64,000 nucleotides of DNA from a virus. Positions 1 through 64,000 of this stretch are shown here, in pieces. Numbering within the stretch: the first letter of the stretch is position 1; every line of letters starts with the position of its first letter. The notes below the pieces were generated by a model. That model had not been told where the DNA came from. It made no database searches and was given only the letters and a program-made list of their open reading frames with translations. The stretch is from the IMG/VR virus record IMGVR_UViG_3300017917_000199, positions 1-64,000 of that record. The stretch is one strand, 5' to 3'. The position numbers and the translations under genes were made by a program.

Positions 1-789
1 CATATAGGGCGATACATCTTCTAATACACTTGAAGGTAGATCGCCCTTTCTTCTTGGGCCGTATTTTACATCAAAATCACAATCATTGACTTTTTGATAT
101 AGATTAACAATTTCTTTAACTGTGTACCCAACACCGTGTCCAAGACATTCAACTCCATTTGCAGGTGTCTCAATTGCGTCCATGAGTGCTGTGCAAATTT
201 CGTTGACATGTACATAATCTCTAATACAAGTGCCGTCCCAAGATTCTTTGTAATCTTTTCCGTAGATAGTAAAGGAACCTGTTTTTTGTGCTTCCATTAA
301 CTTCCACATTAATCCATCGGGATTAGTGGGTTCGTATCCGTCACTACCCACAACGTTATAGAACCTAAATATAGTATAATCTTTCTTGTTATGCTGCGTA
401 CAATATTCACGCACAACATCTTCGGCAGCACGTTTACTAATAGCATAAGCACTATTACAATCCTGTGCAGCACCTGTACTAGCAAAGATAAAATTCTTTG
501 TCTTTACCTTGTTAATCACATTCATTGTACCGTTCAAGTTTGTAATGTAATACTTGATTGGGATTTGTTCGCTTTCACCTACACGAACTAATGCTGCCAA
601 ATGGATGACTGCATCAAATTCTACATCTAGTTCAAACAAACGATTGATATCTTGTTTGTAAAATCTATCGCCCGGGGCTTGTGGCGTATTTACATCTAAA
701 CAATGCACTTCGTATTTGCCCTGCAACATCTTACACAGATGACTGCCAATATAGCCTGAGCTACCTGTAATTAATACTTTTTTTACCAT
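1..789 (-). CDS. galE: NAD-dependent epimerase/dehydratase (UDP-glucose 4-epimerase-like), 3' end outside window
   Basis: Not in ORF track; manual translation from ATG 789: MVKKVLITGSSGYIGSHL (GxxGxxG), YAISK (YxxxK), FRFYNVVG, GTCIRDYVHV, PRRKGD. Confidence 0.85.
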   Translation of the reverse strand, partial: MVKKVLITGSSGYIGSHLCKMLQGKYEVHCLDVNTPQAPGDRFYKQDINRLFELDVEFDAVIHLAALVRVGESEQIPIKYYITNLNGTMNVINKVKTKNFIFASTGAAQDCNSAYAISKRAAEDVVREYCTQHNKKDYTIFRFYNVVGSDGYEPTNPDGLMWKLMEAQKTGSFTIYGKDYKESWDGTCIRDYVHVNEICTALMDAIETPANGVECLGHGVGYTVKEIVNLYQKVNDCDFDVKYGPRRKGDLPSSVLEDVSPYM

Positions 790-2111
790 GTGAATAAACT
801 TTCTTCTTGCTCTTGTGGTTCAAATGAGGGATCTTTTGTTAGATAAGTGTCATTGTCAGTGTAGATAACTCTAAACTTATGTTTGTTAGTTAACACGCTA
901 CGGATATCATCGATGCAGATAATCTTGCGATCCATATCTTTAATAAAGTCTTTTACATTAACAGTTGTTTCACTACAAATCTTTGCCGTATTTGTGTTAG
1001 ATTGTCTAGGAACAAACTCATGTAAGCAATTCATCCACTTATGAAACACAGTTGCTTCTTGTTGCTTAGCATGTTCTAGCGAACCTAACAAGTACCATGT
1101 ATCTGCGTTCTCAAAACTATCATACAATTCTTTTGCACGTTTAGCCATATCTTTCTTCGTGCAACCATAGAAATATTCACTGTTGAAATTTTTAGTCCAA
1201 CGTTGGTCATTCAACACTAATGTTGGTAGTTGAATATGTTGCTCATAGAAAGCCATACCATAGCTTTCAACTATGCTTGGATTGAAAGCAATTCGACTAG
1301 ACTTGATAAAGTCTACTTTCTCTTGCCCAACAACACTAGCACGAACATCGTATGTTGCACCAATCTTTTTTAATCGTTCTTCAAACTTCTTGACACCGTT
1401 GGGACTAGTCATTACTTTAGCAGGCAGTTTAGTCTGCTCAATCAAGTCAATAAACAATTCAGGATTCTTGCCTTCTTCCCATCGACCCACAAACAATACA
1501 CCCTCACGCTTGCCTGTGTATTCAGTTAACAAGTCTCGTTCAGTGATAGGAATAGGAAGATGCCATGCACCGTTGCTCATTGAAATCTGATTGAACTTAC
1601 TTTGAGTACCAATCCATAGACTATTGCACTCAAGCTGCTTACGCATCATATCATTAGTAGAAGCTAAGAATGGATTCTTTGTGTCTTTGAATATCTGACT
1701 TTCCAAATGCGTATAAGCAATAATCTGAATTACATCTTCAAGACCCATTGTTAGTGCAACTTGAATAGTTTCATATGTGTTACAGATGAATGCATCATAT
1801 AGGTTGCTTTCAAGTGCTTTGATAATCGCATTACGGAAGTTAGCCATACGCTCATAGCAGAATGTATCACCATACATAAAGATATTGCTATGGTCTGTAT
1901 AGCGTAGAGGGTCTGATGGGGCAATAACATTAGCTTTCAATGACTTTACAAACTCGTTGTCTTGTGGTTCTTTATCAGTGATAATATCAACTTTGATATT
2001 GTGTTCATCCATCAACTCACAAAAACTTTTAGTGAATTGACCAATGCCACCATGAGGTATCAATGTCTGATAACTCACTAAAAAACCAATTCGCTTATCG
2101 TATGTTCTCAT
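783..2111 (-). CDS. Glycosyltransferase, GT-B fold (GT4-like)
   Basis: HGGIG N-terminal loop, LFVGRWEEGKN, and ESYGMAFYE (EX7E) motifs. Confidence 0.75.
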   Translation of the reverse strand: MRTYDKRIGFLVSYQTLIPHGGIGQFTKSFCELMDEHNIKVDIITDKEPQDNEFVKSLKANVIAPSDPLRYTDHSNIFMYGDTFCYERMANFRNAIIKALESNLYDAFICNTYETIQVALTMGLEDVIQIIAYTHLESQIFKDTKNPFLASTNDMMRKQLECNSLWIGTQSKFNQISMSNGAWHLPIPITERDLLTEYTGKREGVLFVGRWEEGKNPELFIDLIEQTKLPAKVMTSPNGVKKFEERLKKIGATYDVRASVVGQEKVDFIKSSRIAFNPSIVESYGMAFYEQHIQLPTLVLNDQRWTKNFNSEYFYGCTKKDMAKRAKELYDSFENADTWYLLGSLEHAKQQEATVFHKWMNCLHEFVPRQSNTNTAKICSETTVNVKDFIKDMDRKIICIDDIRSVLTNKHKFRVIYTDNDTYLTKDPSFEPQEQEESLFTW

Positions 2112-2344
2112 ACTATTCCCTTAAGTCTAGCAACTAAGAATGCGTCTTTTTGATACCAGCGATAATCAAATATAGATTCACCGGGCCCGGTAATCATTGC
2201 TGTTTGTTTGTATGCTTTCTTTAGCCATAAACGTTTGCCAGTGATATGACATGTTTGTGGAAACCAAGTAAACTTATACTCAGTACCAATACATCTACGC
2301 TTGAATGGATCGTATGCTTGAGGTTCACCGTCAGTCATTACCAA
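2108..2344 (-). CDS. Small hypothetical protein (paralog of 62802..63014)
   Basis: ORF overlapping both neighbours; FTWFP..GKRLWLK motif. Confidence 0.6.
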   Translation of the reverse strand: MVMTDGEPQAYDPFKRRCIGTEYKFTWFPQTCHITGKRLWLKKAYKQTAMITGPGESIFDYRWYQKDAFLVARLKGIV

Positions 2345-2532
2345 CTCTCCACATCTGTGATATCCATCTTGATTGTACTCTTTGGGTCGAATTCAATAGT
2401 GACGTTGGGACCAATGCCACTAACTGATTCTTCGGTCCAAACAACTCGGTCTAAGTCATACATTTCAAAGACTTCTTTGAGTTTTTCGTATTGGTTTCTT
2501 GTTATAACAATTCGTGTCATTATGTTCCCCAT
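2338..2532 (-). CDS. Hypothetical protein
   Basis: ORF fills gap in a tightly packed operon. Confidence 0.55.
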   Translation of the reverse strand: MGNIMTRIVITRNQYEKLKEVFEMYDLDRVVWTEESVSGIGPNVTIEFDPKSTIKMDITDVESW

Positions 2533-3368
2533 TCGTTCTTAAACAATGGCACTTGCAGTCTGTCACTATATCGCCATCCCCTATTCATTGCTTCAATTGC
2601 TACATTACGTGCGTTCAAACTATAGATAGATTCAACACCACCACACGGCATCAGGTATACAGGACCAGTAAAGCCACGCTTGCGATATTCGTCTACCGCT
2701 TGCTCTGCTTCTTTTACATCTTCCTTAGTCGCAACAACAAACTTGAGATATACGAATCCGTACATCTTGTAGCTTGAGACAACATCAGGACAGATAGCAT
2801 CTTCCCACTTCTCACCGCTGATGCTAAGTTTGGGACTGACACTGAATGTAATCGCATCTTTAGCACGATGCTTTTGCCACGTGTTTAAGTATTTACCAAA
2901 CTCATCACTGATTTTTTGAGTGCCGTTTGTTTCAAACGTCATCTCTTTCAATGATTTCATTTTGTCGTGCGAAAGTAAGTCCGGATACGCTCTTTGCCAT
3001 CCAAGTAGAGGTTCCCCGCCCGTGATAACCAAGTGTTCATCCATCCAACGACCTCGAGGGAGTGTATCCACAATAGCATTAGCAATAGCATCGGAACTGA
3101 GCACAGGACTAAGATGTTTGAAACGAACGTCCCAAGATGCATAACTATCACATCCAGTACTGACAAGCGGTAAGGATTTATAATCTGTAAAATTTTCTGC
3201 ATTAATCGCAATTGTGTCCCTCTCTGTACTCATTTCACCTTTAGGCATTCCAAACCCACCGCAAGTGAAGTTGCATCCAAATGTACGCAAGAATACACTC
3301 GGTACGCCGAGGTATTTTCCCTCTCCTTGTATTGAATAAAATAATTCAGAAACCTTTATTTGTGACAT
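2520..3368 (-). CDS. queE: 7-carboxy-7-deazaguanine synthase (radical SAM)
   Basis: SELFYSIQGEG, VFLRTFGCNFTC...GCDS, ITGGEPLL, FETNGT, VSPK; context with queD and folE. Confidence 0.9.
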   Translation of the reverse strand: MSQIKVSELFYSIQGEGKYLGVPSVFLRTFGCNFTCGGFGMPKGEMSTERDTIAINAENFTDYKSLPLVSTGCDSYASWDVRFKHLSPVLSSDAIANAIVDTLPRGRWMDEHLVITGGEPLLGWQRAYPDLLSHDKMKSLKEMTFETNGTQKISDEFGKYLNTWQKHRAKDAITFSVSPKLSISGEKWEDAICPDVVSSYKMYGFVYLKFVVATKEDVKEAEQAVDEYRKRGFTGPVYLMPCGGVESIYSLNARNVAIEAMNRGWRYSDRLQVPLFKNEWGT

Positions 3369-3912
3369 TGATATGCTCTTTCAAATTGTTCATTGATATG
3401 TAAAGTTTTTCGCAACTGAAACCTTCTTTCTTTCTTTTACTTCCTGCTAGGCACCAGCCCCTTATAGTTGTCTCATGCACATCGTAATGTTTGGCTGCAT
3501 GACTCATTGACGGAAACATCCCATCAGGGGTAGTTACTAACATTTTCCAATTGGGTCTATCATCGTGGTCAATATGTTCTATTGTATCCTCAATTACAGG
3601 TACATTGTATTCTCTCTTTAAGTATTCTACAGCATTTAGTAAATTTTGTAAATCATCCTGGAACTTTCCCAAAGCCATATTACAGTTAGTACACAATAAA
3701 CCTCGGACTTTTTTAGTAGTATGACAATGATCCACTGCTAAATCTCTGTCGCATATATCTGGCTTTTTACATATAGCACAAACATACTTTTGTTCCTTGA
3801 GCATGGAATCATATTGATCCGCGTTTATTCCAAAATCTTTCATCAGATTGGATCGTTTTCTGCGTTTATCGGTTCGTTCTTTGGTATTGAGTGATTTTCC
3901 TTGTTCTAACAT
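3346..3912 (-). CDS. Endonuclease VII-type (His-Me finger) free-standing homing endonuclease with C-terminal DNA-binding domain
   Basis: CAIC...LAVDHCH..KVRGLLCTNCN motif; C-terminal FPSMSHAAKHY..TIRGWC HTH-like module. Confidence 0.8.
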   Translation of the reverse strand: MLEQGKSLNTKERTDKRRKRSNLMKDFGINADQYDSMLKEQKYVCAICKKPDICDRDLAVDHCHTTKKVRGLLCTNCNMALGKFQDDLQNLLNAVEYLKREYNVPVIEDTIEHIDHDDRPNWKMLVTTPDGMFPSMSHAAKHYDVHETTIRGWCLAGSKRKKEGFSCEKLYISMNNLKEHINVTNKGF

Positions 3913-3916
3913 ATAA

Positions 3917-3946
3917 GTCTCCTTACATGTATTTATACAAGGTGAC
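3917..3946 (-). promoter_or_regulatory. Late promoter TATAAATA (3930-3937) inside an RBS-sequestering hairpin
   Basis: GUCACCUU...AAGGAGAC stem (7/8 bp) covers SD AAGGAG; exact T4 late consensus in the loop. Confidence 0.7.
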
Positions 3947-3959
3947 GGTAATCTAGCAA

Positions 3960-4172
3960 TTAACCAACGCCTTTACTCAACTCGAAATGTTTTTTAATGT
4001 GATAACTCGGCCATTCAACTTTCATAGTCACTTGTGACATACCCTCGTCAGCAGCCTTCATACATTCCTGAACAATCAACTCGGCGAACATTTGAAAATT
4101 GTCAGCTTGGATATGTAGGTCTTTTTCTGAAAATTCAGCCTGTCTAGCAAGTTCTTTAATTCGTTCGTTCAT
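3960..4172 (-). CDS. Small hypothetical phage protein
   Basis: Start at ATG 4172 overlaps the upstream TGA (ATGA); MNERIKELA...FAELIVQEC. Confidence 0.6.
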   Translation of the reverse strand: MNERIKELARQAEFSEKDLHIQADNFQMFAELIVQECMKAADEGMSQVTMKVEWPSYHIKKHFELSKGVG

Positions 4173-5338
4173 ACTAATTCTGAAATTTGTTTTGCTGTAA
4201 CAGGACCTAATGTCCAACCTAAATGTCCGTGTCCTGTATTATAGAACACTCTACTGTTTTTGTCACTACGTTTGGTAATAGGCATCATGTTGGGTGTCAT
4301 TGGTCGTAAACATGCCCAACTTGTATAATCGTGTGTATTGATATCTGGGAAGTTAGTATGAACCCAATTTAATAATGGTTCAATTCTATCTCTTAGAATA
4401 TCATAGTTTTCGCCATTCAATTCAGCAGTACCTGCAACACGGAATCTATTACCTAAACTACTTGTGACAATTTTAGCTTGGTCATCTAGTAAACTTAACT
4501 TAGGTAAGTATTTAGGGTCAACATTGTTAATCGTAATAGAATATCCTTTGACTGGATAGATATCTAATGTGTCACCTACTTGTTTAGCTAAGTCTACACT
4601 GCCCACGCCTGCAGAGATAACTACAGAATCAAAACCGTCAATAGACAATAACAAATTAACATCAGGTGATGTATTGTAATTGAATTTCACCTTGTATTTT
4701 GTCTCTAATACATGTGCTAGTTCGTAACAAAACTTGTGAATATCGCCAACCCAATCGCTGGGAGTCCAAGATGCACCAATCATATCTTTTATTTTAGACA
4801 GTGCTTTGTCTTTAGATTTTGCATCGGATTCGCTTAATAGTTGCCATTCGCCGCCATTGGCTTCATATAATTGTTTAACATCTACTGCGTTATTCCAATA
4901 CTGTTCATCTTTATAGAAATGCAATATTCCACAATTACTTCTGTCAAACTCTATATTTTCTTCACGGCAAATTTCGTCATATAGTTTGCGTGATTCAACA
5001 CCTAGTTGAATTGTCTTTGCTGTGTTGTGACCATAATCACCGATGATAGTGTGATACAAGAATTTTATCATCCACTTAAACATTTTATAGTCTAAGCGTG
5101 GGCGAATCAGCAGTGGTGCATCTTTAGTGAACATCCACTTGATGCCCTTTTTAACATTAGACCAAGTAGTCCAAACCTCGCTGTTACTAACAGAGATTTG
5201 ACCTCCGTTAGCGTAACTGGTCTTCATAGCAGGATAACGCTCTTGCTCATATACAGTTACATTATAACCCTTTTTTGCAAGATAATATGCTGTTGTGATA
5301 CCTGTGATACCGGCACCTATAACTGCTACATTCTTCAT
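4169..5338 (-). CDS. dadA: FAD-dependent D-amino-acid dehydrogenase-like oxidoreductase
   Basis: VAVIGAGITG, TSYANGGQIS, IYPVKGYS, WACLRPMTP, NTGHGHLGWT motifs. Confidence 0.85.
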   Translation of the reverse strand: MKNVAVIGAGITGITTAYYLAKKGYNVTVYEQERYPAMKTSYANGGQISVSNSEVWTTWSNVKKGIKWMFTKDAPLLIRPRLDYKMFKWMIKFLYHTIIGDYGHNTAKTIQLGVESRKLYDEICREENIEFDRSNCGILHFYKDEQYWNNAVDVKQLYEANGGEWQLLSESDAKSKDKALSKIKDMIGASWTPSDWVGDIHKFCYELAHVLETKYKVKFNYNTSPDVNLLLSIDGFDSVVISAGVGSVDLAKQVGDTLDIYPVKGYSITINNVDPKYLPKLSLLDDQAKIVTSSLGNRFRVAGTAELNGENYDILRDRIEPLLNWVHTNFPDINTHDYTSWACLRPMTPNMMPITKRSDKNSRVFYNTGHGHLGWTLGPVTAKQISELV

Positions 5339-6486
5339 TGTTGGCCCTTCAAAATTGCTACCATTCTAGTAGCTAAATCACGAAACCACTGTTCATTATG
5401 ACCACGAGTAGTCTCAGCCGCGACTCCTATGCGTACTCCTGATGTTTCAGCAAAGCTACGTGTTTCACCTGGCACACCATTTTTGTTTGCTATAATACCG
5501 TGTTGCTCTAATAAATCAGCATACTCTCTACCGCTAAGTTTTTCATTAGTCAAATCGATAGTAAACATATGGCTTTTAGTGCCATTGCTTATGACCTTAA
5601 CGCCTGCTTGGATAAAGGTCTCTACCATAGCATCAGCATTGATTCTTATCTGTCGAGCATATTGCTTAAACTCTGGTTGCAACGCTTCATAGAAGCATTG
5701 TGCTTTACCTGCAATAATATGCATTAATGGTCCACCTTGGGTACCAGGAAATACAGCACTATTAATTCGTTTACTGTAGTCTGGATTATTCCAAAGAATC
5801 ATTCCTCCTCTAGGGCCGCGCAGACCCTTGTGTGTTGTAGTAGTAACAACATCAGCATAAGGAAACGGATTAGGATATTCGCCACCTACAATTAATCCAC
5901 TGTAATGACTTACATCAGCTAATAATGTTGCACCAACACTATTAGCAATTTCACGGAATCTATCCCAATCAATTACTTGACTATATGCGCTTGCACCAGC
6001 AATTAGCATTTTAGGCTTCGTATCCTGAACTAGTTTTGCTACTGCATTATAGTCAATAAATCCCTGACTATCAACTCCGTAAGTATGTGAAACAAACCAT
6101 GAACCACTAGCATTGACTTTAGCACCGTGACTCAAATGCCCACCACTTGCTAAGTCCATACCCACTACAATATCACCTGGAGTTAGGAATGCCTTGAACA
6201 CTGCTAGATTAGCATTAGCTCCGCTATGTGGTTGCACATTAGCGAACGAACACCCGAACAACTTAGTAGCGTATTCAATGGCAATGTTTTCAATCTCATC
6301 TACATTGACACATCCATTATAATAACGTTTGCCTGGAAGTCCTTCTGCGTATTTGTTAGTGAGAATACTTCCACATAACTCCATTACTTCTTTGCTAGTG
6401 TAATTTTCGCTAGCGATAAGTTCAATCGTATTTTTTTGTCTGTTAGCCTCATTTAATAAGGCTGTGTTAATTCTTGGGTCTAACAT
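5335..6486 (-). CDS. glyA: Serine hydroxymethyltransferase
   Basis: LIASEN, NKYAEG, QPHSG, GGHLSHG, TTTTHKGLRGPRGG (PLP lysine), FPGTQGGP; start at 6486 has SD GAGGA. Confidence 0.95.
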   Translation of the reverse strand: MLDPRINTALLNEANRQKNTIELIASENYTSKEVMELCGSILTNKYAEGLPGKRYYNGCVNVDEIENIAIEYATKLFGCSFANVQPHSGANANLAVFKAFLTPGDIVVGMDLASGGHLSHGAKVNASGSWFVSHTYGVDSQGFIDYNAVAKLVQDTKPKMLIAGASAYSQVIDWDRFREIANSVGATLLADVSHYSGLIVGGEYPNPFPYADVVTTTTHKGLRGPRGGMILWNNPDYSKRINSAVFPGTQGGPLMHIIAGKAQCFYEALQPEFKQYARQIRINADAMVETFIQAGVKVISNGTKSHMFTIDLTNEKLSGREYADLLEQHGIIANKNGVPGETRSFAETSGVRIGVAAETTRGHNEQWFRDLATRMVAILKGQQ

Positions 6487-7129
6487 CTTTATCCTCTTCG
6501 TACATAACTGTAGTAGAATCACCTAAATACCATTTAGGATTAGTTTCCACTACATACTTCTTAGTGCATACTTTGAAATCAGGGAATAGCAATTCTTTTG
6601 GATTGCTTGCTGCATCTAAAAATATACAACGATTGTTTGGTTGTGCTGCATATTGTCCGTTATCTAATTCAATAAAGTTAAAACTTTTATGGTCTTCTGG
6701 CCATTCTGAGTAACTAGTATCAATGATGTTTAAATCAGGAGCACAATGGTCTACTGTAAAAAGATAATTACCTTGATAGAAGTTTTTATCCTTAGCGTAA
6801 AATTTGCAACTTAAATTTCGTAAGAATGATTTTTGTACAACAGTAAAGTCATAGCTAAAACAATCCCAAATTTGCAGGGTGTCTAAATCTAGAAACTTTT
6901 CAGCTTCTAGATTTTTATTTCTACTAACAAACGCATGTAGGGGCAGCTTGTCATATAATGCCCCATACTTGGGTAAATATGCTTCTATCCTAAATGCTTG
7001 ACTACGTAGGCTTTTTATACTTACCCATATACAGGGTTCATACTCTCCATGACCCTTTTCAAAATCGTATAGAAATTCTTTTCGGACATAGCAATGTATT
7101 GGTGGTATATTTGCTGTTAGATGAGCCAT
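6467..7129 (-). CDS. Hypothetical phage protein (AQPNNR motif)
   Basis: 220-aa ORF coupled to the queD stop; function unknown. Confidence 0.7.
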   Translation of the reverse strand: MAHLTANIPPIHCYVRKEFLYDFEKGHGEYEPCIWVSIKSLRSQAFRIEAYLPKYGALYDKLPLHAFVSRNKNLEAEKFLDLDTLQIWDCFSYDFTVVQKSFLRNLSCKFYAKDKNFYQGNYLFTVDHCAPDLNIIDTSYSEWPEDHKSFNFIELDNGQYAAQPNNRCIFLDAASNPKELLFPDFKVCTKKYVVETNPKWYLGDSTTVMYEEDKDVRPKN

Positions 7130-7632
7130 TATGCAAATAAATCCTCATTCCATTCACGATGACCTTCTCTAAAAGCCATGTTGCTTTGTGTTTCTCTAAC
7201 TTCTACACGGTAGCACCATAGTCTAGCAGCCTCACCCGGACCCCACATTTCAGGGATATAAACACCATTCACATACTTGTAAAGCATATCACTCAACCCT
7301 TCACACCCTAGTCGAGGTAGAATTGTGAGTTTAGCCATTTTCTTAGCTTCAAGCAGTTTGAATGTTTCAAGTTCTGGATCGTCTTGTGCGACCAATAGAG
7401 TGTGGTCAAATTGACTTTCTAATGTCTTCTTTAGTTCTTTGAGTCCACCATAATCAGCAGCCCAATTGCGAACATCTAACTCATTGGTTCCGAAATAAAA
7501 TTTCATACTGAAACTATATCCATGAATTAGATTGCAGTGACTATCAGCACGCCATTGACGATACGCACATGGGAATGCATCATGGTACTCTTTAGTACTT
7601 ACATATTTGTATGTTATTGGTTGTAATGCCAT
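7129..7632 (-). CDS. queD: 6-carboxy-5,6,7,8-tetrahydropterin synthase (PTPS/QueD family)
   Basis: HCNLIHGY, DYGGLK, FDHTLL, E-x-L, VEVRET motifs. Confidence 0.85.
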   Translation of the reverse strand: MALQPITYKYVSTKEYHDAFPCAYRQWRADSHCNLIHGYSFSMKFYFGTNELDVRNWAADYGGLKELKKTLESQFDHTLLVAQDDPELETFKLLEAKKMAKLTILPRLGCEGLSDMLYKYVNGVYIPEMWGPGEAARLWCYRVEVRETQSNMAFREGHREWNEDLFA

Positions 7633-7702
7633 TGTTTTCTCCTATGTTAATTTTAGCATAGGCAGCAGAATTTGTAAAGCGGGATGACGCCGAAGACCGC
7701 TA
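7633..7702 (-). ncRNA. Candidate preQ1-I-like riboswitch in the queD 5' UTR with an SD-sequestering hairpin
   Basis: AGCGG-UCUUCGGCGUCAUC-CCGCU-UUACAAA-UUCUGCUGCC, then CCUAUG/CAUAGG stem over SD AGGAG; begins about 5 nt after TAAATA (7707-7712). Confidence 0.55.
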
Positions 7703-7719
7703 TAGTTATTTACCAAAAT

Positions 7720-8013
7720 TTATTTGTATAGTTCCAAAAGCATACGGTACTTCTCATATGCTTCTTTGATTGCAGGATGTTGTTTACGCATCCATGCTTC
7801 GTCACGTTGGTCCTGCCACAACTTAGTGTATTCGTAATCAATCTCAACCAAATGGTCAAAACTGCGGCGTGGAATTTCTATGTCAATCGTTTCTTCACGG
7901 TCACTAATATATTGTGATGCCTTCATGTTATAATAGTCAATACTACGGCGTTCACGATTTACTTGAATGTTTCTAACATTATACCGATTTGCGAATTCGT
8001 GATACTTGTCCAT
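7720..8013 (-). CDS. Hypothetical protein
   Basis: ORF; C-terminal P..KEAYEKY..LL.L helix. Confidence 0.6.
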   Translation of the reverse strand: MDKYHEFANRYNVRNIQVNRERRSIDYYNMKASQYISDREETIDIEIPRRSFDHLVEIDYEYTKLWQDQRDEAWMRKQHPAIKEAYEKYRMLLELYK

Positions 8014-8015
8014 AA

Positions 8016-8489
8016 TTATTTACCATTTTTCTTATTGTTCTCTGCCTCGGCAACACGTTTACGTAAGCTAGAACTACTAAAACTATGGTCACGACGGTTG
8101 AAGATATGGTGAATACCTCTGCCAACTCCCTCGTTGCGGCCAGTAAAGTTCGTATCTTCGTATTCTACACCTAACACGCGAACGTCTAATGGTAGTGTCA
8201 ATATCAAATCGACCAAATCACGCTCAGTCTCGTACACTACGATTTCATCTACGAAACGACATGCACTTAATTGTATTTGACGCTCTACTAAACTTTGTAC
8301 AGGTTTATTTTTAGTATCGGGTCTATCAATAGTAGGGTCAGTTTGTAGACCACAAATTAAATAATCACAATGGTTCTTAGCTTCTGCTAACATTGCAATA
8401 TGCCCTGCATGTAATAAGTCAAAGGTACTGAAAGTGATACCAATCTTTTTACCTTGTTCTTTAAGTTCTTTAATTTTATTAAAAATCAT
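8016..8489 (-). CDS. Cytidylyltransferase (TagD/glycerol-3-phosphate cytidylyltransferase-like)
   Basis: STFDLLHAGH (HIGH motif), GLQTD, RDHSFSSSSLR. Confidence 0.85.
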   Translation of the reverse strand: MIFNKIKELKEQGKKIGITFSTFDLLHAGHIAMLAEAKNHCDYLICGLQTDPTIDRPDTKNKPVQSLVERQIQLSACRFVDEIVVYETERDLVDLILTLPLDVRVLGVEYEDTNFTGRNEGVGRGIHHIFNRRDHSFSSSSLRKRVAEAENNKKNGK

Positions 8490-8677
8490 TCTTTTGCCTT
8501 TTTAATAACTTGCTCTGCGATAACACTGCTCTTAGCATCTTGGATAGACATTTGATGCAATTGATCGGCACAACGACCAATTTCAATACTAACTTTACAT
8601 GTACCGCATTCTTCTTCCACTAACCTACGAATCTCGTGTAGTGCTATAACTGCATCGACTAGTTTAAGATTCCTCAT
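8486..8677 (-). CDS. Hypothetical protein
   Basis: ORF overlapping neighbours. Confidence 0.55.
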   Translation of the reverse strand: MRNLKLVDAVIALHEIRRLVEEECGTCKVSIEIGRCADQLHQMSIQDAKSSVIAEQVIKKAKE

Positions 8678-8915
8678 TAAAAATTATCTCCTCGATATCT
8701 ATATCGTCTTTGTCCCAATAATGAACATGGTAAGTTTTACCTGCATGTTCATACACTTCAGTCCAAGTTCTTTGATTGTCGCTCGATCCAATTGGTTCCA
8801 GGAGACCGAATATAGTTAACATATATTCTTTCTCCTCACCTTCAATTAATCGAGTTTCTGGTCCCATTATTTTTCTAATTAATGCTCTTGCCTCTTCAGG
8901 AGTCATTTCTTTCAT
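8664..8915 (-). CDS. Hypothetical protein
   Basis: ORF in operon. Confidence 0.55.
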   Translation of the reverse strand: MKEMTPEEARALIRKIMGPETRLIEGEEKEYMLTIFGLLEPIGSSDNQRTWTEVYEHAGKTYHVHYWDKDDIDIEEIIFNEES

Positions 8916-8977
8916 TTCAACCTACGAACGATTGACACCGTGACTGCAACAACAACCAGTAGAATTATTAAATTCAT
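8912..8977 (-). CDS. 21-aa hydrophobic micro-protein MNLIILLVVVAVTVSIVRRLK
   Basis: Manual translation; ATGA overlaps with both the folE stop and the next start. Confidence 0.6.
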   Translation of the reverse strand: MNLIILLVVVAVTVSIVRRLK

Positions 8978-9651
8978 TTACCCATCCTAGCAATTGCTAA
9001 GAATTCGTTTCGTGCTGCAGGATCAGTTTTGAACCCACCACCTAAACGAACAGTAACAGTACTAGAACCAGTATCTTCCACGCCGCGGCTCTTAACGCAA
9101 TAATGTTGTGCGTCAATTAAAACGGCGACATCTTCAGTTTCAAGGATATATTGTAGGGTGTGGAATATTTGTTCAGTAAGTCGCTCTTGAATTTGAGGTC
9201 TCTTAGAGAAGTATTCCACAATGCGGTTAATCTTACTGAGTCCGAGGACTCTTTGCTTAGGAACATAAGCAACAGTCGCCAAGCCATCAATAACGACAAA
9301 ATGATGTTCACAATTACTCTGGACTGAAACGTTACGTTCCACGACCATTTCATTATAGTGCATTTTATTGTCAACAGTCGTACACTTCGGGAACGCTTCA
9401 TAATCTAACCCCCAGAAAATTTCATTGACATACATTTTAGCAACACGCTTAGGTGTTTCAATTAGACTATCATCTGTTAAGTCTAGCCCTAACGTCTGCA
9501 TGATAGAATGGAAATGTGCTTCGATTTTTTCAATCTTATCCTTACGGTCAAGACTGACAGGTTTAGTCGGGGTTTCAACGCCCATCTTAACTAGATGTTC
9601 GTGTACTCGTTGACCCAACTCGGGGTCGCATTTTGTTTTATTATAAGACAT
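8974..9651 (-). CDS. folE: GTP cyclohydrolase I
   Basis: ETPKRVAKMY, CEHH, GLSKINRIV, RPQIQERLT, HYCVKSRG. Confidence 0.95.
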   Translation of the reverse strand: MSYNKTKCDPELGQRVHEHLVKMGVETPTKPVSLDRKDKIEKIEAHFHSIMQTLGLDLTDDSLIETPKRVAKMYVNEIFWGLDYEAFPKCTTVDNKMHYNEMVVERNVSVQSNCEHHFVVIDGLATVAYVPKQRVLGLSKINRIVEYFSKRPQIQERLTEQIFHTLQYILETEDVAVLIDAQHYCVKSRGVEDTGSSTVTVRLGGGFKTDPAARNEFLAIARMGK

Positions 9652-9716
9652 AGAATCCTTCCTTACGCGGATATGAAAATTGAATTGTTGTCACCGTTGT
9701 GTGACATACTTATTTA
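9652..9716 (-). promoter_or_regulatory. Structured folE leader after a TAAATA promoter
   Basis: TAAATA 9711-9716; hairpin UGUCAC/GUGACA (9689-9706); AUCC/GGAU stem enclosing AAGGAAGG (9655-9672). Confidence 0.45.
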
Positions 9717-10024
9717 GTCTTTGTTTTTGCTTTTGTAGTTTTTGCAGGTGCTTTTTTAGCGGCAGTCTTTTTTACCGTAGCTTTTTTGGTAACTGTTTTT
9801 TCAGCGGGTTTACGCTTCATTGCCTCAGGGACTTTCTTAATTGTTTTCGCTTTTACTGCAGGTTTCTTTACACTAGTAAAAGCCTCACGAACTTCTTTTA
9901 ATAGTTGTTCGTCATCCCATTCTAGTTCAGTACGTCCATCTTCATGTGTTGTAACGGTAAGATGCGAACCTTTAACAATTTTAGGCCAGGTCCCGCTAGC
10001 CTCTTTAGATTTGCGGGTTGCCAT
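9710..10024 (-). CDS. Protein with Lys/Ala-rich histone-H1-like tail
   Basis: KKATVKKTAAKKAPAKTTKAK low-complexity C-terminus. Confidence 0.65.
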   Translation of the reverse strand: MATRKSKEASGTWPKIVKGSHLTVTTHEDGRTELEWDDEQLLKEVREAFTSVKKPAVKAKTIKKVPEAMKRKPAEKTVTKKATVKKTAAKKAPAKTTKAKTKTK

Positions 10025-10025
10025 A

Positions 10026-10217
10026 TTACTTAGCCTTTGCTTCTTTACGTGCAGCTTTCTCAGCAGTAATTTCGTTACGGCGGGCCTTAACTGCTTTTGC
10101 TAATTCAGCAAGTGCTTTGCGGGCGCGCGTACCAGCTGCGCTGTTGCCCTTTTCGAACTTTTCATGTTCAGCTTCGTATGCTGCCAATTGTGTTTTAATA
10201 TCATCATGTGCGGACAT
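10026..10217 (-). CDS. Histone H1-like protein, Hc1/HctA family
   Basis: KFEKGNSAAGTRARKAL.EL motif; SD AAGGAG. Confidence 0.75.
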   Translation of the reverse strand: MSAHDDIKTQLAAYEAEHEKFEKGNSAAGTRARKALAELAKAVKARRNEITAEKAARKEAKAK

Positions 10218-10226
10218 AGTTTCTCC

Positions 10227-11420
10227 TTAGTATTTTGTCTCACGTGTATGCTTACGATAATCTGTACTCATACGCAAATATTTGTCACCCTTGCCTTCAA
10301 GAATGTCACAAATTCTATCTATCGTTTTATCATTGTAATCAGAAATTTTACCTTGATTACGATGTGGTTCATGTATTGCTTTGTAAAGTTTGATAGCGGC
10401 ATCATCAACAGACCATGGAACATACAGTCTGTCTGCATCATTCGCAAATGTTTCTGGGAATGAACGATAAGCTGGATATACAACATTACATCCCAATGCA
10501 TCTGCCTCGCTTACTGTGTTACTTACCCAATCTTGTAAAGCACAATTAAACATTACTTTACTGTCGTTCAACAATTCGTAATATTTGTTTTTATCAAGGT
10601 CTTGATAAATTGCTAATTTACCTTCACTACGCATTTTATATGTACGATCCATATAGCTTTGATTGTTGCTACGTAATGGTGCACCACTAAGAACAGCAAA
10701 AGTTGTATACTTTTTTTGTTGGTCGAAACGTTTGTAATATTCTTCAATCACATCCATGAAGAAGTCAGGTTGCTTTTCTTGATCCCAACGTGCGGCAAAT
10801 ACAACACGATTTTCTCTTTCAAAGAAAGGCTTGATAGATTGAACACGACTGCGAACTTCGTCTTTGCCAAATGCTAGACCACTGATGTTGTAGATCGGTG
10901 CTTCCCAACCTGCAATCTTCATGTGCATGACCATTTCTTCATTAGTCGCCAGAATTGCGCCTCCGCTCTGGCGAACTGCCTCGCACACCATTTTCTCGTA
11001 GTGGCCCATCCACTTGGCCATTCCCCAAACGTGAACAAAATCATCAGGATCAATAGACTGTGCAAGACAACGGACATAAATCTTCGGAGCGTGATGTGCA
11101 GAAACCTGATTAAGGATATAAGGCAAACTCTCAAAGCCCGGTTGGAACATGTCTTCAAAGTATATAACATCTTCACTTGTCACTTGTCCTTCTTTCATCA
11201 GTTTAACAAGATTCATTAACTGACTCATGCCAAAATAACTACGACCGTGTGCATCTAATACTTGACCTGTTACAATTGCTTGGTCACTAGTTAATGTGTC
11301 ACCGGGCACAATAACATAATCGATACCGCGGCGTTTAAATACACGCTCATTCCACTCTTGCAATTGCAATGTATAACGTGCTTTGTAGGGCTCTAAGCCC
11401 ATATAAAATAATTTACGCAT
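10227..11420 (-). CDS. Glycosyltransferase, GT-B fold
   Basis: VVFAARWDQEKQP, DWVSNTVSEA..LGC, YRSFPE motifs. Confidence 0.7.
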   Translation of the reverse strand: MRKLFYMGLEPYKARYTLQLQEWNERVFKRRGIDYVIVPGDTLTSDQAIVTGQVLDAHGRSYFGMSQLMNLVKLMKEGQVTSEDVIYFEDMFQPGFESLPYILNQVSAHHAPKIYVRCLAQSIDPDDFVHVWGMAKWMGHYEKMVCEAVRQSGGAILATNEEMVMHMKIAGWEAPIYNISGLAFGKDEVRSRVQSIKPFFERENRVVFAARWDQEKQPDFFMDVIEEYYKRFDQQKKYTTFAVLSGAPLRSNNQSYMDRTYKMRSEGKLAIYQDLDKNKYYELLNDSKVMFNCALQDWVSNTVSEADALGCNVVYPAYRSFPETFANDADRLYVPWSVDDAAIKLYKAIHEPHRNQGKISDYNDKTIDRICDILEGKGDKYLRMSTDYRKHTRETKY

Positions 11421-11426
11421 TCTTAT

Positions 11427-11455
11427 ATTATACTAAAAGTAGTAAAAGGGGACAA
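11427..11455 (-). promoter_or_regulatory. Sigma70-type promoter TTGTCC-17-TATAAT, 6 nt before ATG (leaderless)
   Basis: Hexamers at 11450-11455 and 11427-11432; ATG at 11420. Confidence 0.6.
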
Positions 11456-11465
11456 GCCCCTTTTA
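11444..11465. terminator. Bidirectional rho-independent terminator
   Basis: AAAAGGGG-ACAAG-CCCCTTTT. Confidence 0.7.
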
Positions 11466-11678
11466 TCATGTTCGGGCGATTAGTTCTGCCCATTGATCCT
11501 TAACTGGTTTACCAGTTGTGAATTTTAGGAACTGTCGGTACACGAAACTTCGTTGATTGTACAATTCTGCTTCGTCATATTTGTAACCAAAGTCCTGACA
11601 GAAAGACAAGTATTTTTCCAAATCTTCAAACAGTTGATTTTCTGTGCTGAATGTACCGGTTAGTTTTTGCTTTGCCAT
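11466..11678 (-). CDS. Hypothetical protein
   Basis: ORF with SD AAGGA. Confidence 0.65.
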   Translation of the reverse strand: MAKQKLTGTFSTENQLFEDLEKYLSFCQDFGYKYDEAELYNQRSFVYRQFLKFTTGKPVKDQWAELIART

Positions 11679-11692
11679 TTTATTAAATTCCT

Positions 11693-12145
11693 TTAAATAG
11701 CGAGTTGTTGATAAGGTTGATTAAGATTATAGTATATCGTAGCACCGTTCTCCCCGTCTTCTGAAACGGTAATTTCGATATTACGATTGGGATAACGACT
11801 TGCGATTTGCTCATAGAGGTCATCGCTAATCATTTCACACGACTTGAAATTCAATTCAAGTGTACCGCCAACATAGAGGTTCTCTAGCCAACGCTTGAAT
11901 TGAATGAATTCAATATCCCTGTCATTGTGAAATACTTCAATCGCCACGTTAAAGTGAAAGATGTGACGATGTGGAGTTCCTAGAAAGCTAACATCATACT
12001 GATCTCCTGTCTTTAATGCAGGATCAGTTGCTGCCGCAGGATACATATGAATACCTTCTTTCTGAAAGGTAACAAAAATCATGCGTTTAGCTTTATCTTT
12101 AATTCGCTGTCGTTGTTCAAACAATATTTGTTCTCTCTGTTCCAT
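11693..12145 (-). CDS. QueD/PTPS-like T-fold protein
   Basis: EGIH...PHRHIFH, RDIEF, SCEM, VSEDGENG; pattern parallels the QueD HxH, E and V.E motifs. Confidence 0.55.
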   Translation of the reverse strand: MEQREQILFEQRQRIKDKAKRMIFVTFQKEGIHMYPAAATDPALKTGDQYDVSFLGTPHRHIFHFNVAIEVFHNDRDIEFIQFKRWLENLYVGGTLELNFKSCEMISDDLYEQIASRYPNRNIEITVSEDGENGATIYYNLNQPYQQLAI

Positions 12146-12357
12146 TATCGGTCGTCCTCAAAATCGACACGCTCATGGTCATATTCATATTGAGCACGGC
12201 GCAGTTGCTGTAGTTCTGTTAGATATTTCTGCTTTGTTTCACGTAGTTTTTTAATTTTATCAGAATCACCTACTCCTGACTTCTCTAGTTGGAACAATTG
12301 ATTGTCAACTAAACGATGTGATTCTTCCAAACTTTTAATTCGTTGTTTATATGGCAT
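12145..12357 (-). CDS. Small coiled-coil protein (DUF465-like)
   Basis: LEESHRLVD...LRETK..L pattern. Confidence 0.55.
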   Translation of the reverse strand: MPYKQRIKSLEESHRLVDNQLFQLEKSGVGDSDKIKKLRETKQKYLTELQQLRRAQYEYDHERVDFEDDR

Positions 12358-12358
12358 G

Positions 12359-13936
12359 TTATTCTCCTAATGCTATTTGCATTTCGTCATCACTATCCTC
12401 AATGATTTCATCAACTTCTGGATCGTTATTTTCAACTTCAAATAATTGGTCAAACATAGTCATTGCATTAACTGTTTTCTTACCACTAATACCTTGACTA
12501 CCTGATTGCATTTGCATCCACAAACTACTGTATGAGTTTATCAAATCTAAACTCTTTTGTCTGTCTTTTAGGCTAAAGATTTCATCGATAATATCACCGA
12601 AATGATAATTATCAAATTTATTCATAACCATTTTGGGCATAATACCTTGTTCATAGCGTCTGTTAGCTTCTTGTACTGCGGCAATGTGCTGATAGACATT
12701 ATGACTTTGGATAAGTGTGTAGCTTAGTGTATCCCAAGAGGTTTTAGTTTCCTTACCTTGTTGGTTAATAAAACCTTGACCACGATAACAAACATCTTTC
12801 ATAGTTAGTAAGTCAGTTACTGGACTATCTGTAAAGACTTTATGGATACCGTCTTGCAAACATGCATCACTGTACTTACGACTATCACCACCTTGTGCAC
12901 CATTTGAAGCTACACCATACTTCTTATCCTCAGCAGTTTTTTCCATAGCATATGCCCACTTCTTACCATGCTCGAAACTGTTGTTGAAATACGCTAGACC
13001 TTTAGCTGCACTAAAGAATGGACTTGCACAGTCAAACGTGATATGTAAACTTGGGTTGTGATACTTGCGAATAGCTTTTTGAATATCAGTAAACAATACT
13101 GCATATTCTAGTATCGATACACCCAAACAGTGAATTAAATCGTGCTTACCTTCTTCAAGTAATCCATCATGTATAATGTCAACAAGTCTACGTAGCATCA
13201 AGTGTACGTCAATCTTGTTTTGACCACCAAATGCCCAACCATTAAAGTGATTATCTGGATAGACTTTTGGATCGCAATACTTCTTCATTTCACGATACCA
13301 ATCATCACTTTGGGTATGATTGCGACCTTGCAACACATTTAAGAACTTACAGTTACCATTACGGTTCTTAATAAAGTATTCGTTATTGATATGGGTAGCT
13401 GCTATTGCTTCTTCAATTGTACTGATACCGTGTGCTGATTTACCAGTCTTAGGATCCTTGATATGGAAGGTCGTTAAGGACTGAGAAGGAATATCCAAAC
13501 ACATACCATAATCCATGTATGTATCCATCCATTTCAACACTTGCTGACGCTTAGCCATAGCACGTGGGCAATTGGGATCTTTCCAATCAGCAGGCCATTG
13601 ACATTTTAGAATCTGGAAACCACCTGAATCACCCAGCATGAATGTACCATTTTCACGCTCACGTATAATACTTTCACTAGGATCATCTTTGGTAGGATCT
13701 AAGTTAGCATGACCTGCAGAATATAGACCCCACTTGTATGTGTAGAGTCCTTCTTTACTGTTAAGAAAGTTTAGTTTCTCAACGTCACCATTAAATGCCG
13801 CAGGTATACGTGCAGCATCAAAGTATTGTTCACCTTTGCGTTGTTTGCCTAATCCAGAAATGTAAAAACTAGACACTGCTGGTAAGAACAGTGCCCAGTC
13901 TGGCTTTTGCTGACTTGAAAGATTAACTTGCTTCAA
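12359..13936 (-). CDS. dpdA: TGT-fold guanine transglycosylase (DpdA-like 7-deazaguanine DNA insertase)
   Basis: DSGGFQ, LDIP, VLQG, GWAFGG, HCLGVS, TFDCASP motifs; clustered with folE, queD and queE. Confidence 0.75.
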   Translation of the reverse strand: MKQVNLSSQQKPDWALFLPAVSSFYISGLGKQRKGEQYFDAARIPAAFNGDVEKLNFLNSKEGLYTYKWGLYSAGHANLDPTKDDPSESIIRERENGTFMLGDSGGFQILKCQWPADWKDPNCPRAMAKRQQVLKWMDTYMDYGMCLDIPSQSLTTFHIKDPKTGKSAHGISTIEEAIAATHINNEYFIKNRNGNCKFLNVLQGRNHTQSDDWYREMKKYCDPKVYPDNHFNGWAFGGQNKIDVHLMLRRLVDIIHDGLLEEGKHDLIHCLGVSILEYAVLFTDIQKAIRKYHNPSLHITFDCASPFFSAAKGLAYFNNSFEHGKKWAYAMEKTAEDKKYGVASNGAQGGDSRKYSDACLQDGIHKVFTDSPVTDLLTMKDVCYRGQGFINQQGKETKTSWDTLSYTLIQSHNVYQHIAAVQEANRRYEQGIMPKMVMNKFDNYHFGDIIDEIFSLKDRQKSLDLINSYSSLWMQMQSGSQGISGKKTVNAMTMFDQLFEVENNDPEVDEIIEDSDDEMQIALGE

Positions 13937-14312
13937 CTTTTTCTTCTTCTTTTATTAGATTTTTCACCATAGCAATTTTATGCTGATAGTCAGCAATACT
14001 GCTATTCATTTGGTCAACTAAGTTTTTGATTGTAGGATTCTGTTCTGCTAATGCAATCAGTTCTTTTTCTTCCTGCATCTTCTTTTCAGCCCACTTGAGG
14101 ATACTAATAGCTTGCCCAGTTAACTGAACATTAGCACTACCACCACCTAGTGTTTGCCAACTACTACCGTCATACACTTTCATGTTTTGACTACTAGCAT
14201 CATAACTCAACATTCCTACCATGGGTGTAGTACTGCTCATATTGATATAAGGCATAGCACCTTTGTTACTAGAAACATTTAGGAACTCGCCACCAACAAT
14301 ATAATCAATCAT
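13923..14312 (-). CDS. Hypothetical protein
   Basis: ORF overlapping neighbours. Confidence 0.65.
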   Translation of the reverse strand: MIDYIVGGEFLNVSSNKGAMPYINMSSTTPMVGMLSYDASSQNMKVYDGSSWQTLGGGSANVQLTGQAISILKWAEKKMQEEKELIALAEQNPTIKNLVDQMNSSIADYQHKIAMVKNLIKEEEKVEAS

Positions 14313-15040
14313 TTTGCCTGTGCAGGAAGTAGATAACGATATGTTGCCATACCACTGTCAACAGTGATTTCAGTAGCACCAGCATCACTGATACGAACTT
14401 TCTTGTCACCAACAAGATCCATAATTGCTTGGAACTGCTTTACAGGCCACATCCAGCTACGAGACAGTGAACCTTGAATGCCAGAGTGAAACACAAAGTT
14501 ACCACTGTGTGTGCTTGGGTCACCGAAATAGATTCTCAAGTCTGTACCATCTGTTTTTGTAGTGAAGTTTTCTTGTTCACTGTTAGCACTTGCTTGTTTC
14601 TTTAGACGTAGAATACCTGCAACAGTTGGCTCAAACTCAACGTTCCAGGGCGGATCTTTGAATAACACGCTCTTAACTTTTTCTTCAACGATTGCTTTTG
14701 TCATCAAACGATAATCATTTAAGAAGTCACCGTTCTTTGTTTCAAAGTGAATAGTTGATGGAACATCAACACCGTCACGCTGAGTTCTGTTAACGTTGAT
14801 TTTAGCTTCATTATCGTATTCATCGAAACCGATAATTGTCTTTAGTTTGCTCAAGTTAGGCATACCAAACACACCGATGAAATCAGCGATAGGTGTTTTG
14901 AATGAGCCGCTGATAACCACACTCTTGTCATCAGCAATTGCATTGATAAGAGTTTCTTTATCTGTTCCAGTAATCTTAATCAAGTCAATGTTGCCTAAAC
15001 CATATGTATGGTCAATCAAATCTTTTAAATGGTCTTTCAT
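14309..15040 (-). CDS. Sliding clamp (gp45-like)
   Basis: 243 aa, FGMPNLSKL motif and C-terminal YRYLLPA; adjacent to the DNA polymerase. Confidence 0.65.
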   Translation of the reverse strand: MKDHLKDLIDHTYGLGNIDLIKITGTDKETLINAIADDKSVVISGSFKTPIADFIGVFGMPNLSKLKTIIGFDEYDNEAKINVNRTQRDGVDVPSTIHFETKNGDFLNDYRLMTKAIVEEKVKSVLFKDPPWNVEFEPTVAGILRLKKQASANSEQENFTTKTDGTDLRIYFGDPSTHSGNFVFHSGIQGSLSRSWMWPVKQFQAIMDLVGDKKVRISDAGATEITVDSGMATYRYLLPAQAK

Positions 15041-15083
15041 GTTTTTCCTTTATGTCCTATATATTTAGGAAGTTGTAATGCGT

Positions 15084-15112
15084 ATTATGATGGAATATAA
15101 TGCGAAAGTCAA
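15084..15112 (-). promoter_or_regulatory. Sigma70-type promoter TTGACT-17-CATAAT (also TAAATA at 15062-15067)
   Basis: Hexamers 15107-15112 and 15084-15089. Confidence 0.6.
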
Positions 15113-15119
15113 CTTCAAT

Positions 15120-17828
15120 TTAACCAAATACGAATAAATCATCAAATGTTGATTTAACGTCTGTATTGCTACTCAAGTCCCAATCCAACACACCCAATAA
15201 GTTCTCAACCTTCTTATCAACGAGTGTTTGTTCCATGAGTTCATCATCGAATGGTAACTGTTTGAACCAATCTGGTAGTCGCAATTCATCTGTTGGATAT
15301 GCAATACTTGTCATACCAATTGGGTTAGATTTAAGTTTACATACAACAATTTTCATACCATCAACAATCTTCATGGAGTAGTTATCACTGTTTAATCTAC
15401 GCAAATAATTCCAGTTGATAGCTGCTAACGCATGTCCGACACCACACTTACCTGTCTTTTCCCAAGTATTAGTATGATTAGTCAAGTTGTTAACAGACTT
15501 AGGTGAACCTTTAGTCCAAGAATCTTGCTCAGACAAATTGCGCTTAAAGTCTTTGATTGCCTCAATAACTTCTTCACGACCCTTACCTTGCTGAATAACC
15601 ATACTCAATACATTCATTAAGAATTCCTGAACATATTTAGGAGTATCAGCACGTTTCAAGTCAAGACCCATAGCCTTGATATCACCTAACTTACCATCTT
15701 TATCTTTACGCTTACCTTCTTTATCAAAGATATTGATAGCATAACGCTTTTTAGTAATAAAGATACTGCGATCACCAATCAGTTCACGACCAGCTTTGAT
15801 GATTTCACCATTCTTGCGAGGTGCATGAAATGCTTTTTCTAAGAATGCAGGGAAACTGCTGTTGGCTTCTTCAGCGATAGCGTCATAGACTTGAATACAA
15901 ACATCTTTGTTCCATTCCATTTCACCATTCTCAATCATTTCTTTATAGATTGGATACGCACTGAAATAACAACTGTCAGTGTCACCATAAACAATTGCAG
16001 GTCCAGTGTGAGTATACTCACCAGCAACAACTAAGTTGATTTGGCTCATCATGTGTTTCACAATCTGACGACCACTTAGTGTAACTGACTGACCAATGCG
16101 CTTGTCGTAGAATCTACAATGCTCATTCAATAGTGCGCCATATGCAGAGTTAAGCAAAATCTTGCGAACCAGTTGTCGCTTATCCCAATACTCTTTATCA
16201 GCATCAGTTGTTGCTTCTTTAAGTTTTTTCTGCATACTTTTACGGTCACTATACCAACGTGTGAGTAGACCGGGAATCACACCCTCTTTCTCATACGTAA
16301 AGATTGTACCGTTCGCACTAAGCATGTATGGTTTATGACTATCAAAAATCATCTTCCATATCTCAGCCGCACTCATTTCTACACTGCGACCATCTTCATA
16401 GTCAACTGTTAGAATAGTGCCACGTTCTTGGTTCATAATTGCTTCGTACTCTAACGCACCAAACAATCCTTCCCATAGAATCGCGCCAGTAACGTCATCA
16501 TCACCGTCTTTGTAATACTTCTTTTCACGGGCAAGTTCCATACCCCTGTCTTTCATGTATTTGTCAGTTAGTGTTTGTCTGACTTGGGCGACAATTGTTT
16601 CTGGTGCCATGTTGAGGGCACGAATAGTCGAGGGATAGAGCGAGTTGATATCGACTGCTCCGACCCACTCGTGCATTCCTCTTTTGGGCGTAGCAACATA
16701 GGCACCTGCCGCTTGTTGGACTTCATCTGCATTTTCTACCTTTCGTTTTTTATCTGGAACAACTAGTCCACGTTCATGTGCTTCGTTCATAATTGCCATT
16801 TCAATCATAGCAACTGAACCCATGACAGTGGGTAACAACACAGTATTTTCATGTGCTAGTGCGTTAGCAAGATCCAAGAACTTTAGTTTGTTATGAATCT
16901 TAACCAATAGCATTGTATCTTGTCTGTTATACTCTAAGAACTTTTGCCAGTCCTTATTGTATAGTTGGTCAAGAGTACCTTCATATTGTGTTTTGTTTTC
17001 ACCGACTTCCATTTCACCAATGGCGTCGAGTTTATAACTATGGCGACTTTCATAGTTGTATTTTTTATACAACTGCAAATAGTCCATGTGAATACGACCA
17101 ATCAAATCATATGTTGTTTCTTCTTTACCGAAACGTTCATACTTTCTTGGCTTAGGAAGTTGTCCTAATAGACAGAACTTGCGTGTGTCATCTTTAGACA
17201 TAACTCTAGTGACACGATTGACCATGTAGGGAATATCATAGCCCTCTGAGTTCCAGCCAGTTAACACATCAGCATCTTCAATTAGAGCAAAGAACGTTTC
17301 AAACATTTCTATTTCGCTGTAAAACAAAATAGTGTTTTCAAAACGCCCAACAATTTCTTGTGCAGTTTCCTTGCTCATATGTTTAGGAGGAACACACAAT
17401 GTTACCAATGTGTCTTGCCAGTCCAAATACAATGAGATAGCTGTTACTGGATTAAATGGATCATCAGTGGGACTGAAACCCTTTTCAGGATCAAAGTCTA
17501 CCTCAATGTCGAAAAAGCAAGTGTGAAGTTTTGGAGGTTCAACTTTAAGATAGTTGTCCGACAAACATCTAAACACTACGTTGATATCAGATTCAAATAA
17601 TTCCTTACCTGAATGAATCCTACGTTCTTTTTCAAACTCTGCACGTTTGCGTGTACTAAAACGACTGACAGGAGTTCCATAAAGGCTGCGGAACTTTCCT
17701 TTATTGTCAGGATAATAAAACGTATAATTTGCAGGATATTCTTTGAACTGACGGTTTTGTTTTTCGTCACGTTCAACTACAAAGATCCTATCACTATCAC
17801 GGTCGTGTATAGCGTCTACATAACTCAT
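15120..17828 (-). CDS. DNA polymerase, family B (gp43-like)
   Basis: DIEV, GWNSEGYD, YNRQD exonuclease motifs; DINSLYPS, KILLNSAYG, YGDTDS, KKRY polymerase motifs. Confidence 0.97.
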   Translation of the reverse strand: MSYVDAIHDRDSDRIFVVERDEKQNRQFKEYPANYTFYYPDNKGKFRSLYGTPVSRFSTRKRAEFEKERRIHSGKELFESDINVVFRCLSDNYLKVEPPKLHTCFFDIEVDFDPEKGFSPTDDPFNPVTAISLYLDWQDTLVTLCVPPKHMSKETAQEIVGRFENTILFYSEIEMFETFFALIEDADVLTGWNSEGYDIPYMVNRVTRVMSKDDTRKFCLLGQLPKPRKYERFGKEETTYDLIGRIHMDYLQLYKKYNYESRHSYKLDAIGEMEVGENKTQYEGTLDQLYNKDWQKFLEYNRQDTMLLVKIHNKLKFLDLANALAHENTVLLPTVMGSVAMIEMAIMNEAHERGLVVPDKKRKVENADEVQQAAGAYVATPKRGMHEWVGAVDINSLYPSTIRALNMAPETIVAQVRQTLTDKYMKDRGMELAREKKYYKDGDDDVTGAILWEGLFGALEYEAIMNQERGTILTVDYEDGRSVEMSAAEIWKMIFDSHKPYMLSANGTIFTYEKEGVIPGLLTRWYSDRKSMQKKLKEATTDADKEYWDKRQLVRKILLNSAYGALLNEHCRFYDKRIGQSVTLSGRQIVKHMMSQINLVVAGEYTHTGPAIVYGDTDSCYFSAYPIYKEMIENGEMEWNKDVCIQVYDAIAEEANSSFPAFLEKAFHAPRKNGEIIKAGRELIGDRSIFITKKRYAINIFDKEGKRKDKDGKLGDIKAMGLDLKRADTPKYVQEFLMNVLSMVIQQGKGREEVIEAIKDFKRNLSEQDSWTKGSPKSVNNLTNHTNTWEKTGKCGVGHALAAINWNYLRRLNSDNYSMKIVDGMKIVVCKLKSNPIGMTSIAYPTDELRLPDWFKQLPFDDELMEQTLVDKKVENLLGVLDWDLSSNTDVKSTFDDLFVFG

Positions 17829-18085
17829 AGAGTTTTACCAACTGTCTCCAAAATTGTGTTGAGTTCTTCGTTGTCTTGGTTAGTCTGTGTTAGACTTGCT
17901 TTGAATGCTGTGCGTACAGCTTTTTTAAGTGTGCTTGGTTTGATTTCCAATTCTTCTGCAACTGCTTTGATTGTGTCATTAAGACCACCTTGCAGTGTGT
18001 CAATCTCGTGCATCGTTGCAATGCCTTCGTTGACCAATTGTGTTAGTTTGATTTTCGCTTCGTTATTAAATGTGCGTGATGACAT
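17825..18085 (-). CDS. dsDNA-binding protein (T4 DsbA/GapR-like)
   Basis: Coiled coil plus IKAVAEELEIKP..LKKAV pattern. Confidence 0.5.
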   Translation of the reverse strand: MSSRTFNNEAKIKLTQLVNEGIATMHEIDTLQGGLNDTIKAVAEELEIKPSTLKKAVRTAFKASLTQTNQDNEELNTILETVGKTL

Positions 18086-18109
18086 TCACTTCTCCTTAAA
18101 ATATTAATT

Positions 18110-18138
18110 AGTATAGTTGGTGTGTGTAACAAAGTCAA
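18110..18138 (-). promoter_or_regulatory. Sigma70-type promoter TTGACT-17-TATACT upstream of the polymerase operon
   Basis: Hexamers 18133-18138 and 18110-18115. Confidence 0.7.
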
Positions 18139-18731
18139 CTATTTTGCTTACCTTCAATAATTTTCTTGACCAAAGTGTGCAGCCCTGGGTTAACATGCAG
18201 TGCCTGTGGCATCAATACATTACGTACATAGTTACGCATGTATTTGGTATCTTGATTGGATTCGTCTTCGATCCAAGATACATCGTGCCTAATGCACCAA
18301 CTTTTGAATTCGTCTTTGCGTGTGGTTAAGAATGGACGCAATACGTTGTTGCGAGTTAGAGGGATAACTTTGGGTGTACCATGTAGACTTGACCAAATGT
18401 ATGTTTCAACACAATCATCCAAATGATGGCATGTGATGACTGGGCCCAAATCTTTAAAGAAGTCATAGCGTTCTCTGCGCCAATATTCTTCCTGTGATTC
18501 TGTTTTACACTTTTCGCTACGACATTGACCAAACATCATGGGAAGATTGTTGTCAGCACAATAGTTTGCAACAAACGAAAATGCCTTCTCACCATGTTCA
18601 GTTCCATGATGAAAGTACGCAATGGTTACATCGTGCTTTCGTTTGAGAAAGTCAACTACAGCCATACTGTCCACACCGCCGCTGCAGGCTACAGTAATTT
18701 GTTTGGGTAATGGGACTAGTAGTTTAATCAT
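18135..18731 (-). CDS. tilS: tRNA(Ile)-lysidine synthetase, catalytic domain only
   Basis: SGGVDS PP-loop, R.ERY, HHLDD..ET, RPFL, WIEDESN...YMRNYVR. Confidence 0.8.
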   Translation of the reverse strand: MIKLLVPLPKQITVACSGGVDSMAVVDFLKRKHDVTIAYFHHGTEHGEKAFSFVANYCADNNLPMMFGQCRSEKCKTESQEEYWRRERYDFFKDLGPVITCHHLDDCVETYIWSSLHGTPKVIPLTRNNVLRPFLTTRKDEFKSWCIRHDVSWIEDESNQDTKYMRNYVRNVLMPQALHVNPGLHTLVKKIIEGKQNS

Positions 18732-18757
18732 CTATGCAGTATAGCATAGAATGTATT

Positions 18758-19327
18758 TTATTGAAAGATGTGATGGTTATCTTTACCGTATACTTTAATG
18801 TATTTTCCAGCAAGTGCATCGGCCATCACCTCAATTGGGCTACCTGGATAGCTGTCACCTGGCTGAATCATGTTTAATTCACTTTGGCGACAATGAACCA
18901 TTTCGTGGAAAACGGTTCTAAGGATATCTACTAAGTTACGGTTCTTTGCGTATACCCAAACTTCGTTAGTTCCTTCGGTATGACGACCTGTGTGGTGACC
19001 ATCTTGTGCCTCCTCGGTGTCCATACTTAGTTCTATTTTGGGTATTGTTTTTAGATGTAGTCTGGGTGCTGCCCATTTTACAAATTTATCTACTTCATCT
19101 TGTAAATCACAAGTTGTATTCTCATCTAATTTAGACTTGATCCAATCGTCTGGAGTGCTGTGAAACTTGCGTACAAATAAATCATGTAATGCTTTACCTG
19201 TTATCTTATGCTTGCTGGCTACTTTACGCATTAATTTATCAATGGTATCATAGTCGTGTTTAGCCAAAGAAGGTAACTTCTTAGCTAATTCTATTTCAGG
19301 AGCTTCATGTATTTCAGAGTAACGCAT
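18758..19327 (-). CDS. Two-domain protein with C-terminal HExxH metallopeptidase-like domain
   Basis: TVFHEMVH and downstream EVMAD; N-terminus MRYSEIHE. Confidence 0.6.
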   Translation of the reverse strand: MRYSEIHEAPEIELAKKLPSLAKHDYDTIDKLMRKVASKHKITGKALHDLFVRKFHSTPDDWIKSKLDENTTCDLQDEVDKFVKWAAPRLHLKTIPKIELSMDTEEAQDGHHTGRHTEGTNEVWVYAKNRNLVDILRTVFHEMVHCRQSELNMIQPGDSYPGSPIEVMADALAGKYIKVYGKDNHHIFQ

Positions 19328-19338
19328 ATATGTATTTA

Positions 19339-19429
19339 TCCCCGCTTACTTTATACGGGAGCCACTAACGCGGGCTAGTGAAATATCGCGGACGCATTAC
19401 CGTACGACAACGGGCCCTAAGGTTGGGTA
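19339..19429 (-). ncRNA. Candidate structured non-coding RNA
   Basis: GC-rich intergenic 90 nt with several hairpins (CCGU/ACGG, CACUAG/UUAGUG, CCCG/CGGG); strand assumed from context. Confidence 0.4.
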
Positions 19430-19864
19430 TTAGTTACACCAGGATTGCTTTGCATCCCCATAATATTCACGTGCGTATCCGTTAGCAATTAATGCTGAAC
19501 GTAGACTTTGACCGTTTAGTATAATATCACCTAAAACACGACCACCAAACTTATCCCAATCATATAACACAACTTGGCGCTTTTGACTGGCACTGATTAA
19601 TTCTTTTGTAAACTTACTTGCTGCCTGACCACGAGCATCCTCAGCAGGACATTTTGCTCTGAATCCTTTTTCAGGAGTATCAACACCGTAGATACGAACA
19701 GCCAATTCTTTCTTCAATGGTGCTGGTAAGAATGGAGCTTCAATAACAACAGTATCACCATCACTTGCTCTTAGTATATTTGCATCATACATAACACCTT
19801 GTGGTTGCTTTTGTGCAAATGCTAATGTTGGTAATAGTAATAATGTTATTAGTAAGTTTTTCAT
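19430..19864 (-). CDS. Thermonuclease (SNase family) with signal peptide
   Basis: MKNLLITLLLLPTLAFA signal; DGDT, RIYGVDTPE, DKFGGRVLG. Confidence 0.88.
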   Translation of the reverse strand: MKNLLITLLLLPTLAFAQKQPQGVMYDANILRASDGDTVVIEAPFLPAPLKKELAVRIYGVDTPEKGFRAKCPAEDARGQAASKFTKELISASQKRQVVLYDWDKFGGRVLGDIILNGQSLRSALIANGYAREYYGDAKQSWCN

Positions 19865-20409
19865 GGTACATCCCTTGAGGTCATTGTTGAATCTATTTTT
19901 CTAAACACTTCGTTTCCAGTCCAACGCCACGGACTTTGTGCTGTTTCTTCACCTAATTCATATGCTTTGGGATTTATAAGTAAAAATTCTGTTCCGTTAC
20001 TAGACTCTCTAGTTTTTATGTCCCAGTTGGGTAGTAGACGTTTAACCATTTTAGCATACAATCCGGTGCGTGAATCACCTTTAGATGAAAATGTGATTTC
20101 TAAAACTTTGTTACCGTATTCTTCTAAAAAGTTTCTAGTAATATCTACAACAGTTGACATTACTTCTGCTGAATTTCCAGTACCTGTCTTACCAAACAAA
20201 TCTTTGTTGCCTTCATGCTCGTCATCACGCTTTACTCGAAATATAATTTCCCAACGTGTTGGATCATGTTTCAAATACGTGTATGCATACCATAGATAGT
20301 TAACGCCACCAACAGTGAAATAAGCAGTTGCTTCTTCACTGCCACGAAATCCCCATTCCCAGTTCTTACCGGGTTTGAATAATTCAGTTATAAACTCAGT
20401 AGCTCTCAT
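19861..20409 (-). CDS. Hypothetical putative head-internal protein
   Basis: N-terminus MRATEFITE; TG.G....V..TV domain shared with 24182..26383. Confidence 0.65.
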   Translation of the reverse strand: MRATEFITELFKPGKNWEWGFRGSEEATAYFTVGGVNYLWYAYTYLKHDPTRWEIIFRVKRDDEHEGNKDLFGKTGTGNSAEVMSTVVDITRNFLEEYGNKVLEITFSSKGDSRTGLYAKMVKRLLPNWDIKTRESSNGTEFLLINPKAYELGEETAQSPWRWTGNEVFRKIDSTMTSRDVP

Positions 20410-21404
20410 CTTTTATAATATTGTTGCAAGACATTGCTGTTAAATCCAACGTCAACAATGACAGGATTGCCTTTATATATGCCCCAGTTTGCGGCTCTAG
20501 TAAAGTCTCCTAACTCAACATCAAATGAACTATTCAATTCAGCAAGTTTGTTTGCATACTCGGAACAGGTTTCAATGTCATCGTCACTCATGCCTTGCTC
20601 TCGTAATTTATCTGCATAACCTTGAGGTAATCCTAGATAGCGTTTTTTACCTGTAATTGATGTTGCGTAGTTCACTAAGAAAGTTAAACTAGGACATTTT
20701 AACAAACTACACAATTGCTTTTCATTTGCCTTAGTAGCCATTTCAGTATGAATCCAACTTGGTTCACGATTCTGTTCATCATAGTCAATCAATGGGATTA
20801 GTATGCCCATTTGGCTAGCATAACCATCATCTAATATACTTGCTTCAACACTATTCTGTGCTAAGCCTTTTTGGTTCTTAGCAATTTTTAATACTGTAGG
20901 ACGACCTTCATATTCAATGATAGTAGCAACACGACTAGATCCAGTACCTAATTTCTTAGCACGGTCTAAGGCATACTGTAATCTTGACTTGAATGTAGTT
21001 TTTTGCTGACGCATCTGCTCTGGGTCCCAATCAGCCGGGAGAGGCATCTCATCAATTACTTCAGTTGCTTCCCAAACATATGCATCTTCACCGCGATGTT
21101 TATCCCAGAATCTACTACCAGCATTAGTTTGGTCGTGACTTCTATTAATAACGTAACCTTCGTTCTTTAGAAAGTCATACATTGACTTAGCAATGCCACG
21201 ATTGCGATGGTCATCATGGACCCAAAGCATTTGTGGATATAATTCTTTATCTTCTTTAACAAATTCTACGAAAGCCAATGGAGTTTTAGTAGCAGGATCA
21301 TATGCTTTGATTTTTAATGCGCTATTGTTGAAGGCATACCCCATAATCAAACCATTGTACCTGGCTATCTTTTTGTCTTCAGTAATAAACTCTGTGGCTC
21401 TCAT
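20406..21404 (-). CDS. GNAT-like plus protein-kinase-like fusion
   Basis: HRNRGIAKSMY...QTNAG..FW (GNAT); LGTGSSR, VLKIA, D....NWG, IVDVG (kinase fold). Confidence 0.6.
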   Translation of the reverse strand: MRATEFITEDKKIARYNGLIMGYAFNNSALKIKAYDPATKTPLAFVEFVKEDKELYPQMLWVHDDHRNRGIAKSMYDFLKNEGYVINRSHDQTNAGSRFWDKHRGEDAYVWEATEVIDEMPLPADWDPEQMRQQKTTFKSRLQYALDRAKKLGTGSSRVATIIEYEGRPTVLKIAKNQKGLAQNSVEASILDDGYASQMGILIPLIDYDEQNREPSWIHTEMATKANEKQLCSLLKCPSLTFLVNYATSITGKKRYLGLPQGYADKLREQGMSDDDIETCSEYANKLAELNSSFDVELGDFTRAANWGIYKGNPVIVDVGFNSNVLQQYYKR

Positions 21405-21841
21405 TCACGCTCTTTTTTCAAAATACTACGAATGAACCAAGCCTTTTTGCCGTACAAGTCTTGTAATTCAGCCATATAATTTTCAATGCCGTGTTGGTTC
21501 TCGTTAGCAGCTTCATCAAACATTGCTGTTACTAATTGAAGCATTGTTTCACAATCCTGCAATGTTTCAGCGAACATTAGTTCAGCACGAGGAATCTTTG
21601 TTTGGTCTTGAATGATTGATAACTGACTGTAACGAGTTAAACTACCGGGTGTGTAATGGCCTAGTATTCTGATATATTCTGCAATCTTGTCGATAGTACC
21701 TGCTACATCACCGTATAAGTTATCAAAAAACTCGTGGTATTGCGGAAAGTTGGAACCTTCTACGTTCCAATGAAAATTTTGACTTTTAATAGCAAAACTC
21801 TGTGTGCTTGCTAGTAACACTTTTAAATTGTCTGATAACAT
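21401..21841 (-). CDS. dps: Dps family ferritin-like protein
   Basis: FHWNVEG.NF..YHEFF, D.IAEYI, WFI; start MLSDNLK preferred. Confidence 0.88.
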   Translation of the reverse strand: MLSDNLKVLLASTQSFAIKSQNFHWNVEGSNFPQYHEFFDNLYGDVAGTIDKIAEYIRILGHYTPGSLTRYSQLSIIQDQTKIPRAELMFAETLQDCETMLQLVTAMFDEAANENQHGIENYMAELQDLYGKKAWFIRSILKKERE

Positions 21842-21887
21842 TATCTTGGGTATCCTTTTAAATTCCAATAGAAGTCATAATCTTTCA

Positions 21888-23309
21888 TTATTTAAGGCCT
21901 TTCATAATGGCACTTTCGTTTTTCTTCTTGCCAGCGCAATGTGCTTTTTGACTGAAGCCTTTAGGATTGCTACAGTTGATGCTGTCTTTGTATTTTTGAC
22001 TCCACTTTTCATCAATCTGTTCTTCTTCAATACTTTCACTCTTTGTGCCCCAGTTGTTAGCGCCTTTTTTACGACACTGAACTAGTGCACCGCTTGCATA
22101 AGCACTAGGCCATACTTTATAACGGCTCTTTACTTTATAGTAGCAAGCATCTTTCTTTTCGTTGATTAACAACTCACTGAACATAGGTCCACCGCATTCT
22201 GGGCATTGCTGTGCTTCTTCGACCTCTTGTTCTTCGTTGGTATTCTTTACACAGTTTGGATATTTCTTACCAAACATAGTTTTCATACCTTCTTTGTGAT
22301 AGCCTTTCCAACATGCTTCGTCTAACTTATCTTGTAACTTGTTCAACGCTAATTCAAGTTCTTGGACTCTTACTCCGCGACCTTGTTCTTTAGCTATTGC
22401 AATAAGATTCTTTAGACTATTAATCTTATCTTGTAGCATCGTTTCTTTAGTCGTTGGACTAGCATTGTCTAATGCACCTTCGTTACTCTTTTTCTTAGTA
22501 GCAACATTCTTAGCAGGACCTCTGCGTTCTGGATTAGGATCTTCTCTACGCTTTTTAGCAGCCGCATACTTACGGCCCTTCTTACCTAAGGCATGCGCTT
22601 TAGCTTGTGGCAAACACTTTGGCTTACCTTCACTATCATCACCTCTAGCACAAGCACCGCGAATCTTACCATCTGGACCAAATCTTACCCATTTTTCTTT
22701 GAACCATTTGCGTAAGTTTTCATCTACTTGTTCTTCCGCCACACCTTCTTCTTTCTTGGGTGTATTGACTGGAACAGTTTTATATACACGCTTTACAGGA
22801 TCCCAAACAGTTTTGCGTTCACCTTGTTTAGCCATTTGCTTTAACGCTTGAACCGCTGATTGAAATTTAGGACCATAGTCAGCTTCTTTAGTTTCGTTCA
22901 TACCTTCAGCATTGCTGATACGCTTTTTTAGTTGACTGATTTGGTCAGCAATTCTTTGCTGCTTACTTACAAATGAATAGTCATCGCTGTATTGATAGTT
23001 AGGATCAAAGCCTTTTTGTAACTGTGCTAGTTGTGCTTTTAGTTGTTCAACATTTTGTTTGTCAGCTTGCATACTAGCTTGCTGTTGTTGTTTTGCAGCA
23101 TCAGTACTTGCTTGCTGTTTTGCACGTTGAGCCTCATCATCCTGTGCTTGCATTACTTTTTCAGCAAAGTATTTGTCATCAGCAGGAATACCATACTTCT
23201 TTGAGTATGCATCTATATTTTTTAATATGTCAGCCTTGCGAGTTCTATACTCTTGCTGCATGGCTGCAATATCAACAGCTTCGGTTAAACCTTTGACAAT
23301 GTTGCTCAT
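21888..23309 (-). CDS. Modular protein of short basic Cys-containing modules
   Basis: LRKWFKEKW, CWKGY..PNCV, DACY..VWPSAYASG, KWSQKYK.SINC.NPKGFSQ modules separated by acidic linkers. Confidence 0.75.
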   Translation of the reverse strand: MSNIVKGLTEAVDIAAMQQEYRTRKADILKNIDAYSKKYGIPADDKYFAEKVMQAQDDEAQRAKQQASTDAAKQQQQASMQADKQNVEQLKAQLAQLQKGFDPNYQYSDDYSFVSKQQRIADQISQLKKRISNAEGMNETKEADYGPKFQSAVQALKQMAKQGERKTVWDPVKRVYKTVPVNTPKKEEGVAEEQVDENLRKWFKEKWVRFGPDGKIRGACARGDDSEGKPKCLPQAKAHALGKKGRKYAAAKKRREDPNPERRGPAKNVATKKKSNEGALDNASPTTKETMLQDKINSLKNLIAIAKEQGRGVRVQELELALNKLQDKLDEACWKGYHKEGMKTMFGKKYPNCVKNTNEEQEVEEAQQCPECGGPMFSELLINEKKDACYYKVKSRYKVWPSAYASGALVQCRKKGANNWGTKSESIEEEQIDEKWSQKYKDSINCSNPKGFSQKAHCAGKKKNESAIMKGLK

Positions 23310-23310
23310 A

Positions 23311-24138
23311 TTAATCTTTCTTTACTTTCTCGGGAAGACCCTTGTGTTTTGTCTTAGCAAAATCTTTTGCTGCTTTCTTTGGCATTGATTTAGCTACTTT
23401 AGCAACTTCTTTGCTAGGAGCCTTCATATCACCCTTTTGTACAGCATGTACCATGCCCATGAATTTTTGTTGTTTTTTGCTTACAGCTTTTTCATTAACT
23501 TTTTCTGATTCATTTGCCATGCCACCTGCGATGACACCACCTGGAGACATTTCATCAATGACATGTTCATAATCTTTCATGCTTAGTGTTTTACCACGAC
23601 TACCTCTAGCAACTAATTTCTCTGCTAGGTCATGTAGATCCATATCAGTGTTAGCGTCTTCTCTTGCGTATTCTAATAATCTGATTAATAATGGAACATC
23701 TAATTTAACTGTATCTGTGGGGTTCATTGAATTTTCAGGTTTACTCAACAATCCAGGCTTTAGCTTATGACCTTTGCCTACAGCAATAATCTTATCTTCT
23801 TCATGTAAGTCAGCTTCTTTGACAGGCTCAGGCTTATTTTTCATTTCTTTACGAACTTCAGCCTTAGTCTTGCCATACTTCTTTTTGAATTCTTCGTCTG
23901 ATAAACCATCAGGACCACCTTTTAAATCCATAGAAAGTTGCTTTACAGCACCTTCTGTAATTGAATTAGCGAATGGTTTACTTGTTTTCTTGCCCTTGAA
24001 TAAACTACCTACTTTTTGATCTCCGTAGATACTAGCGTTTCTTGTTTTAGTTGCGCCTAAGGGACTTGATACTGTAGCTACAGAACCTGAGCCAGTAGCT
24101 CCTGCAGAAGTTTCAGTAATTATTTGATTGATTTTCAT
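23311..24138 (-). CDS. Modular putative head-internal protein
   Basis: MKINQIITE; DVPLLIRLLEYAREDA and AVSKKQQKFMG...KHKGLPEKV modules. Confidence 0.7.
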   Translation of the reverse strand: MKINQIITETSAGATGSGSVATVSSPLGATKTRNASIYGDQKVGSLFKGKKTSKPFANSITEGAVKQLSMDLKGGPDGLSDEEFKKKYGKTKAEVRKEMKNKPEPVKEADLHEEDKIIAVGKGHKLKPGLLSKPENSMNPTDTVKLDVPLLIRLLEYAREDANTDMDLHDLAEKLVARGSRGKTLSMKDYEHVIDEMSPGGVIAGGMANESEKVNEKAVSKKQQKFMGMVHAVQKGDMKAPSKEVAKVAKSMPKKAAKDFAKTKHKGLPEKVKKD

Positions 24139-24181
24139 AGGAATTCCAAAGTTATATAGTATTTATCAAAATACTAAACTA

Positions 24182-26383
24182 TTAGAACTTCCCATCGGGT
24201 CTCGCTGTTGGGGGTATACCTGCACGACTTACTTTGCTGTAAAACGCTTTTGCGTTCTTTTTGATACTGTCGGGCTTAACATCTACTGTTAATGCTGTTT
24301 TAAAACGAGGATCGTTTTTCTCTTTTTCGCTAGGGATGTATCCTGAGGCTTCTGCTACATTCTGCTTTCTAGTCAATTTAAACACAACACCTTCATCACG
24401 GTCAATAGCTTGTGCATTATACCCCCATTGTTGAGCATAGCGTTTTACTAGTCTATCATATAGTTTAGCTCTACTCATTTCATTCTGTCCAGGCTCAACT
24501 TCTTTACTAGCAGAGAATGATATATTTGTCGGTTGTTCCATTTTCAAGAATTCTTGTATGGCGTGTAGTACAGTAGCAAATACTCTTTGAGCGTCACCTT
24601 CACCTGTTAATTCTAGATTGTTATTTCTCCAAAATGTAATAACAACATCGTCAGGTGACTCATGGTCAAACATGATGGTCAATGGGGTACCATCTGGGAG
24701 TTTTGTCATTGCATCATAATCACCATACTCACTCTTTTCCCATTTAATGGGGTAGGGTTGGTCGAATGCTTCTGCTATTGAACCACGAAATTGATTGTCT
24801 TTTAAACCACCATATGGATTTACTGGAGGTGTTTTTTCACTAGCAAATCGTAATGTATCATCTTCTTCAATAGAAGCATTTTTCTCAAAACCCTTCCACA
24901 TTGCTTTACCTGCAGGAGTTTGTGTGCCGCTAGGTCTAATATCATTGCCCATTGATTTGACCCACTTATAGACTTCTGTTGCGATACCCTTCTTTTGATA
25001 TTCACTCCAAACACTGACATTGCCAGCTAATACATATGGGTCTTTTTTCTTGGCAAATTTGCTGAATATTTTATACTTAGGTTCAGGTTCATAGTCATGC
25101 ACAACGAATCTAAAATATCCTATCTTTTTACCGTCAGGTGTAATTACATCAATTCTAAACTGTTGAGGATATTCATCCGTAACGTTTTGAGCTACTAACT
25201 TTAATGGACCTACATCTTTAATGTCAATTTCTTTTTCAGCGTGAAAGTCTTTTTTAACTACTTCTGGATTAATCTTTTCATTTACATTATATGTAGGATC
25301 AACCTTCTGACGCTTCATGCCCTTAGGTTGATTCTTATCTAATGGATCAATATCAGTTGTTGTAAGACCCGTTTTTTCTAAATCTTGTATGTACTCGTGT
25401 TCTTCTGGTTCGCTGCCAAATGACATTATAGTGCTTGGTGGACCTTGACCAAAGTCATGGTGACCTAATCCTTTTAAGTTGCTGATATGTTGTCCTAGTT
25501 TATACCAGTCATAAACATCACTTACATCTACCTTTACTGTACCAGCTGGCATAGTAGGTTTGAATTCTGGTCCAGGTGGAGGACCGTTTGGATCATAATC
25601 TTCATCGGCAATCTTAGAAAACTCTTTAGATAGTTTGTCTTTAAGTTTATTTTGTTCTGGCTTCTTATACATAGTTTCAATAGTTAAAATTTCACTATGT
25701 AACTTGTCTCTAAGTGCATAAAGTTTTTGAATATATCCTTGACTACGCAATGCTTTAAATGCTAAATTCTCGGGACCAAACTCGCCTCCCTTATCTAACC
25801 CTGCTTGTCTATATTGTTTTATTTTCTTTAGTACTTTATTAACTTTATCTATGTCACTGGATTTTAATGCTCGTTTTATGATATCTAATAATTTATCGTA
25901 TTTTGCTTTTGAGGCGGTTTGGTCAAAATTTGCTCTACGCTTAGTGGGGATTCTAAGCCATTTATCATTCAATATACTGTACTCACCTAGACTTACGACT
26001 GGTTCTCTGGCGTCTTGTACGTATAATTCTACTGGAACCCCGTGGATAGTAATATCGTGACTGTCGTTATAAATTGATTTTTTAGCTTGGAATAATTCCT
26101 TATAGACTTCATTTTGTGGCAAGTTGCCTAAGTCTACAAGAATGTGTAAATCTAAATCTGAGTGCTTTGTGTAGCTATATGCAGCGTTTGAACCTGATAC
26201 TGTGATATCCTTAACATCTAAATCGTGGATGCCTAGTTCTTCTATAAAATCCTGTGCTATCAATAATAGTTGTTTTTTAACTTTAGGACGCAATTTCTGC
26301 CCAGCCCATAGTTTAGGGTTGAGTTCATCGTGAAAAGTAACCGCATCTGAAAGTTTAAAACTGTGTAGTTCGTTTAATTGCAT
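24182..26383 (-). CDS. Multidomain protein: Pol-beta-type nucleotidyltransferase, GNAT-like and unknown domains
   Basis: GSNAAYSYTKHSDLDLH...VELY; YQKKGIATEVY...QTPAGKAMW. Confidence 0.7.
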   Translation of the reverse strand: MQLNELHSFKLSDAVTFHDELNPKLWAGQKLRPKVKKQLLLIAQDFIEELGIHDLDVKDITVSGSNAAYSYTKHSDLDLHILVDLGNLPQNEVYKELFQAKKSIYNDSHDITIHGVPVELYVQDAREPVVSLGEYSILNDKWLRIPTKRRANFDQTASKAKYDKLLDIIKRALKSSDIDKVNKVLKKIKQYRQAGLDKGGEFGPENLAFKALRSQGYIQKLYALRDKLHSEILTIETMYKKPEQNKLKDKLSKEFSKIADEDYDPNGPPPGPEFKPTMPAGTVKVDVSDVYDWYKLGQHISNLKGLGHHDFGQGPPSTIMSFGSEPEEHEYIQDLEKTGLTTTDIDPLDKNQPKGMKRQKVDPTYNVNEKINPEVVKKDFHAEKEIDIKDVGPLKLVAQNVTDEYPQQFRIDVITPDGKKIGYFRFVVHDYEPEPKYKIFSKFAKKKDPYVLAGNVSVWSEYQKKGIATEVYKWVKSMGNDIRPSGTQTPAGKAMWKGFEKNASIEEDDTLRFASEKTPPVNPYGGLKDNQFRGSIAEAFDQPYPIKWEKSEYGDYDAMTKLPDGTPLTIMFDHESPDDVVITFWRNNNLELTGEGDAQRVFATVLHAIQEFLKMEQPTNISFSASKEVEPGQNEMSRAKLYDRLVKRYAQQWGYNAQAIDRDEGVVFKLTRKQNVAEASGYIPSEKEKNDPRFKTALTVDVKPDSIKKNAKAFYSKVSRAGIPPTARPDGKF

Positions 26384-26404
26384 AATATGTATTTATGCAA
26401 TTAT

Positions 26405-26488
26405 TTACTGTTTAGGTTGTTTGTTTTCAGGAATAGGTTGCTTTGGAAGTGGGGGATATTTTGGTGGTCTGTGCCTAAACCAAGACAT
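26405..26488 (-). CDS. 27-aa proline-rich basic peptide MSWFRHRPPKYPPLPKQPIPENKQPKQ
   Basis: Manual translation; SD AAGGAG (26495-26500) and TAAATA (26505-26510) upstream. Confidence 0.6.
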   Translation of the reverse strand: MSWFRHRPPKYPPLPKQPIPENKQPKQ

Positions 26489-26516
26489 TTTGTTCTCCTT
26501 CTTGTATTTAGCGAAT

Positions 26517-26543
26517 CCATTAAAAAAGCCCCTTTCGGGGCTA
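26517..26543 (-). terminator. Rho-independent terminator, copy 1 of a 27-bp direct repeat
   Basis: GCCCC-GAAA-GGGGC-TTTTTT on minus strand; identical to 27638-27664. Confidence 0.85.
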
Positions 26544-26545
26544 TT

Positions 26546-27553
26546 TTACTTAATTTGACTCCAAACTCTTTCACGTATCTGTTTTGTTAGACTGTCTGGT
26601 AATGGTACATAATCTAAGTCTGTAGCATCTTTCTTGCCATTCTTAAACGCCCAGTCAAAGAACTTTAATACTTCTTGGCTTCTTGCTTTATTGTCTGGAT
26701 TTTTGTACATAATCACAAAGCTAGCACTAGAGATAGGCCAAGCATTTTGACCCTTTTGATCCACAATGCTTACACCCATACCAGGAACACTAAACCAATC
26801 AGCACCGTCAGCAGCGGCAGCAAATGTAGTATCGTCTGGGTCAACGAATTTACCTGCACGATTTTGTAACTGTAGATAATTCATATTGTTCTTTTTGACA
26901 TACGCATACTCTACGTAACCAATCGCACCTTTAACTCTATTAACGTTAGCTGCAACACCTTCATTGCCTTTACCACCTACACTGCTTGCAGCTGGCCACT
27001 TGACAGCAGCACCCTTACCTACTTTGTCACTCCACTCTTTACTGACTGCTGCTAGGTAGTCTGTAAAGTTGAATGTTGTTCCGCTGCCATCAGCACGATG
27101 AACTACTGTGATATTTGTATCAGGTAATTTTTTTCCTGGATTTAGTGCAACTAACTTGCTGTCATTCCATTTAGTGATTGTACCTAGATATACTTCTGCT
27201 AGTACAGGGCCAGTAATCTTTAACTCACCTGGTTTGAAACCTTCTAAGTTAATTACAGGAACTGTTCCACCTATAATTGTAGGGAACTGTACTTGATTGT
27301 TCTTATCTAAATCTTCACCTTTGACTGGTGCATCACTTGCTCCAAAGTCAACAGTTTTCATATTAATTTGTTTGATACCACCTGAACTACCGATGCTTTG
27401 ATAATTTAAATTATTTCCAGTTGCTTTCTTATAGCTTTCAGCCCACTTAGCATAAACTGGATACGGGAAAGTCGCGCCAGCGCCTGTAATGTCCGCACTG
27501 AATGCGACTGTTGATATTAACAATGCACCTAAAAGTGTTGTCAGTTTTTTCAT
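26546..27553 (-). CDS. pstS: Phosphate ABC transporter substrate-binding protein
   Basis: GAGATFPYP, YQSIGSSGG, DFGASD, RADGSGTT, GKGNEGV; signal peptide from ATG 27553 with SD AAGGAG. Confidence 0.95.
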   Translation of the reverse strand: MKKLTTLLGALLISTVAFSADITGAGATFPYPVYAKWAESYKKATGNNLNYQSIGSSGGIKQINMKTVDFGASDAPVKGEDLDKNNQVQFPTIIGGTVPVINLEGFKPGELKITGPVLAEVYLGTITKWNDSKLVALNPGKKLPDTNITVVHRADGSGTTFNFTDYLAAVSKEWSDKVGKGAAVKWPAASSVGGKGNEGVAANVNRVKGAIGYVEYAYVKKNNMNYLQLQNRAGKFVDPDDTTFAAAADGADWFSVPGMGVSIVDQKGQNAWPISSASFVIMYKNPDNKARSQEVLKFFDWAFKNGKKDATDLDYVPLPDSLTKQIRERVWSQIK

Positions 27554-27604
27554 GTAATATTCTCCTTGTGTGTTTGTATTACACAAATATTTACTAGAAG
27601 AATT

Positions 27605-27622
27605 GTGACAATACTGTGACAA
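27605..27622 (-). promoter_or_regulatory. Pho box (PhoB-type)
   Basis: TTGTCAC-agta-TTGTCAC, 11-bp period, about 50 nt upstream of pstS. Confidence 0.75.
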
Positions 27623-27637
27623 AGTGAAATTATTTAC

Positions 27638-27664
27638 CCATTAAAAAAGCCCCTTTCGGGGCTA
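27638..27664 (-). terminator. Rho-independent terminator, copy 2 of the 27-bp direct repeat
   Basis: ccattaaaaaagcccctttcggggcta, identical to 26517-26543. Confidence 0.85.
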
Positions 27665-27667
27665 ATT

Positions 27668-28585
27668 TTACTGAGCTATTTCGTTACCGTTTTGGTCAAC
27701 TAATTTAACTTTACCTGCTTTGACTTGCTCATCCAAGTACATAGGTCCAATTGTATTCATCAAGTGTTGTTGATTTTCTTGACAGAATACATAGCTACCT
27801 GAGTGACGCAATAATACTCGCTTATCAACCCAAATCTTACCGCCTAGATCACGCCAGTTTTCACAGAATGTCCAGTCTTCACTGTAGTAACGGTTTTGGC
27901 GAACTGCTGTATCAAAGTAAGTCTTTAAGTGATTATCAAATTTAGGATCTAATCCGATATCGTTTTTATATTGCTTGACTGCAGGATGAGCCTTCATCTT
28001 TTCAAACACGTGCTTCTTCATTAGTAAGAAACCTGTACCTGCTTTAGATACTTCCTGTAGTTGATCTGGTCCTTCTTCTGCACCTTCGAATCCGTTAACA
28101 ACCCACTTGATGGGCATAGTCTTCATTGGGTATAGACCACCAATAACATCAACGTCACGGTTCAATAATACTAACAAGTGCCATGGTTCCCAACCAATAT
28201 CTGCATCGACAAAGAACAAATGTGTTGCTTCAGGCATGTCTAAGAATTTAGCAGTTAGTGTGTTTCTAGCACGACTGATGAGAGATTCGTTGACCATGGT
28301 TTCGAGAGTCCAATCGATACCAAGCTGTCGGGCTGTGTTTGCCCATTTAATGAAACTCATAAATGTTGATTCAGTCAACATGCCACCGTAGCATGGCATT
28401 GCTATGTGTACACGTGTAGTGCGTAGAAAATCTACGTTAACTTGAACTTGTCCTTGTGCAGGCGCAGCTTCTTTTTTAGCTTCTTCAGCTAGTTCCTGTA
28501 CTTGTTCTACAGGAACATTCTTTTCTGCTTTTGGTTTTGCTGCCTTTGCAGCAGCTTTCGTAGTAGTTGTTTTCTTTGTTGCCAT
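27668..28585 (-). CDS. GT-A-fold glycosyltransferase-like protein
   Basis: ESLISRARN, FFVDADI (DxD), SEDWTFC, L.HSG. Confidence 0.65.
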   Translation of the reverse strand: MATKKTTTTKAAAKAAKPKAEKNVPVEQVQELAEEAKKEAAPAQGQVQVNVDFLRTTRVHIAMPCYGGMLTESTFMSFIKWANTARQLGIDWTLETMVNESLISRARNTLTAKFLDMPEATHLFFVDADIGWEPWHLLVLLNRDVDVIGGLYPMKTMPIKWVVNGFEGAEEGPDQLQEVSKAGTGFLLMKKHVFEKMKAHPAVKQYKNDIGLDPKFDNHLKTYFDTAVRQNRYYSEDWTFCENWRDLGGKIWVDKRVLLRHSGSYVFCQENQQHLMNTIGPMYLDEQVKAGKVKLVDQNGNEIAQ

Positions 28586-28589
28586 TTGG

Positions 28590-28629
28590 TCCTCTTTAAA
28601 GATGTAAATATTTACATCAGTAAAGGGGA
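28590..28629 (-). promoter_or_regulatory. Palindromic late promoter within an RBS-sequestering hairpin
   Basis: Perfect palindrome GATGTAAATATTTACATC (28601-28618) flanked by UCCCCUUUA/UAAAGAGGA covering the SD. Confidence 0.6.
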
Positions 28630-28635
28630 GTCAAA

Positions 28636-30909
28636 TTATTTTTCTTCTAGGTAATCGATACTTTCGGCAACCTTTGCAGTATCAATAGTTTGTTTGATTT
28701 TGTCCACTTCTTGTTGCAATTGCTCGATTTCCTGATCTTGCTTTTTATCTTCTTCTTGGCTGTGCATTAATGCACGTTGGGCAAACTTAATAAATGCTTG
28801 CTGTTTTGTACTTGCATTGGGATAATGTTGTTTGACATATCTCATCAATCTGTCAGTTTCTGGGTCTGCTGTTACAAATTCGTCATCATCGCGTTTTGAG
28901 ATATCTCTATACTTTAATTGTTCGTCACGTTCCATATCACGCTTTGCACGATGTTGCATTACCTTAGGAGGGTTTTCTAAGTCTTTAGCTGTCCTAGCAA
29001 TGATTCTGCTTTTAGCTTCACTCAGTTGCTGGTAGATTTTAACCTTTTGTTCAGGTGTTGCATGTTCCAACAATTGCTTGTACTTTTCAATAAACTCTTT
29101 CAATTTGTTACCTTTAGCTTTTGGTAAATTAAACTTAGCTAAGTTTTCTTTTGCTGTTCGCATCATACTTAAAACTTCTGCATCACTTAATGACGGACTC
29201 ATAGACTGTCTCCATACAGCAAATTGTTCTTTTTCACTCTTGCTAGGATCCATTAATACTTGACGCATTGGAGTTGCACGAGGACCTTCATGGTAATCTG
29301 GTTTATTAGGATCACTACCAGGAGCTTGTGTATCTTGTCTACTCATTACTTGCATACTGTCAAGACCAAACTTTTTGTATGGTTCGATGCCACTCTTATC
29401 TGGTCTAGTCAAATAACCAAATGCATCTTTTTGGTCAGCACCTACAACTAATGTAACATTGTCATAACCTTTAGCACCCATATCAGCTAACACATCATTT
29501 AGTGTTGGCTTGTCAGGACTAGGCAATCTAAAAATCTTTGCGTACTTAGGAAATTTCTTCTGATACATTTTTAGTTTTGTCTCAGGAGGAATAGGATCAT
29601 CTTTACCAAAGCTACGACTTACAACAAAGAAAGGTGTTGCACCTGTTTTTCCTGCTTGATGTATAACTGCTGAAACTAATGCATCGTGTCCAGTATGTCC
29701 CATACCACGACCCCAACCTAATACTGCTGACTGTTGACCTTTCGCTTCGTTCATTACTGATTCCTTAGGACTCCATGTTTGTTGGCTGATTGTTTTAACA
29801 AACTGTCCTGGTATGTCATACTTGAAAGGCTTACCTGGGTGTGCTTGTGCATAACCTTCAGGCTTAGTTTGTTTAATGCCACCGTGTGTTGATTGCGATA
29901 ATGAAGCTATCAATTTTTCTTTGACATTCATAATGCCTTCAACAGCACCCAATGTAGCTTGCATACCCTTAACATCTGATAATAATGTTTGTGCTTTCTT
30001 GTCACTTAGATTAGCTTTAGCCCACTCAGGGAAATCTCTTGTTAATCCTTCAGTGCGTAAATGTTTGTTTAGATATGTGTACAATTCACCTGCTGGATTA
30101 CTTAATCCTGGCTTAGGTGCTAGATAGTTGTCAATTAACTTACTGTTCTTTTTGATAAATGCTTCTAAGTTAGCAAGTGTTTGTTTGTCGATTTCTTGCG
30201 GTTCTTGTACATATGTTGTACCTTGAACGATAACTCCTGGTACACTTAATTTTTCTGCATCTGGGAATCTTTGTTCATCACTAGAACCTAAACTAGGATA
30301 ATAGCCCGTAACAGCAACCATCATCTTAGATTTTGGAATCTGTTTACCCAATTCACTATCTACTGGGATATGAAATGTAGTAATGTTAGGTTGAAAGTCA
30401 TATGTATTTGTCTCTTTGTTTAACACAGGCATCGCCGATTGACCATCAGGTTTTGTACCTGGATAAAACAATAGCCCACCTTCTAAGTAACCTTGCTTAG
30501 GACTAATCTTTTCAAAGTAAGGCCATAAACTAGCAAACTGATTAGCAAATTGTTGTCTAGCTTTAGGATCACCTGAGCCTGTGCCTAACACAAACTTCTT
30601 TACATCGTCAGGGCTACGCATTACTGTAGGTGCACCACTTGCTGTTTGAGTCTTGCCACTCTTTAAGTATGCCCAAGCATTCTTAGGAATCATACTAAAG
30701 TTACCTTCTTCATCACGGCCCCAGTATACAACAGGCATGCCGTCCCACTTTAACTCAATTGTGCCACCTTCTTCACCCATGTGACTTAAACGCTCAATGG
30801 CGTGCATGGCACCATGACTACCATTGCTCAACACTAAATCTTCAATGTGTTGATATTTGCGACCAACTGTTGGCTTCGCTGCTTCTGATAGTACTTGTGT
30901 TACTTTCAT
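28636..30909 (-). CDS. RNA-ligase-like (KxDG) domain fused to a HIGH-family nucleotidyltransferase
   Basis: HIEDL, ELKWDG, EGY motifs; GMGHTGH, LVVGAD, ATPMR. Confidence 0.6.
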   Translation of the reverse strand: MKVTQVLSEAAKPTVGRKYQHIEDLVLSNGSHGAMHAIERLSHMGEEGGTIELKWDGMPVVYWGRDEEGNFSMIPKNAWAYLKSGKTQTASGAPTVMRSPDDVKKFVLGTGSGDPKARQQFANQFASLWPYFEKISPKQGYLEGGLLFYPGTKPDGQSAMPVLNKETNTYDFQPNITTFHIPVDSELGKQIPKSKMMVAVTGYYPSLGSSDEQRFPDAEKLSVPGVIVQGTTYVQEPQEIDKQTLANLEAFIKKNSKLIDNYLAPKPGLSNPAGELYTYLNKHLRTEGLTRDFPEWAKANLSDKKAQTLLSDVKGMQATLGAVEGIMNVKEKLIASLSQSTHGGIKQTKPEGYAQAHPGKPFKYDIPGQFVKTISQQTWSPKESVMNEAKGQQSAVLGWGRGMGHTGHDALVSAVIHQAGKTGATPFFVVSRSFGKDDPIPPETKLKMYQKKFPKYAKIFRLPSPDKPTLNDVLADMGAKGYDNVTLVVGADQKDAFGYLTRPDKSGIEPYKKFGLDSMQVMSRQDTQAPGSDPNKPDYHEGPRATPMRQVLMDPSKSEKEQFAVWRQSMSPSLSDAEVLSMMRTAKENLAKFNLPKAKGNKLKEFIEKYKQLLEHATPEQKVKIYQQLSEAKSRIIARTAKDLENPPKVMQHRAKRDMERDEQLKYRDISKRDDDEFVTADPETDRLMRYVKQHYPNASTKQQAFIKFAQRALMHSQEEDKKQDQEIEQLQQEVDKIKQTIDTAKVAESIDYLEEK

Positions 30910-31625
30910 TTTAAAATATCCAATGTTTTACGGAACCATTCTTGTACAGTAGGTGCTGCAAAGTATTTTTCTTTGATTGCTTTATATTTCTCTGGGTACT
31001 TTTCTAATGCTTTCATCATCTTAGTTGGGTTACCCATGTCATTTGCTGTAGCTGTAGGACCGATTATAATTTTAGCAATCTTATCTTTGTCGTTAGCAAC
31101 CAACTCTTTAGTCTCACGGTCTAGTAATCCTTTATAAGGACTCATCATTAGACTTTGATGACCAGGCAATGAACTCATGTTTGCCAAGTCAGCCCACATT
31201 GCATGTAATGTGCCGCCCTTCATTGTACTATCTGTATAATCGTGTGTATGTAATGGCTGCGCCGCTCTTGCGTTCTCAACTGCCATTAAATCGACTTGAA
31301 CAATTTCATCACCTACACCAGTAGGAACACCAACGTGTACGCTAACGCCTGTACGTGCTGCTGACATACCTTTTTCTTTGAAGTAATCTTCTAATGCTTT
31401 ACGACTTAGTTTTAATTCTTTTGCGGGAAACGCTTTCATCAATTCTTCTGCATCAATCAATGCGTCAATATCAGAACTGATTTCTTTATGACCTGCACTA
31501 CCGATAGGGTACAAATGCACACCTGGTGGTAATACTTTTTCTAATGTAGCAACTGCTCTAGGAAAGTTTTCTTTCTTAATAGGAACAGCTCCTGGTATTA
31601 CATTTCCGCCTTCAAATAAATTCAT
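30906..31625 (-). CDS. Pol-beta-type nucleotidyltransferase-like protein
   Basis: IGSAG....SSDID and QVDLM; N-terminus MNLFEGGN. Confidence 0.6.
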   Translation of the reverse strand: MNLFEGGNVIPGAVPIKKENFPRAVATLEKVLPPGVHLYPIGSAGHKEISSDIDALIDAEELMKAFPAKELKLSRKALEDYFKEKGMSAARTGVSVHVGVPTGVGDEIVQVDLMAVENARAAQPLHTHDYTDSTMKGGTLHAMWADLANMSSLPGHQSLMMSPYKGLLDRETKELVANDKDKIAKIIIGPTATANDMGNPTKMMKALEKYPEKYKAIKEKYFAAPTVQEWFRKTLDILK

Positions 31626-31626
31626 A

Positions 31627-32013
31627 TTAGTAACTCAACTTAACAAAATTTACACCACCGCTGTTTAAATCAACAACTTTTGCTCTTAAAAATACAAAGT
31701 TGCCTTCAATGTTTGTATATACGCTTGCATTGCTTGCAATCTTTGGTGCTGTGTTTGCAGGAGCATTTGCGTTTGCTTCTAGCTCATAAACTTTGAACCA
31801 GTCAGTACTAGAAGGTGTTGTAGCTAAACTTGCCTCAATGACAATATTACCAGTCAACTCAGTGGCTTTGATATTGACAGTTTGTAAATCTTTATTACCT
31901 AAATAATATGCAGCAGCCGGTTGGCTAGTACCAGTGACTGTATAGGGTGCACCGTTACCTGGATTTATATATGTTGTTTGAGGCAACAATATTAGTGTTG
32001 TGGTTTGGCTCAT
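31627..32013 (-). CDS. Hypothetical beta-rich protein
   Basis: ORF; GNFVFLRAKV motif. Confidence 0.65.
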   Translation of the reverse strand: MSQTTTLILLPQTTYINPGNGAPYTVTGTSQPAAAYYLGNKDLQTVNIKATELTGNIVIEASLATTPSSTDWFKVYELEANANAPANTAPKIASNASVYTNIEGNFVFLRAKVVDLNSGGVNFVKLSY

Positions 32014-32177
32014 GCTGATACGACCTCAACCACAACACCCTCACCCACTAATTCTTGGGCGACTTGTTCTAATGCTGTTTTTACATCGTTATTAACAAGA
32101 CCACCATTATCAGTGTCTGAATCTTTAACGATTTTGCTGAATTTAACGACTAAAACGTCTTCTACAATCTTTGCCAT
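32010..32177 (-). CDS. 55-aa hypothetical protein (MAKIVEDVLVVKFSKIVK...)
   Basis: Manual translation; ATGA overlap with downstream gene; TAAATA at 32202-32207. Confidence 0.65.
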   Translation of the reverse strand: MAKIVEDVLVVKFSKIVKDSDTDNGGLVNNDVKTALEQVAQELVGEGVVVEVVSA

Positions 32178-32213
32178 GGTAAATACCCTATAGTAATAGA
32201 GTATTTATCACTT

Positions 32214-32945
32214 TTAGATATTATCTGGACGCTTTTCTAGCTTGTACTTTTTACCGAGAATGTCACCATGCATTAGTGCTAAGTAGCTTAGTGTAGATTC
32301 GTCATCATAATCAATGAAATGTGCCGAACTTGTCCATCTAAAATGCCAGATTCCCCATCGTTTAGGGTCACGGTTCATCCAACGCTTTAATGCATTACTG
32401 GGATGCAGTGTCTTTTGACGGTTAATTGTTTCTTTAAATTCATCTAAAAACCCGTCTTCAACACGCTTAGATTTCAAATATATTCGATATTTGTGTTTAG
32501 GTTCTTCAACAAAGTGTTTGACCCCAGCATATTGACTAGTTTGAACCTGTGTATAGTCTGGATTATACATAGGACCAAGCTCTTGTGCAATTGCTTGTAA
32601 TTTTGATAAATCGTTACAAAAAATAGCAACAGTATCACCCTCAATACGCATAGACATATCTTTAGTTTTCTTACGGGTATTCTGTAAGTTAAGCAAAGTT
32701 TTTAATGCATTTTGATTTTGAATTACATCAGGTAAGTCAGCTTTTTTGATAGAGCCGAATCTGTTACTTTTGCCTGCAATCTTATTGTCAAATTCGGCAG
32801 CCGTCTTACACCACCAAATGTATCTCGCACAAGGGATGTTTACCCTCATGCGATACTCGTAATTGTTATAGTATGTATTGTCCCGATACTCATAATAATT
32901 GATACCGGGAACATTATCAACTGACTTCAATAATCCCATCTTCAT
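32214..32945 (-). CDS. Hypothetical protein
   Basis: 243-aa ORF. Confidence 0.7.
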   Translation of the reverse strand: MKMGLLKSVDNVPGINYYEYRDNTYYNNYEYRMRVNIPCARYIWWCKTAAEFDNKIAGKSNRFGSIKKADLPDVIQNQNALKTLLNLQNTRKKTKDMSMRIEGDTVAIFCNDLSKLQAIAQELGPMYNPDYTQVQTSQYAGVKHFVEEPKHKYRIYLKSKRVEDGFLDEFKETINRQKTLHPSNALKRWMNRDPKRWGIWHFRWTSSAHFIDYDDESTLSYLALMHGDILGKKYKLEKRPDNI

Positions 32946-35187
32946 TCACCCTTGCGTTAGTAGCTTGAACAGAATTGAACTCAATTCCATCACCGTTCAT
33001 TACACATGTAATATTAGCATTTTTGATACGCTCAAACAAGATTTTTTTAGATAGAGGCACCCTAATCAATTCGTCAATCTTACGTGCTAGAGGACGTGCG
33101 CCCATTTTCTTGTCATAACCTTTGTCTGCCAAATATTCAATGACAGGCTCGGTTAGGTTCAATGTGATGTTGTGCTTATCCAACAGTGTTTTCTTGAGGT
33201 CTTCAGTGAATTTAACAACAATCTTCTTAATCGCAAGCATGTCAAGTTTACCGAACTTGCAAACAAGATCCAAACGATTACGGAATTCAGGCTTGAAGAA
33301 TTCTTTCAGTGCTTTGTCATCTTCACCTGTACGCTCTTGTGTACCGAAACCAATGTTATTACGTTCGTTGTCACTAGAACCCAAGTTACTGGTCATAATG
33401 ATGATAGTGTTCTTACAGTTCACTTCTTTACCATTACTACCTGTGATTCGACCTTCATCAAGGATCTGCAGGAAGATGTTGAAAATATCAGGATGAGCCT
33501 TTTCAACTTCGTCAAACAACATGATTGAGTGTGGATTCTTACTCAAGTCGCTGATTAGTCTACCACCACCAACTTGACTGTCACCGAATCCAACATAACC
33601 AGGGGGAGGACCGATCAAGCTAGATACACTGTGCTTCTCTGAATATTCACTCATATCATACTTGAGCAATGGCATGTCAAGGTTCTTACTCAACAACTTA
33701 GCCAATTCTGTTTTACCTGTACCTGTTGGACCTAAGAACAAGAAACTAGCCATTGGCTTTGTTTCATTGTTAATGCCAGCAAAACTTACATAGACACGTT
33801 CAAGTACTTTGTTGACAGTTTCGTCCTGACCATATAGTTTGCCCTTAACGTTAACTTCAAGAGTATTAATACGGTCAAAGTTGTCACCTGAAAGTTTATC
33901 AGCAGGCACACCTGTGAATTTTTCTACTTGTTCGTAAATCAATTCTTTAGTAATTACTGCACCTTCATTGTTTGCAACACGTTGTTTAGCACAAGCCGCA
34001 TCAAGCAAATCAATGCTCTTATCAGGATTCTTACGGTCGTGAATGTAACGACCAGCTAATTCAACTGCTGTACTAATTGCGTCTTGTTCGATTTCAACAT
34101 GATGGAACTCAGCCAAACGTGTAGACAATCCAGAAAGAATGCGTACAGTAGATTCTTGGCTAGGTTCATCAACACCAACACGATAGAATCGACGCATCAA
34201 TGCACGATCCTTTTCGAAAGATTCGTAGAATTCTTCCCATGTAGTGCTTGCGATAACTTTCAGTGTTCCCTTAGTAATTGCAGGCTTAATCATATTGGCA
34301 AAGTCAACTGATCCGTTGTTAGAACCACCTGCACCCTGCATAGTATGTGCTTCATCAATGAACAGAATAGCTTTCTTCTTACTGTTCAATGCGTCAATAA
34401 CCAGTTTGACTTTTTCTTCAAAGTCACCGCGATACTTACTACCAGCAAGCAACGCACCAACTTCAAGGCTGTAAAGTTCATGGTCTTTTAAGAATTCAGG
34501 AATATCATTCTCGTGGATTTTTAGTGCAAGACCTTCAGCAATAGCTGTTTTACCTACACCAGGATCACCTACCATCAATACGTTACTCTTAAATTTCTTA
34601 GCAAGAACATTAACGATATCGTCAATTTCTTTTGTGCGACCAATCAGTGGTTCAATCTTACCAGCTGCTGCCAATTGAGTTAGATTAACAGTGTATTCTT
34701 CCAGAATTTCATTGGCTTGGTCATCTGTAAGTTTGTTAGTTGTTTCACTGTTCTTATAATGTTTCTGCCAGTGTGCAACAAACTCATTCTTGTTGACACC
34801 GTATTTTAGCAAGTAGTAATGGGCATGACTGTTACCTTCACTTGCGATAGAAAGATACAAGTCAACAGTTGTAACTTGACGGCGGCCAGTAAACAAAACT
34901 TGTGTCACACTACGATTCATTACTCGTTCAAGTGAGTTTGTTCGTTTGGGTTGGACTTCTTCCTGTACATCCTTCACAACGATTGCGTGTAGGCTATCCA
35001 AATAAGCAACAACATCTTGTGTCATTGCATCAACTTCAACGCCAAAACTATCTAAACACTTTTTAAATGGCTGATGCGTAATCAGTGCCAATAGCAAGTG
35101 TTCAATTGTGCAATATTGGTGGTTACGTTCTTTAGCATACTCAATGGCATGCTCGATGATGCTTTCAATTTCGGGACTGTTTTGCAC
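32917..35187 (-). CDS. clpA: ClpA-like Hsp100 AAA+ chaperone
   Basis: EHLLLAL, GDPGVGKT, LFIDEAH, GPTGTGKT, DMSEY, FDEVEKAH, IGF loop, GARPL; GTG start 35187 with SD AAGGA. Confidence 0.92.
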   Translation of the reverse strand: MQNSPEIESIIEHAIEYAKERNHQYCTIEHLLLALITHQPFKKCLDSFGVEVDAMTQDVVAYLDSLHAIVVKDVQEEVQPKRTNSLERVMNRSVTQVLFTGRRQVTTVDLYLSIASEGNSHAHYYLLKYGVNKNEFVAHWQKHYKNSETTNKLTDDQANEILEEYTVNLTQLAAAGKIEPLIGRTKEIDDIVNVLAKKFKSNVLMVGDPGVGKTAIAEGLALKIHENDIPEFLKDHELYSLEVGALLAGSKYRGDFEEKVKLVIDALNSKKKAILFIDEAHTMQGAGGSNNGSVDFANMIKPAITKGTLKVIASTTWEEFYESFEKDRALMRRFYRVGVDEPSQESTVRILSGLSTRLAEFHHVEIEQDAISTAVELAGRYIHDRKNPDKSIDLLDAACAKQRVANNEGAVITKELIYEQVEKFTGVPADKLSGDNFDRINTLEVNVKGKLYGQDETVNKVLERVYVSFAGINNETKPMASFLFLGPTGTGKTELAKLLSKNLDMPLLKYDMSEYSEKHSVSSLIGPPPGYVGFGDSQVGGGRLISDLSKNPHSIMLFDEVEKAHPDIFNIFLQILDEGRITGSNGKEVNCKNTIIIMTSNLGSSDNERNNIGFGTQERTGEDDKALKEFFKPEFRNRLDLVCKFGKLDMLAIKKIVVKFTEDLKKTLLDKHNITLNLTEPVIEYLADKGYDKKMGARPLARKIDELIRVPLSKKILFERIKNANITCVMNGDGIEFNSVQATNARVNEDGIIEVS

Positions 35188-35203
35188 TATAGTTTCCTTT
35201 AAG

Positions 35204-36031
35204 TTATTTGTTTTTGGCTTGAAGAATGCTATTTTTAATAGCAGAGTCAATTTTATCAGGGACGAATGGTTTAATCAAGATGATTTGGTCTCCAAACAAG
35301 TTTGTATTTGGAATGGGCATTCCTTGACCTGCAATCTTCAACTGCATATGCGGCTGCGTATTTTCTGGTACCGTGACTGTGAAAGTTTTTCCCGAAATCG
35401 TTGTGAATTCAAACTCTCCGCCCGCAATTAAATCTAATACAGAAACTCGTTGGTTACAGTAAAGGTCGTTCCCATTTCTTTCGAACTTTAAATGTGGTCT
35501 GATTTTAAATTCTACAAGCAAACTTGCACCATCAATCATATTATCAAAACGTACTTGTCCACCGTCTGGGATTCCTTTGGGCACCTTAATTGTTATTACA
35601 TGATTTCCTTTTGGTGTTTGTAACTGCAATGTTTGTTCTGCACCATTGTAGACTTGTTCCAAATCAACTACCACTACCGTCCTAAACATTTGCGGTTGTT
35701 GTTGTCGTTGTTGGTGATGCCCAAACATTTGACTAAAGAGGTCGTTCATGTCAAATCCATTGACATTAAAACTGAACCCTCCGGGCCCAAAACCAGCCCC
35801 ACCAAATGGCCCGGGTCCTGGACCAAAGCCCCCTGGTCTGTTAAAAGGGTTCTCGTACTCTTGTCTTTTTTGTGGATCTGAAAGAATGCGGTACGCTTCT
35901 TCGATTTTTTGGAATGTAGCAGTATCACCACCTCGATCTGGGTGGTGTTGTCCTGCTAATTTGCGATATGCTTTTTTGATTTCGTCTGGGGTAGCGTTTC
36001 TGTCTACCCCTAAGGTTTTAAAATGGTCCAT
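35204..36031 (-). CDS. DnaJ/CbpA-type co-chaperone
   Basis: J domain with HPD, G/F-rich linker, C-terminal domain, no Zn finger. Confidence 0.9.
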
Positions 36032-36037
36032 ATATTG

Positions 36038-36066
36038 ATTTTAACAGAGTAACTGTTAGTTGTCAA
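36038..36066 (-). promoter_or_regulatory. Sigma70-type promoter TTGACA-17-TAAAAT, 6 nt before the dnaJ-like ATG (leaderless)
   Basis: Hexamers 36061-36066 and 36038-36043; ATG 36031. Confidence 0.7.
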
Positions 36067-36069
36067 TAT

Positions 36070-36603
36070 TTATTTGGCAGCACCTTCAATTTTTTCTTTT
36101 GTGCGGCCATATGCAGCAATACCTAGAACTGCACCCATTGCTACGTGATACAAACCTGCACCTTGCAGTGTCAAGGGTTGCCATTGACTAGTCACATTAC
36201 CTTTACTTAATGCTTGTAATATTGACCATAAAATAGGGAACAACACAAAGTCTGCTGTACATGTTGCCATATACACCCAGCCCATTACAGGGCGCCACTT
36301 TTTATTGATCCAATCTGTATTGTCATTTGCAACTAACACATCTGCACCTTGGGCAGCATTAGAACCTGCTTGTGTTAAGTTAGGCTGAGGTTGTGGTTGT
36401 TGCTGTAGACCGCTGTAGTTATTTACAGCAGCGGTTCCAAAATTGTTTGGTGAACCATATGCTGACATTGATGGACTTCCAAACTTACTACCTTGCGGAA
36501 ATTGTTGTATAGTTGGATCAGCAGCCAATTGTTCGTGGTGCTCATCGTCTAGTGCCATGGGCTGTTCAAATCCAGCCTTCTTAGGTAAAATAGTCTGTGC
36601 CAT
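36070..36603 (-). CDS. Holin-like membrane protein (GTA 3TM-holin-like)
   Basis: W...WRP.MGW, hydrophobic helices, GRTKEK C-terminus. Confidence 0.65.
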   Translation of the reverse strand: MAQTILPKKAGFEQPMALDDEHHEQLAADPTIQQFPQGSKFGSPSMSAYGSPNNFGTAAVNNYSGLQQQPQPQPNLTQAGSNAAQGADVLVANDNTDWINKKWRPVMGWVYMATCTADFVLFPILWSILQALSKGNVTSQWQPLTLQGAGLYHVAMGAVLGIAAYGRTKEKIEGAAK

Positions 36604-36605
36604 TT

Positions 36606-37154
36606 TTATAGTCCTGCTATTGTTTTAAAATCACGAATTTCTTTGTCTTGGCTATCAAAAATATCTTTAGTTTCTAATCCAGCAATTTCACGCATTTCGT
36701 TTATTTCTTGTTCTTTTTCAACCTTCATACGATATTCGTGCGGGCTTAAAACGATTGCTGATTTTAGAAGACTTACATCTGGCTTGTATTCTTTATCATC
36801 CACAACAACTGTCCATTCATTTAATTTAAGTGCGGTTAATGTTTTTAAATCACTTAGTAATTCTACGATTCTTTCTGGAACTTTCGTTCTACGATCCATT
36901 TCTACAAAAACCAAATACTTACCCGGAGAAACTTCCCCTTCGCTTACTTGTGCATCTAACACAAAATCATATCCGCGTTCAAACCAATCAGCTAAATCAC
37001 TACCTGCTAATTCACCGGAGACAGTAAATGCTAATGTAACTATCTCACTATCTTCACCCATTTTAGCTGAGTATTCATCAACCGTAACTTCGGGAACGAT
37101 TTGTCCTTCAAAATCGTGATAGTCTAACCCTTCAAATAACTTACTATTGCTCAT
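36606..37154 (-). CDS. Hypothetical phage protein
   Basis: 182-aa acidic ORF. Confidence 0.7.
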   Translation of the reverse strand: MSNSKLFEGLDYHDFEGQIVPEVTVDEYSAKMGEDSEIVTLAFTVSGELAGSDLADWFERGYDFVLDAQVSEGEVSPGKYLVFVEMDRRTKVPERIVELLSDLKTLTALKLNEWTVVVDDKEYKPDVSLLKSAIVLSPHEYRMKVEKEQEINEMREIAGLETKDIFDSQDKEIRDFKTIAGL

Positions 37155-37159
37155 AATCT

Positions 37160-37750
37160 TTACATTGTTGGTGTAGTTGTTCCAGGCTGTTCAGCAGCTT
37201 GACCTGTCTGTTCTTCGTCACCTTCTGTTTCGCCTTCGTCTAAATCTTCTTCATAGCTATCATCTAAATCTTGCAAGTCGATTGTTTGATCCGCTAAGTC
37301 AATAGATCCTTGACGTATTTCGTTCATTAGTTCTTTTGGCATTTCAATAAGAACTAACCAAATTTCTTTTTCTTTACTCTTGGGATATCTTGTACCAGGA
37401 ATGTAATCTTCGTAATTTTCAACTGCAATAGGTACTTTGATTTTTGTCTTTTTAAACTTCAATTTGCAGCCGATTGAAACTAAACGTTTTGCTCCTGCTG
37501 GATCGGGCATGAGTTTGTAAGGATACATGAATATGCAACTAACACTGTATCTACGAACTGTAGGACCTTGAACAAGTTCACCTAGTTCCCAGTTTTTAAA
37601 TGCATATAGGTCGGCTTCGTCTAATACACGTTCAAAGTCTAAAAGTGTAGACATAGAACCGTCGCTAGTGAAGATTCCCTTGACGGTATCAACAATGCTT
37701 ACAAAGTCAACATCATTGAAAAATTTATCGGCTGTTTTGTCATCTATCAT
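37160..37750 (-). CDS. Hypothetical phage protein
   Basis: 196-aa ORF, TAAATA 7 nt upstream of ATG. Confidence 0.7.
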   Translation of the reverse strand: MIDDKTADKFFNDVDFVSIVDTVKGIFTSDGSMSTLLDFERVLDEADLYAFKNWELGELVQGPTVRRYSVSCIFMYPYKLMPDPAGAKRLVSIGCKLKFKKTKIKVPIAVENYEDYIPGTRYPKSKEKEIWLVLIEMPKELMNEIRQGSIDLADQTIDLQDLDDSYEEDLDEGETEGDEEQTGQAAEQPGTTTPTM

Positions 37751-37924
37751 AGTTAAGTATTTATCACAAAACTATTTTATATACTGATTATATTCCTGAT
37801 GAACAATACAGCCTAATATTTATGCAGGAAAATTGCGAAAAAACACTGCTATATTGCGAGGTTTTATATCTCTTAAATATCTTTGAGTGGTATGAGCACT
37901 CATGCTCTTAAAGGAGAAGTTAAC

Positions 37925-38716
37925 TTGAGCAAACGAAAAACCAGCGCATTACGCAAACAACAACAGGACACACGCTTTACACAGAATAGAAAATTTACGG
38001 ACGAACAGACATTTTACATGAATGAATCTAAAACTATTGACTTTTCACAGGCTCAACGAGCTATGAAAGTTGATAAACGTCCTATTCACTTAATCCCCAA
38101 AACAATAAACCAATCAAAATACATTGAGGCACTACTTGACGATGATACAGACATTGTTGTAGTTTCAGGCCCTGCGGGTACAGGTAAAACATATCTGGCT
38201 ATGCAGGCTGCTATCAAAGCTATGAAAGCAGGTGAGTGCGATAGAATTATTCTATCACGCCCTGCAATTGGTGTTGAAGATGAAGAACATGGGTTCTTAC
38301 CAGGTGATATTAATCAAAAGATGGAACCGTGGACAAGACCTTTGTTAGATGTGCTACGTGAATATTACACAGCAAGAGAAATAACCCACATGCTAGAAGA
38401 ACAAATAGTAGAAATAGCGCCCCTAGCATTCTGTAGAGGTCGAAATTTCAAGCATAGCTGGATAATATTAGACGAGGCTCAAAATGCAACCCCGGGTCAA
38501 CTTAAAATGATTATGACCAGAATCGGCAGCGGCAGTAAGATTGTAATTACTGGCGACATTGAACAAGCCGATCGTAAAACAGCCGACAACGGGCTACTAG
38601 ATTTACAAAATAGGTTGAGAAAGGGGGTGATTCCAGGGTTGCAGTTATGCTCATTCGACATTAAAGATGTCCAACGACATAAAATTATCGAGCACGTACT
38701 TAGCTTGTACGCATAA
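37925..38716 (+). CDS. phoH: PhoH-like ATPase
   Basis: GPAGTGKT, GFLPG, PLAFCRGR, LDEAQN, TRIG, GD..Q.D; TTG start 37925 with SD AAGGAG. Confidence 0.92.
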   Translation: MSKRKTSALRKQQQDTRFTQNRKFTDEQTFYMNESKTIDFSQAQRAMKVDKRPIHLIPKTINQSKYIEALLDDDTDIVVVSGPAGTGKTYLAMQAAIKAMKAGECDRIILSRPAIGVEDEEHGFLPGDINQKMEPWTRPLLDVLREYYTAREITHMLEEQIVEIAPLAFCRGRNFKHSWIILDEAQNATPGQLKMIMTRIGSGSKIVITGDIEQADRKTADNGLLDLQNRLRKGVIPGLQLCSFDIKDVQRHKIIEHVLSLYA

Positions 38717-38740
38717 AAAAGGGGCTTTACGCCCCTTTTT
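38715..38740. terminator. Bidirectional terminator between convergent genes
   Basis: AAAAAAGGGGC-TTTAC-GCCCCTTTTT. Confidence 0.8.
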
Positions 38741-38999
38741 GACCAGCTGTAATAACAGCTTCTTTTTCTAGTTGTCCTATTAGATTAGGATAGATTTGTT
38801 TATAATATGTATCCATCTTCTCCCAATCAGTTTCAACCGTCTTACCCTCAATTACACACTTTTGTACCTGCTTGGTGGCATAATCCAGGATTACGTTGCA
38901 AGTTTGTAAGTCTGCCGGTTTTATCTTCTTCGACACTGCAACCTGTTCGTCAATTTGTCCCCCAGGTTTTCTCAAATAAGTAATCAATAAATATCTCAA
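38727..38999 (-). CDS. Hypothetical protein
   Basis: ORF coupled to clamp loader. Confidence 0.65.
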   Translation of the reverse strand: MRYLLITYLRKPGGQIDEQVAVSKKIKPADLQTCNVILDYATKQVQKCVIEGKTVETDWEKMDTYYKQIYPNLIGQLEKEAVITAGQKGA

Positions 39000-39919
39000 G
39001 TTGTTAACTCCACTAATGTTGCTGCCATTGCTATTTCGGGAATACCGACTAATGGCAAATTTGCTAGACCATTACGAATAATAATGATACTTGCGTCTTT
39101 ACGTTCTTGGTCTTTGCCCCACAAATCCAAGTTATCGTACATCCATTTATACGTATCTTCAACTCTTGTCGGGTAAAGTGCGATATATTGCATTAACTGC
39201 TGTCTTCCCTCAAGAACTTTTCCAGATTTAAACAGTTGTGTCGCTTCCAACAACAAGTCATTTTCACTTGATCCATGTGTTTCAGGCGCTAGTAGTTTAC
39301 CTGTGCTACTATTAACTTGCAGTTGATTTAGACACTTACGCAGATCAGGATATGTTGCACGAACATACGTATCTAATGTGTCTGGATCAGCTTCAATATT
39401 TTCATTAGAAAGTACAGTAGCCGCACGAATCAAAAAGTCGTTGATATCAGGCTTAGCAATATGAAACTCATGGCATCGTGACTTTAACGCAGGGATAACT
39501 TTGTATCCATAGTTACATGTCAGAATGTATCTACAAGTTTCAGCATACGCTTCCATATCATTACGCAATGCAGCCTGTGCGTCACGTGACAGATAATCAG
39601 CTTCGTCTAATAGAACAATTTTAAACTTACCAAATGGCATTGTTTCAACAAAGCCATTGATTTTTGTTCTTACGTTTTCGACCGAGTTTTCTCTGGATGC
39701 ATTAATCTCAAGTACATCATAATCATCCACTTCAAGTTCTTTGATAAGAACTTTTGCAAGTGTAGTTTTACCTGTGCCTGGATCACCACTCAATAACAAG
39801 TGAGGGATAGATCCTTCTTTGATCCAGTTTTCAACTTGCTGCTTTTGCCTTTCGTCAACAAACACATAATCAGAAACTGTGTTTGGACGATACTTTTCTA
39901 CCCACAATTGATTTTTCAT
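38996..39919 (-). CDS. Clamp loader AAA+ subunit (gp44/RFC-like)
   Basis: LWVEKYRP, GDPGTGKTT, EINAS, LDEAD, SRC, DLRK. Confidence 0.93.
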   Translation of the reverse strand: MKNQLWVEKYRPNTVSDYVFVDERQKQQVENWIKEGSIPHLLLSGDPGTGKTTLAKVLIKELEVDDYDVLEINASRENSVENVRTKINGFVETMPFGKFKIVLLDEADYLSRDAQAALRNDMEAYAETCRYILTCNYGYKVIPALKSRCHEFHIAKPDINDFLIRAATVLSNENIEADPDTLDTYVRATYPDLRKCLNQLQVNSSTGKLLAPETHGSSENDLLLEATQLFKSGKVLEGRQQLMQYIALYPTRVEDTYKWMYDNLDLWGKDQERKDASIIIIRNGLANLPLVGIPEIAMAATLVELTT

Positions 39920-40602
39920 TCTTTTTTATCACCAAATAGTTGTAACAATGACAAGAATATATTAATGAAATCTAGGTACAATGTCAATGCCCCGGTGACT
40001 TCTGCAATCCCAGTATCAGTATCATACATGACCATTTCACGAATTTTTTGGGTATCATACGCTGTCAATCCCAAAAAGATAATGATAGCTAGTGCAGAAA
40101 TTACCATTTGAAATACAGTGCTACCTACAAAAATGTTAATGATGCTGGCAATAATGATTGCAATTAAGCCAACAAACATGAACTTGCCTATGCTGTCTAG
40201 GTTGTTCTTAGTAAAGTACCCATATAGACTCATGGTTCCAAATAGTACTGCTGCTCCCATGAATGCTGTAAAAATGCTACCCATTTGGTATACAGCAAAG
40301 ATAGTAGCAAAACTTAGTCCCATCAATGCTGCAAATCCATGTAGCATCAATAGTGCGATAGATTTAGGTGGACCAGCATTTAATGCAATGGTAATTGCAA
40401 AAATAGCTGCTAGTGGAGCAAAGATTACAACCCACTTTAATACTCCTGTAAAAAAGAATTCTAGTAGTTGTGGAGTAGTACCAACAAAATAACTCACTAG
40501 CATACTAATAATAACAGCGACACTCATGTGGCTATAGACATTTGCCATAGCAGTGTTGATTTGTGCTGCTGAACGATAGGTTAAAGTATCTGAATAGCTC
40601 AT
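39916..40602 (-). CDS. Bax inhibitor-1/YccA family membrane protein
   Basis: About 7 hydrophobic helices; AYDTQKI and ALTLYLDFINIF motifs. Confidence 0.9.
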   Translation of the reverse strand: MSYSDTLTYRSAAQINTAMANVYSHMSVAVIISMLVSYFVGTTPQLLEFFFTGVLKWVVIFAPLAAIFAITIALNAGPPKSIALLMLHGFAALMGLSFATIFAVYQMGSIFTAFMGAAVLFGTMSLYGYFTKNNLDSIGKFMFVGLIAIIIASIINIFVGSTVFQMVISALAIIIFLGLTAYDTQKIREMVMYDTDTGIAEVTGALTLYLDFINIFLSLLQLFGDKKE

Positions 40603-40913
40603 CTTTTTAATGCCTCCATAGTAATAATTTGTGAAATATGTTTACCTAATTCTTCTTCGTCGTTGACAACATAAAGACTAGTCTCTACCCTATCATTTCT
40701 ATTGTCATACTGTCTGAATTCAATAGCCCAACCACCGTTAGCTTTGAACATTTTGAACTGAATTGGCTCTGTATTTAAGTCATCACTTTCTCTAACTAAT
40801 TGCGCTCGGCGAACCTTAGAAGTACCAATAGTGTTGATAGCTCTAGGTTCATCATCTATACGTTGAGCATTGTTAATTTTGTCGCCCAACCATTTGTAAA
40901 ACCATTGTATCAT
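40599..40913 (-). CDS. Hypothetical protein
   Basis: ORF in operon. Confidence 0.65.
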   Translation of the reverse strand: MIQWFYKWLGDKINNAQRIDDEPRAINTIGTSKVRRAQLVRESDDLNTEPIQFKMFKANGGWAIEFRQYDNRNDRVETSLYVVNDEEELGKHISQIITMEALKR

Positions 40914-40915
40914 TT

Positions 40916-41545
40916 TTACCCCAAATCTACTTTACCGTTACACTTTGGACAAATATATGCACCTTTGTCATCATCATTAGGATTATCTACTAAATCCATA
41001 ATGTCCTCAGTTGAGAAATCACATTCAGTGCATCTAAATTGTGCGTACTCAGGTTCAGGTGCATTACTAAAGGGCCACTTTGCTCCGGGCTCTAATTTAA
41101 TTGACTCAGTAACTTCTTCATCTTCTTTGTCAGAGCCAACAATTTCACCTGTTGGATTACCGTCATCGTCAAGTCGTTCAATGATTAAATCACAATCGAT
41201 AATCATTTCACATTCATCTTGCACCCAACCATGTTCTTCAAGGTCTAGCCAAGAATTACCCTCGTCAAAGAATTCTTGTAGCCATTCTTCGGTTTCCGCA
41301 TCACAATCATCGTAATCGATTTCTTCCCAGCAACCGTCGTTAGTTTCAACTAGTTCTGTTTCATAGTCGCAGTTGTAGATATCTACCCCTGCTTCAATGT
41401 TTGGTGGATTGTCATCATCTGTATACACAGTGAATTCACCCCATCGCCAACCAGTCTCAACCATAAGACGATTATCACCTTTGATGAAATAGTTACGTTC
41501 GATAACTGATTTCTTCCACTCGGGCTTGACAGACCATAATGCCAT
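40916..41545 (-). CDS. Acidic hypothetical protein with C-terminal Zn ribbon
   Basis: CTEC...CPKC; start MALWSVK preferred. Confidence 0.65.
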   Translation of the reverse strand: MALWSVKPEWKKSVIERNYFIKGDNRLMVETGWRWGEFTVYTDDDNPPNIEAGVDIYNCDYETELVETNDGCWEEIDYDDCDAETEEWLQEFFDEGNSWLDLEEHGWVQDECEMIIDCDLIIERLDDDGNPTGEIVGSDKEDEEVTESIKLEPGAKWPFSNAPEPEYAQFRCTECDFSTEDIMDLVDNPNDDDKGAYICPKCNGKVDLG

Positions 41546-41546
41546 T

Positions 41547-41924
41547 TTAGTATACCTTATCACTCATTGTTTCATCTTCCATCGGCTCATCCGATACAAG
41601 CAGTATATCATTAGGATCTACTTTTCGCAACGTGACTTTACCCGAAGGAGTTTCAACAGTGATACCGCGTGTCCAACGACCGTGACTAATAAGAATGTAC
41701 TTACCAATTTCTAGTTGTGGGTCTTTAACATCAGGACCTAGTCCATAAATCTTTGCCCAACGTGGACGAATACCAGATGACTTTTTATCATCGTCTAACA
41801 GAACAATGCCACCTTTACTGATACGTTCGTCAAACTTCATGTCCGAAACAATAATGTTATCATGCATGAAGCGTAGTTTGTCTACTTTTGTAGGACTAAA
41901 TGCTGGTTTGCTATACTCGCTCAT
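41547..41924 (-). CDS. GroES-like co-chaperonin
   Basis: HDNIIV, SKGGIVL mobile loop, GLGP, DILLV. Confidence 0.75.
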   Translation of the reverse strand: MSEYSKPAFSPTKVDKLRFMHDNIIVSDMKFDERISKGGIVLLDDDKKSSGIRPRWAKIYGLGPDVKDPQLEIGKYILISHGRWTRGITVETPSGKVTLRKVDPNDILLVSDEPMEDETMSDKVY

Positions 41925-42262
41925 TTCTTTCCTTCTTTTGCTTTAATTGCCTCAATCTCGTCATCAAGCTCTGTGTCTAATTCAAACTCTTTTTCAGCTT
42001 CGGTCAATTCAGCTAAATCTATTTTTGGTTTTGCTGGCGCAACAGGTTTACTTTTAACTGGTTGTGCTGAACGGTTACCTACAGTCTTTGAATATGAATC
42101 GTTGACTTTGGTAGTCACGGGTTTTACAATTCTGCCCTGATCGTTAATCGTATCACCCCTAGCGTTAACACTCATGTTGCCAACTGCTCGGGTTTTCTCA
42201 TTTCTTGCGGCTAGTGCGGACATGTCTACGACTTTGCCCATTGCTGTTCTATAGTTAGCCAT
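41921..42262 (-). CDS. Hypothetical protein
   Basis: AVGNM.VNARGD motif; SD AGGAG. Confidence 0.7.
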   Translation of the reverse strand: MANYRTAMGKVVDMSALAARNEKTRAVGNMSVNARGDTINDQGRIVKPVTTKVNDSYSKTVGNRSAQPVKSKPVAPAKPKIDLAELTEAEKEFELDTELDDEIEAIKAKEGKK

Positions 42263-42272
42263 TTTAGTTCTC

Positions 42273-42782
42273 CTATTTTAAAAACTCATCTATTGGTAAG
42301 TCGTAGTATAAGCTATCAATTTTGTGAACTCCTATTAAGAATAACACATAACTCGCTACACTACTACCCCTACCCACACCCCATACGATACCATTTTTAC
42401 GCATGGTATCAACTAAGTATTTAAGATATTTTAACAAAACAAACATGTTTCTGTCTTGAAATTTCAATAATTCGTCACCCGCACGTTGTAATTGTTCCTC
42501 AGTCGTGCATTGATCCAAGACAAATTTAGCAATGTCAAAATTTTTATATTCTTCTGGAAGATACCAATTGCTTTGATTTAATTCATCAAACTTTTCTAGT
42601 GAGAGTTTCGGATCAACATATTCTTTTATGTTGTTGATATTGCTTGCTTCCAAAAAAACATAGTCTAAATTTATGTTATTTTCAACCAAAACTTGTTTAA
42701 TTATGCGTGTAGGATCTTGTAAAAACAAACCGCACAAATCAGTTTCATTTAAAATAGGTTGACCATATAAATCTATCTTCAT
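42273..42782 (-). CDS. Stand-alone fragment of DNA polymerase III alpha (DnaE)-like domain
   Basis: GVGRGSSVASYVLFLIGVHKID..YDL...FL matches DnaE GRGS..GSLV.Y.LGIT.IDP..L.FERFL; start 42782 follows a promoter. Confidence 0.7.
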   Translation of the reverse strand: MKIDLYGQPILNETDLCGLFLQDPTRIIKQVLVENNINLDYVFLEASNINNIKEYVDPKLSLEKFDELNQSNWYLPEEYKNFDIAKFVLDQCTTEEQLQRAGDELLKFQDRNMFVLLKYLKYLVDTMRKNGIVWGVGRGSSVASYVLFLIGVHKIDSLYYDLPIDEFLK

Positions 42783-42788
42783 AGGTTT

Positions 42789-42817
42789 ATAATACACGAC
42801 TTACCTGTTAAAGTCAA
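42789..42817 (-). promoter_or_regulatory. Sigma70-type promoter TTGACT-17-TATTAT, 6 nt before ATG
   Basis: Hexamers 42812-42817 and 42789-42794; ATG 42782. Confidence 0.6.
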
Positions 42818-43426
42818 TCAAGTTGGTTGTTTTTCGGATTCATTAGTGAATAGAATTTGGGCTTTGGTTACTGGTAATTTTTCTTCCCAATATAACTCAT
42901 AGTCAGCCCATTCCATTTGACACGTTTTGACCAATTTAACAATCTTTTCCTTTTTGTTAACTTTGGACAAATCGTTTATTGATGTGTTTGAATCATTCCA
43001 CCATCCTTGTTTTTCAAATGGTCCCATAGGTTCTAATATATCGTATACAAATTTGACACCATCGCTTAATCGTGATCCTAACGTGATTTCATCTAAAACT
43101 AACCTACCTTCACATATAGCATTTACTTTACGTAATAATGCAATAGCGACTATTTGGTCATAGGGTTCATCAGGTATTGTGGATATTTTTAAATTGGCAT
43201 CTTTGAATTTGTCAATTATTTTCTTTTCAGTGTTTTGAACGAAAACACAGTTATCCAAACATTCATTGAACAATAACTTGACTCTTTCCATAGCAACATT
43301 TTGCTCGTGTATGGACTCGACTTCAACTGACATGTTTAACACTATGTTATAGTGGTTCATGTAAAATGTATTTTTAAAATACACACCGGCATACAATTCA
43401 ACTGAACGTTCGATTCTGGTGCTCAT
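42818..43426 (-). CDS. Hypothetical protein
   Basis: 202-aa ORF. Confidence 0.7.
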   Translation of the reverse strand: MSTRIERSVELYAGVYFKNTFYMNHYNIVLNMSVEVESIHEQNVAMERVKLLFNECLDNCVFVQNTEKKIIDKFKDANLKISTIPDEPYDQIVAIALLRKVNAICEGRLVLDEITLGSRLSDGVKFVYDILEPMGPFEKQGWWNDSNTSINDLSKVNKKEKIVKLVKTCQMEWADYELYWEEKLPVTKAQILFTNESEKQPT

Positions 43427-43650
43427 TTTTTAATGTCAATCTTGGTTTTGATGTTTTGTTTTGCCATCATCTCATCCATTTTCTTATTGTACTCTGACTT
43501 ATAGCTTTCTATTGCCATATTAAGTTGTTGCACCAATGCGGCATTTTGAGTTCTGTAGGCAAAGGTAAGTTTGGACATTAAGTCCGTGATAGTAGATTGT
43601 AAGTCCTCTAGTGACTTATCTGATAGGTCATTTATAAAAGGATGTTTCAT
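43423..43650 (-). CDS. Small coiled-coil hypothetical protein
   Basis: ORF, TAAATA 6 nt upstream. Confidence 0.65.
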   Translation of the reverse strand: MKHPFINDLSDKSLEDLQSTITDLMSKLTFAYRTQNAALVQQLNMAIESYKSEYNKKMDEMMAKQNIKTKIDIKK

Positions 43651-43663
43651 CCTACGTATTTAG

Positions 43664-44935
43664 TTACCAAGAACTTAACGCAATTCTTTTCCAAATATCA
43701 TTGCCCACGTAAACGTTAGCAGTTGTTGCCGTAGTATTAGCTGATGGGATAACTGCGGTATCCGCAACACCGTTAGTTCTGGATAAACTTACAGTAATGT
43801 TTCCACCTGAACCAATTGATTTAACGTAATATACAGTGTTTGCAACAATGCCACCTATATTTCCTGCAAATATTATCGGAGAATTTGTCACCAAACTTGT
43901 AGTATTGTTTAATGTAATATTTCCAGATGTTGCGGTTGCAGTAACTGATTTTGTATAAACAGTTGAATTAAAGTCATCAGTAGCAACATACATGTAACGT
44001 TGCGGATTCAAATACATGTTTCCAGTGCTACCTGCTAAGTTTACGTTAGCACCACCAATACTAGAAGAAACAGTAAATGTGTTACTAGAAACAACATTAC
44101 GAATGTAATATGTGACACCACTAGTAATATTTGCTTCAAAGCTAGTTCCAGTAAACACTACAGGCATATCAGTGTACAATTGTGTAGTATTACCTGTTGT
44201 AGTGAAATAATCAGCAGCATTTGATGATGTAATGTTTAACTGATTTACACTGGTATCAATAGCAATTGTACCAGTAACGTCACCTGGTAATCCTGTTGGT
44301 GGAACAATTCGTTGTTGTACTTGTGTTGAAATACGTGGTCTGTTGAATGGCTCAATCGTAACTGTGTTTCCGCAGTCTACTGTGCTTAGGCGATACTCTA
44401 ATTGTGTAACACCATTTGGAATAGTGACAGTAGGAACATTACCAACGTTAGAAAAGTTTTCTAACAATTCAACACCGTAGTTTCCTGTCATAGAAACTGT
44501 AGAAGGGAAAGAAATTACAGCGTTTGCATTTGATATAGCTAATTCTAATTGAACATTACTTTGTGTACCGCTTGGTGCCCAGCCAGCCAATTGAATTGTA
44601 GTGTTACCTGCAATAGTACCATACTGTACATCACCTAATGATGCATCTATAACTACAGTACCTGATAACGCATTACCTAAATTATAAGTGCTGGCTCTGA
44701 AACTTCTAGTAACAGCATTGCTTATTAATGTGTTAGCCATGTTGTTGTCAACAATGGTACCCGTCAAGGCTTGCTTAACAACTACTTTAGATTGTAGGTC
44801 TGAAATTTCAGTACTAGCTGTGTTTAAATTTGTCTTTATAGCACTGAAATTATCTCTAAAACCCTGGCTGCTATTGTTCACCCCGGGTACTGGGTAATTT
44901 ACATTGATTCCGTTTGTATTAATTGCACTTGTCAT
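43664..44935 (-). CDS. Virion structural protein (baseplate/fibre-associated)
   Basis: SQGFRDNF..IK, T/N/G-rich beta repeats (YYIR/YYVK), C-terminal WKRIAL. Confidence 0.7.
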   Translation of the reverse strand: MTSAINTNGINVNYPVPGVNNSSQGFRDNFSAIKTNLNTASTEISDLQSKVVVKQALTGTIVDNNMANTLISNAVTRSFRASTYNLGNALSGTVVIDASLGDVQYGTIAGNTTIQLAGWAPSGTQSNVQLELAISNANAVISFPSTVSMTGNYGVELLENFSNVGNVPTVTIPNGVTQLEYRLSTVDCGNTVTIEPFNRPRISTQVQQRIVPPTGLPGDVTGTIAIDTSVNQLNITSSNAADYFTTTGNTTQLYTDMPVVFTGTSFEANITSGVTYYIRNVVSSNTFTVSSSIGGANVNLAGSTGNMYLNPQRYMYVATDDFNSTVYTKSVTATATSGNITLNNTTSLVTNSPIIFAGNIGGIVANTVYYVKSIGSGGNITVSLSRTNGVADTAVIPSANTTATTANVYVGNDIWKRIALSSW

Positions 44936-44958
44936 AATCGTTTTCCGTTATGTATTTA

Positions 44959-47433
44959 TTATTGCGGTTCGTCTGGTAAAATAGTTTGTCTAGGGAATAA
45001 GACATAAAAATCTTTACTGTCGATTGGGTCTGGAACGGGTGTTCCACTAGGTAATCCTGTCCATGTAGGCGGAGCAAGAAGATTATCATAGTTATATGTG
45101 ATGCTCTTGTTGACTGTAAACCTGTCAATTCTAAAATTGATTAAATTTAATGTATATGGCCAATTGTTGTTGATATTGTTCTTTATCGTTTCACTGAAAC
45201 CAGGCTTGGTATAACAAATTACCCATGCTTTAGTGAATCCTAATGTTCCACCGTTCGCTTGTTGACTAGTCATCCATAATGGTAATAGTTTACTGTTGTA
45301 CTCTTGACCTAATACGTCAGCTACACGGTTTCTCATATTGTATAAACTATTTGGATACAGTGTTCTAGCATACCCAGGTGTTCTACTTGTATAGAATCCA
45401 GGCGGTAAATCTTTGTCATAGCTAGTGTAGATATCAGTGATACTTGTGTACCAAGGACCTAATCCTAAATCAATTGGTCGAGGCCAGATTATAGGATTAG
45501 AAATACTTGTTCCTTGTGGGTTTTCCAAATTATCTATGATTTCACTATAGACAACTTCGTAAACAATTTCACCTGCATCGTTTTTAGCCACTGCTGTTTT
45601 TATTTCACCTAATGTTAGATATCTCCAATAATGGTTTCTAGTAACAGCGGCTATATATTCATCAATCATACTAGCATATATTCCATATGCATGTTCATAA
45701 ACTACGTTGGTTGATTTACCAAAGTTAATGTCAGTAGGCCTATAAACTAATTCACTTGGTATAATCGTTTCGTCATTCAATAAAGAATTTATTAAATTTC
45801 TATCATCTATACCAGGTGTACAAGTTATATATAACGTATCAGTTGGTTGGTCAAACTCTTGCACAACAGTAACAACAAATGATTTAGATGAACTAATAGT
45901 CGGGTAATTAGGAGAATATGCTGTAATTGTAAATGAATATTCTGTAGTATCACCTACATTAAGTATTTGTTCTGTAGGTTGATCTGCCACTACACCCACA
46001 AGTTCACCGTTTGAATTTAAAGTTAAGTTTGGCGGTAATGATCCTTCACTTAAACTATAATTTAAAGGAACATCACTAACTGCATTTACGTATAATGTAC
46101 TTACGGATCCATTGTATATTGTACCTAAATTAGTATCAGTATTCCAAATAATAACTCCTGTTATATTTTTAGATACACTTAAAGAAAAGTTAAAGTTTGG
46201 TGTGGTGATACTAGGAGTACCTGATTTATAAACACGAACGTTAAAATTATAGTTATTCAACACATCAACATTTAGAGTAGGAGTACCAGTTATCCAACCA
46301 GTAACAGTATCTCCCACTAAATCAGGTGGTAAATTAGAAAAAGAATATCGTAAATCATTACCATCAAAATCATAGCCTATAATTTTGAATGAAAAATAAT
46401 TGTCACTTTCTATTGTACCTATTTGTGCCGGTACAGATGGATCTACTGGTGGAAGTCTATAATAACCATAATATGGATCATTATCATTAAGATTAAATGT
46501 TAACGGTCTTGTATTTAAAATTGTAGGTACTCTTGTATTTACTGGATACCCGGGGCCTCCTTGACTGACAGGCGTATTTTGATTAATGACAGTAATAGAA
46601 TAACTAGCAATATCATTTCCTAAATCACTGTATAATTTTAGTGCAAATGAATATGTTCTTACAGTAGGTTGTCCAACGGATACTGCTGTTAAGGTAGCAG
46701 TCATTAAGCCTGAGCTATTTGATAGGGCAAGCACGTTTCCGTCCTGCGTAGTCGTTATAGTAAATTCAGTGGGACTAACTACACTTTTTACATAGTATGT
46801 GACCCCATCGACAATATTTCCAAAAACTGTTCCAGAAAAAACTATAGGTCTACCTGGTGTAAATTGTATAGTGCTAGAACATGTTAATATATTGGTGCCA
46901 GATGTTGTTGTAGTAACATTTGTACTTATTGAACTCAATGTAACTGTAACTGTAGGTGGTTGAGGGTAACCTCTAATAACACCTTGCTCGTTAATTTCTA
47001 ATCCAGGGGGCAGCAAACCCTCGCTTAATTCAACAACTACTGAATTTGTTGGCACTGGGTTGTCAAATTCTATAGGTATTTCTACCCATTGGCTATCTAA
47101 AGTGTTTAAGATGTTGCCTTCAGGTGTTGTAAATTGTGGATTTGCAGAACCTGATACTAACATCGAAAATGTTCGGTCACGCAAATTATTTAAATTATCA
47201 GTGGCTCTTATAGTAAATGTTGAAGTTGTATCAGTAGTTACTAAAGTTGGTATGCCATTTATTAATCCACTGGTAGAAATTCTTAATCCAACTGGTAATG
47301 ACCCGCTTATCAAAGTGTAAGTCACACTTGTTGCTGGTAATACAGGAGAAGCAGATAACTGCACCGTTACTGTTAGACCGGCTGTATATCCACCTAATGA
47401 CCCCGCCGCAGTATTCCAAATTGGTTGTGCCAT
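44959..47433 (-). CDS. Virion protein with Ig-like (He_PIG-type) repeats
   Basis: Repeated G.LP.GL.....G.I.G.P motifs. Confidence 0.75.
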   Translation of the reverse strand: MAQPIWNTAAGSLGGYTAGLTVTVQLSASPVLPATSVTYTLISGSLPVGLRISTSGLINGIPTLVTTDTTSTFTIRATDNLNNLRDRTFSMLVSGSANPQFTTPEGNILNTLDSQWVEIPIEFDNPVPTNSVVVELSEGLLPPGLEINEQGVIRGYPQPPTVTVTLSSISTNVTTTTSGTNILTCSSTIQFTPGRPIVFSGTVFGNIVDGVTYYVKSVVSPTEFTITTTQDGNVLALSNSSGLMTATLTAVSVGQPTVRTYSFALKLYSDLGNDIASYSITVINQNTPVSQGGPGYPVNTRVPTILNTRPLTFNLNDNDPYYGYYRLPPVDPSVPAQIGTIESDNYFSFKIIGYDFDGNDLRYSFSNLPPDLVGDTVTGWITGTPTLNVDVLNNYNFNVRVYKSGTPSITTPNFNFSLSVSKNITGVIIWNTDTNLGTIYNGSVSTLYVNAVSDVPLNYSLSEGSLPPNLTLNSNGELVGVVADQPTEQILNVGDTTEYSFTITAYSPNYPTISSSKSFVVTVVQEFDQPTDTLYITCTPGIDDRNLINSLLNDETIIPSELVYRPTDINFGKSTNVVYEHAYGIYASMIDEYIAAVTRNHYWRYLTLGEIKTAVAKNDAGEIVYEVVYSEIIDNLENPQGTSISNPIIWPRPIDLGLGPWYTSITDIYTSYDKDLPPGFYTSRTPGYARTLYPNSLYNMRNRVADVLGQEYNSKLLPLWMTSQQANGGTLGFTKAWVICYTKPGFSETIKNNINNNWPYTLNLINFRIDRFTVNKSITYNYDNLLAPPTWTGLPSGTPVPDPIDSKDFYVLFPRQTILPDEPQ

Positions 47434-47434
47434 A

Positions 47435-48058
47435 TTAATGTACGCCTAAATGCTGTAATGCTAAATGGTAGTGATGCTCTCTATCAGCTAACCCAATAGT
47501 TCCACCATTAATGCGTTTTGTTAAGGTGACGAAATCATCACGGTCACAATATTGATTTAATTTATTATTATCCCAAAACCATCCTGCACTTGCTACGGCA
47601 CCGTTAGGTGTTTCTAAATAAGCAATAGTATCTTCGATAGACATGTCCAATGCTTCTGCAAACTTTGTGTAGTTTTCACGACCAGTCAATTGAATTAACC
47701 CACGTCCTCTAAATTTAAATCCATCCCCGCTTGCCTCATCACCGTTCTTCATGCGATTAGCGTAAACACGATTAGCAATCTTTTGTGGTTGACGTTCATA
47801 CTGTTTTGCTAATTCTTCAGTAGGAAAATACTTTTTAAATGTACCCATCAAACCCTTAGCACTGTAATTTAGATTTTCTACTACCGCAGTAAAGCCACCC
47901 GATTCGTGTGCTATCTGTGCTAAGAATCCTGCAACACGCTTTGGGTTCTCAAACATTTCATAATACTCAGCTACTGTATTCAATGGTTCTACATAACCTT
48001 CTAATGTAGAACGTTTTGTTTTTGGACACATTGCTTGTAATAATTCTAAAGTTATCAT
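47435..48058 (-). CDS. Glycoside hydrolase family 19 lysin
   Basis: FLAQIAHESGG, ENLNY, FRGRGLIQLTGR.NY, TKRINGG. Confidence 0.92.
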   Translation of the reverse strand: MITLELLQAMCPKTKRSTLEGYVEPLNTVAEYYEMFENPKRVAGFLAQIAHESGGFTAVVENLNYSAKGLMGTFKKYFPTEELAKQYERQPQKIANRVYANRMKNGDEASGDGFKFRGRGLIQLTGRENYTKFAEALDMSIEDTIAYLETPNGAVASAGWFWDNNKLNQYCDRDDFVTLTKRINGGTIGLADREHHYHLALQHLGVH

Positions 48059-48067
48059 TTAATTTCC

Positions 48068-50764
48068 TTATGCGTATGTTGCACCTACTGTATACCACTG
48101 AGTAGAACTTGATGCAATAAATTGTAATGAACTTGACGTAGGCATTGTTAATGCTGCGTTAGCTGCTTGTGAATTTATAATCGCGCTACTAGCAGGATAT
48201 ACCAATAAACTATTTGCGCTAGTGTTAACAATATTAATTACCATACCTGCTACTGCTGTAGGTAATACAACACCTTGACCAGTTGATACTGTAGATACGA
48301 TGTTGATTTCTTTTGTTAGCGGAGTCGCGTTACCTTGAACAGTTCCTGCGGCACTAATTCCAGTGTTTACTGAACGAATATGATAACCCGTTGTTATAAC
48401 ATTCCCACTTGTTATATTTCCAGATGAACTAACATTACCGAATATATTGCCAATTATATTACCTGCGTTAATATTACCAGATACAATCAAATATGATAAC
48501 GTACCAACTTCTGTAATGTTAGGTTGTGAAGATGCGGCTGTTGCAAATTTACCAGTAAAGAAATTTGCTGTTGCAAGATTTCCTAAATTAGCATTTACTG
48601 ATATGATATTCCCGCCTACAGTTAGTGCACCTGTTGTCTTGTTGAACGTTAAATTCGCGTTACCTGCATAAGTAGAACCACCGTCATTGAATATAACTTG
48701 AGTATTTGCACCTTGCGCCGGAACCAATGTTGCAGTGTCCCAAGACAATGAACCACTTCCGTTTGTTCGTAAGAATGCGCCATTAACGCCACCTGTAATA
48801 GTTACATTACCGTTAGGACCTAAGTTAGTCAAACCACTAACTGTAAGTCCTGTTAATGTACCTACACTAGTAACATTAGGTTGACTTGCAGTTGTTAGAC
48901 TACCTGTTAATCGTGTAGCTATTACACCTGTAGCACCTATGTTACCTACGTTAGCATTGCCCGTAACATTTAATGTACCTGCAACATTCACCCCAGTACT
49001 GGTTACAACCTGTACATTAGATACACCTGCAACACTCGTATTTACATTACCATTTAAATCTACAGAAACGTTGCTTGTTCCATTAACAATAAATGAACCT
49101 GCAGCTACTGAGATGTTGCTGATTTGCCAACCATCACCCGCTAAGTATGCTCCTTTAATTGTACCACTATTAGCATAAACATTACCTGCTACTACGTTAG
49201 CAGTTACAGCTAAAGCACTTAATGTACCTACACTAGTAATATTAGGTTGTGCATTAGTAGTTACTGTTCCAGCTGTAGTAGCACTTGTTGCGGTTGTAGC
49301 TGTTGTAGCTAAGCCTGCATTAGTTGCGTAAGTTGCATTTGCAACAGTTCCTGTAACATTACCACCTGCTATATTTGATAATCCACTACCGTCACCACTT
49401 ACATTAGTGAATACACCATTACTAGCACCAATATTACCAACATTAGCGTTACCAGAAACTGATAGTGTTGATAGTACACCTACACCAGTAATGTTGGGCT
49501 GTGTGGCGGTTGTTACTGTTCCGGCTGTAGTAGCGTTACCTGATAAGTTAGCTGTTATAACATTTGCTGAAAAACTTCCATTAGCATCACGAATGACAAC
49601 AGTATTAGGTGTTGCTGCACTGTCAGTTGTGTACCCGTCTAATAAATCAGCGTTTAAGTTTGCAACTTTGGTTGTACTAGATACTGATAGTGGTGCCGTG
49701 CCTGTCGCAATAGTAGAAATTAGTTGACCAGCAGTTATTAGGTTTGATCCAGTTATATTGCCAGAAGAATCTAGCGTACCAGCAACATTAACACCCGTTG
49801 ATTTAACTATTAATACGTTTGCGGTACCCGCTACACTTAAATTAATATTACCACTAGCTGCAGGAATATTTAAATTGCTCGTACCATTAGACAACGGGCT
49901 TACTAAGTTACCTATTACTACATTTGCTAGTGTAGTATCACCAGTTACATTTAATGTACCGGCAACATTGACACCCGTACTAGTTACAACGTGTACGTTA
50001 GCCACGCCGCCAACACTTGTATTAACATTACTATTTGTAACAACAATTACATTACTTGTACCGCCTTCAATTTTGTTACCGGCAGAAACTGACAAATTAG
50101 ATAATAGATAACCATCACCGCTGAAATAATTAGCTGTTACTAAATTACCTAAATTAGCATTTCCTGATGTGATATTTCCCGCAACACCTAAACTAGTTAA
50201 TGTACCTACACTTGTAATATTTGGTTGTGCATTAGTTGTTAATGTGCCTGTAAAGAAATTAGCACTTATCGAGTTTCCAGCTGTAATATTTCCTACATTA
50301 CTGTTACCGGTTACATTTAATGCACCTACTACTGATAGATTACTACCTACGTTTGCATAACCTGTTACTATTAGATTCCCTCCCACATTAGAGTTTCCTG
50401 TAACAGATGAATTTCCAGTTAATGACAAATTACCGGTAGATAAAGTTGGAGGAACGTCAATATATAATTGTTGCGATGTATTAGAAAGTATAGCAGTGGT
50501 TCCACCATTACTACCAATACCTACACTCAATGTCGATGTTCTTACTTGAACACACGCTAATGTAGCACTGACTACAACGTTTCCAGTGGGAGAACTAACG
50601 GATATACCGGCGCCTGGTGTATTGTTAACAGTAACAACACTACCTAAAATAGTTGTAGCGTATAGTTCGGAAAAGTTATTTTGTACCTTTTGAAACGCGG
50701 TTCGTATCGCATCTGCATCTGGATCGTCTGGAAACGCTCCAAAATCAATATATTGTTGTGCCAT
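48068..50764 (-). CDS. Tail fibre protein with internal repeats
   Basis: D.IR.AF.K...NF.ELY N-terminus; five QPN(I/V)T.VG.L repeats; NLNADLLDG. Confidence 0.8.
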   Translation of the reverse strand: MAQQYIDFGAFPDDPDADAIRTAFQKVQNNFSELYATTILGSVVTVNNTPGAGISVSSPTGNVVVSATLACVQVRTSTLSVGIGSNGGTTAILSNTSQQLYIDVPPTLSTGNLSLTGNSSVTGNSNVGGNLIVTGYANVGSNLSVVGALNVTGNSNVGNITAGNSISANFFTGTLTTNAQPNITSVGTLTSLGVAGNITSGNANLGNLVTANYFSGDGYLLSNLSVSAGNKIEGGTSNVIVVTNSNVNTSVGGVANVHVVTSTGVNVAGTLNVTGDTTLANVVIGNLVSPLSNGTSNLNIPAASGNINLSVAGTANVLIVKSTGVNVAGTLDSSGNITGSNLITAGQLISTIATGTAPLSVSSTTKVANLNADLLDGYTTDSAATPNTVVIRDANGSFSANVITANLSGNATTAGTVTTATQPNITGVGVLSTLSVSGNANVGNIGASNGVFTNVSGDGSGLSNIAGGNVTGTVANATYATNAGLATTATTATSATTAGTVTTNAQPNITSVGTLSALAVTANVVAGNVYANSGTIKGAYLAGDGWQISNISVAAGSFIVNGTSNVSVDLNGNVNTSVAGVSNVQVVTSTGVNVAGTLNVTGNANVGNIGATGVIATRLTGSLTTASQPNVTSVGTLTGLTVSGLTNLGPNGNVTITGGVNGAFLRTNGSGSLSWDTATLVPAQGANTQVIFNDGGSTYAGNANLTFNKTTGALTVGGNIISVNANLGNLATANFFTGKFATAASSQPNITEVGTLSYLIVSGNINAGNIIGNIFGNVSSSGNITSGNVITTGYHIRSVNTGISAAGTVQGNATPLTKEINIVSTVSTGQGVVLPTAVAGMVINIVNTSANSLLVYPASSAIINSQAANAALTMPTSSSLQFIASSSTQWYTVGATYA

Positions 50765-50814
50765 TTTTATATCACCTTATCTATTATTTATCGTTTTTAG
50801 ATAAATGGATGCCC

Positions 50815-50847
50815 AAAAAAATACCCGACTGTTGCCGGGTATTTTTA
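50815..50847 (-). terminator. Rho-independent terminator
   Basis: AAAAATACCCG...CGGGTATTTTTT inverted repeat. Confidence 0.75.
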
Positions 50848-50860
50848 ATTTAAGTTAGTA

Positions 50861-52981
50861 TCACTTGATACCTGCTAACTTTTTCCAGTCATTAACTGAT
50901 TCGTTAGTAGCACCATTGTAACCCATGCGGTCATTCTGACCTGCGATTACAGGGACTGTTGTTTGACCGGTTGATTTCTTCTTATTCAAACCACTAGAAA
51001 TAACATCAGTCATAAACTTGATATCAGTTTCAAATGTATCATCAGCACTGTTTGCATAAGATTCTTCTAAATCTTTTTCTTCTTCGGCTGCTGCTTCATA
51101 AGATGCTGCTTCAGCTTCGTGTTCACCTTTAGCGTAGTTTGCAGATGCTTCGTCTTCGGCAGCTTCTGCATTTTCGTCAGCAGAAGTTTCTTGTTCTTCT
51201 GTTTCGTCTTCTGCTACTTGGTAAGTACGTTGATCCATTGTTTCTGTTTCTTCAACAGCTTCTTCGTCATCACATCCGCAATCAGATTTTCCGCATGCAT
51301 CACATACTTCTTCGTGGTCTTCATCTTCAAAGTCGTGGTCATGACCAGCAAATCCTGCTTCTGGACCTTTTGGCTCAGCACCTACTACCTTTTTGATTAA
51401 GTTCATCATGCCATCATGGTCATCAACTACATCAATCTCAGCACCACCTGTACCGATTTCTGCAGGCTCACCTTTATCTACTGTCATTGGTGCTGCTGCA
51501 GGAGCTTCTTCACCACCAAACAAACCTAAACCAGCTTGCTTAATTAATGCTAATAGTTGGTCAGCTTCACCGTCTTGTGCAGTTACTGAAACTGAATCAG
51601 GCATTCCTTGTTGACCTTTACTGATAGAAACAGTCATACCTTCACTAACTTCTTCTTTACCTTCTAGTAAAGCATTTAGTTCTTTGTCCCATGATTCAAA
51701 AGCAAATGGGCTTTCAGTTACTTTAGCATCATAATTTGTTTTGTCTGTAAATGTTTTGCCACCAACACTGAACTTACCACCTTTTGGTGTCTTGGCAAGT
51801 GCTGCTGTAAATGCATTGCCTTCTTCTACACCATCGTGTTCAGCTTGGTCAGCCATGCCACTTACTGTTGCTGGAGGTGTTGTTTCACCTACATAACCTT
51901 GTATTGGCATCTGTCCATAGCACTCATCTAGACCTTCTTTGTAGCCTTCGTGATAATGTCTTGCTTCTTCCATATCGTCATAACGGCAGTTATAACCTTC
52001 TTTTGCAAGAGCATGTGCCTTACCTGCTAATCTTGCAGATTGTAATTTATGATTCATACCTTCATCAACTTTCTTTTTGTCTTGTGCGGCTTTTTTCATT
52101 GACTCTTTCTTGTTGCCGTCTTTGTCTAAATCTAAGAAGTCAGGTTTAGCTTTACCTTCTAATGTAGTTGCGCTACGTCCTGCACCTAATCCTGCACCTG
52201 CTGTGCTATCATCTGTAGGGATCGTACCTTCTTCAATGCTTTCATGTGTAGCACGTAGTTTAGCTAACACTGCACCCGCTACTTTTTCACCGCGTTCTTT
52301 AGAACCATAACGCTTTGCAGCGTCAGCAGCAATCTTAGCAAATTGCTTACCTGGCTTACCGATATCTTTACCAGCACGCGCTTTCTTAGCACTGTAATCA
52401 CCTGTAGCTTCATCCATGTCATCTTCTGACATAGTTTGTTGACCTTGTTGTACAGGCTGACCTGGTTTTTGTTGTTGAGTAGGAACAACAATCTGTGCTT
52501 TCTTTTGTTGTGCTAGTTTACTGATAGCATCTTTCATTGCTTGACCAGCAGGACTGTTATCATCAATGTGTAAGAAGCCTGCGCCAGTTTGCTGTGTGTC
52601 GCCTTGCTTACCAACTACTGGAATAGCTTGTTGAGCCATCATTTCATTCAATGCTGCATCCATTGAATCAAAATATTCTTTTAGTCTGTGCTTCTTAGAA
52701 ACAGTGCCTACTTCTTTCTTAGGCTTTTGTCCAGCACCTAAAGCAGCACCAAGACTCTTAGTATCAAACTTTTTCTCTTCGCCTGTCTCACTGTCAGCAT
52801 TCTTCTTAGGACGACCGCGACCCTTTTTAGGTGCATCAGCTTTTACTTTTTTGCCTTCAGAATCTTCATCGTCTTTGCGACCATAGCCACCTGGCTCAGC
52901 AGTGTGAATACGACCTTTACCTGTTTCTTTTGTAGCTTCATTCAACTGGTCTAGTTGTGATAATAAACTTTTGAAATCCAT
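50861..52981 (-). CDS. Large acidic modular protein (putative prohead core or internal protein)
   Basis: Highly charged; KPDFLDLDKDG motif; many [ILV]xE sites. Confidence 0.65.
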   Translation of the reverse strand: MDFKSLLSQLDQLNEATKETGKGRIHTAEPGGYGRKDDEDSEGKKVKADAPKKGRGRPKKNADSETGEEKKFDTKSLGAALGAGQKPKKEVGTVSKKHRLKEYFDSMDAALNEMMAQQAIPVVGKQGDTQQTGAGFLHIDDNSPAGQAMKDAISKLAQQKKAQIVVPTQQQKPGQPVQQGQQTMSEDDMDEATGDYSAKKARAGKDIGKPGKQFAKIAADAAKRYGSKERGEKVAGAVLAKLRATHESIEEGTIPTDDSTAGAGLGAGRSATTLEGKAKPDFLDLDKDGNKKESMKKAAQDKKKVDEGMNHKLQSARLAGKAHALAKEGYNCRYDDMEEARHYHEGYKEGLDECYGQMPIQGYVGETTPPATVSGMADQAEHDGVEEGNAFTAALAKTPKGGKFSVGGKTFTDKTNYDAKVTESPFAFESWDKELNALLEGKEEVSEGMTVSISKGQQGMPDSVSVTAQDGEADQLLALIKQAGLGLFGGEEAPAAAPMTVDKGEPAEIGTGGAEIDVVDDHDGMMNLIKKVVGAEPKGPEAGFAGHDHDFEDEDHEEVCDACGKSDCGCDDEEAVEETETMDQRTYQVAEDETEEQETSADENAEAAEDEASANYAKGEHEAEAASYEAAAEEEKDLEESYANSADDTFETDIKFMTDVISSGLNKKKSTGQTTVPVIAGQNDRMGYNGATNESVNDWKKLAGIK

Positions 52982-52992
52982 TTTAGTTATCC

Positions 52993-53622
52993 TTATTTGT
53001 TAAAACTAGCACCAGTTTTAGGTTTTGCTGGGCGTGTGATTGTAGTCATTGGACTCTTTGCACCTAACTTATCGTCAGATAGATATGGTTTGAAAGGGTC
53101 AAACGCATCAGGTGTTTCTTTAGCAGCATATTGCATTTCAATCTTATCATCTTTAGATTGATCCTTAATACTCTGTAAATATGAATCACCGTATGCTTTA
53201 GCAGCTTCTTTAGCACCAGGCTGTTCTTCCATTTCTTCGTGTGTAAGAACTGGGTTGTGATCCATTTCGTTTGCGTATCCTGCCATTTCGCTGTTGATGC
53301 TATCATCAAAGCTAGAACTAATACAACGAACCATATTTACGTTATAACCTAATAGTTGAGCAATTTGCTGAACCATTGGCTCTGTAGCTGGATATCTAAA
53401 TTCGCACTTTAGAATAGTTACAGACTGATTCGCCAAGTTAGGAAAACCATATGGGTCTTTTTGTATAGGTGTTTGAACTGGGTCAGAGATTTTAACTGGG
53501 TCAAACTTCTTCAAATTGTATTTGAACAAGTCAACAAAGTTTTTATCAACATCACCGGCGATTTTGATAGTGTAATTGTAAGTCTTTACACTTTCCATTA
53601 TGTATTGTTTGAGGCTTCGCAT
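52993..53622 (-). CDS. Hypothetical putative head protein
   Basis: Start MRSLKQYIMES at 53622 with SD AGGA and TAAATA 53643-53648. Confidence 0.7.
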   Translation of the reverse strand: MRSLKQYIMESVKTYNYTIKIAGDVDKNFVDLFKYNLKKFDPVKISDPVQTPIQKDPYGFPNLANQSVTILKCEFRYPATEPMVQQIAQLLGYNVNMVRCISSSFDDSINSEMAGYANEMDHNPVLTHEEMEEQPGAKEAAKAYGDSYLQSIKDQSKDDKIEMQYAAKETPDAFDPFKPYLSDDKLGAKSPMTTITRPAKPKTGASFNK

Positions 53623-53648
53623 CGTGTTATTCCTGTATTCAGTATTTA

Positions 53649-54131
53649 TCATTTCTCATCGGTTTTTGAGTTGAGCATTCTTAGTAATTCGTTCCTATCT
53701 AATGATTTACCCTCACCGACTGGAGTGTTTTCAATTTCTTCTGTTTTGCTAGCAAGTTTTTGGTCTAGTTGTGCTTTCTTTAACTGCAAATCAAGCATTT
53801 TTAGCTTTTTATTAATCTTTGCTGTCTTAGCTGTGATAGCGTGTCCTAGCATAGAACTAGCACTATTGAATATTTCACTAGCAAAACGACTATCAACTTG
53901 CATACCTAGATCCATTAAGTCTTTATAACTGCTAGTGGCAAGTTGTGCTAACTCGTCCATTTCTCCATCCGCAGCTTCTAAACCTTTAACTTGAGGTAAT
54001 GCATTTTCAATCTTTTCTAAGTTATTCAATGCTTCTGTTGTTATTTCTTCTGCATCCTGAGGAATGTTCAGCATAACACCGCTAGTGTCATCTTCAGGAA
54101 GTTCAAATAATTCGTTGAGTTTTTTGGTCAT
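53649..54131 (-). CDS. Helical hypothetical protein (possibly small-terminase-like)
   Basis: ORF; function guessed from size, helical pattern and context only. Confidence 0.5.
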   Translation of the reverse strand: MTKKLNELFELPEDDTSGVMLNIPQDAEEITTEALNNLEKIENALPQVKGLEAADGEMDELAQLATSSYKDLMDLGMQVDSRFASEIFNSASSMLGHAITAKTAKINKKLKMLDLQLKKAQLDQKLASKTEEIENTPVGEGKSLDRNELLRMLNSKTDEK

Positions 54132-54143
54132 GAAAGTATTTAT

Positions 54144-54581
54144 TTACTTACGTGAACCATTTCTAAAAAGGTCATCTTCTGTGATTACACGAAACGTATA
54201 ACCTTGCTGTTTGCAGTAAGCAGTTGCTGCTTGCCACTTAGCATGATTGATAGCTACAATAGCCCTGTCTTTAGCACTAGCTACTCTACTTTCAATAAGA
54301 CTCTGTTTCTTTGGTTTTATTTCCACAATTTCAGCAAGTTGTCTGCCGTGTTTGTTTTGATATACTACGAAAAAGTCAGGAACGTAACGTGACATTTTTC
54401 CAGTCAATGGGTGACGATAAGGTACTGATATAGCTTCACTGGCCCAATACAATATATTTGCATTGTTATCGCAGAAGTTCATAAATGTAAGTTCCCAGCC
54501 ACTACGATATTTAGGCTTATGATTCCCTACATATTTCTGAGGGTTCTTGGGAGTAAAGATTCCTTGTGCCCAGTTTCCCAT
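54144..54581 (-). CDS. Head completion nuclease (T4 gp4/TnsA-like)
   Basis: PKNPQKY.G, YRSGWE, WASE, YVPDF, EIKP, N.AKW, ITE. Confidence 0.88.
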   Translation of the reverse strand: MGNWAQGIFTPKNPQKYVGNHKPKYRSGWELTFMNFCDNNANILYWASEAISVPYRHPLTGKMSRYVPDFFVVYQNKHGRQLAEIVEIKPKKQSLIESRVASAKDRAIVAINHAKWQAATAYCKQQGYTFRVITEDDLFRNGSRK

Positions 54582-54583
54582 GA

Positions 54584-54943
54584 TTATTGCACTATGTTAC
54601 GTGCCACTGGTTGATTAGATTGTGGTATTGTACTAATACCATATAAACTAGTTTTAGATTTGAAACTGTTCATGTAATATGCCATTGTTCTGTTCATATC
54701 CATTTTAGTTCCACTCTGCAAACTTTGTAATAAATCTAAAATATAGATATTTGTTTCTTGTGCGATTCTAAAAAGAAACGCGGTAAAGTTGTTGGCAATT
54801 TGATTAGTTGCACACACTGATCTGAAGTATCCATTAACTACATCATACTCACTAGGATTAACGACCAAGTCTATTGAATAAAAATCGTCAAATATTCTTA
54901 TTGTTTGGTCTAAACCTGATCTTGAATCTATAATTTTTGGCAT
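54584..54943 (-). CDS. Hypothetical protein
   Basis: ORF in virion operon. Confidence 0.65.
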   Translation of the reverse strand: MPKIIDSRSGLDQTIRIFDDFYSIDLVVNPSEYDVVNGYFRSVCATNQIANNFTAFLFRIAQETNIYILDLLQSLQSGTKMDMNRTMAYYMNSFKSKTSLYGISTIPQSNQPVARNIVQ

Positions 54944-54950
54944 AATATTT

Positions 54951-56153
54951 TTAATCTCTTACCGGAGGAGGACTTGATCTACCTGTTGTTTGCCCAGCTT
55001 GTCCTGGTCCAGGTGTTTGACCTGTTACAGGGAACTGGAATAAATTATTTCTATTTGGAGTATTTAATACTGAATTATACACACCTGCTTTAAGTTCTTG
55101 ACTTGCAACATTTTTAATATTAAGGTTCTTGAAAGTGTTATATGCAGTACCAGCTTTCTGTATTGCGGCTATTGGATTTATGTTACCATTTTCATCGGGA
55201 GTCAAATCTTGTAATATACCATTAGCAGCATCTACTAATCCACCTTGACCTAATATCGTTGATTGAGAACCAGGTCTTGCTATAGGACTCAATGTTCTGT
55301 CATACAATCCAAGATTACCGAATGTTGTAATAATGTCGCTTGGATTTCTACCATTGATTGCACCGTCAAAATATTTGACAGTTTCATAATCAACTGTCAT
55401 TTTATTTTCCATTACACCTTGACCTTCACTATAATTATATTGGTCGTGTGAGTATCTAGTAATGATGGGATTTACTAATGTATAAGCAGAAAATTTATGT
55501 TGATTAAAACCAAATATAGTTATATTTCTAAAGAAAGGAGGTTTTGTTTCTCCGGTCGATGTTGCGGTATTGCTATTAATGCTTCTAGCAGTCTCGCCGA
55601 TATAGCCCCAAGAATTGTCACCTTCAATTTCTTGAGGTGTAGCATATTGGGTTCTTTTAGAATAATCTTTAACTAATTTTCCATTGTTTGGAATAACTTT
55701 AGTAGGCTCACCCAATGATCTTCCGGCTGATATATTAACTGGTCTATTGGGATCATTGTAATAATATGAATAGTAACTATACCATAGATTTCTTGCTAAG
55801 TTTCCATTGTCATCATGGAACGTGATATCTATTGGATCATACTTAATTTTTGTTTGTACAATTCTTTTACGATTGTACTGATTCATTTGGTGTGTTTCTA
55901 GTGTAAAGTTAGGCAATGCTGCACTTTTAACAGTGAGAGACAAATTATTTGTTGTCCCTATATTAGAAAATGTAGTAACTTCAGGATTAATATCAAATAC
56001 AACGTGAAATAAAAATTTGAGTTTAGGTGCATACTGATAAGAATTGCTTCTAAAAGTTTGCGCTGCATGGGTATAATCACGAAGGTAATCGCTGCCGAAG
56101 AAAGCTCCGGCAGCGTCACGTAATTGGTTTTGTGCCCAGTTACCTAAACTCAT
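54951..56153 (-). CDS. Tail-tube-fold baseplate/tube initiator protein
   Basis: LP.F.LET..MNQYNRK, YDPI.ITFHDD, NP.I; follows tail tube. Confidence 0.65.
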   Translation of the reverse strand: MSLGNWAQNQLRDAAGAFFGSDYLRDYTHAAQTFRSNSYQYAPKLKFLFHVVFDINPEVTTFSNIGTTNNLSLTVKSAALPNFTLETHQMNQYNRKRIVQTKIKYDPIDITFHDDNGNLARNLWYSYYSYYYNDPNRPVNISAGRSLGEPTKVIPNNGKLVKDYSKRTQYATPQEIEGDNSWGYIGETARSINSNTATSTGETKPPFFRNITIFGFNQHKFSAYTLVNPIITRYSHDQYNYSEGQGVMENKMTVDYETVKYFDGAINGRNPSDIITTFGNLGLYDRTLSPIARPGSQSTILGQGGLVDAANGILQDLTPDENGNINPIAAIQKAGTAYNTFKNLNIKNVASQELKAGVYNSVLNTPNRNNLFQFPVTGQTPGPGQAGQTTGRSSPPPVRD

Positions 56154-56162
56154 AATTTAAAT

Positions 56163-56807
56163 TTAAGCAGCTTGGTTAGAACCGATACCTGTTGTAGAAC
56201 CAGTAGCTCCACTTAATGCACGACCTACACTTGTTCCTACACCAGAACTCAATGGTGACTGAACTGCATTATCGTAACGAATTGTCAAAGAAATTGTTAC
56301 AACATCGTTAGTTCCATAATTTAATGTATTGTAATTAGCTGCTTGGATGAAGCATCCATAGCATTCCCAAGTTTCTAATACTGTAGGAACTGCTGTACCG
56401 TTACCACCGTCTAAGATTTCAATGTTTGTCTGGAATTTGTAATCTTGGCCAGTAGCTGCTGATGCTTGCTCAACAAAGTCTAATTGTTTCTGTAGTTGTT
56501 GACCAACTAACTTAGAAACTTGTCCACCTGCATCATCTCTAATGTTAACTGTCAATGCTGTCCACTCATGGCGACCAGCTAGATACATTGTAGAGTTGTA
56601 TACGGGAATACTAATTTCACCGAAACTAACTTGTGGGCGATTGATATCAATAACTTGCTTTGTTAGTTCGATTGTGTTTCCAATACCTAAATTCAAAAAG
56701 TTGACTCTGAAACGGTATTGTAATTTGGGCATCAACAAACCTTGGTTACCACCAGCGTTATCTGATGCTACGGTCATGTTGAACAATGATTGAGAGGCTG
56801 TTGCCAT
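56163..56807 (-). CDS. Tail tube protein (gp19-like)
   Basis: PKLQYRFRV, YLAGR.EW, W..YGC, LTIRYD; directly downstream of sheath. Confidence 0.82.
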   Translation of the reverse strand: MATASQSLFNMTVASDNAGGNQGLLMPKLQYRFRVNFLNLGIGNTIELTKQVIDINRPQVSFGEISIPVYNSTMYLAGRHEWTALTVNIRDDAGGQVSKLVGQQLQKQLDFVEQASAATGQDYKFQTNIEILDGGNGTAVPTVLETWECYGCFIQAANYNTLNYGTNDVVTISLTIRYDNAVQSPLSSGVGTSVGRALSGATGSTTGIGSNQAA

Positions 56808-56846
56808 TTCGTTTCTCCTATAATCTTATTTATCTCTTTAACTGAT

Positions 56847-56862
56847 GCCCCCTTTCGGGGGC
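56847..56862 (-). other. GNRA hairpin between sheath and tube genes (no U tract)
   Basis: GCCCCC-GAAA-GGGGGC. Confidence 0.55.
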
Positions 56863-56871
56863 TTTCAATTA

Positions 56872-59800
56872 TTAAACTGCTGCCAATTCACCTGTATTCA
56901 AAATACGAACTGGGATATAGATGAATTCAGCTGCCTTGACAGGCTCAACTGCAACGTCAATCCATAGTTCATTTCTGTCAATTCTAGCTGGAGTGTTGTT
57001 ACTTTCGTCACAAACAACTAGATAGTCGTACAAGCCGCGTTTAGCAACTAAATCAATCATCAATGTTTCTACAACACCAGAGATTTCTTTACGTGTCAAC
57101 GCATCGTTAGGCTCGAATACAAACGGACGAGCAGCTAATGTTAACTGTCTACGTATGTAAGCAATTAATCGTGCAACGTTTGTTCTATCTAATGCAGATT
57201 GACTATTGAAACTTGTCTTGTTACCATAGTTCAACAAGCCAACACCAGTGAAGAATACTAATGGGTTGATGAAGTTAGTATATAAGATATCACGTATACC
57301 AATACGTGTCTTAATAGAAACAAACTCACCTGTTGCACTATCTACATAACCAATGCTAGATGCATTGTCAATGTTACCGCGGCGAGTGCCTGCTGCTGCT
57401 AACCAAGGATAAGCAATTGTGTCATTTCTGACAAATGTGCGTAACATCATGTGTGATGCAGGAACAGCAACTGAGTTACCTGACAAGTCTGTAGCAAGAC
57501 CACTTGGGTAGAATAGACCCATGTATGTATTGCGTGTTACTAGACCTTCTTCACCTGTGCTAGATGCACCTGCTGCGTTAGTGGCCCAATTTTGAATTGC
57601 TGTACCGCTATCAGCTAATCTCATTGGTGTGTCACCTAAGATATAGCAAGTTTCACCACGAGCACCGTTCAACTCAATCATATCTGGTTGTAGTTCAGGG
57701 TAGTTAGGTGTAGCCATTAAGTTGAAGAAGTTATCTTCGTCACGGATAGCTGTATTTGTAACGATAGCTGCCTTCAATGCTTGAACAACCATAGCACGTT
57801 GAGCTTGACGGCCCATGTATGGAGCGCCATTTGTCATATTACCGCTTACTGTCACCCATGTATCAGTATAAGTTGGTAATACAGAGTTAGGGAAACTATC
57901 TATGTTAAAATAGTTGGATCTGTATTGCTTTACGTTATAACCTGAACGGCGTGTGTTGAATAACAACATACCAGATGGATATAATGTTGGCTCAGGTGCG
58001 TCTAAATCAACGTTGTTGCTTGTTAACAAGCTAACAATTGTTGGGATAGGATCATCGATTGGGCTAATGCTATTTTGATTGCTAGACCAACGTGCATCGG
58101 CAAATACAATACCTGTTGACCCAGTGTTGTCAGTATTGTCAATTAAGACCCACTGATTTACACCGCTGACTGACTGCCAACGACTGATTACAGGGTAATT
58201 TTCTAAGTCACTGGTGTTGATCCATAAATCACCGTATTCTAATTGTGTACCATCAGACTGTGTTGTAGGCTCAGATGCGCTTACGATAGGTCCGTTAGGA
58301 TCAGTTAAGTTTGTACCAGTTGCTGTTGGGAAACCGCTACTATCATAGTTTCTGTTACCATAACCATACCAAGCACCGTTGTAGTTAACCATAATATCAA
58401 CTTGGTCAACAACACTATAGAACCAGTTTGTGTTATTAGCTGGAGCTACACCAGGAGCGCCTTCGTTTGCAGTGTATGTCATCTCTACCCAATTACTTAA
58501 TTGAGTTAAGTATACCGCTGAAGGTTCGCCTGAAATATATGTGACTGCTGTTGCAGCGCCGGCACTTACTGCTGTTACTTGTAAGACTAAATCATTTGCG
58601 GGAGTTGTTCCGCCTAAATCTGCTCCGCTAATCGTTACAGTATCACCTATAACGTAACCAGAACCACCGTCGCCGATTCCTGTTCCGTTTACAATATAAC
58701 TACCATATGAGTTAAGAATGTTAAATGTAGCAGAAGATCCGACACCGCTAGTACTATCCTGAACAATGCCAGTAAATGCTGCTGTAGATCCTGAACCGTA
58801 TCTTACTCCAGTGTCACCTACTATAAAACCTGCTTCGGTTATTAATCCAGATGACACGTTAGTTGAAACAAAACTACTATCAACAGTATCATCCATCATA
58901 ATTACGCCACCAGTTGTGTGTGTTAATTGTATAGAACCGTTTGTAGTTACTGTTGCAGTTGTGTAAGGAATATTTGCTGCTGCCCATGCTGTTACAAAAT
59001 CAGTAGCATCGCTGTTATCGGCTAATGTAAAATTGTATGGTCCGGATAATGTTGAAGAACCTGGCACTGAAACATAAACATTCATGTAATACGAAACAGT
59101 ATCAGGAGCAGCATCAAACGCTGGATTAGTTGTTGTTCCTGTTACAACTGTAGCTCCGGTAGCGATTCGTTCCCAGAAATATACAGGTGCTGTTCTAGCA
59201 GTACCATTGTAAAAATATTGTCCGTAAATTGTTCCTGCAGGAATAGCCTGGCCACCTGTAGCATCTAAGTCGTTAATTGCACCGGCATCGCTAGTAGCTA
59301 ATGTAACATTCTTTAAATTCCAAGTTTGGGTAGTACCATTGAATACCGACATTTTTGGATTTAAACCATTGCCTGCAGCGCCAACTTTAACCCATACTGA
59401 TCCAGTTGGGCGAGGTTGTGATTGACCAGTGGTCCATAATGGCATTTGTGCTGCTGTACCGTAACTTAGTAAAGGTTGATAGTAAGTTCCAGCTGTTATA
59501 CCTAAATCAGTTAATGCTGTTCCTGAAACATCAGAAAGATTAACGTTTCCGTTAGAAACTCCGGATGTAAGTATTTGACTAGAAAAAATACATAATTTAC
59601 CATTTCTAACTTCTGCTGATAGAGATGTCCATCCTAAATTATTAATTGCTGTTACAACACTTTCAGCATCAGCACCTACTGTGATAGTTGCAGTGTATAA
59701 ACCTGACATATCAATATCAAATGTATCACCGGGATTCAATGTAGGATTTGATGTTCCACCTTGAACTGTTGGAACATCATTTCTCCATGAGTTAGAACCA

Positions 59801-60444
59801 AGTACGACCCATGTGTTTGTTGTAGTTTTGTAATAGTATGTTCTGTTAGCACCATTAGGTTCTGTAGTAACTTCTAAAGCATTTACAGCATAGTCACCTA
59901 TGTTTCCGATACTTGCTAGAGGAAGGCCACCTGACATATCACTAGCCATAGTGATAACGATCGGTGTTTGTAATTCAAATGTACCAGTTGTAGCATTGAA
60001 TTCATAGATACCCCATGTGCTAGTTGTAGTGTCTAACCAATATGTGCCATTAGATGGTGTACCGACTGGACGACCAACTTGACCTACTAAACTTGCTAAA
60101 TCAATGTCAGCACGTAAAACGTAGCAACGATTGGTTACACCTAAAACACTGTAAGCTGCTAATAGACCATATTCATTTAATTCATAACCTTGAATAGGTG
60201 TACCATTGGTTGTAGTATAGAAGAACGGAGTTCCATACAAATCAACCAAATCACGCTGACTTGTTACTTGATATAATTTTCCTGCATTGGCTGCTGTTGT
60301 AGCTTGAGCAACACCTGTACCAGCAGCATTAGCTTTATTCTGTGCTGTTGCTAGAAGTACAAATGGGACGGAGTTGACTGGGGCTGGAAGATATTGACTT
60401 TGGTCAATGATTGATACTTCTACGCCTGGAGATGTTAATGCCAT
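56872..60444 (-). CDS. Contractile tail sheath protein (gp18-like) with large insertion
   Basis: SPGV N-terminus; PW.A.AG..RG, INP, G.KT, R.NV.RL, FEPND, CDESNN, EFIYI C-terminal motifs. Confidence 0.92.
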   Translation of the reverse strand: MALTSPGVEVSIIDQSQYLPAPVNSVPFVLLATAQNKANAAGTGVAQATTAANAGKLYQVTSQRDLVDLYGTPFFYTTTNGTPIQGYELNEYGLLAAYSVLGVTNRCYVLRADIDLASLVGQVGRPVGTPSNGTYWLDTTTSTWGIYEFNATTGTFELQTPIVITMASDMSGGLPLASIGNIGDYAVNALEVTTEPNGANRTYYYKTTTNTWVVLGSNSWRNDVPTVQGGTSNPTLNPGDTFDIDMSGLYTATITVGADAESVVTAINNLGWTSLSAEVRNGKLCIFSSQILTSGVSNGNVNLSDVSGTALTDLGITAGTYYQPLLSYGTAAQMPLWTTGQSQPRPTGSVWVKVGAAGNGLNPKMSVFNGTTQTWNLKNVTLATSDAGAINDLDATGGQAIPAGTIYGQYFYNGTARTAPVYFWERIATGATVVTGTTTNPAFDAAPDTVSYYMNVYVSVPGSSTLSGPYNFTLADNSDATDFVTAWAAANIPYTTATVTTNGSIQLTHTTGGVIMMDDTVDSSFVSTNVSSGLITEAGFIVGDTGVRYGSGSTAAFTGIVQDSTSGVGSSATFNILNSYGSYIVNGTGIGDGGSGYVIGDTVTISGADLGGTTPANDLVLQVTAVSAGAATAVTYISGEPSAVYLTQLSNWVEMTYTANEGAPGVAPANNTNWFYSVVDQVDIMVNYNGAWYGYGNRNYDSSGFPTATGTNLTDPNGPIVSASEPTTQSDGTQLEYGDLWINTSDLENYPVISRWQSVSGVNQWVLIDNTDNTGSTGIVFADARWSSNQNSISPIDDPIPTIVSLLTSNNVDLDAPEPTLYPSGMLLFNTRRSGYNVKQYRSNYFNIDSFPNSVLPTYTDTWVTVSGNMTNGAPYMGRQAQRAMVVQALKAAIVTNTAIRDEDNFFNLMATPNYPELQPDMIELNGARGETCYILGDTPMRLADSGTAIQNWATNAAGASSTGEEGLVTRNTYMGLFYPSGLATDLSGNSVAVPASHMMLRTFVRNDTIAYPWLAAAGTRRGNIDNASSIGYVDSATGEFVSIKTRIGIRDILYTNFINPLVFFTGVGLLNYGNKTSFNSQSALDRTNVARLIAYIRRQLTLAARPFVFEPNDALTRKEISGVVETLMIDLVAKRGLYDYLVVCDESNNTPARIDRNELWIDVAVEPVKAAEFIYIPVRILNTGELAAV

Positions 60445-60563
60445 TTTGTTTTTCCTTTATGTAAAATTATGAGGTTTACCACCTAAAAATGCATAAAAGT
60501 ATTTATTAAAAAAATCAAAAAAGACGGTTTAGTCGTGCCTTCGAAGGTGATACTAAATACAGT

Positions 60564-60917
60564 ATGAGTTTAAAGCGTCCTATATGTCCTGTGTGTAACA
60601 AAAACTACCGTGCTGTTAATTATAAGCGTGATGGTGTAACACATTACAGAAGCATGTGTGATGAATGCGGTAGAAAGAAAAATAAACTTAAACCTAGAAA
60701 ACCCAATTGGTCTAAAAATGGATACAAAAAGAAAACCACATGTGACTTATGTGGTTTCAAAAGTTTATTCTCCTCGCAGATAGCAGTGTTCTATATTGAC
60801 GGAGACTTAGAAAATGCTACACCAGCCAACCTCAGAAGCATATGCTTAAATTGTGTAGAAGTAGTTAAGCAAAAAGAAGTTAACTGGAAACGCGGAGATT
60901 TACAAGTTGACTATTGA
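60564..60917 (+). CDS. Zn-finger protein with degenerate HNH motif
   Basis: CPVC, CDEC, CDLC, YIDG...N...NL..ICLNC; TAAATA at 60554-60559. Confidence 0.7.
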   Translation: MSLKRPICPVCNKNYRAVNYKRDGVTHYRSMCDECGRKKNKLKPRKPNWSKNGYKKKTTCDLCGFKSLFSSQIAVFYIDGDLENATPANLRSICLNCVEVVKQKEVNWKRGDLQVDY

Positions 60918-61532
60918 TTTGATTTTTTGATGCAAGTCATCAATGGTTCCGTCGTTTTCAATATAGTGGTCATACTGTAATCCCACGCTAGAATATTCAC
61001 TTGCGTGTACGCCCAAACGAATCAAGTTTTCTTTACTGATTGCCCAAGTCATATTACCCCACTCACCCTTATTGTATGATACGGCATATTCGTACCAGTC
61101 AGGTTTAGGACCCCTAGAGATTCGCATTGTAGTACCGCCCACTGACTTGATAGCATTGACTTCATTAGCAAAACGACAGTCTGTAATAACAATATTATCT
61201 TTAGCTTGGCGTAATTTGTTCTCTACACTTGCAACCCAAATATCACTATGGAAGTTGTTACGTAGTACATCTGTTCCCCAGTACTGCAATACCCAACGCG
61301 GTGTGATTTCCATACCTAGACGATTACTCCACCATTCGTCCTTTTGTTCTCGCCATTCTCTACTTGTCTTAGTAGATCCTTCTAATAGTTCTCGGTCCCA
61401 TCCGAAAACTGAACTAACTGCGTCTTTCAATGACGCTGCAAAACTTACTCTTTTAAAACCATGGAATGTGCAAAGATAATCAGCAACAGTATCTTTGCCA
61501 GACCCAATAAAGCCGGTTACGCCTAAAATCAT
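60900..61532 (-). CDS. Deoxynucleoside monophosphate kinase (gp1-like)
   Basis: GFIGSGKDT, SFA..LK, PR..LQ..GT, DCRF.NE, HASE. Confidence 0.92.
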   Translation of the reverse strand: MILGVTGFIGSGKDTVADYLCTFHGFKRVSFAASLKDAVSSVFGWDRELLEGSTKTSREWREQKDEWWSNRLGMEITPRWVLQYWGTDVLRNNFHSDIWVASVENKLRQAKDNIVITDCRFANEVNAIKSVGGTTMRISRGPKPDWYEYAVSYNKGEWGNMTWAISKENLIRLGVHASEYSSVGLQYDHYIENDGTIDDLHQKIKSIVNL

Positions 61533-61539
61533 GTGGAAA

Positions 61540-61572
61540 CTCCTGTCAGAGATACTTATTCTATGACAGGAG
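61540..61572 (-). promoter_or_regulatory. RBS-sequestering hairpin with TAAGTA promoter-like loop
   Basis: Perfect 9-bp inverted repeat CTCCTGTCA/TGACAGGAG; SD AGGAG in the 3' arm. Confidence 0.65.
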
Positions 61573-61595
61573 CATGACGAAAGAAAGTGTTTAGG

Positions 61596-61961
61596 TTAAT
61601 CGGAATAATCTTCTAATTTTAAAATCATGTTTGGAAGAATATCACCCATGTACATACATTGGTCTGTTTCTCTAAGACTTTCTATCCAATTTTCTTCCGT
61701 AGTGTGATCTATGTCGCCCATCAATTTTGATTTATCTAATTTGTTGAGGTCTACCGTCACTAAGGTAATGTTGTCATAACCAGTTCTTTCTTGGTCAGAC
61801 TCAGCATATTCTAACGCAAGGTCGGGATTATCAGTCAAAAATACTGAGTGTTGTCTGCCAGCTTTCAAGCCATGTTTTTTTATAGTTTCAATTGATTCTG
61901 AGGTTCCGTGCCATAATATATTATGACCAGTATCTTCAAAAAGTATCTCGCTTATTCTCAT
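61596..61961 (-). CDS. ADP-ribosyltransferase-fold protein (HGT type)
   Basis: LWHGTS...I...GL...VFLT....A..YA; N-terminus MRISEILFE. Confidence 0.55.
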   Translation of the reverse strand: MRISEILFEDTGHNILWHGTSESIETIKKHGLKAGRQHSVFLTDNPDLALEYAESDQERTGYDNITLVTVDLNKLDKSKLMGDIDHTTEENWIESLRETDQCMYMGDILPNMILKLEDYSD

Positions 61962-61962
61962 G

Positions 61963-62766
61963 TTATCCTTGTACCCATGTTAATGGTTGACTGTAATCAA
62001 CATAACGCTTGAGTTCGTCAATTAGTTGTGCTTGCAATTCTCTACTTTCGTTCTTCATTGCTGTACCATTTAATGTTGTGCCACCGCCTGGCCCTGCAAT
62101 GCTACCAAACTTCTCACGTGCCTCACCGATGATACCCTTCAATACGGCTAAAGTAAAGTCACCAATCCAAACACCTGCACCTGGATCTTGTAACAACACT
62201 GTTTCAGGACGTTGAACATCAGCCCAAATAAGAATTCTTTCACCAGAACCCTTGAAGTCACGAACTAATCTCAATACCTTTGTGACAGGATCGAATGTAT
62301 AAATGACATAACCACCGAACATACGAGCAGCCAACTCGACATAACCAGCATAGAAGTCATATGTCGCCATACCACCTGTATAGTTGTAATTCAATAGGTA
62401 TGTGTTTAGAATCGCACTTGAGAATGGGTCAAAACTTGTAGAACTTGGACCTGTTTCAAAACCAACTGTTCGTCTGAAAACTGAACGAACATTAATGAAT
62501 TCTTGAGGCAATGTATAAGTGTCAACATTCTTAATGACTGTCATTAATGTGTAGGATTCAGCCGTAGCGTTTTGCGCTCTTTGGCGATAGATTTTGATTG
62601 CATAGTTATACGCAGCCTCAAAGTGCTGAGGATCTAATTCTAGGTCAATAATTCCATCGCCTAAACGATATTTCAAGTTTTGAAACAGTGCTTGTTTCAA
62701 TTCGTCTAGTGTTAGATTAGACGGAGTTGCTAAAATACTAGCTGTTTGATTTGTTGCTGTGGTCAT
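61963..62766 (-). CDS. Neck protein (gp13-like)
   Basis: RLG..II.LEL, KF..I..PGG...LNG C-terminal motif. Confidence 0.8.
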   Translation of the reverse strand: MTTATNQTASILATPSNLTLDELKQALFQNLKYRLGDGIIDLELDPQHFEAAYNYAIKIYRQRAQNATAESYTLMTVIKNVDTYTLPQEFINVRSVFRRTVGFETGPSSTSFDPFSSAILNTYLLNYNYTGGMATYDFYAGYVELAARMFGGYVIYTFDPVTKVLRLVRDFKGSGERILIWADVQRPETVLLQDPGAGVWIGDFTLAVLKGIIGEAREKFGSIAGPGGGTTLNGTAMKNESRELQAQLIDELKRYVDYSQPLTWVQG

Positions 62767-62769
62767 AGA

Positions 62770-62803
62770 GATTACCCGATAATGTAGTATTTATCAGGTA
62801 ATC
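62770..62803 (-). promoter_or_regulatory. 13-bp hairpin over the neck-gene initiation region with TAAATA at the apex
   Basis: GAUUACCUGAUAA/UUAUCGGGUAAUC with a U-G wobble on the minus strand; promoter 62788-62793. Confidence 0.6.
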
Positions 62804-63014
62804 AGTCTTTCAATATATCAAATACAGTCCCGTATTCGTATCTTTTCCAATCATCCATATCAACATATATATTGATACAACGGCGGTATACTGTCTTTAG
62901 CCACGTTCGTTTTCCATGAACTTTTACAGGATACCATGCAAACCATTTCTCCCAAGGATGTATTATTACCTTTCTGGGAGTATAGCCATATCTCGGGGGA
63001 GGATTATAATTCAA
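62802..63014 (-). CDS. Small hypothetical protein (paralog of 2108..2344)
   Basis: WFAWYPV..HGKRTWLK. Confidence 0.6.
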   Translation of the reverse strand: MNYNPPPRYGYTPRKVIIHPWEKWFAWYPVKVHGKRTWLKTVYRRCINIYVDMDDWKRYEYGTVFDILKD

Positions 63015-63016
63015 TG

Positions 63017-63892
63017 TTAACTCTTATCATAGGACCATTTCCAAGTGTATCCATCTTCAAGACCTAGCTTTTCACATAGTTCTTCTGTAAAAGTTCCGTC
63101 GATTCTTAATGTATATCGGAATACTGGTTCAGGATCTACACCATGATAATCTCTGTTGTTGAAGAAATAACTTTTAGCACCATTAGGAAGATAGTATTTT
63201 TCTTTTGTTTTTTCGTCCCATATAAAACTTGGGCGCCATCCACCGTCAAAGAACAGATTAATATTGTGGTCGCTATGTTCTGCAACTACACTATCTCTAT
63301 GAATAGTCACCCCAGCGTTTGGATAAGTCGTGAAAAACATGACCCTGCCTATATTTTTAAAGGGAAGGGTTTTTATGTATTCAAGTAATTTAGGAAAATG
63401 TTTACTTGCTTCAGTCCAATTATCGTTGTCTTTTGTTTTGTTTCGAAATTCGCTATGTTTTAAATATAATGCAAAGAACCATGGTATGACCGATCCCAAT
63501 GCAAAATACGCATACTTATATGCCACTTGCATTTTTTGCCCTTCAGGTGCTTTTTCTATTAACTCTAGTATAGCTTTTTTATGCACTCCGGAAGGATCTA
63601 TTTCAGAAAGATTTTTTAAAGTGTCAGACCAGCATCCATGATTATTATACTTCTTTTCTTCTTCCGGTGGAATGTCTCCGTAGACCATTCCCATTTTGTA
63701 ATCGTTGCTCAGTGCTAAACCCTGACAGCATTCAATATGCAATTCAGAATCCATGCTATGGTCAATATAGTTGTCCATAGAAATTATAGGGGTACGGGTC
63801 GTACCTACACCCCTCACACCAAATTCTTGGTAAGCAAAATGCGGTACCATAACATCTCCTATTTTATATAGAAGATGTTGTTGGTCTTTCAT
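63017..63892 (-). CDS. Putative Fe(II)/2OG-dependent dioxygenase (cupin fold)
   Basis: IHRD (HxD), YHGV and R...R motifs at the C-terminus. Confidence 0.5.
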   Translation of the reverse strand: MKDQQHLLYKIGDVMVPHFAYQEFGVRGVGTTRTPIISMDNYIDHSMDSELHIECCQGLALSNDYKMGMVYGDIPPEEEKKYNNHGCWSDTLKNLSEIDPSGVHKKAILELIEKAPEGQKMQVAYKYAYFALGSVIPWFFALYLKHSEFRNKTKDNDNWTEASKHFPKLLEYIKTLPFKNIGRVMFFTTYPNAGVTIHRDSVVAEHSDHNINLFFDGGWRPSFIWDEKTKEKYYLPNGAKSYFFNNRDYHGVDPEPVFRYTLRIDGTFTEELCEKLGLEDGYTWKWSYDKS

Positions 63893-64000
63893 AGGTCACC
63901 CTCTTTTCGGTTCTCACTGTAGAATGCATCAAAGTGTCCGCCCGGGTATCGTGATTCTAGCTTGGAAACATTTTCAGCAATCACATCATTGGGGTCGTAT
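63889..64000 (-). CDS. MazG-like nucleotide pyrophosphohydrolase, C-terminal end only
   Basis: Manual translation YDPNDVIAENVSKLESRYPGGHFDAFYSENRKEGDL* (N..KL..RYP). Confidence 0.7.
   Translation of the reverse strand, partial: YDPNDVIAENVSKLESRYPGGHFDAFYSENRKEGDL

Follow-up and report, generated by a model that had tools for sequence, protein, structure and literature searches.

The window analysed here is a stretch of 64,000 nucleotides of viral DNA (positions 1 to 64,000 of the 85-kb IMG/VR record IMGVR_UViG_3300017917_000199), and the feature under study lies on its minus strand, in the 5′ leader of a queD-like gene. Near this leader are genes for FolE, the QueD-like protein itself, a QueE-like protein, a protein with the DpdL motif and a DpdA-like candidate, in agreement with the 7-deazaguanine DNA-modification context proposed in the initial annotation. 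The product of the first gene, 167 aa long, has CxxxHGY where QueD has CxxxHGH, and shares 40-52% identity with the QueD-like genes known from isolated phages. It matches the profiles Pfam PTPS (1.7e-15) and phrog_2389 “QueD-like” (3.9e-35), while TIGR03367 QueD gives 34.5 bits, under its cut-off of 89.

The QueE-like assignment comes from phrog_2076 (2e-52), the NCBIfam QueE models staying below their cut-offs, and such a gene occurs in 11 of the 11 large records bearing the element. A DpdL-like gene is present in the same 11 records, and a twelfth one, 58% complete, has none. In the window, the motif LxxxHRHxF, described for DpdL in the excerpted text of PMC10516641, is found in a T-fold protein encoded by the ORF at 11693-12145. 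The DpdA-like candidate (12359-13936, 525 aa) is proposed on its ESM feature similarity to a TGT-like viral cluster (score 0.93) and on a weak tblastn match to a “TGT domain” protein, while Pfam TGT finds nothing. QueC was not found in the window's own record, nor full QueC in 11 large relatives, four of which gave partial matches of at most 30 bits. The island additionally carries SHMT, a DAO-family oxidoreductase, glycosyltransferases and a cytidylyltransferase.

This gene set resembles the DpdL/DpdA3-type 2′-deoxy-7-deazaguanine (dDG) pathway of Cellulophaga phage phiST as given in the excerpted text of PMC10516641, in having FolE, QueD-like, QueE-like and LxxxHRHxF proteins and a distant TGT-like candidate, without a full QueC; the differences here are the CxxxHGY of the QueD-like protein and the extra island genes. 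The term riboswitch has zero occurrences in that paper. A reading of the first gene as a pterin or folate enzyme outside the 7-deazaguanine pathway, which had rested on null results for Pfam Radical_SAM, QueC and TGT in the record, was dropped on the QueE-like match in PHROGs/NCBIfam and the DpdL motif.

Ahead of the first gene, the minus strand reads AGCGG (7701-7697), UCUUCGGCGUCAUC (7696-7683), CCGCU (7682-7678) and UUACAAA UUCUGCUG, and then CCUAUG (7662-7657), CUAAAAUUAA, CAUAGG (7646-7641), AGAAAACA and the AUG (7632-7630). Read directly, the part from 7701 to 7661 matches the string of the initial annotation letter for letter. This part, with which the queD-like mRNA would begin, is the element proper, and it folds as an H-type pseudoknot in which P1 is AGCGG/CCGCU and P2 joins GGCG-U-CA with UG-C-UGCC around an invariant U.C mismatch. 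Several components had already been pointed out and were recovered: a TAAATA box about 5 nt before the leader (7712-7707, then a 5-nt spacer), a 5-bp P1 with a C just before its 3′ strand and an A-rich strand after it, the pairing of the loop GGCG with the tail UGCC, and a separate 6-bp hairpin burying the Shine-Dalgarno (SD) sequence, whose stem covers the AGG of AGGAG. The continuation of the GGCG:UGCC pairing past the mismatch through CA:UG was absent from that account. With the TAAATA box as promoter, transcription would begin at the pseudoknot or immediately ahead of it. Of 120 distinct leaders, 96 have a TAA[AG]TA or TA[TC]A[AC]T motif that ends within 16 nt of P1 on its upstream side. 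The features, all on the minus strand, are as follows.

7707-7712, minus strand: TAAATA, a late-promoter-like box 5 nt upstream of P1, read in the sequence
7697-7701, minus strand: P1 5′ strand AGCGG, covarying with 7678-7682
7692-7696, minus strand: L1 UCUUC; family pattern N-C-U and then a stretch of variable length
7688-7691, minus strand: P2b 5′ strand GGCG; P2b is the part of the pseudoknot helix that varies
7687, minus strand: U of the U.C mismatch within P2, an invariant column; its partner is C 7665
7685-7686, minus strand: P2a 5′ strand CA, pairing with UG 7666-7667
7683-7684, minus strand: L2 UC; C 7683, at its end, lies directly against P1 and is the candidate base for pairing with a ligand
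7678-7682, minus strand: P1 3′ strand CCGCU, covarying with 7697-7701
7668-7677, minus strand: L3 UUACAAAUUC, A-rich; three of its A's are invariant, and so is the UC with which it ends
7665-7667, minus strand: P2a 3′ strand UG (7667-7666) and mismatch C (7665), from alignment and covariation
7661-7664, minus strand: P2b 3′ strand UGCC; its final two bases (7662-7661) also begin the SD-sequestering hairpin
7641-7662, minus strand: SD-sequestering hairpin CCUAUG (7662-7657), loop CUAAAAUUAA, CAUAGG (7646-7641), from sequence and folding
7639-7643, minus strand: Shine-Dalgarno AGGAG, read in the sequence
7129-7632, minus strand: the regulated first gene, QueD-like, of the PTPS family, 167 aa, from profile matches
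7650-7678, minus strand: sigma-70-like promoter TTTACA, 17 nt, TG-n-TAAAAT (10/12 matches), with its -10 inside the hairpin loop

Covariation in two crossing helices

The initial annotation proposed aligning related queD leaders to look for covariation of P1 and P2, and both helices covary in the alignments that we compiled. The first, A1, holds 66 distinct sequences, and the second, A2, holds 129, whose pairs were counted with our own fixed-register parse because MAFFT misplaces the L2 length variants of A2. Since all these sequences are kin, neither the counts nor the permutation results below are to be taken as probabilities. In A1, 95.2% of 751 cells are paired and double-sided changes occur in 7 of 12 pairs, values that were reached by none of 500 shuffles, and slid controls were only 32-46% paired. 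Within A2, all five P1 positions are paired in 119 sequences, four in 8 and three in 2, over several types of helix (AGCGG/CCGCU in 78, UGCGG/CCGCA and AGAGG/CCUCU in 11 each, AGUGG/CCACU in 8 and ACCGG/CCGGU in 7).

The second helix is made up across the family of CA:UG, the U.C mismatch and then 3-7 variable pairs. Its two junction pairs, P2a, are CA:UG in 117 and CG:CG in 12 of the 129 sequences, with no mixed combinations; this is a change that appears in A1 as AU in 59 and GC in 7 sequences at pair 26:46. In the variable part, P2b, pairing holds for 439 of 516 cells (85%), against a permutation mean of 267 (52%; 1000 permutations, sd 14, maximum 313). Its four positions are paired in 101, 112, 119 and 107 of the 129 sequences through 53 distinct strand combinations, and one sequence alone (L054) is a misfit to P2b. 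Taken together, these alignments show that a conserved H-type pseudoknot, maintained by compensating mutations, stands at the head of the queD-like mRNA.

Conservation extends to bases outside the helices. About ten unpaired positions and one mismatch are invariant across 66-129 distinct sequences, where the fixed-register parse of the 129 itself required the U and C of the P2 mismatch and the final C of L2; in A1, both mismatch columns and the column of that final C, which abuts P1, are invariant. L1 keeps an invariant C followed by a U conserved in at least 70% of A1. Its first base had been put forward as a signature U and turns out to be variable, the three leading bases being UCU in 48, ACU in 40 and CCU in 38 of the 129 sequences, with another first base in 3. 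L2 is UC in 86, AC in 18, CC in 13, UUC in 10 and CUC in 2. The 10-nt L3 has the consensus WUAYAAAYUC, with A30, A32, A34, T36 and C37 invariant in A1, and a 6-nt form (UAAUUC in 7 sequences, UAACUC in 1) occurs mostly beside a P1 with only four of five positions paired.

The folding of single sequences gives a different picture. The 101-nt leader has a minimum free energy (MFE) of -14.8 kcal/mol against -15.6 +/- 2.9 for its shuffles (z 0.26), hence no unusual stability, and its MFE structure is another, nested fold in which AGCGGU pairs with CUGCUG. We rejected this alternative because UCUGC stays while P1 varies, without covariation: the 26 of 129 sequences with another P1 (AGAGG, AGUGG or ACCGG) keep UCUGC. 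G.U pairs (40) are not in clear excess over A.C (26) among 1419 cells, and the strand assignment therefore rests on gene orientation.

Gene association and distribution

The element occurs as a single copy, where the queD-like transcription unit starts, and the covariance model scores 68.9 bits there; among the sources searched, the next best score was 13.4, at a relative's locus, and the next in the window's own record was 10.9. Among loci with a second QueD-like type, 78 of 80 carry the element, and it stands directly upstream of the gene in 10 of 80 canonical-QueD loci. The association is also seen from the RNA side, since 80 loci found by the RNA pattern alone, among the matches listed, had a PTPS/QueD-family ORF as the first gene in 75 cases and as the second in 3. 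The other two are contig ends, so that a gene of this family comes first or second in 78 of the 78 assessable loci. In all, the element precedes three divergent types of QueD-family gene, in lineages with different expression platforms.

A degenerate RNA pattern, which covers only the commonest P1, matched 112 of 270 loci and at least 120 viral contigs, and it matched none of 802 sampled bacterial genomes, a small sample from two phyla. Within the sources searched, the element was thus found in phage contigs only. Queried by blastn with 1101 nt and with the 57-nt aptamer, 50,697 GenBank phage records yielded nothing beyond chance hits at E=5.

Expression platforms and direction of control

The 3′ strand of P2 shares its last two or three bases with the start of a helix that hides either the SD or the start codon. 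This overlap, noticed in the initial annotation for the anti-SD arm, is kept in three different designs: CCUAUG:CAUAGG on the SD, as in this window, and GUCRUC:GAUGGC or GYCAUUG:CAAUGGC on the start codon in other lineages. The SD-sequestering hairpin was found in 63 of 118 distinct leaders, and RNAalifold recovers the start-codon helices that overlap P2b. When the 3′ strand of P2b is withheld, the downstream MFE goes, by thermodynamic estimate, from -6.7 to -3.3 kcal/mol in the 63 hairpin leaders, and from -10.3 to -5.8 and from -9.8 to -3.4 in the groups of 36 and 19 leaders with the other two designs. There is little covariation within the sequestering helices, since the SD, the AUG or coding constrains one of their arms; one design has two pairs with one double change each, another has one-sided changes only, and a single variant of the SD-hairpin stem was spotted by eye.

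Because the 3′ strand of P2 overlaps the helix that hides the SD or the start, this wiring predicts an ON switch, as the initial annotation had supposed, and the pseudoknot probably turns on translation of the queD-like gene. The pseudoknot and the sequestering helix would compete, and whatever stabilises the former would weaken the latter, switching on translation of queD and of the genes behind it.

Candidate effectors and competing readings

The leader has the general traits of a riboswitch: a covarying 5′-leader aptamer with conserved unpaired bases, a link to the genes of one pathway and, by thermodynamic estimate, mutually exclusive structures. The reading to which we give about an even chance is that the H-type pseudoknot forms the core of a translational RNA switch, most probably a metabolite riboswitch, of a class not yet described. 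The stabiliser could then be a small molecule with a guanine-like face, stacked between the helices P1 and P2 and forming a pair with L2's invariant cytosine, as in class I preQ1 aptamers. These phages would make 7-deazaguanine through FolE, QueD, QueE and the DpdL-like protein, and since this pathway comes without a full QueC, the candidate ligands are 7-deazaguanine, CDG, a pterin intermediate (H2NTP, CPH4), guanine and the preQ0 or preQ1 of the host. A narrower proposal, which we regard as tentative, is a phage-only riboswitch class that senses a metabolite of DNA hypermodification and acts as an ON switch in more than 1000 uncultured jumbo-phage contigs, without a cellular counterpart; its ligand would most likely be 7-deazaguanine or the precursor CDG, and possibly a pterin intermediate made by FolE. 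An ON switch ahead of a biosynthetic gene is unusual, being odd for a sensor of the end product, and this counts against the metabolite reading.

The predicted direction of control bears as well on a second explanation, where the pseudoknot is a translational operator or activator site. A protein of the phage or of the host would bind it and so expose or mask the ribosome site, without any small-molecule ligand. We find this explanation doubtful, yet a live rival with arguments of its own. Conserved structure and loop bases are equally to be expected of a protein site, an ON-type wiring suits the timed activation of a DNA-modification operon, and the occurrence in viral contigs, with nothing in the sampled bacterial genomes, fits a phage protein partner equally well. 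There are precedents for such components in phages: the Com protein activates translation of mom, the DNA-modification gene of Mu, and the leader of T4 gene 32 contains a pseudoknot. The likeness to mom and Com is that a phage DNA-modification gene comes to be translated once the helix masking its start site is opened, and the difference is that a protein effector there acts beside a simple hairpin, whereas here we find a covarying pseudoknot with riboswitch-like loops. Against a protein, no candidate partner was identified, and the strict association with QueD/PTPS genes, over three gene types and differing platforms, is what a sensor of a pathway metabolite predicts. Moreover, the small size, the invariant C beside P1 and the A-rich L3 resemble ligand-binding pseudoknots, as far as the excerpted text of PMC10622847 describes them.

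The element might otherwise be a highly divergent true member of class I preQ1, binding preQ1 or preQ0 of the host and regulating the phage queD, an assignment close to that of the initial annotation and one that we consider unlikely. The kinship is nonetheless visible. Both are H-type pseudoknots with a P1 of 5-6 bp (here 5 bp, ending in GG) and an A-rich L3, both stand ahead of 7-deazaguanine or queuosine genes and control translation via the ribosome site, and in both a cytosine immediately precedes the 3′ strand of P1. In class I preQ1, according to the excerpted text of PMC10622847, this base pairs with the guanine-like face of the ligand; here it is invariant in A1 and may play the same role.

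The Rfam PreQ1 model (RF00522) nevertheless gave no match at 7657-7701, nor anywhere in 7500-7850, at E<=10. Its best match in the 85-kb record, rejected by us, reaches 10.6 bits at 12237-12279, inside a small ORF, and the second one 8.9 bits, away from the element, against a gathering score of 39 bits. P2 is also twice as long, with 7-8 positions, including the conserved mismatch, instead of 3-4 pairs. Its 3′ strand lies 25-45 nt upstream of the SD, the helix ending 18 nt (in this window) to about 45 nt before it, whereas P2 of preQ1-I takes in part of the SD. Thus, preQ1-I is an OFF switch in which the ligand hides the SD, while here P2 competes with a separate sequestering helix and ON is predicted. 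The first base of L1, a conserved ligand-contacting U in preQ1-I, is variable in our family, and the 10-nt L3 with its invariant terminal UC is also unlike that of preQ1-I, as is the occurrence, within the sources searched, in phage contigs only. Finally, phages without a full QueC would have no preQ0 or preQ1 of their own making.

Other known classes do not account for the element either. SAM-II/SAM-V, preQ1-II, SAM/SAH, NAD+-II and fluoride are further H-type pseudoknot riboswitches, likewise compact structures of 5′ leaders that act on the ribosome site, and they differ in gene context; their families gave no match at E<=10 in the 351-nt search. The SAM/SAH and NAD+-II riboswitches are mentioned in the excerpted text of PMC10622847. 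All of Rfam at gathering score gave no match in the whole window, and at E<=10 the region 7500-7850 returned only PsrR1 and Fusobacteriales-1, at 17 bits, which we treated as chance. The same was found elsewhere, with no Rfam match at E<=10 at the element of 15 relatives and none at gathering score in 20 canonical-queD phage loci.

A leader that works without any ligand, through protection of the 5′ end, folding kinetics or as a thermometer, with the competition of the two structures tuning a fixed level of translation, would suit a conserved structure with which the predicted transcript begins. Such a role seems improbable to us: the ten or so invariant unpaired positions and the mismatch exceed what stability needs, and the overlap of P2 with the sequestor is maintained through three expression platforms.

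The weakest reading, that the conservation is at the DNA level, as a terminator of the upstream gene followed by a sigma-70 promoter for queD, the pseudoknot being illusory, can draw on the UUU after P1 in this window and on the extended-TG TTTACA-17-TAAAAT within the leader (a -35/-10-like pair, and candidate promoter, that recurs in 57 of 65 hairpin-type leaders), but we rejected it as largely refuted by covariation and hardly credible, as the compensating changes in two crossing helices are unexplained by a promoter or terminator role, 55 hairpin-less leaders without the internal promoter still keep P1 and P2, a terminator scan of 7000-8600 found none at the element, and a P1 loop of 14 nt followed by just 1-3 U is unlike an intrinsic terminator (GC-rich stem, loop of 3-8 nt, U tract).

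To return to the metabolite riboswitch as the preferred reading, to our knowledge few riboswitches are known in phages, and a literature search through titles, abstract openings and in-paper terms found no published riboswitch for a DNA-hypermodification pathway. What we describe is a knotted RNA ahead of a modified-base gene of uncultured giant phages, represented by more than 100 sequences. If its partner is a protein, it would represent a new translational activator system for DNA-modification genes. With 7-deazaguanine, CDG or a pterin as its ligand instead, the preQ1-like fold would gain a further class of ligand and an ON-type pseudoknot architecture, and the RNA would provide a compact natural sensor of 7-deazapurines of about 45 nt. 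Metabolite binding, if true, would mean that these phages monitor the status of the base-modification chemistry that they carry out.

Leader layout and pseudoknot structure

On the minus strand, an 87-nt gap separates a 97-aa ORF (7720-8013) from the QueD-like ORF (7129-7632), and the leader within it reads as follows.

Leader features read from the sequence
7712-7707, minus: TAAATA box, followed by a 5-nt spacer and P1
7701-7697, minus: AGCGG, 5′ strand of P1, followed by a 14-nt loop
7682-7678, minus: CCGCU, 3′ strand of P1
directly 3′ of CCGCU and before the hairpin, minus: UUACAAAUUCUGCUGCC
7662-7641, minus: hairpin CCUAUG/CAUAGG, masking the AGG of the AGGAG Shine-Dalgarno (SD)
7632, minus: AUG start of the QueD-like ORF

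The leader string of the initial annotation, including its hairpin over the SD, agrees exactly with the sequence. Folded as a single sequence, the leader has ordinary stability (MFE -14.8 kcal/mol vs -15.6 ± 2.9 for shuffles, z 0.26), and its MFE structure is a different, nested fold, other than the pseudoknot. When the leaders of relatives are printed side by side, the hairpin and a downstream strand vary together, in an H-type pseudoknot with the following parts.

Parts of the pseudoknot
7701-7697 with 7682-7678, minus: P1, five pairs
between the P1 5′ strand and P2b, minus: L1, beginning N-C-U
GGCG:UGCC in the window, minus: P2b, 3-7 variable pairs across relatives
U7687 and C7665, minus: invariant U.C mismatch between P2b and P2a
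CA:UG, minus: P2a, two pairs
final base C7683, minus: L2, 2-3 bases, terminal C invariant
after the P1 3′ strand, minus: L3, WUAYAAAYUC

When 66 distinct sequences are aligned with MAFFT, pairing holds in 95.2% of 751 cells, and 7 of the 12 pairs show double-sided changes; neither the pairing nor the covariation score was reached by any of 500 shuffles, and sliding the partners by 1-3 columns as a control left only 32-46% pairing. Because MAFFT misplaces L2 length variants, 129 distinct sequences were also parsed by invariant anchors, with pairs counted in a fixed register. P1 pairs at 5/5 positions in 119 of these, at 4/5 in eight and at 3/5 in two, its common pair sets being AGCGG/CCGCU (78), UGCGG/CCGCA (11), AGAGG/CCUCU (11), AGUGG/CCACU (8) and ACCGG/CCGGU (7). 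P2a takes the form CA:UG in 117 sequences and CG:CG in the other 12, and no sequence combines the two. At the four positions of P2b that adjoin the mismatch, 439 of 516 cells pair, and P2b has 53 distinct strand combinations; the count of 439 compares with a mean of 267 (sd 14, maximum 313) over 1000 partner permutations, although these pairing and covariation figures are not probabilities, because the sequences share kinship. P2b is misfit in a single sequence (the leader L054), and about ten need a one-base bulge. As G.U cells show no clear excess over A.C cells (40 vs 26 among 1419), the gene and SD were used to decide the strand. We consider it close to certain that the conserved pseudoknot structure is real.

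Distribution and gene context

The parent record of the window (IMG/VR, 84,961 bp, estimated 24% complete) holds one copy of the element, with 68.9 bits under the covariance model R1; the next best score among the sources searched, 13.4 bits, falls in a relative's locus. A profile from the 66-sequence alignment finds exactly one copy per locus in 153 loci. IMG/VR contains at least 594 relatives of the QueD-like protein, at least 597 of a second QueD-like type, 38% identical, and 387 of the canonical CxxxHGH QueD type; from these protein counts we infer that the element occurs in more than a thousand IMG/VR contigs. It was not found in GenBank phages by blastn, a low-sensitivity test, and a degenerate RNA pattern had no match in 802 bacterial genomes sampled from two phyla, a result that carries little weight. 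In the protein-first sets, the element lies upstream of three divergent QueD/PTPS-family types.

Gene types behind the element
type 1: 165-192 aa, CxxxHGY, the kind to which the window's gene belongs
type 2: 149-157 aa, CxxxHGY
type 3: 141 aa, canonical CxxxHGH QueD

The window's protein (7129-7632, minus) has CxxxHGY where QueD has CxxxHGH. For the second QueD-like type, R1 recovers the element at 78 of 80 loci; for canonical QueD, 10 of 80 loci have it immediately upstream of the gene. In several phages the operon runs from the element to canonical QueD and then to the HGY-type protein (loci L187, L214, L192 and L199); as both copies sit in tandem behind the same leader, they may differ in job. 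Independently of the proteins, a degenerate RNA pattern in which the commonest P1 was fixed located the element in at least 120 IMG/VR contigs, some repeating earlier ones. Among 80 of these loci, 75 have a QueD/PTPS-family gene as their first ORF and three have one as their second, behind an ORF of 85, 113 or 243 aa; in the remaining two the element is at the end of a contig. Leaders of the 149-aa type (L170, L114, L123, L162, L173, L124, L133 and L153) carry a short aptamer form, which retains P2 and the U.C mismatch; its P1 pairs at 4/5 positions (AAGG/CCUU) and its L3 has 6 nt (UAAUUC) vs the usual 10.

Pathway genes and their neighbours in the window
8974-9651: FolE
7129-7632, minus: QueD-like, phrog_2389
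2520-3368: QueE-like radical SAM protein, phrog_2076 at 2e-52
11693-12145, minus: DpdL-like, 150 aa, L-x3-HRH-x-F motif, phrog_17812, no Pfam match
12146-12357, minus: ORF of roughly 70 codons, occupying the space that separates the DpdL-like gene from the DpdA-like one
12359-13936, minus: DpdA3-like candidate, 525 aa, adjoining the DpdL-like gene (language-model features, weak tblastn)
within 4169-7129, minus, downstream of queD: 220-aa protein, phrog_3704 labelled 'ferredoxin', no Pfam match
within 4169-7129, minus, downstream of queD: serine hydroxymethyltransferase, full-length
within 4169-7129, minus, downstream of queD: DAO-family FAD oxidoreductase

According to passages of PMC10516641, the motif L-x3-HRH-x-F identifies DpdL, a T-fold protein resembling QueD that is put forward as the CDG decarboxylase yielding 7-deazaguanine, and that is found in phages with DpdA3, FolE, QueD and QueE but without QueC. 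The QueE-like protein scores 1e-10 to 1e-13 with NCBIfam QueE models, under their cut-offs. On the strength of this protein and the DpdL motif, we reject a reading of the QueD-like gene as a folate or pterin enzyme outside the 7-deazaguanine pathway. No Pfam, NCBIfam or PHROG model matches the 525-aa protein, which shares 36% identity with hypothetical proteins from the PA5oct group of Pseudomonas jumbo phages. Only its ESM features, close to those of a viral TGT-like cluster (0.93), and a weak tblastn hit to a Vibrio phage protein labelled 'TGT domain' make it TGT-like, so that we keep it as a DpdA3-like candidate. Pfam TGT matched in none of ten records (the window's own and nine large relatives).

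QueE-like and DpdL-like genes are present in all 11 large element-bearing records (62-100% complete), and no DpdL-like gene was matched in a twelfth, 58% complete. QueC gives only partial matches (≤30 bits, ~60 of 210 positions) in four of the 11. ORFs of 210-224 aa in the relatives G016, G013 and G002 match only the C-terminal ~60 positions of Pfam QueC (16-30 bits), and could be divergent QueC-like or unrelated PP-loop/zinc-ribbon proteins. The genes for the 220-aa protein, the hydroxymethyltransferase and the oxidoreductase, whose ends overlap or abut, probably share the queD transcript. Sugar-handling genes (an NAD-dependent epimerase/dehydratase, two GT1-like glycosyltransferases and a cytidylyltransferase-like protein) are interspersed among the deazaguanine genes at 1-2111, 8016-8489 and 10227-11420 (minus). 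The near-complete and large relatives G006-G010 (163-357 kb; the phage records of loci L105, L119, L111, L146 and L107) show 6 to 16 Pfam Radical_SAM matches each, many clustered.

Proposed expression platform and promoter-like sites

The leaders (n=118) were sorted into three designs. In 63, the window's included, the CCUAUG/CAUAGG hairpin follows P2b and shares its first two bases with the end of the P2b 3′ strand. In 36, GUC(A/G)UC, whose GUC ends that same strand, pairs with GAUGGC in the start codon region (RNAalifold, 34 of the 36); in 19, G(C/U)CAUUG pairs with CAAUGGC (17 of the 19), and two pairs show double-sided change, in one sequence each. These sequestor helices show little covariation, since the SD, the AUG or coding constrains one of their two arms. 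When the P2b 3′ strand is available, the mean downstream MFE is -6.7, -10.3 and -9.8 kcal/mol (63, 36 and 19 leaders) and the SD or AUG is covered; when the strand is withheld, the mean weakens to -3.3, -5.8 and -3.4 kcal/mol. Since three unrelated sequestering helices overlap the same pseudoknot strand, we infer that pseudoknot and sequestor exclude each other: a stabilised pseudoknot would take the P2b strand from the sequestering helix, expose the SD or AUG and should turn translation ON.

Of 120 distinct leaders, 96 have a late-type TAA[AG]TA or -10-like TA[TC]A[AC]T box that ends no more than 16 nt before P1, so the pseudoknot would occupy the extreme 5′ end of the mRNA. There is a second promoter-like site within the leader:
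7650-7678, minus: sigma-70-like promoter TTTACA-17 nt-TG-n-TAAAAT, the -10 falling inside the loop of the hairpin over the SD

Such a -35/-10-like pair, with the -10 in the hairpin loop, recurs in 57 of 65 hairpin-type leaders; a transcript starting from it would be without the pseudoknot and the anti-SD arm, and thus an unregulated mRNA.

Known RNA families and candidate functions

A full-text literature search (titles and any abstract openings) found neither a riboswitch nor a structured leader described for the DpdL pathway or for queD of phages; queD does not occur in a 224-motif survey (PMC5737381), nor do queD, deazaguanine, preQ1 or phage in a 2026 preprint on noncoding clusters. Among possible functions other than ligand sensing, an operator bound by a protein is rather unlikely.

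A true but very divergent preQ1 sensor is improbable. Passages of PMC10622847 describe class I preQ1 riboswitches as H-type pseudoknots with a P1 of 5-6 bp, an A-rich L3 in the P1 minor groove, a ~97% conserved specificity cytosine that pairs with the ligand, and a short P2 that takes in SD bases. The phage element shares the H-type pseudoknot with its 5-bp P1, the A-rich L3, the cytosine and the gene context. It departs from the class in its long P2, which contains a conserved mismatch and is placed well ahead of the SD; in addition, the first base of L1 varies, and the wiring appears to be ON. Rfam searches matched no family at the element, including the class I model RF00522 (gathering 39 bits), whose best match in the record (a weak 10.6 bits, inside ORF 12146-12357) is taken as chance. 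The element is thus preQ1-I-like in architecture, as the initial annotation called it, but, weighing shared features against failed ones, we do not file it as a member of that class.

A leader that works independently of any ligand has a small probability. A DNA-level promoter or terminator deserves hardly any credence: the internal TTTACA-17-TAAAAT speaks for it, but a terminator scan of the region found no terminator-like site at the element. The reading that we prefer, with its chances of being right evenly balanced, is that the element switches translation ON in response to a guanine-like small metabolite from the 7-deazaguanine pathway.
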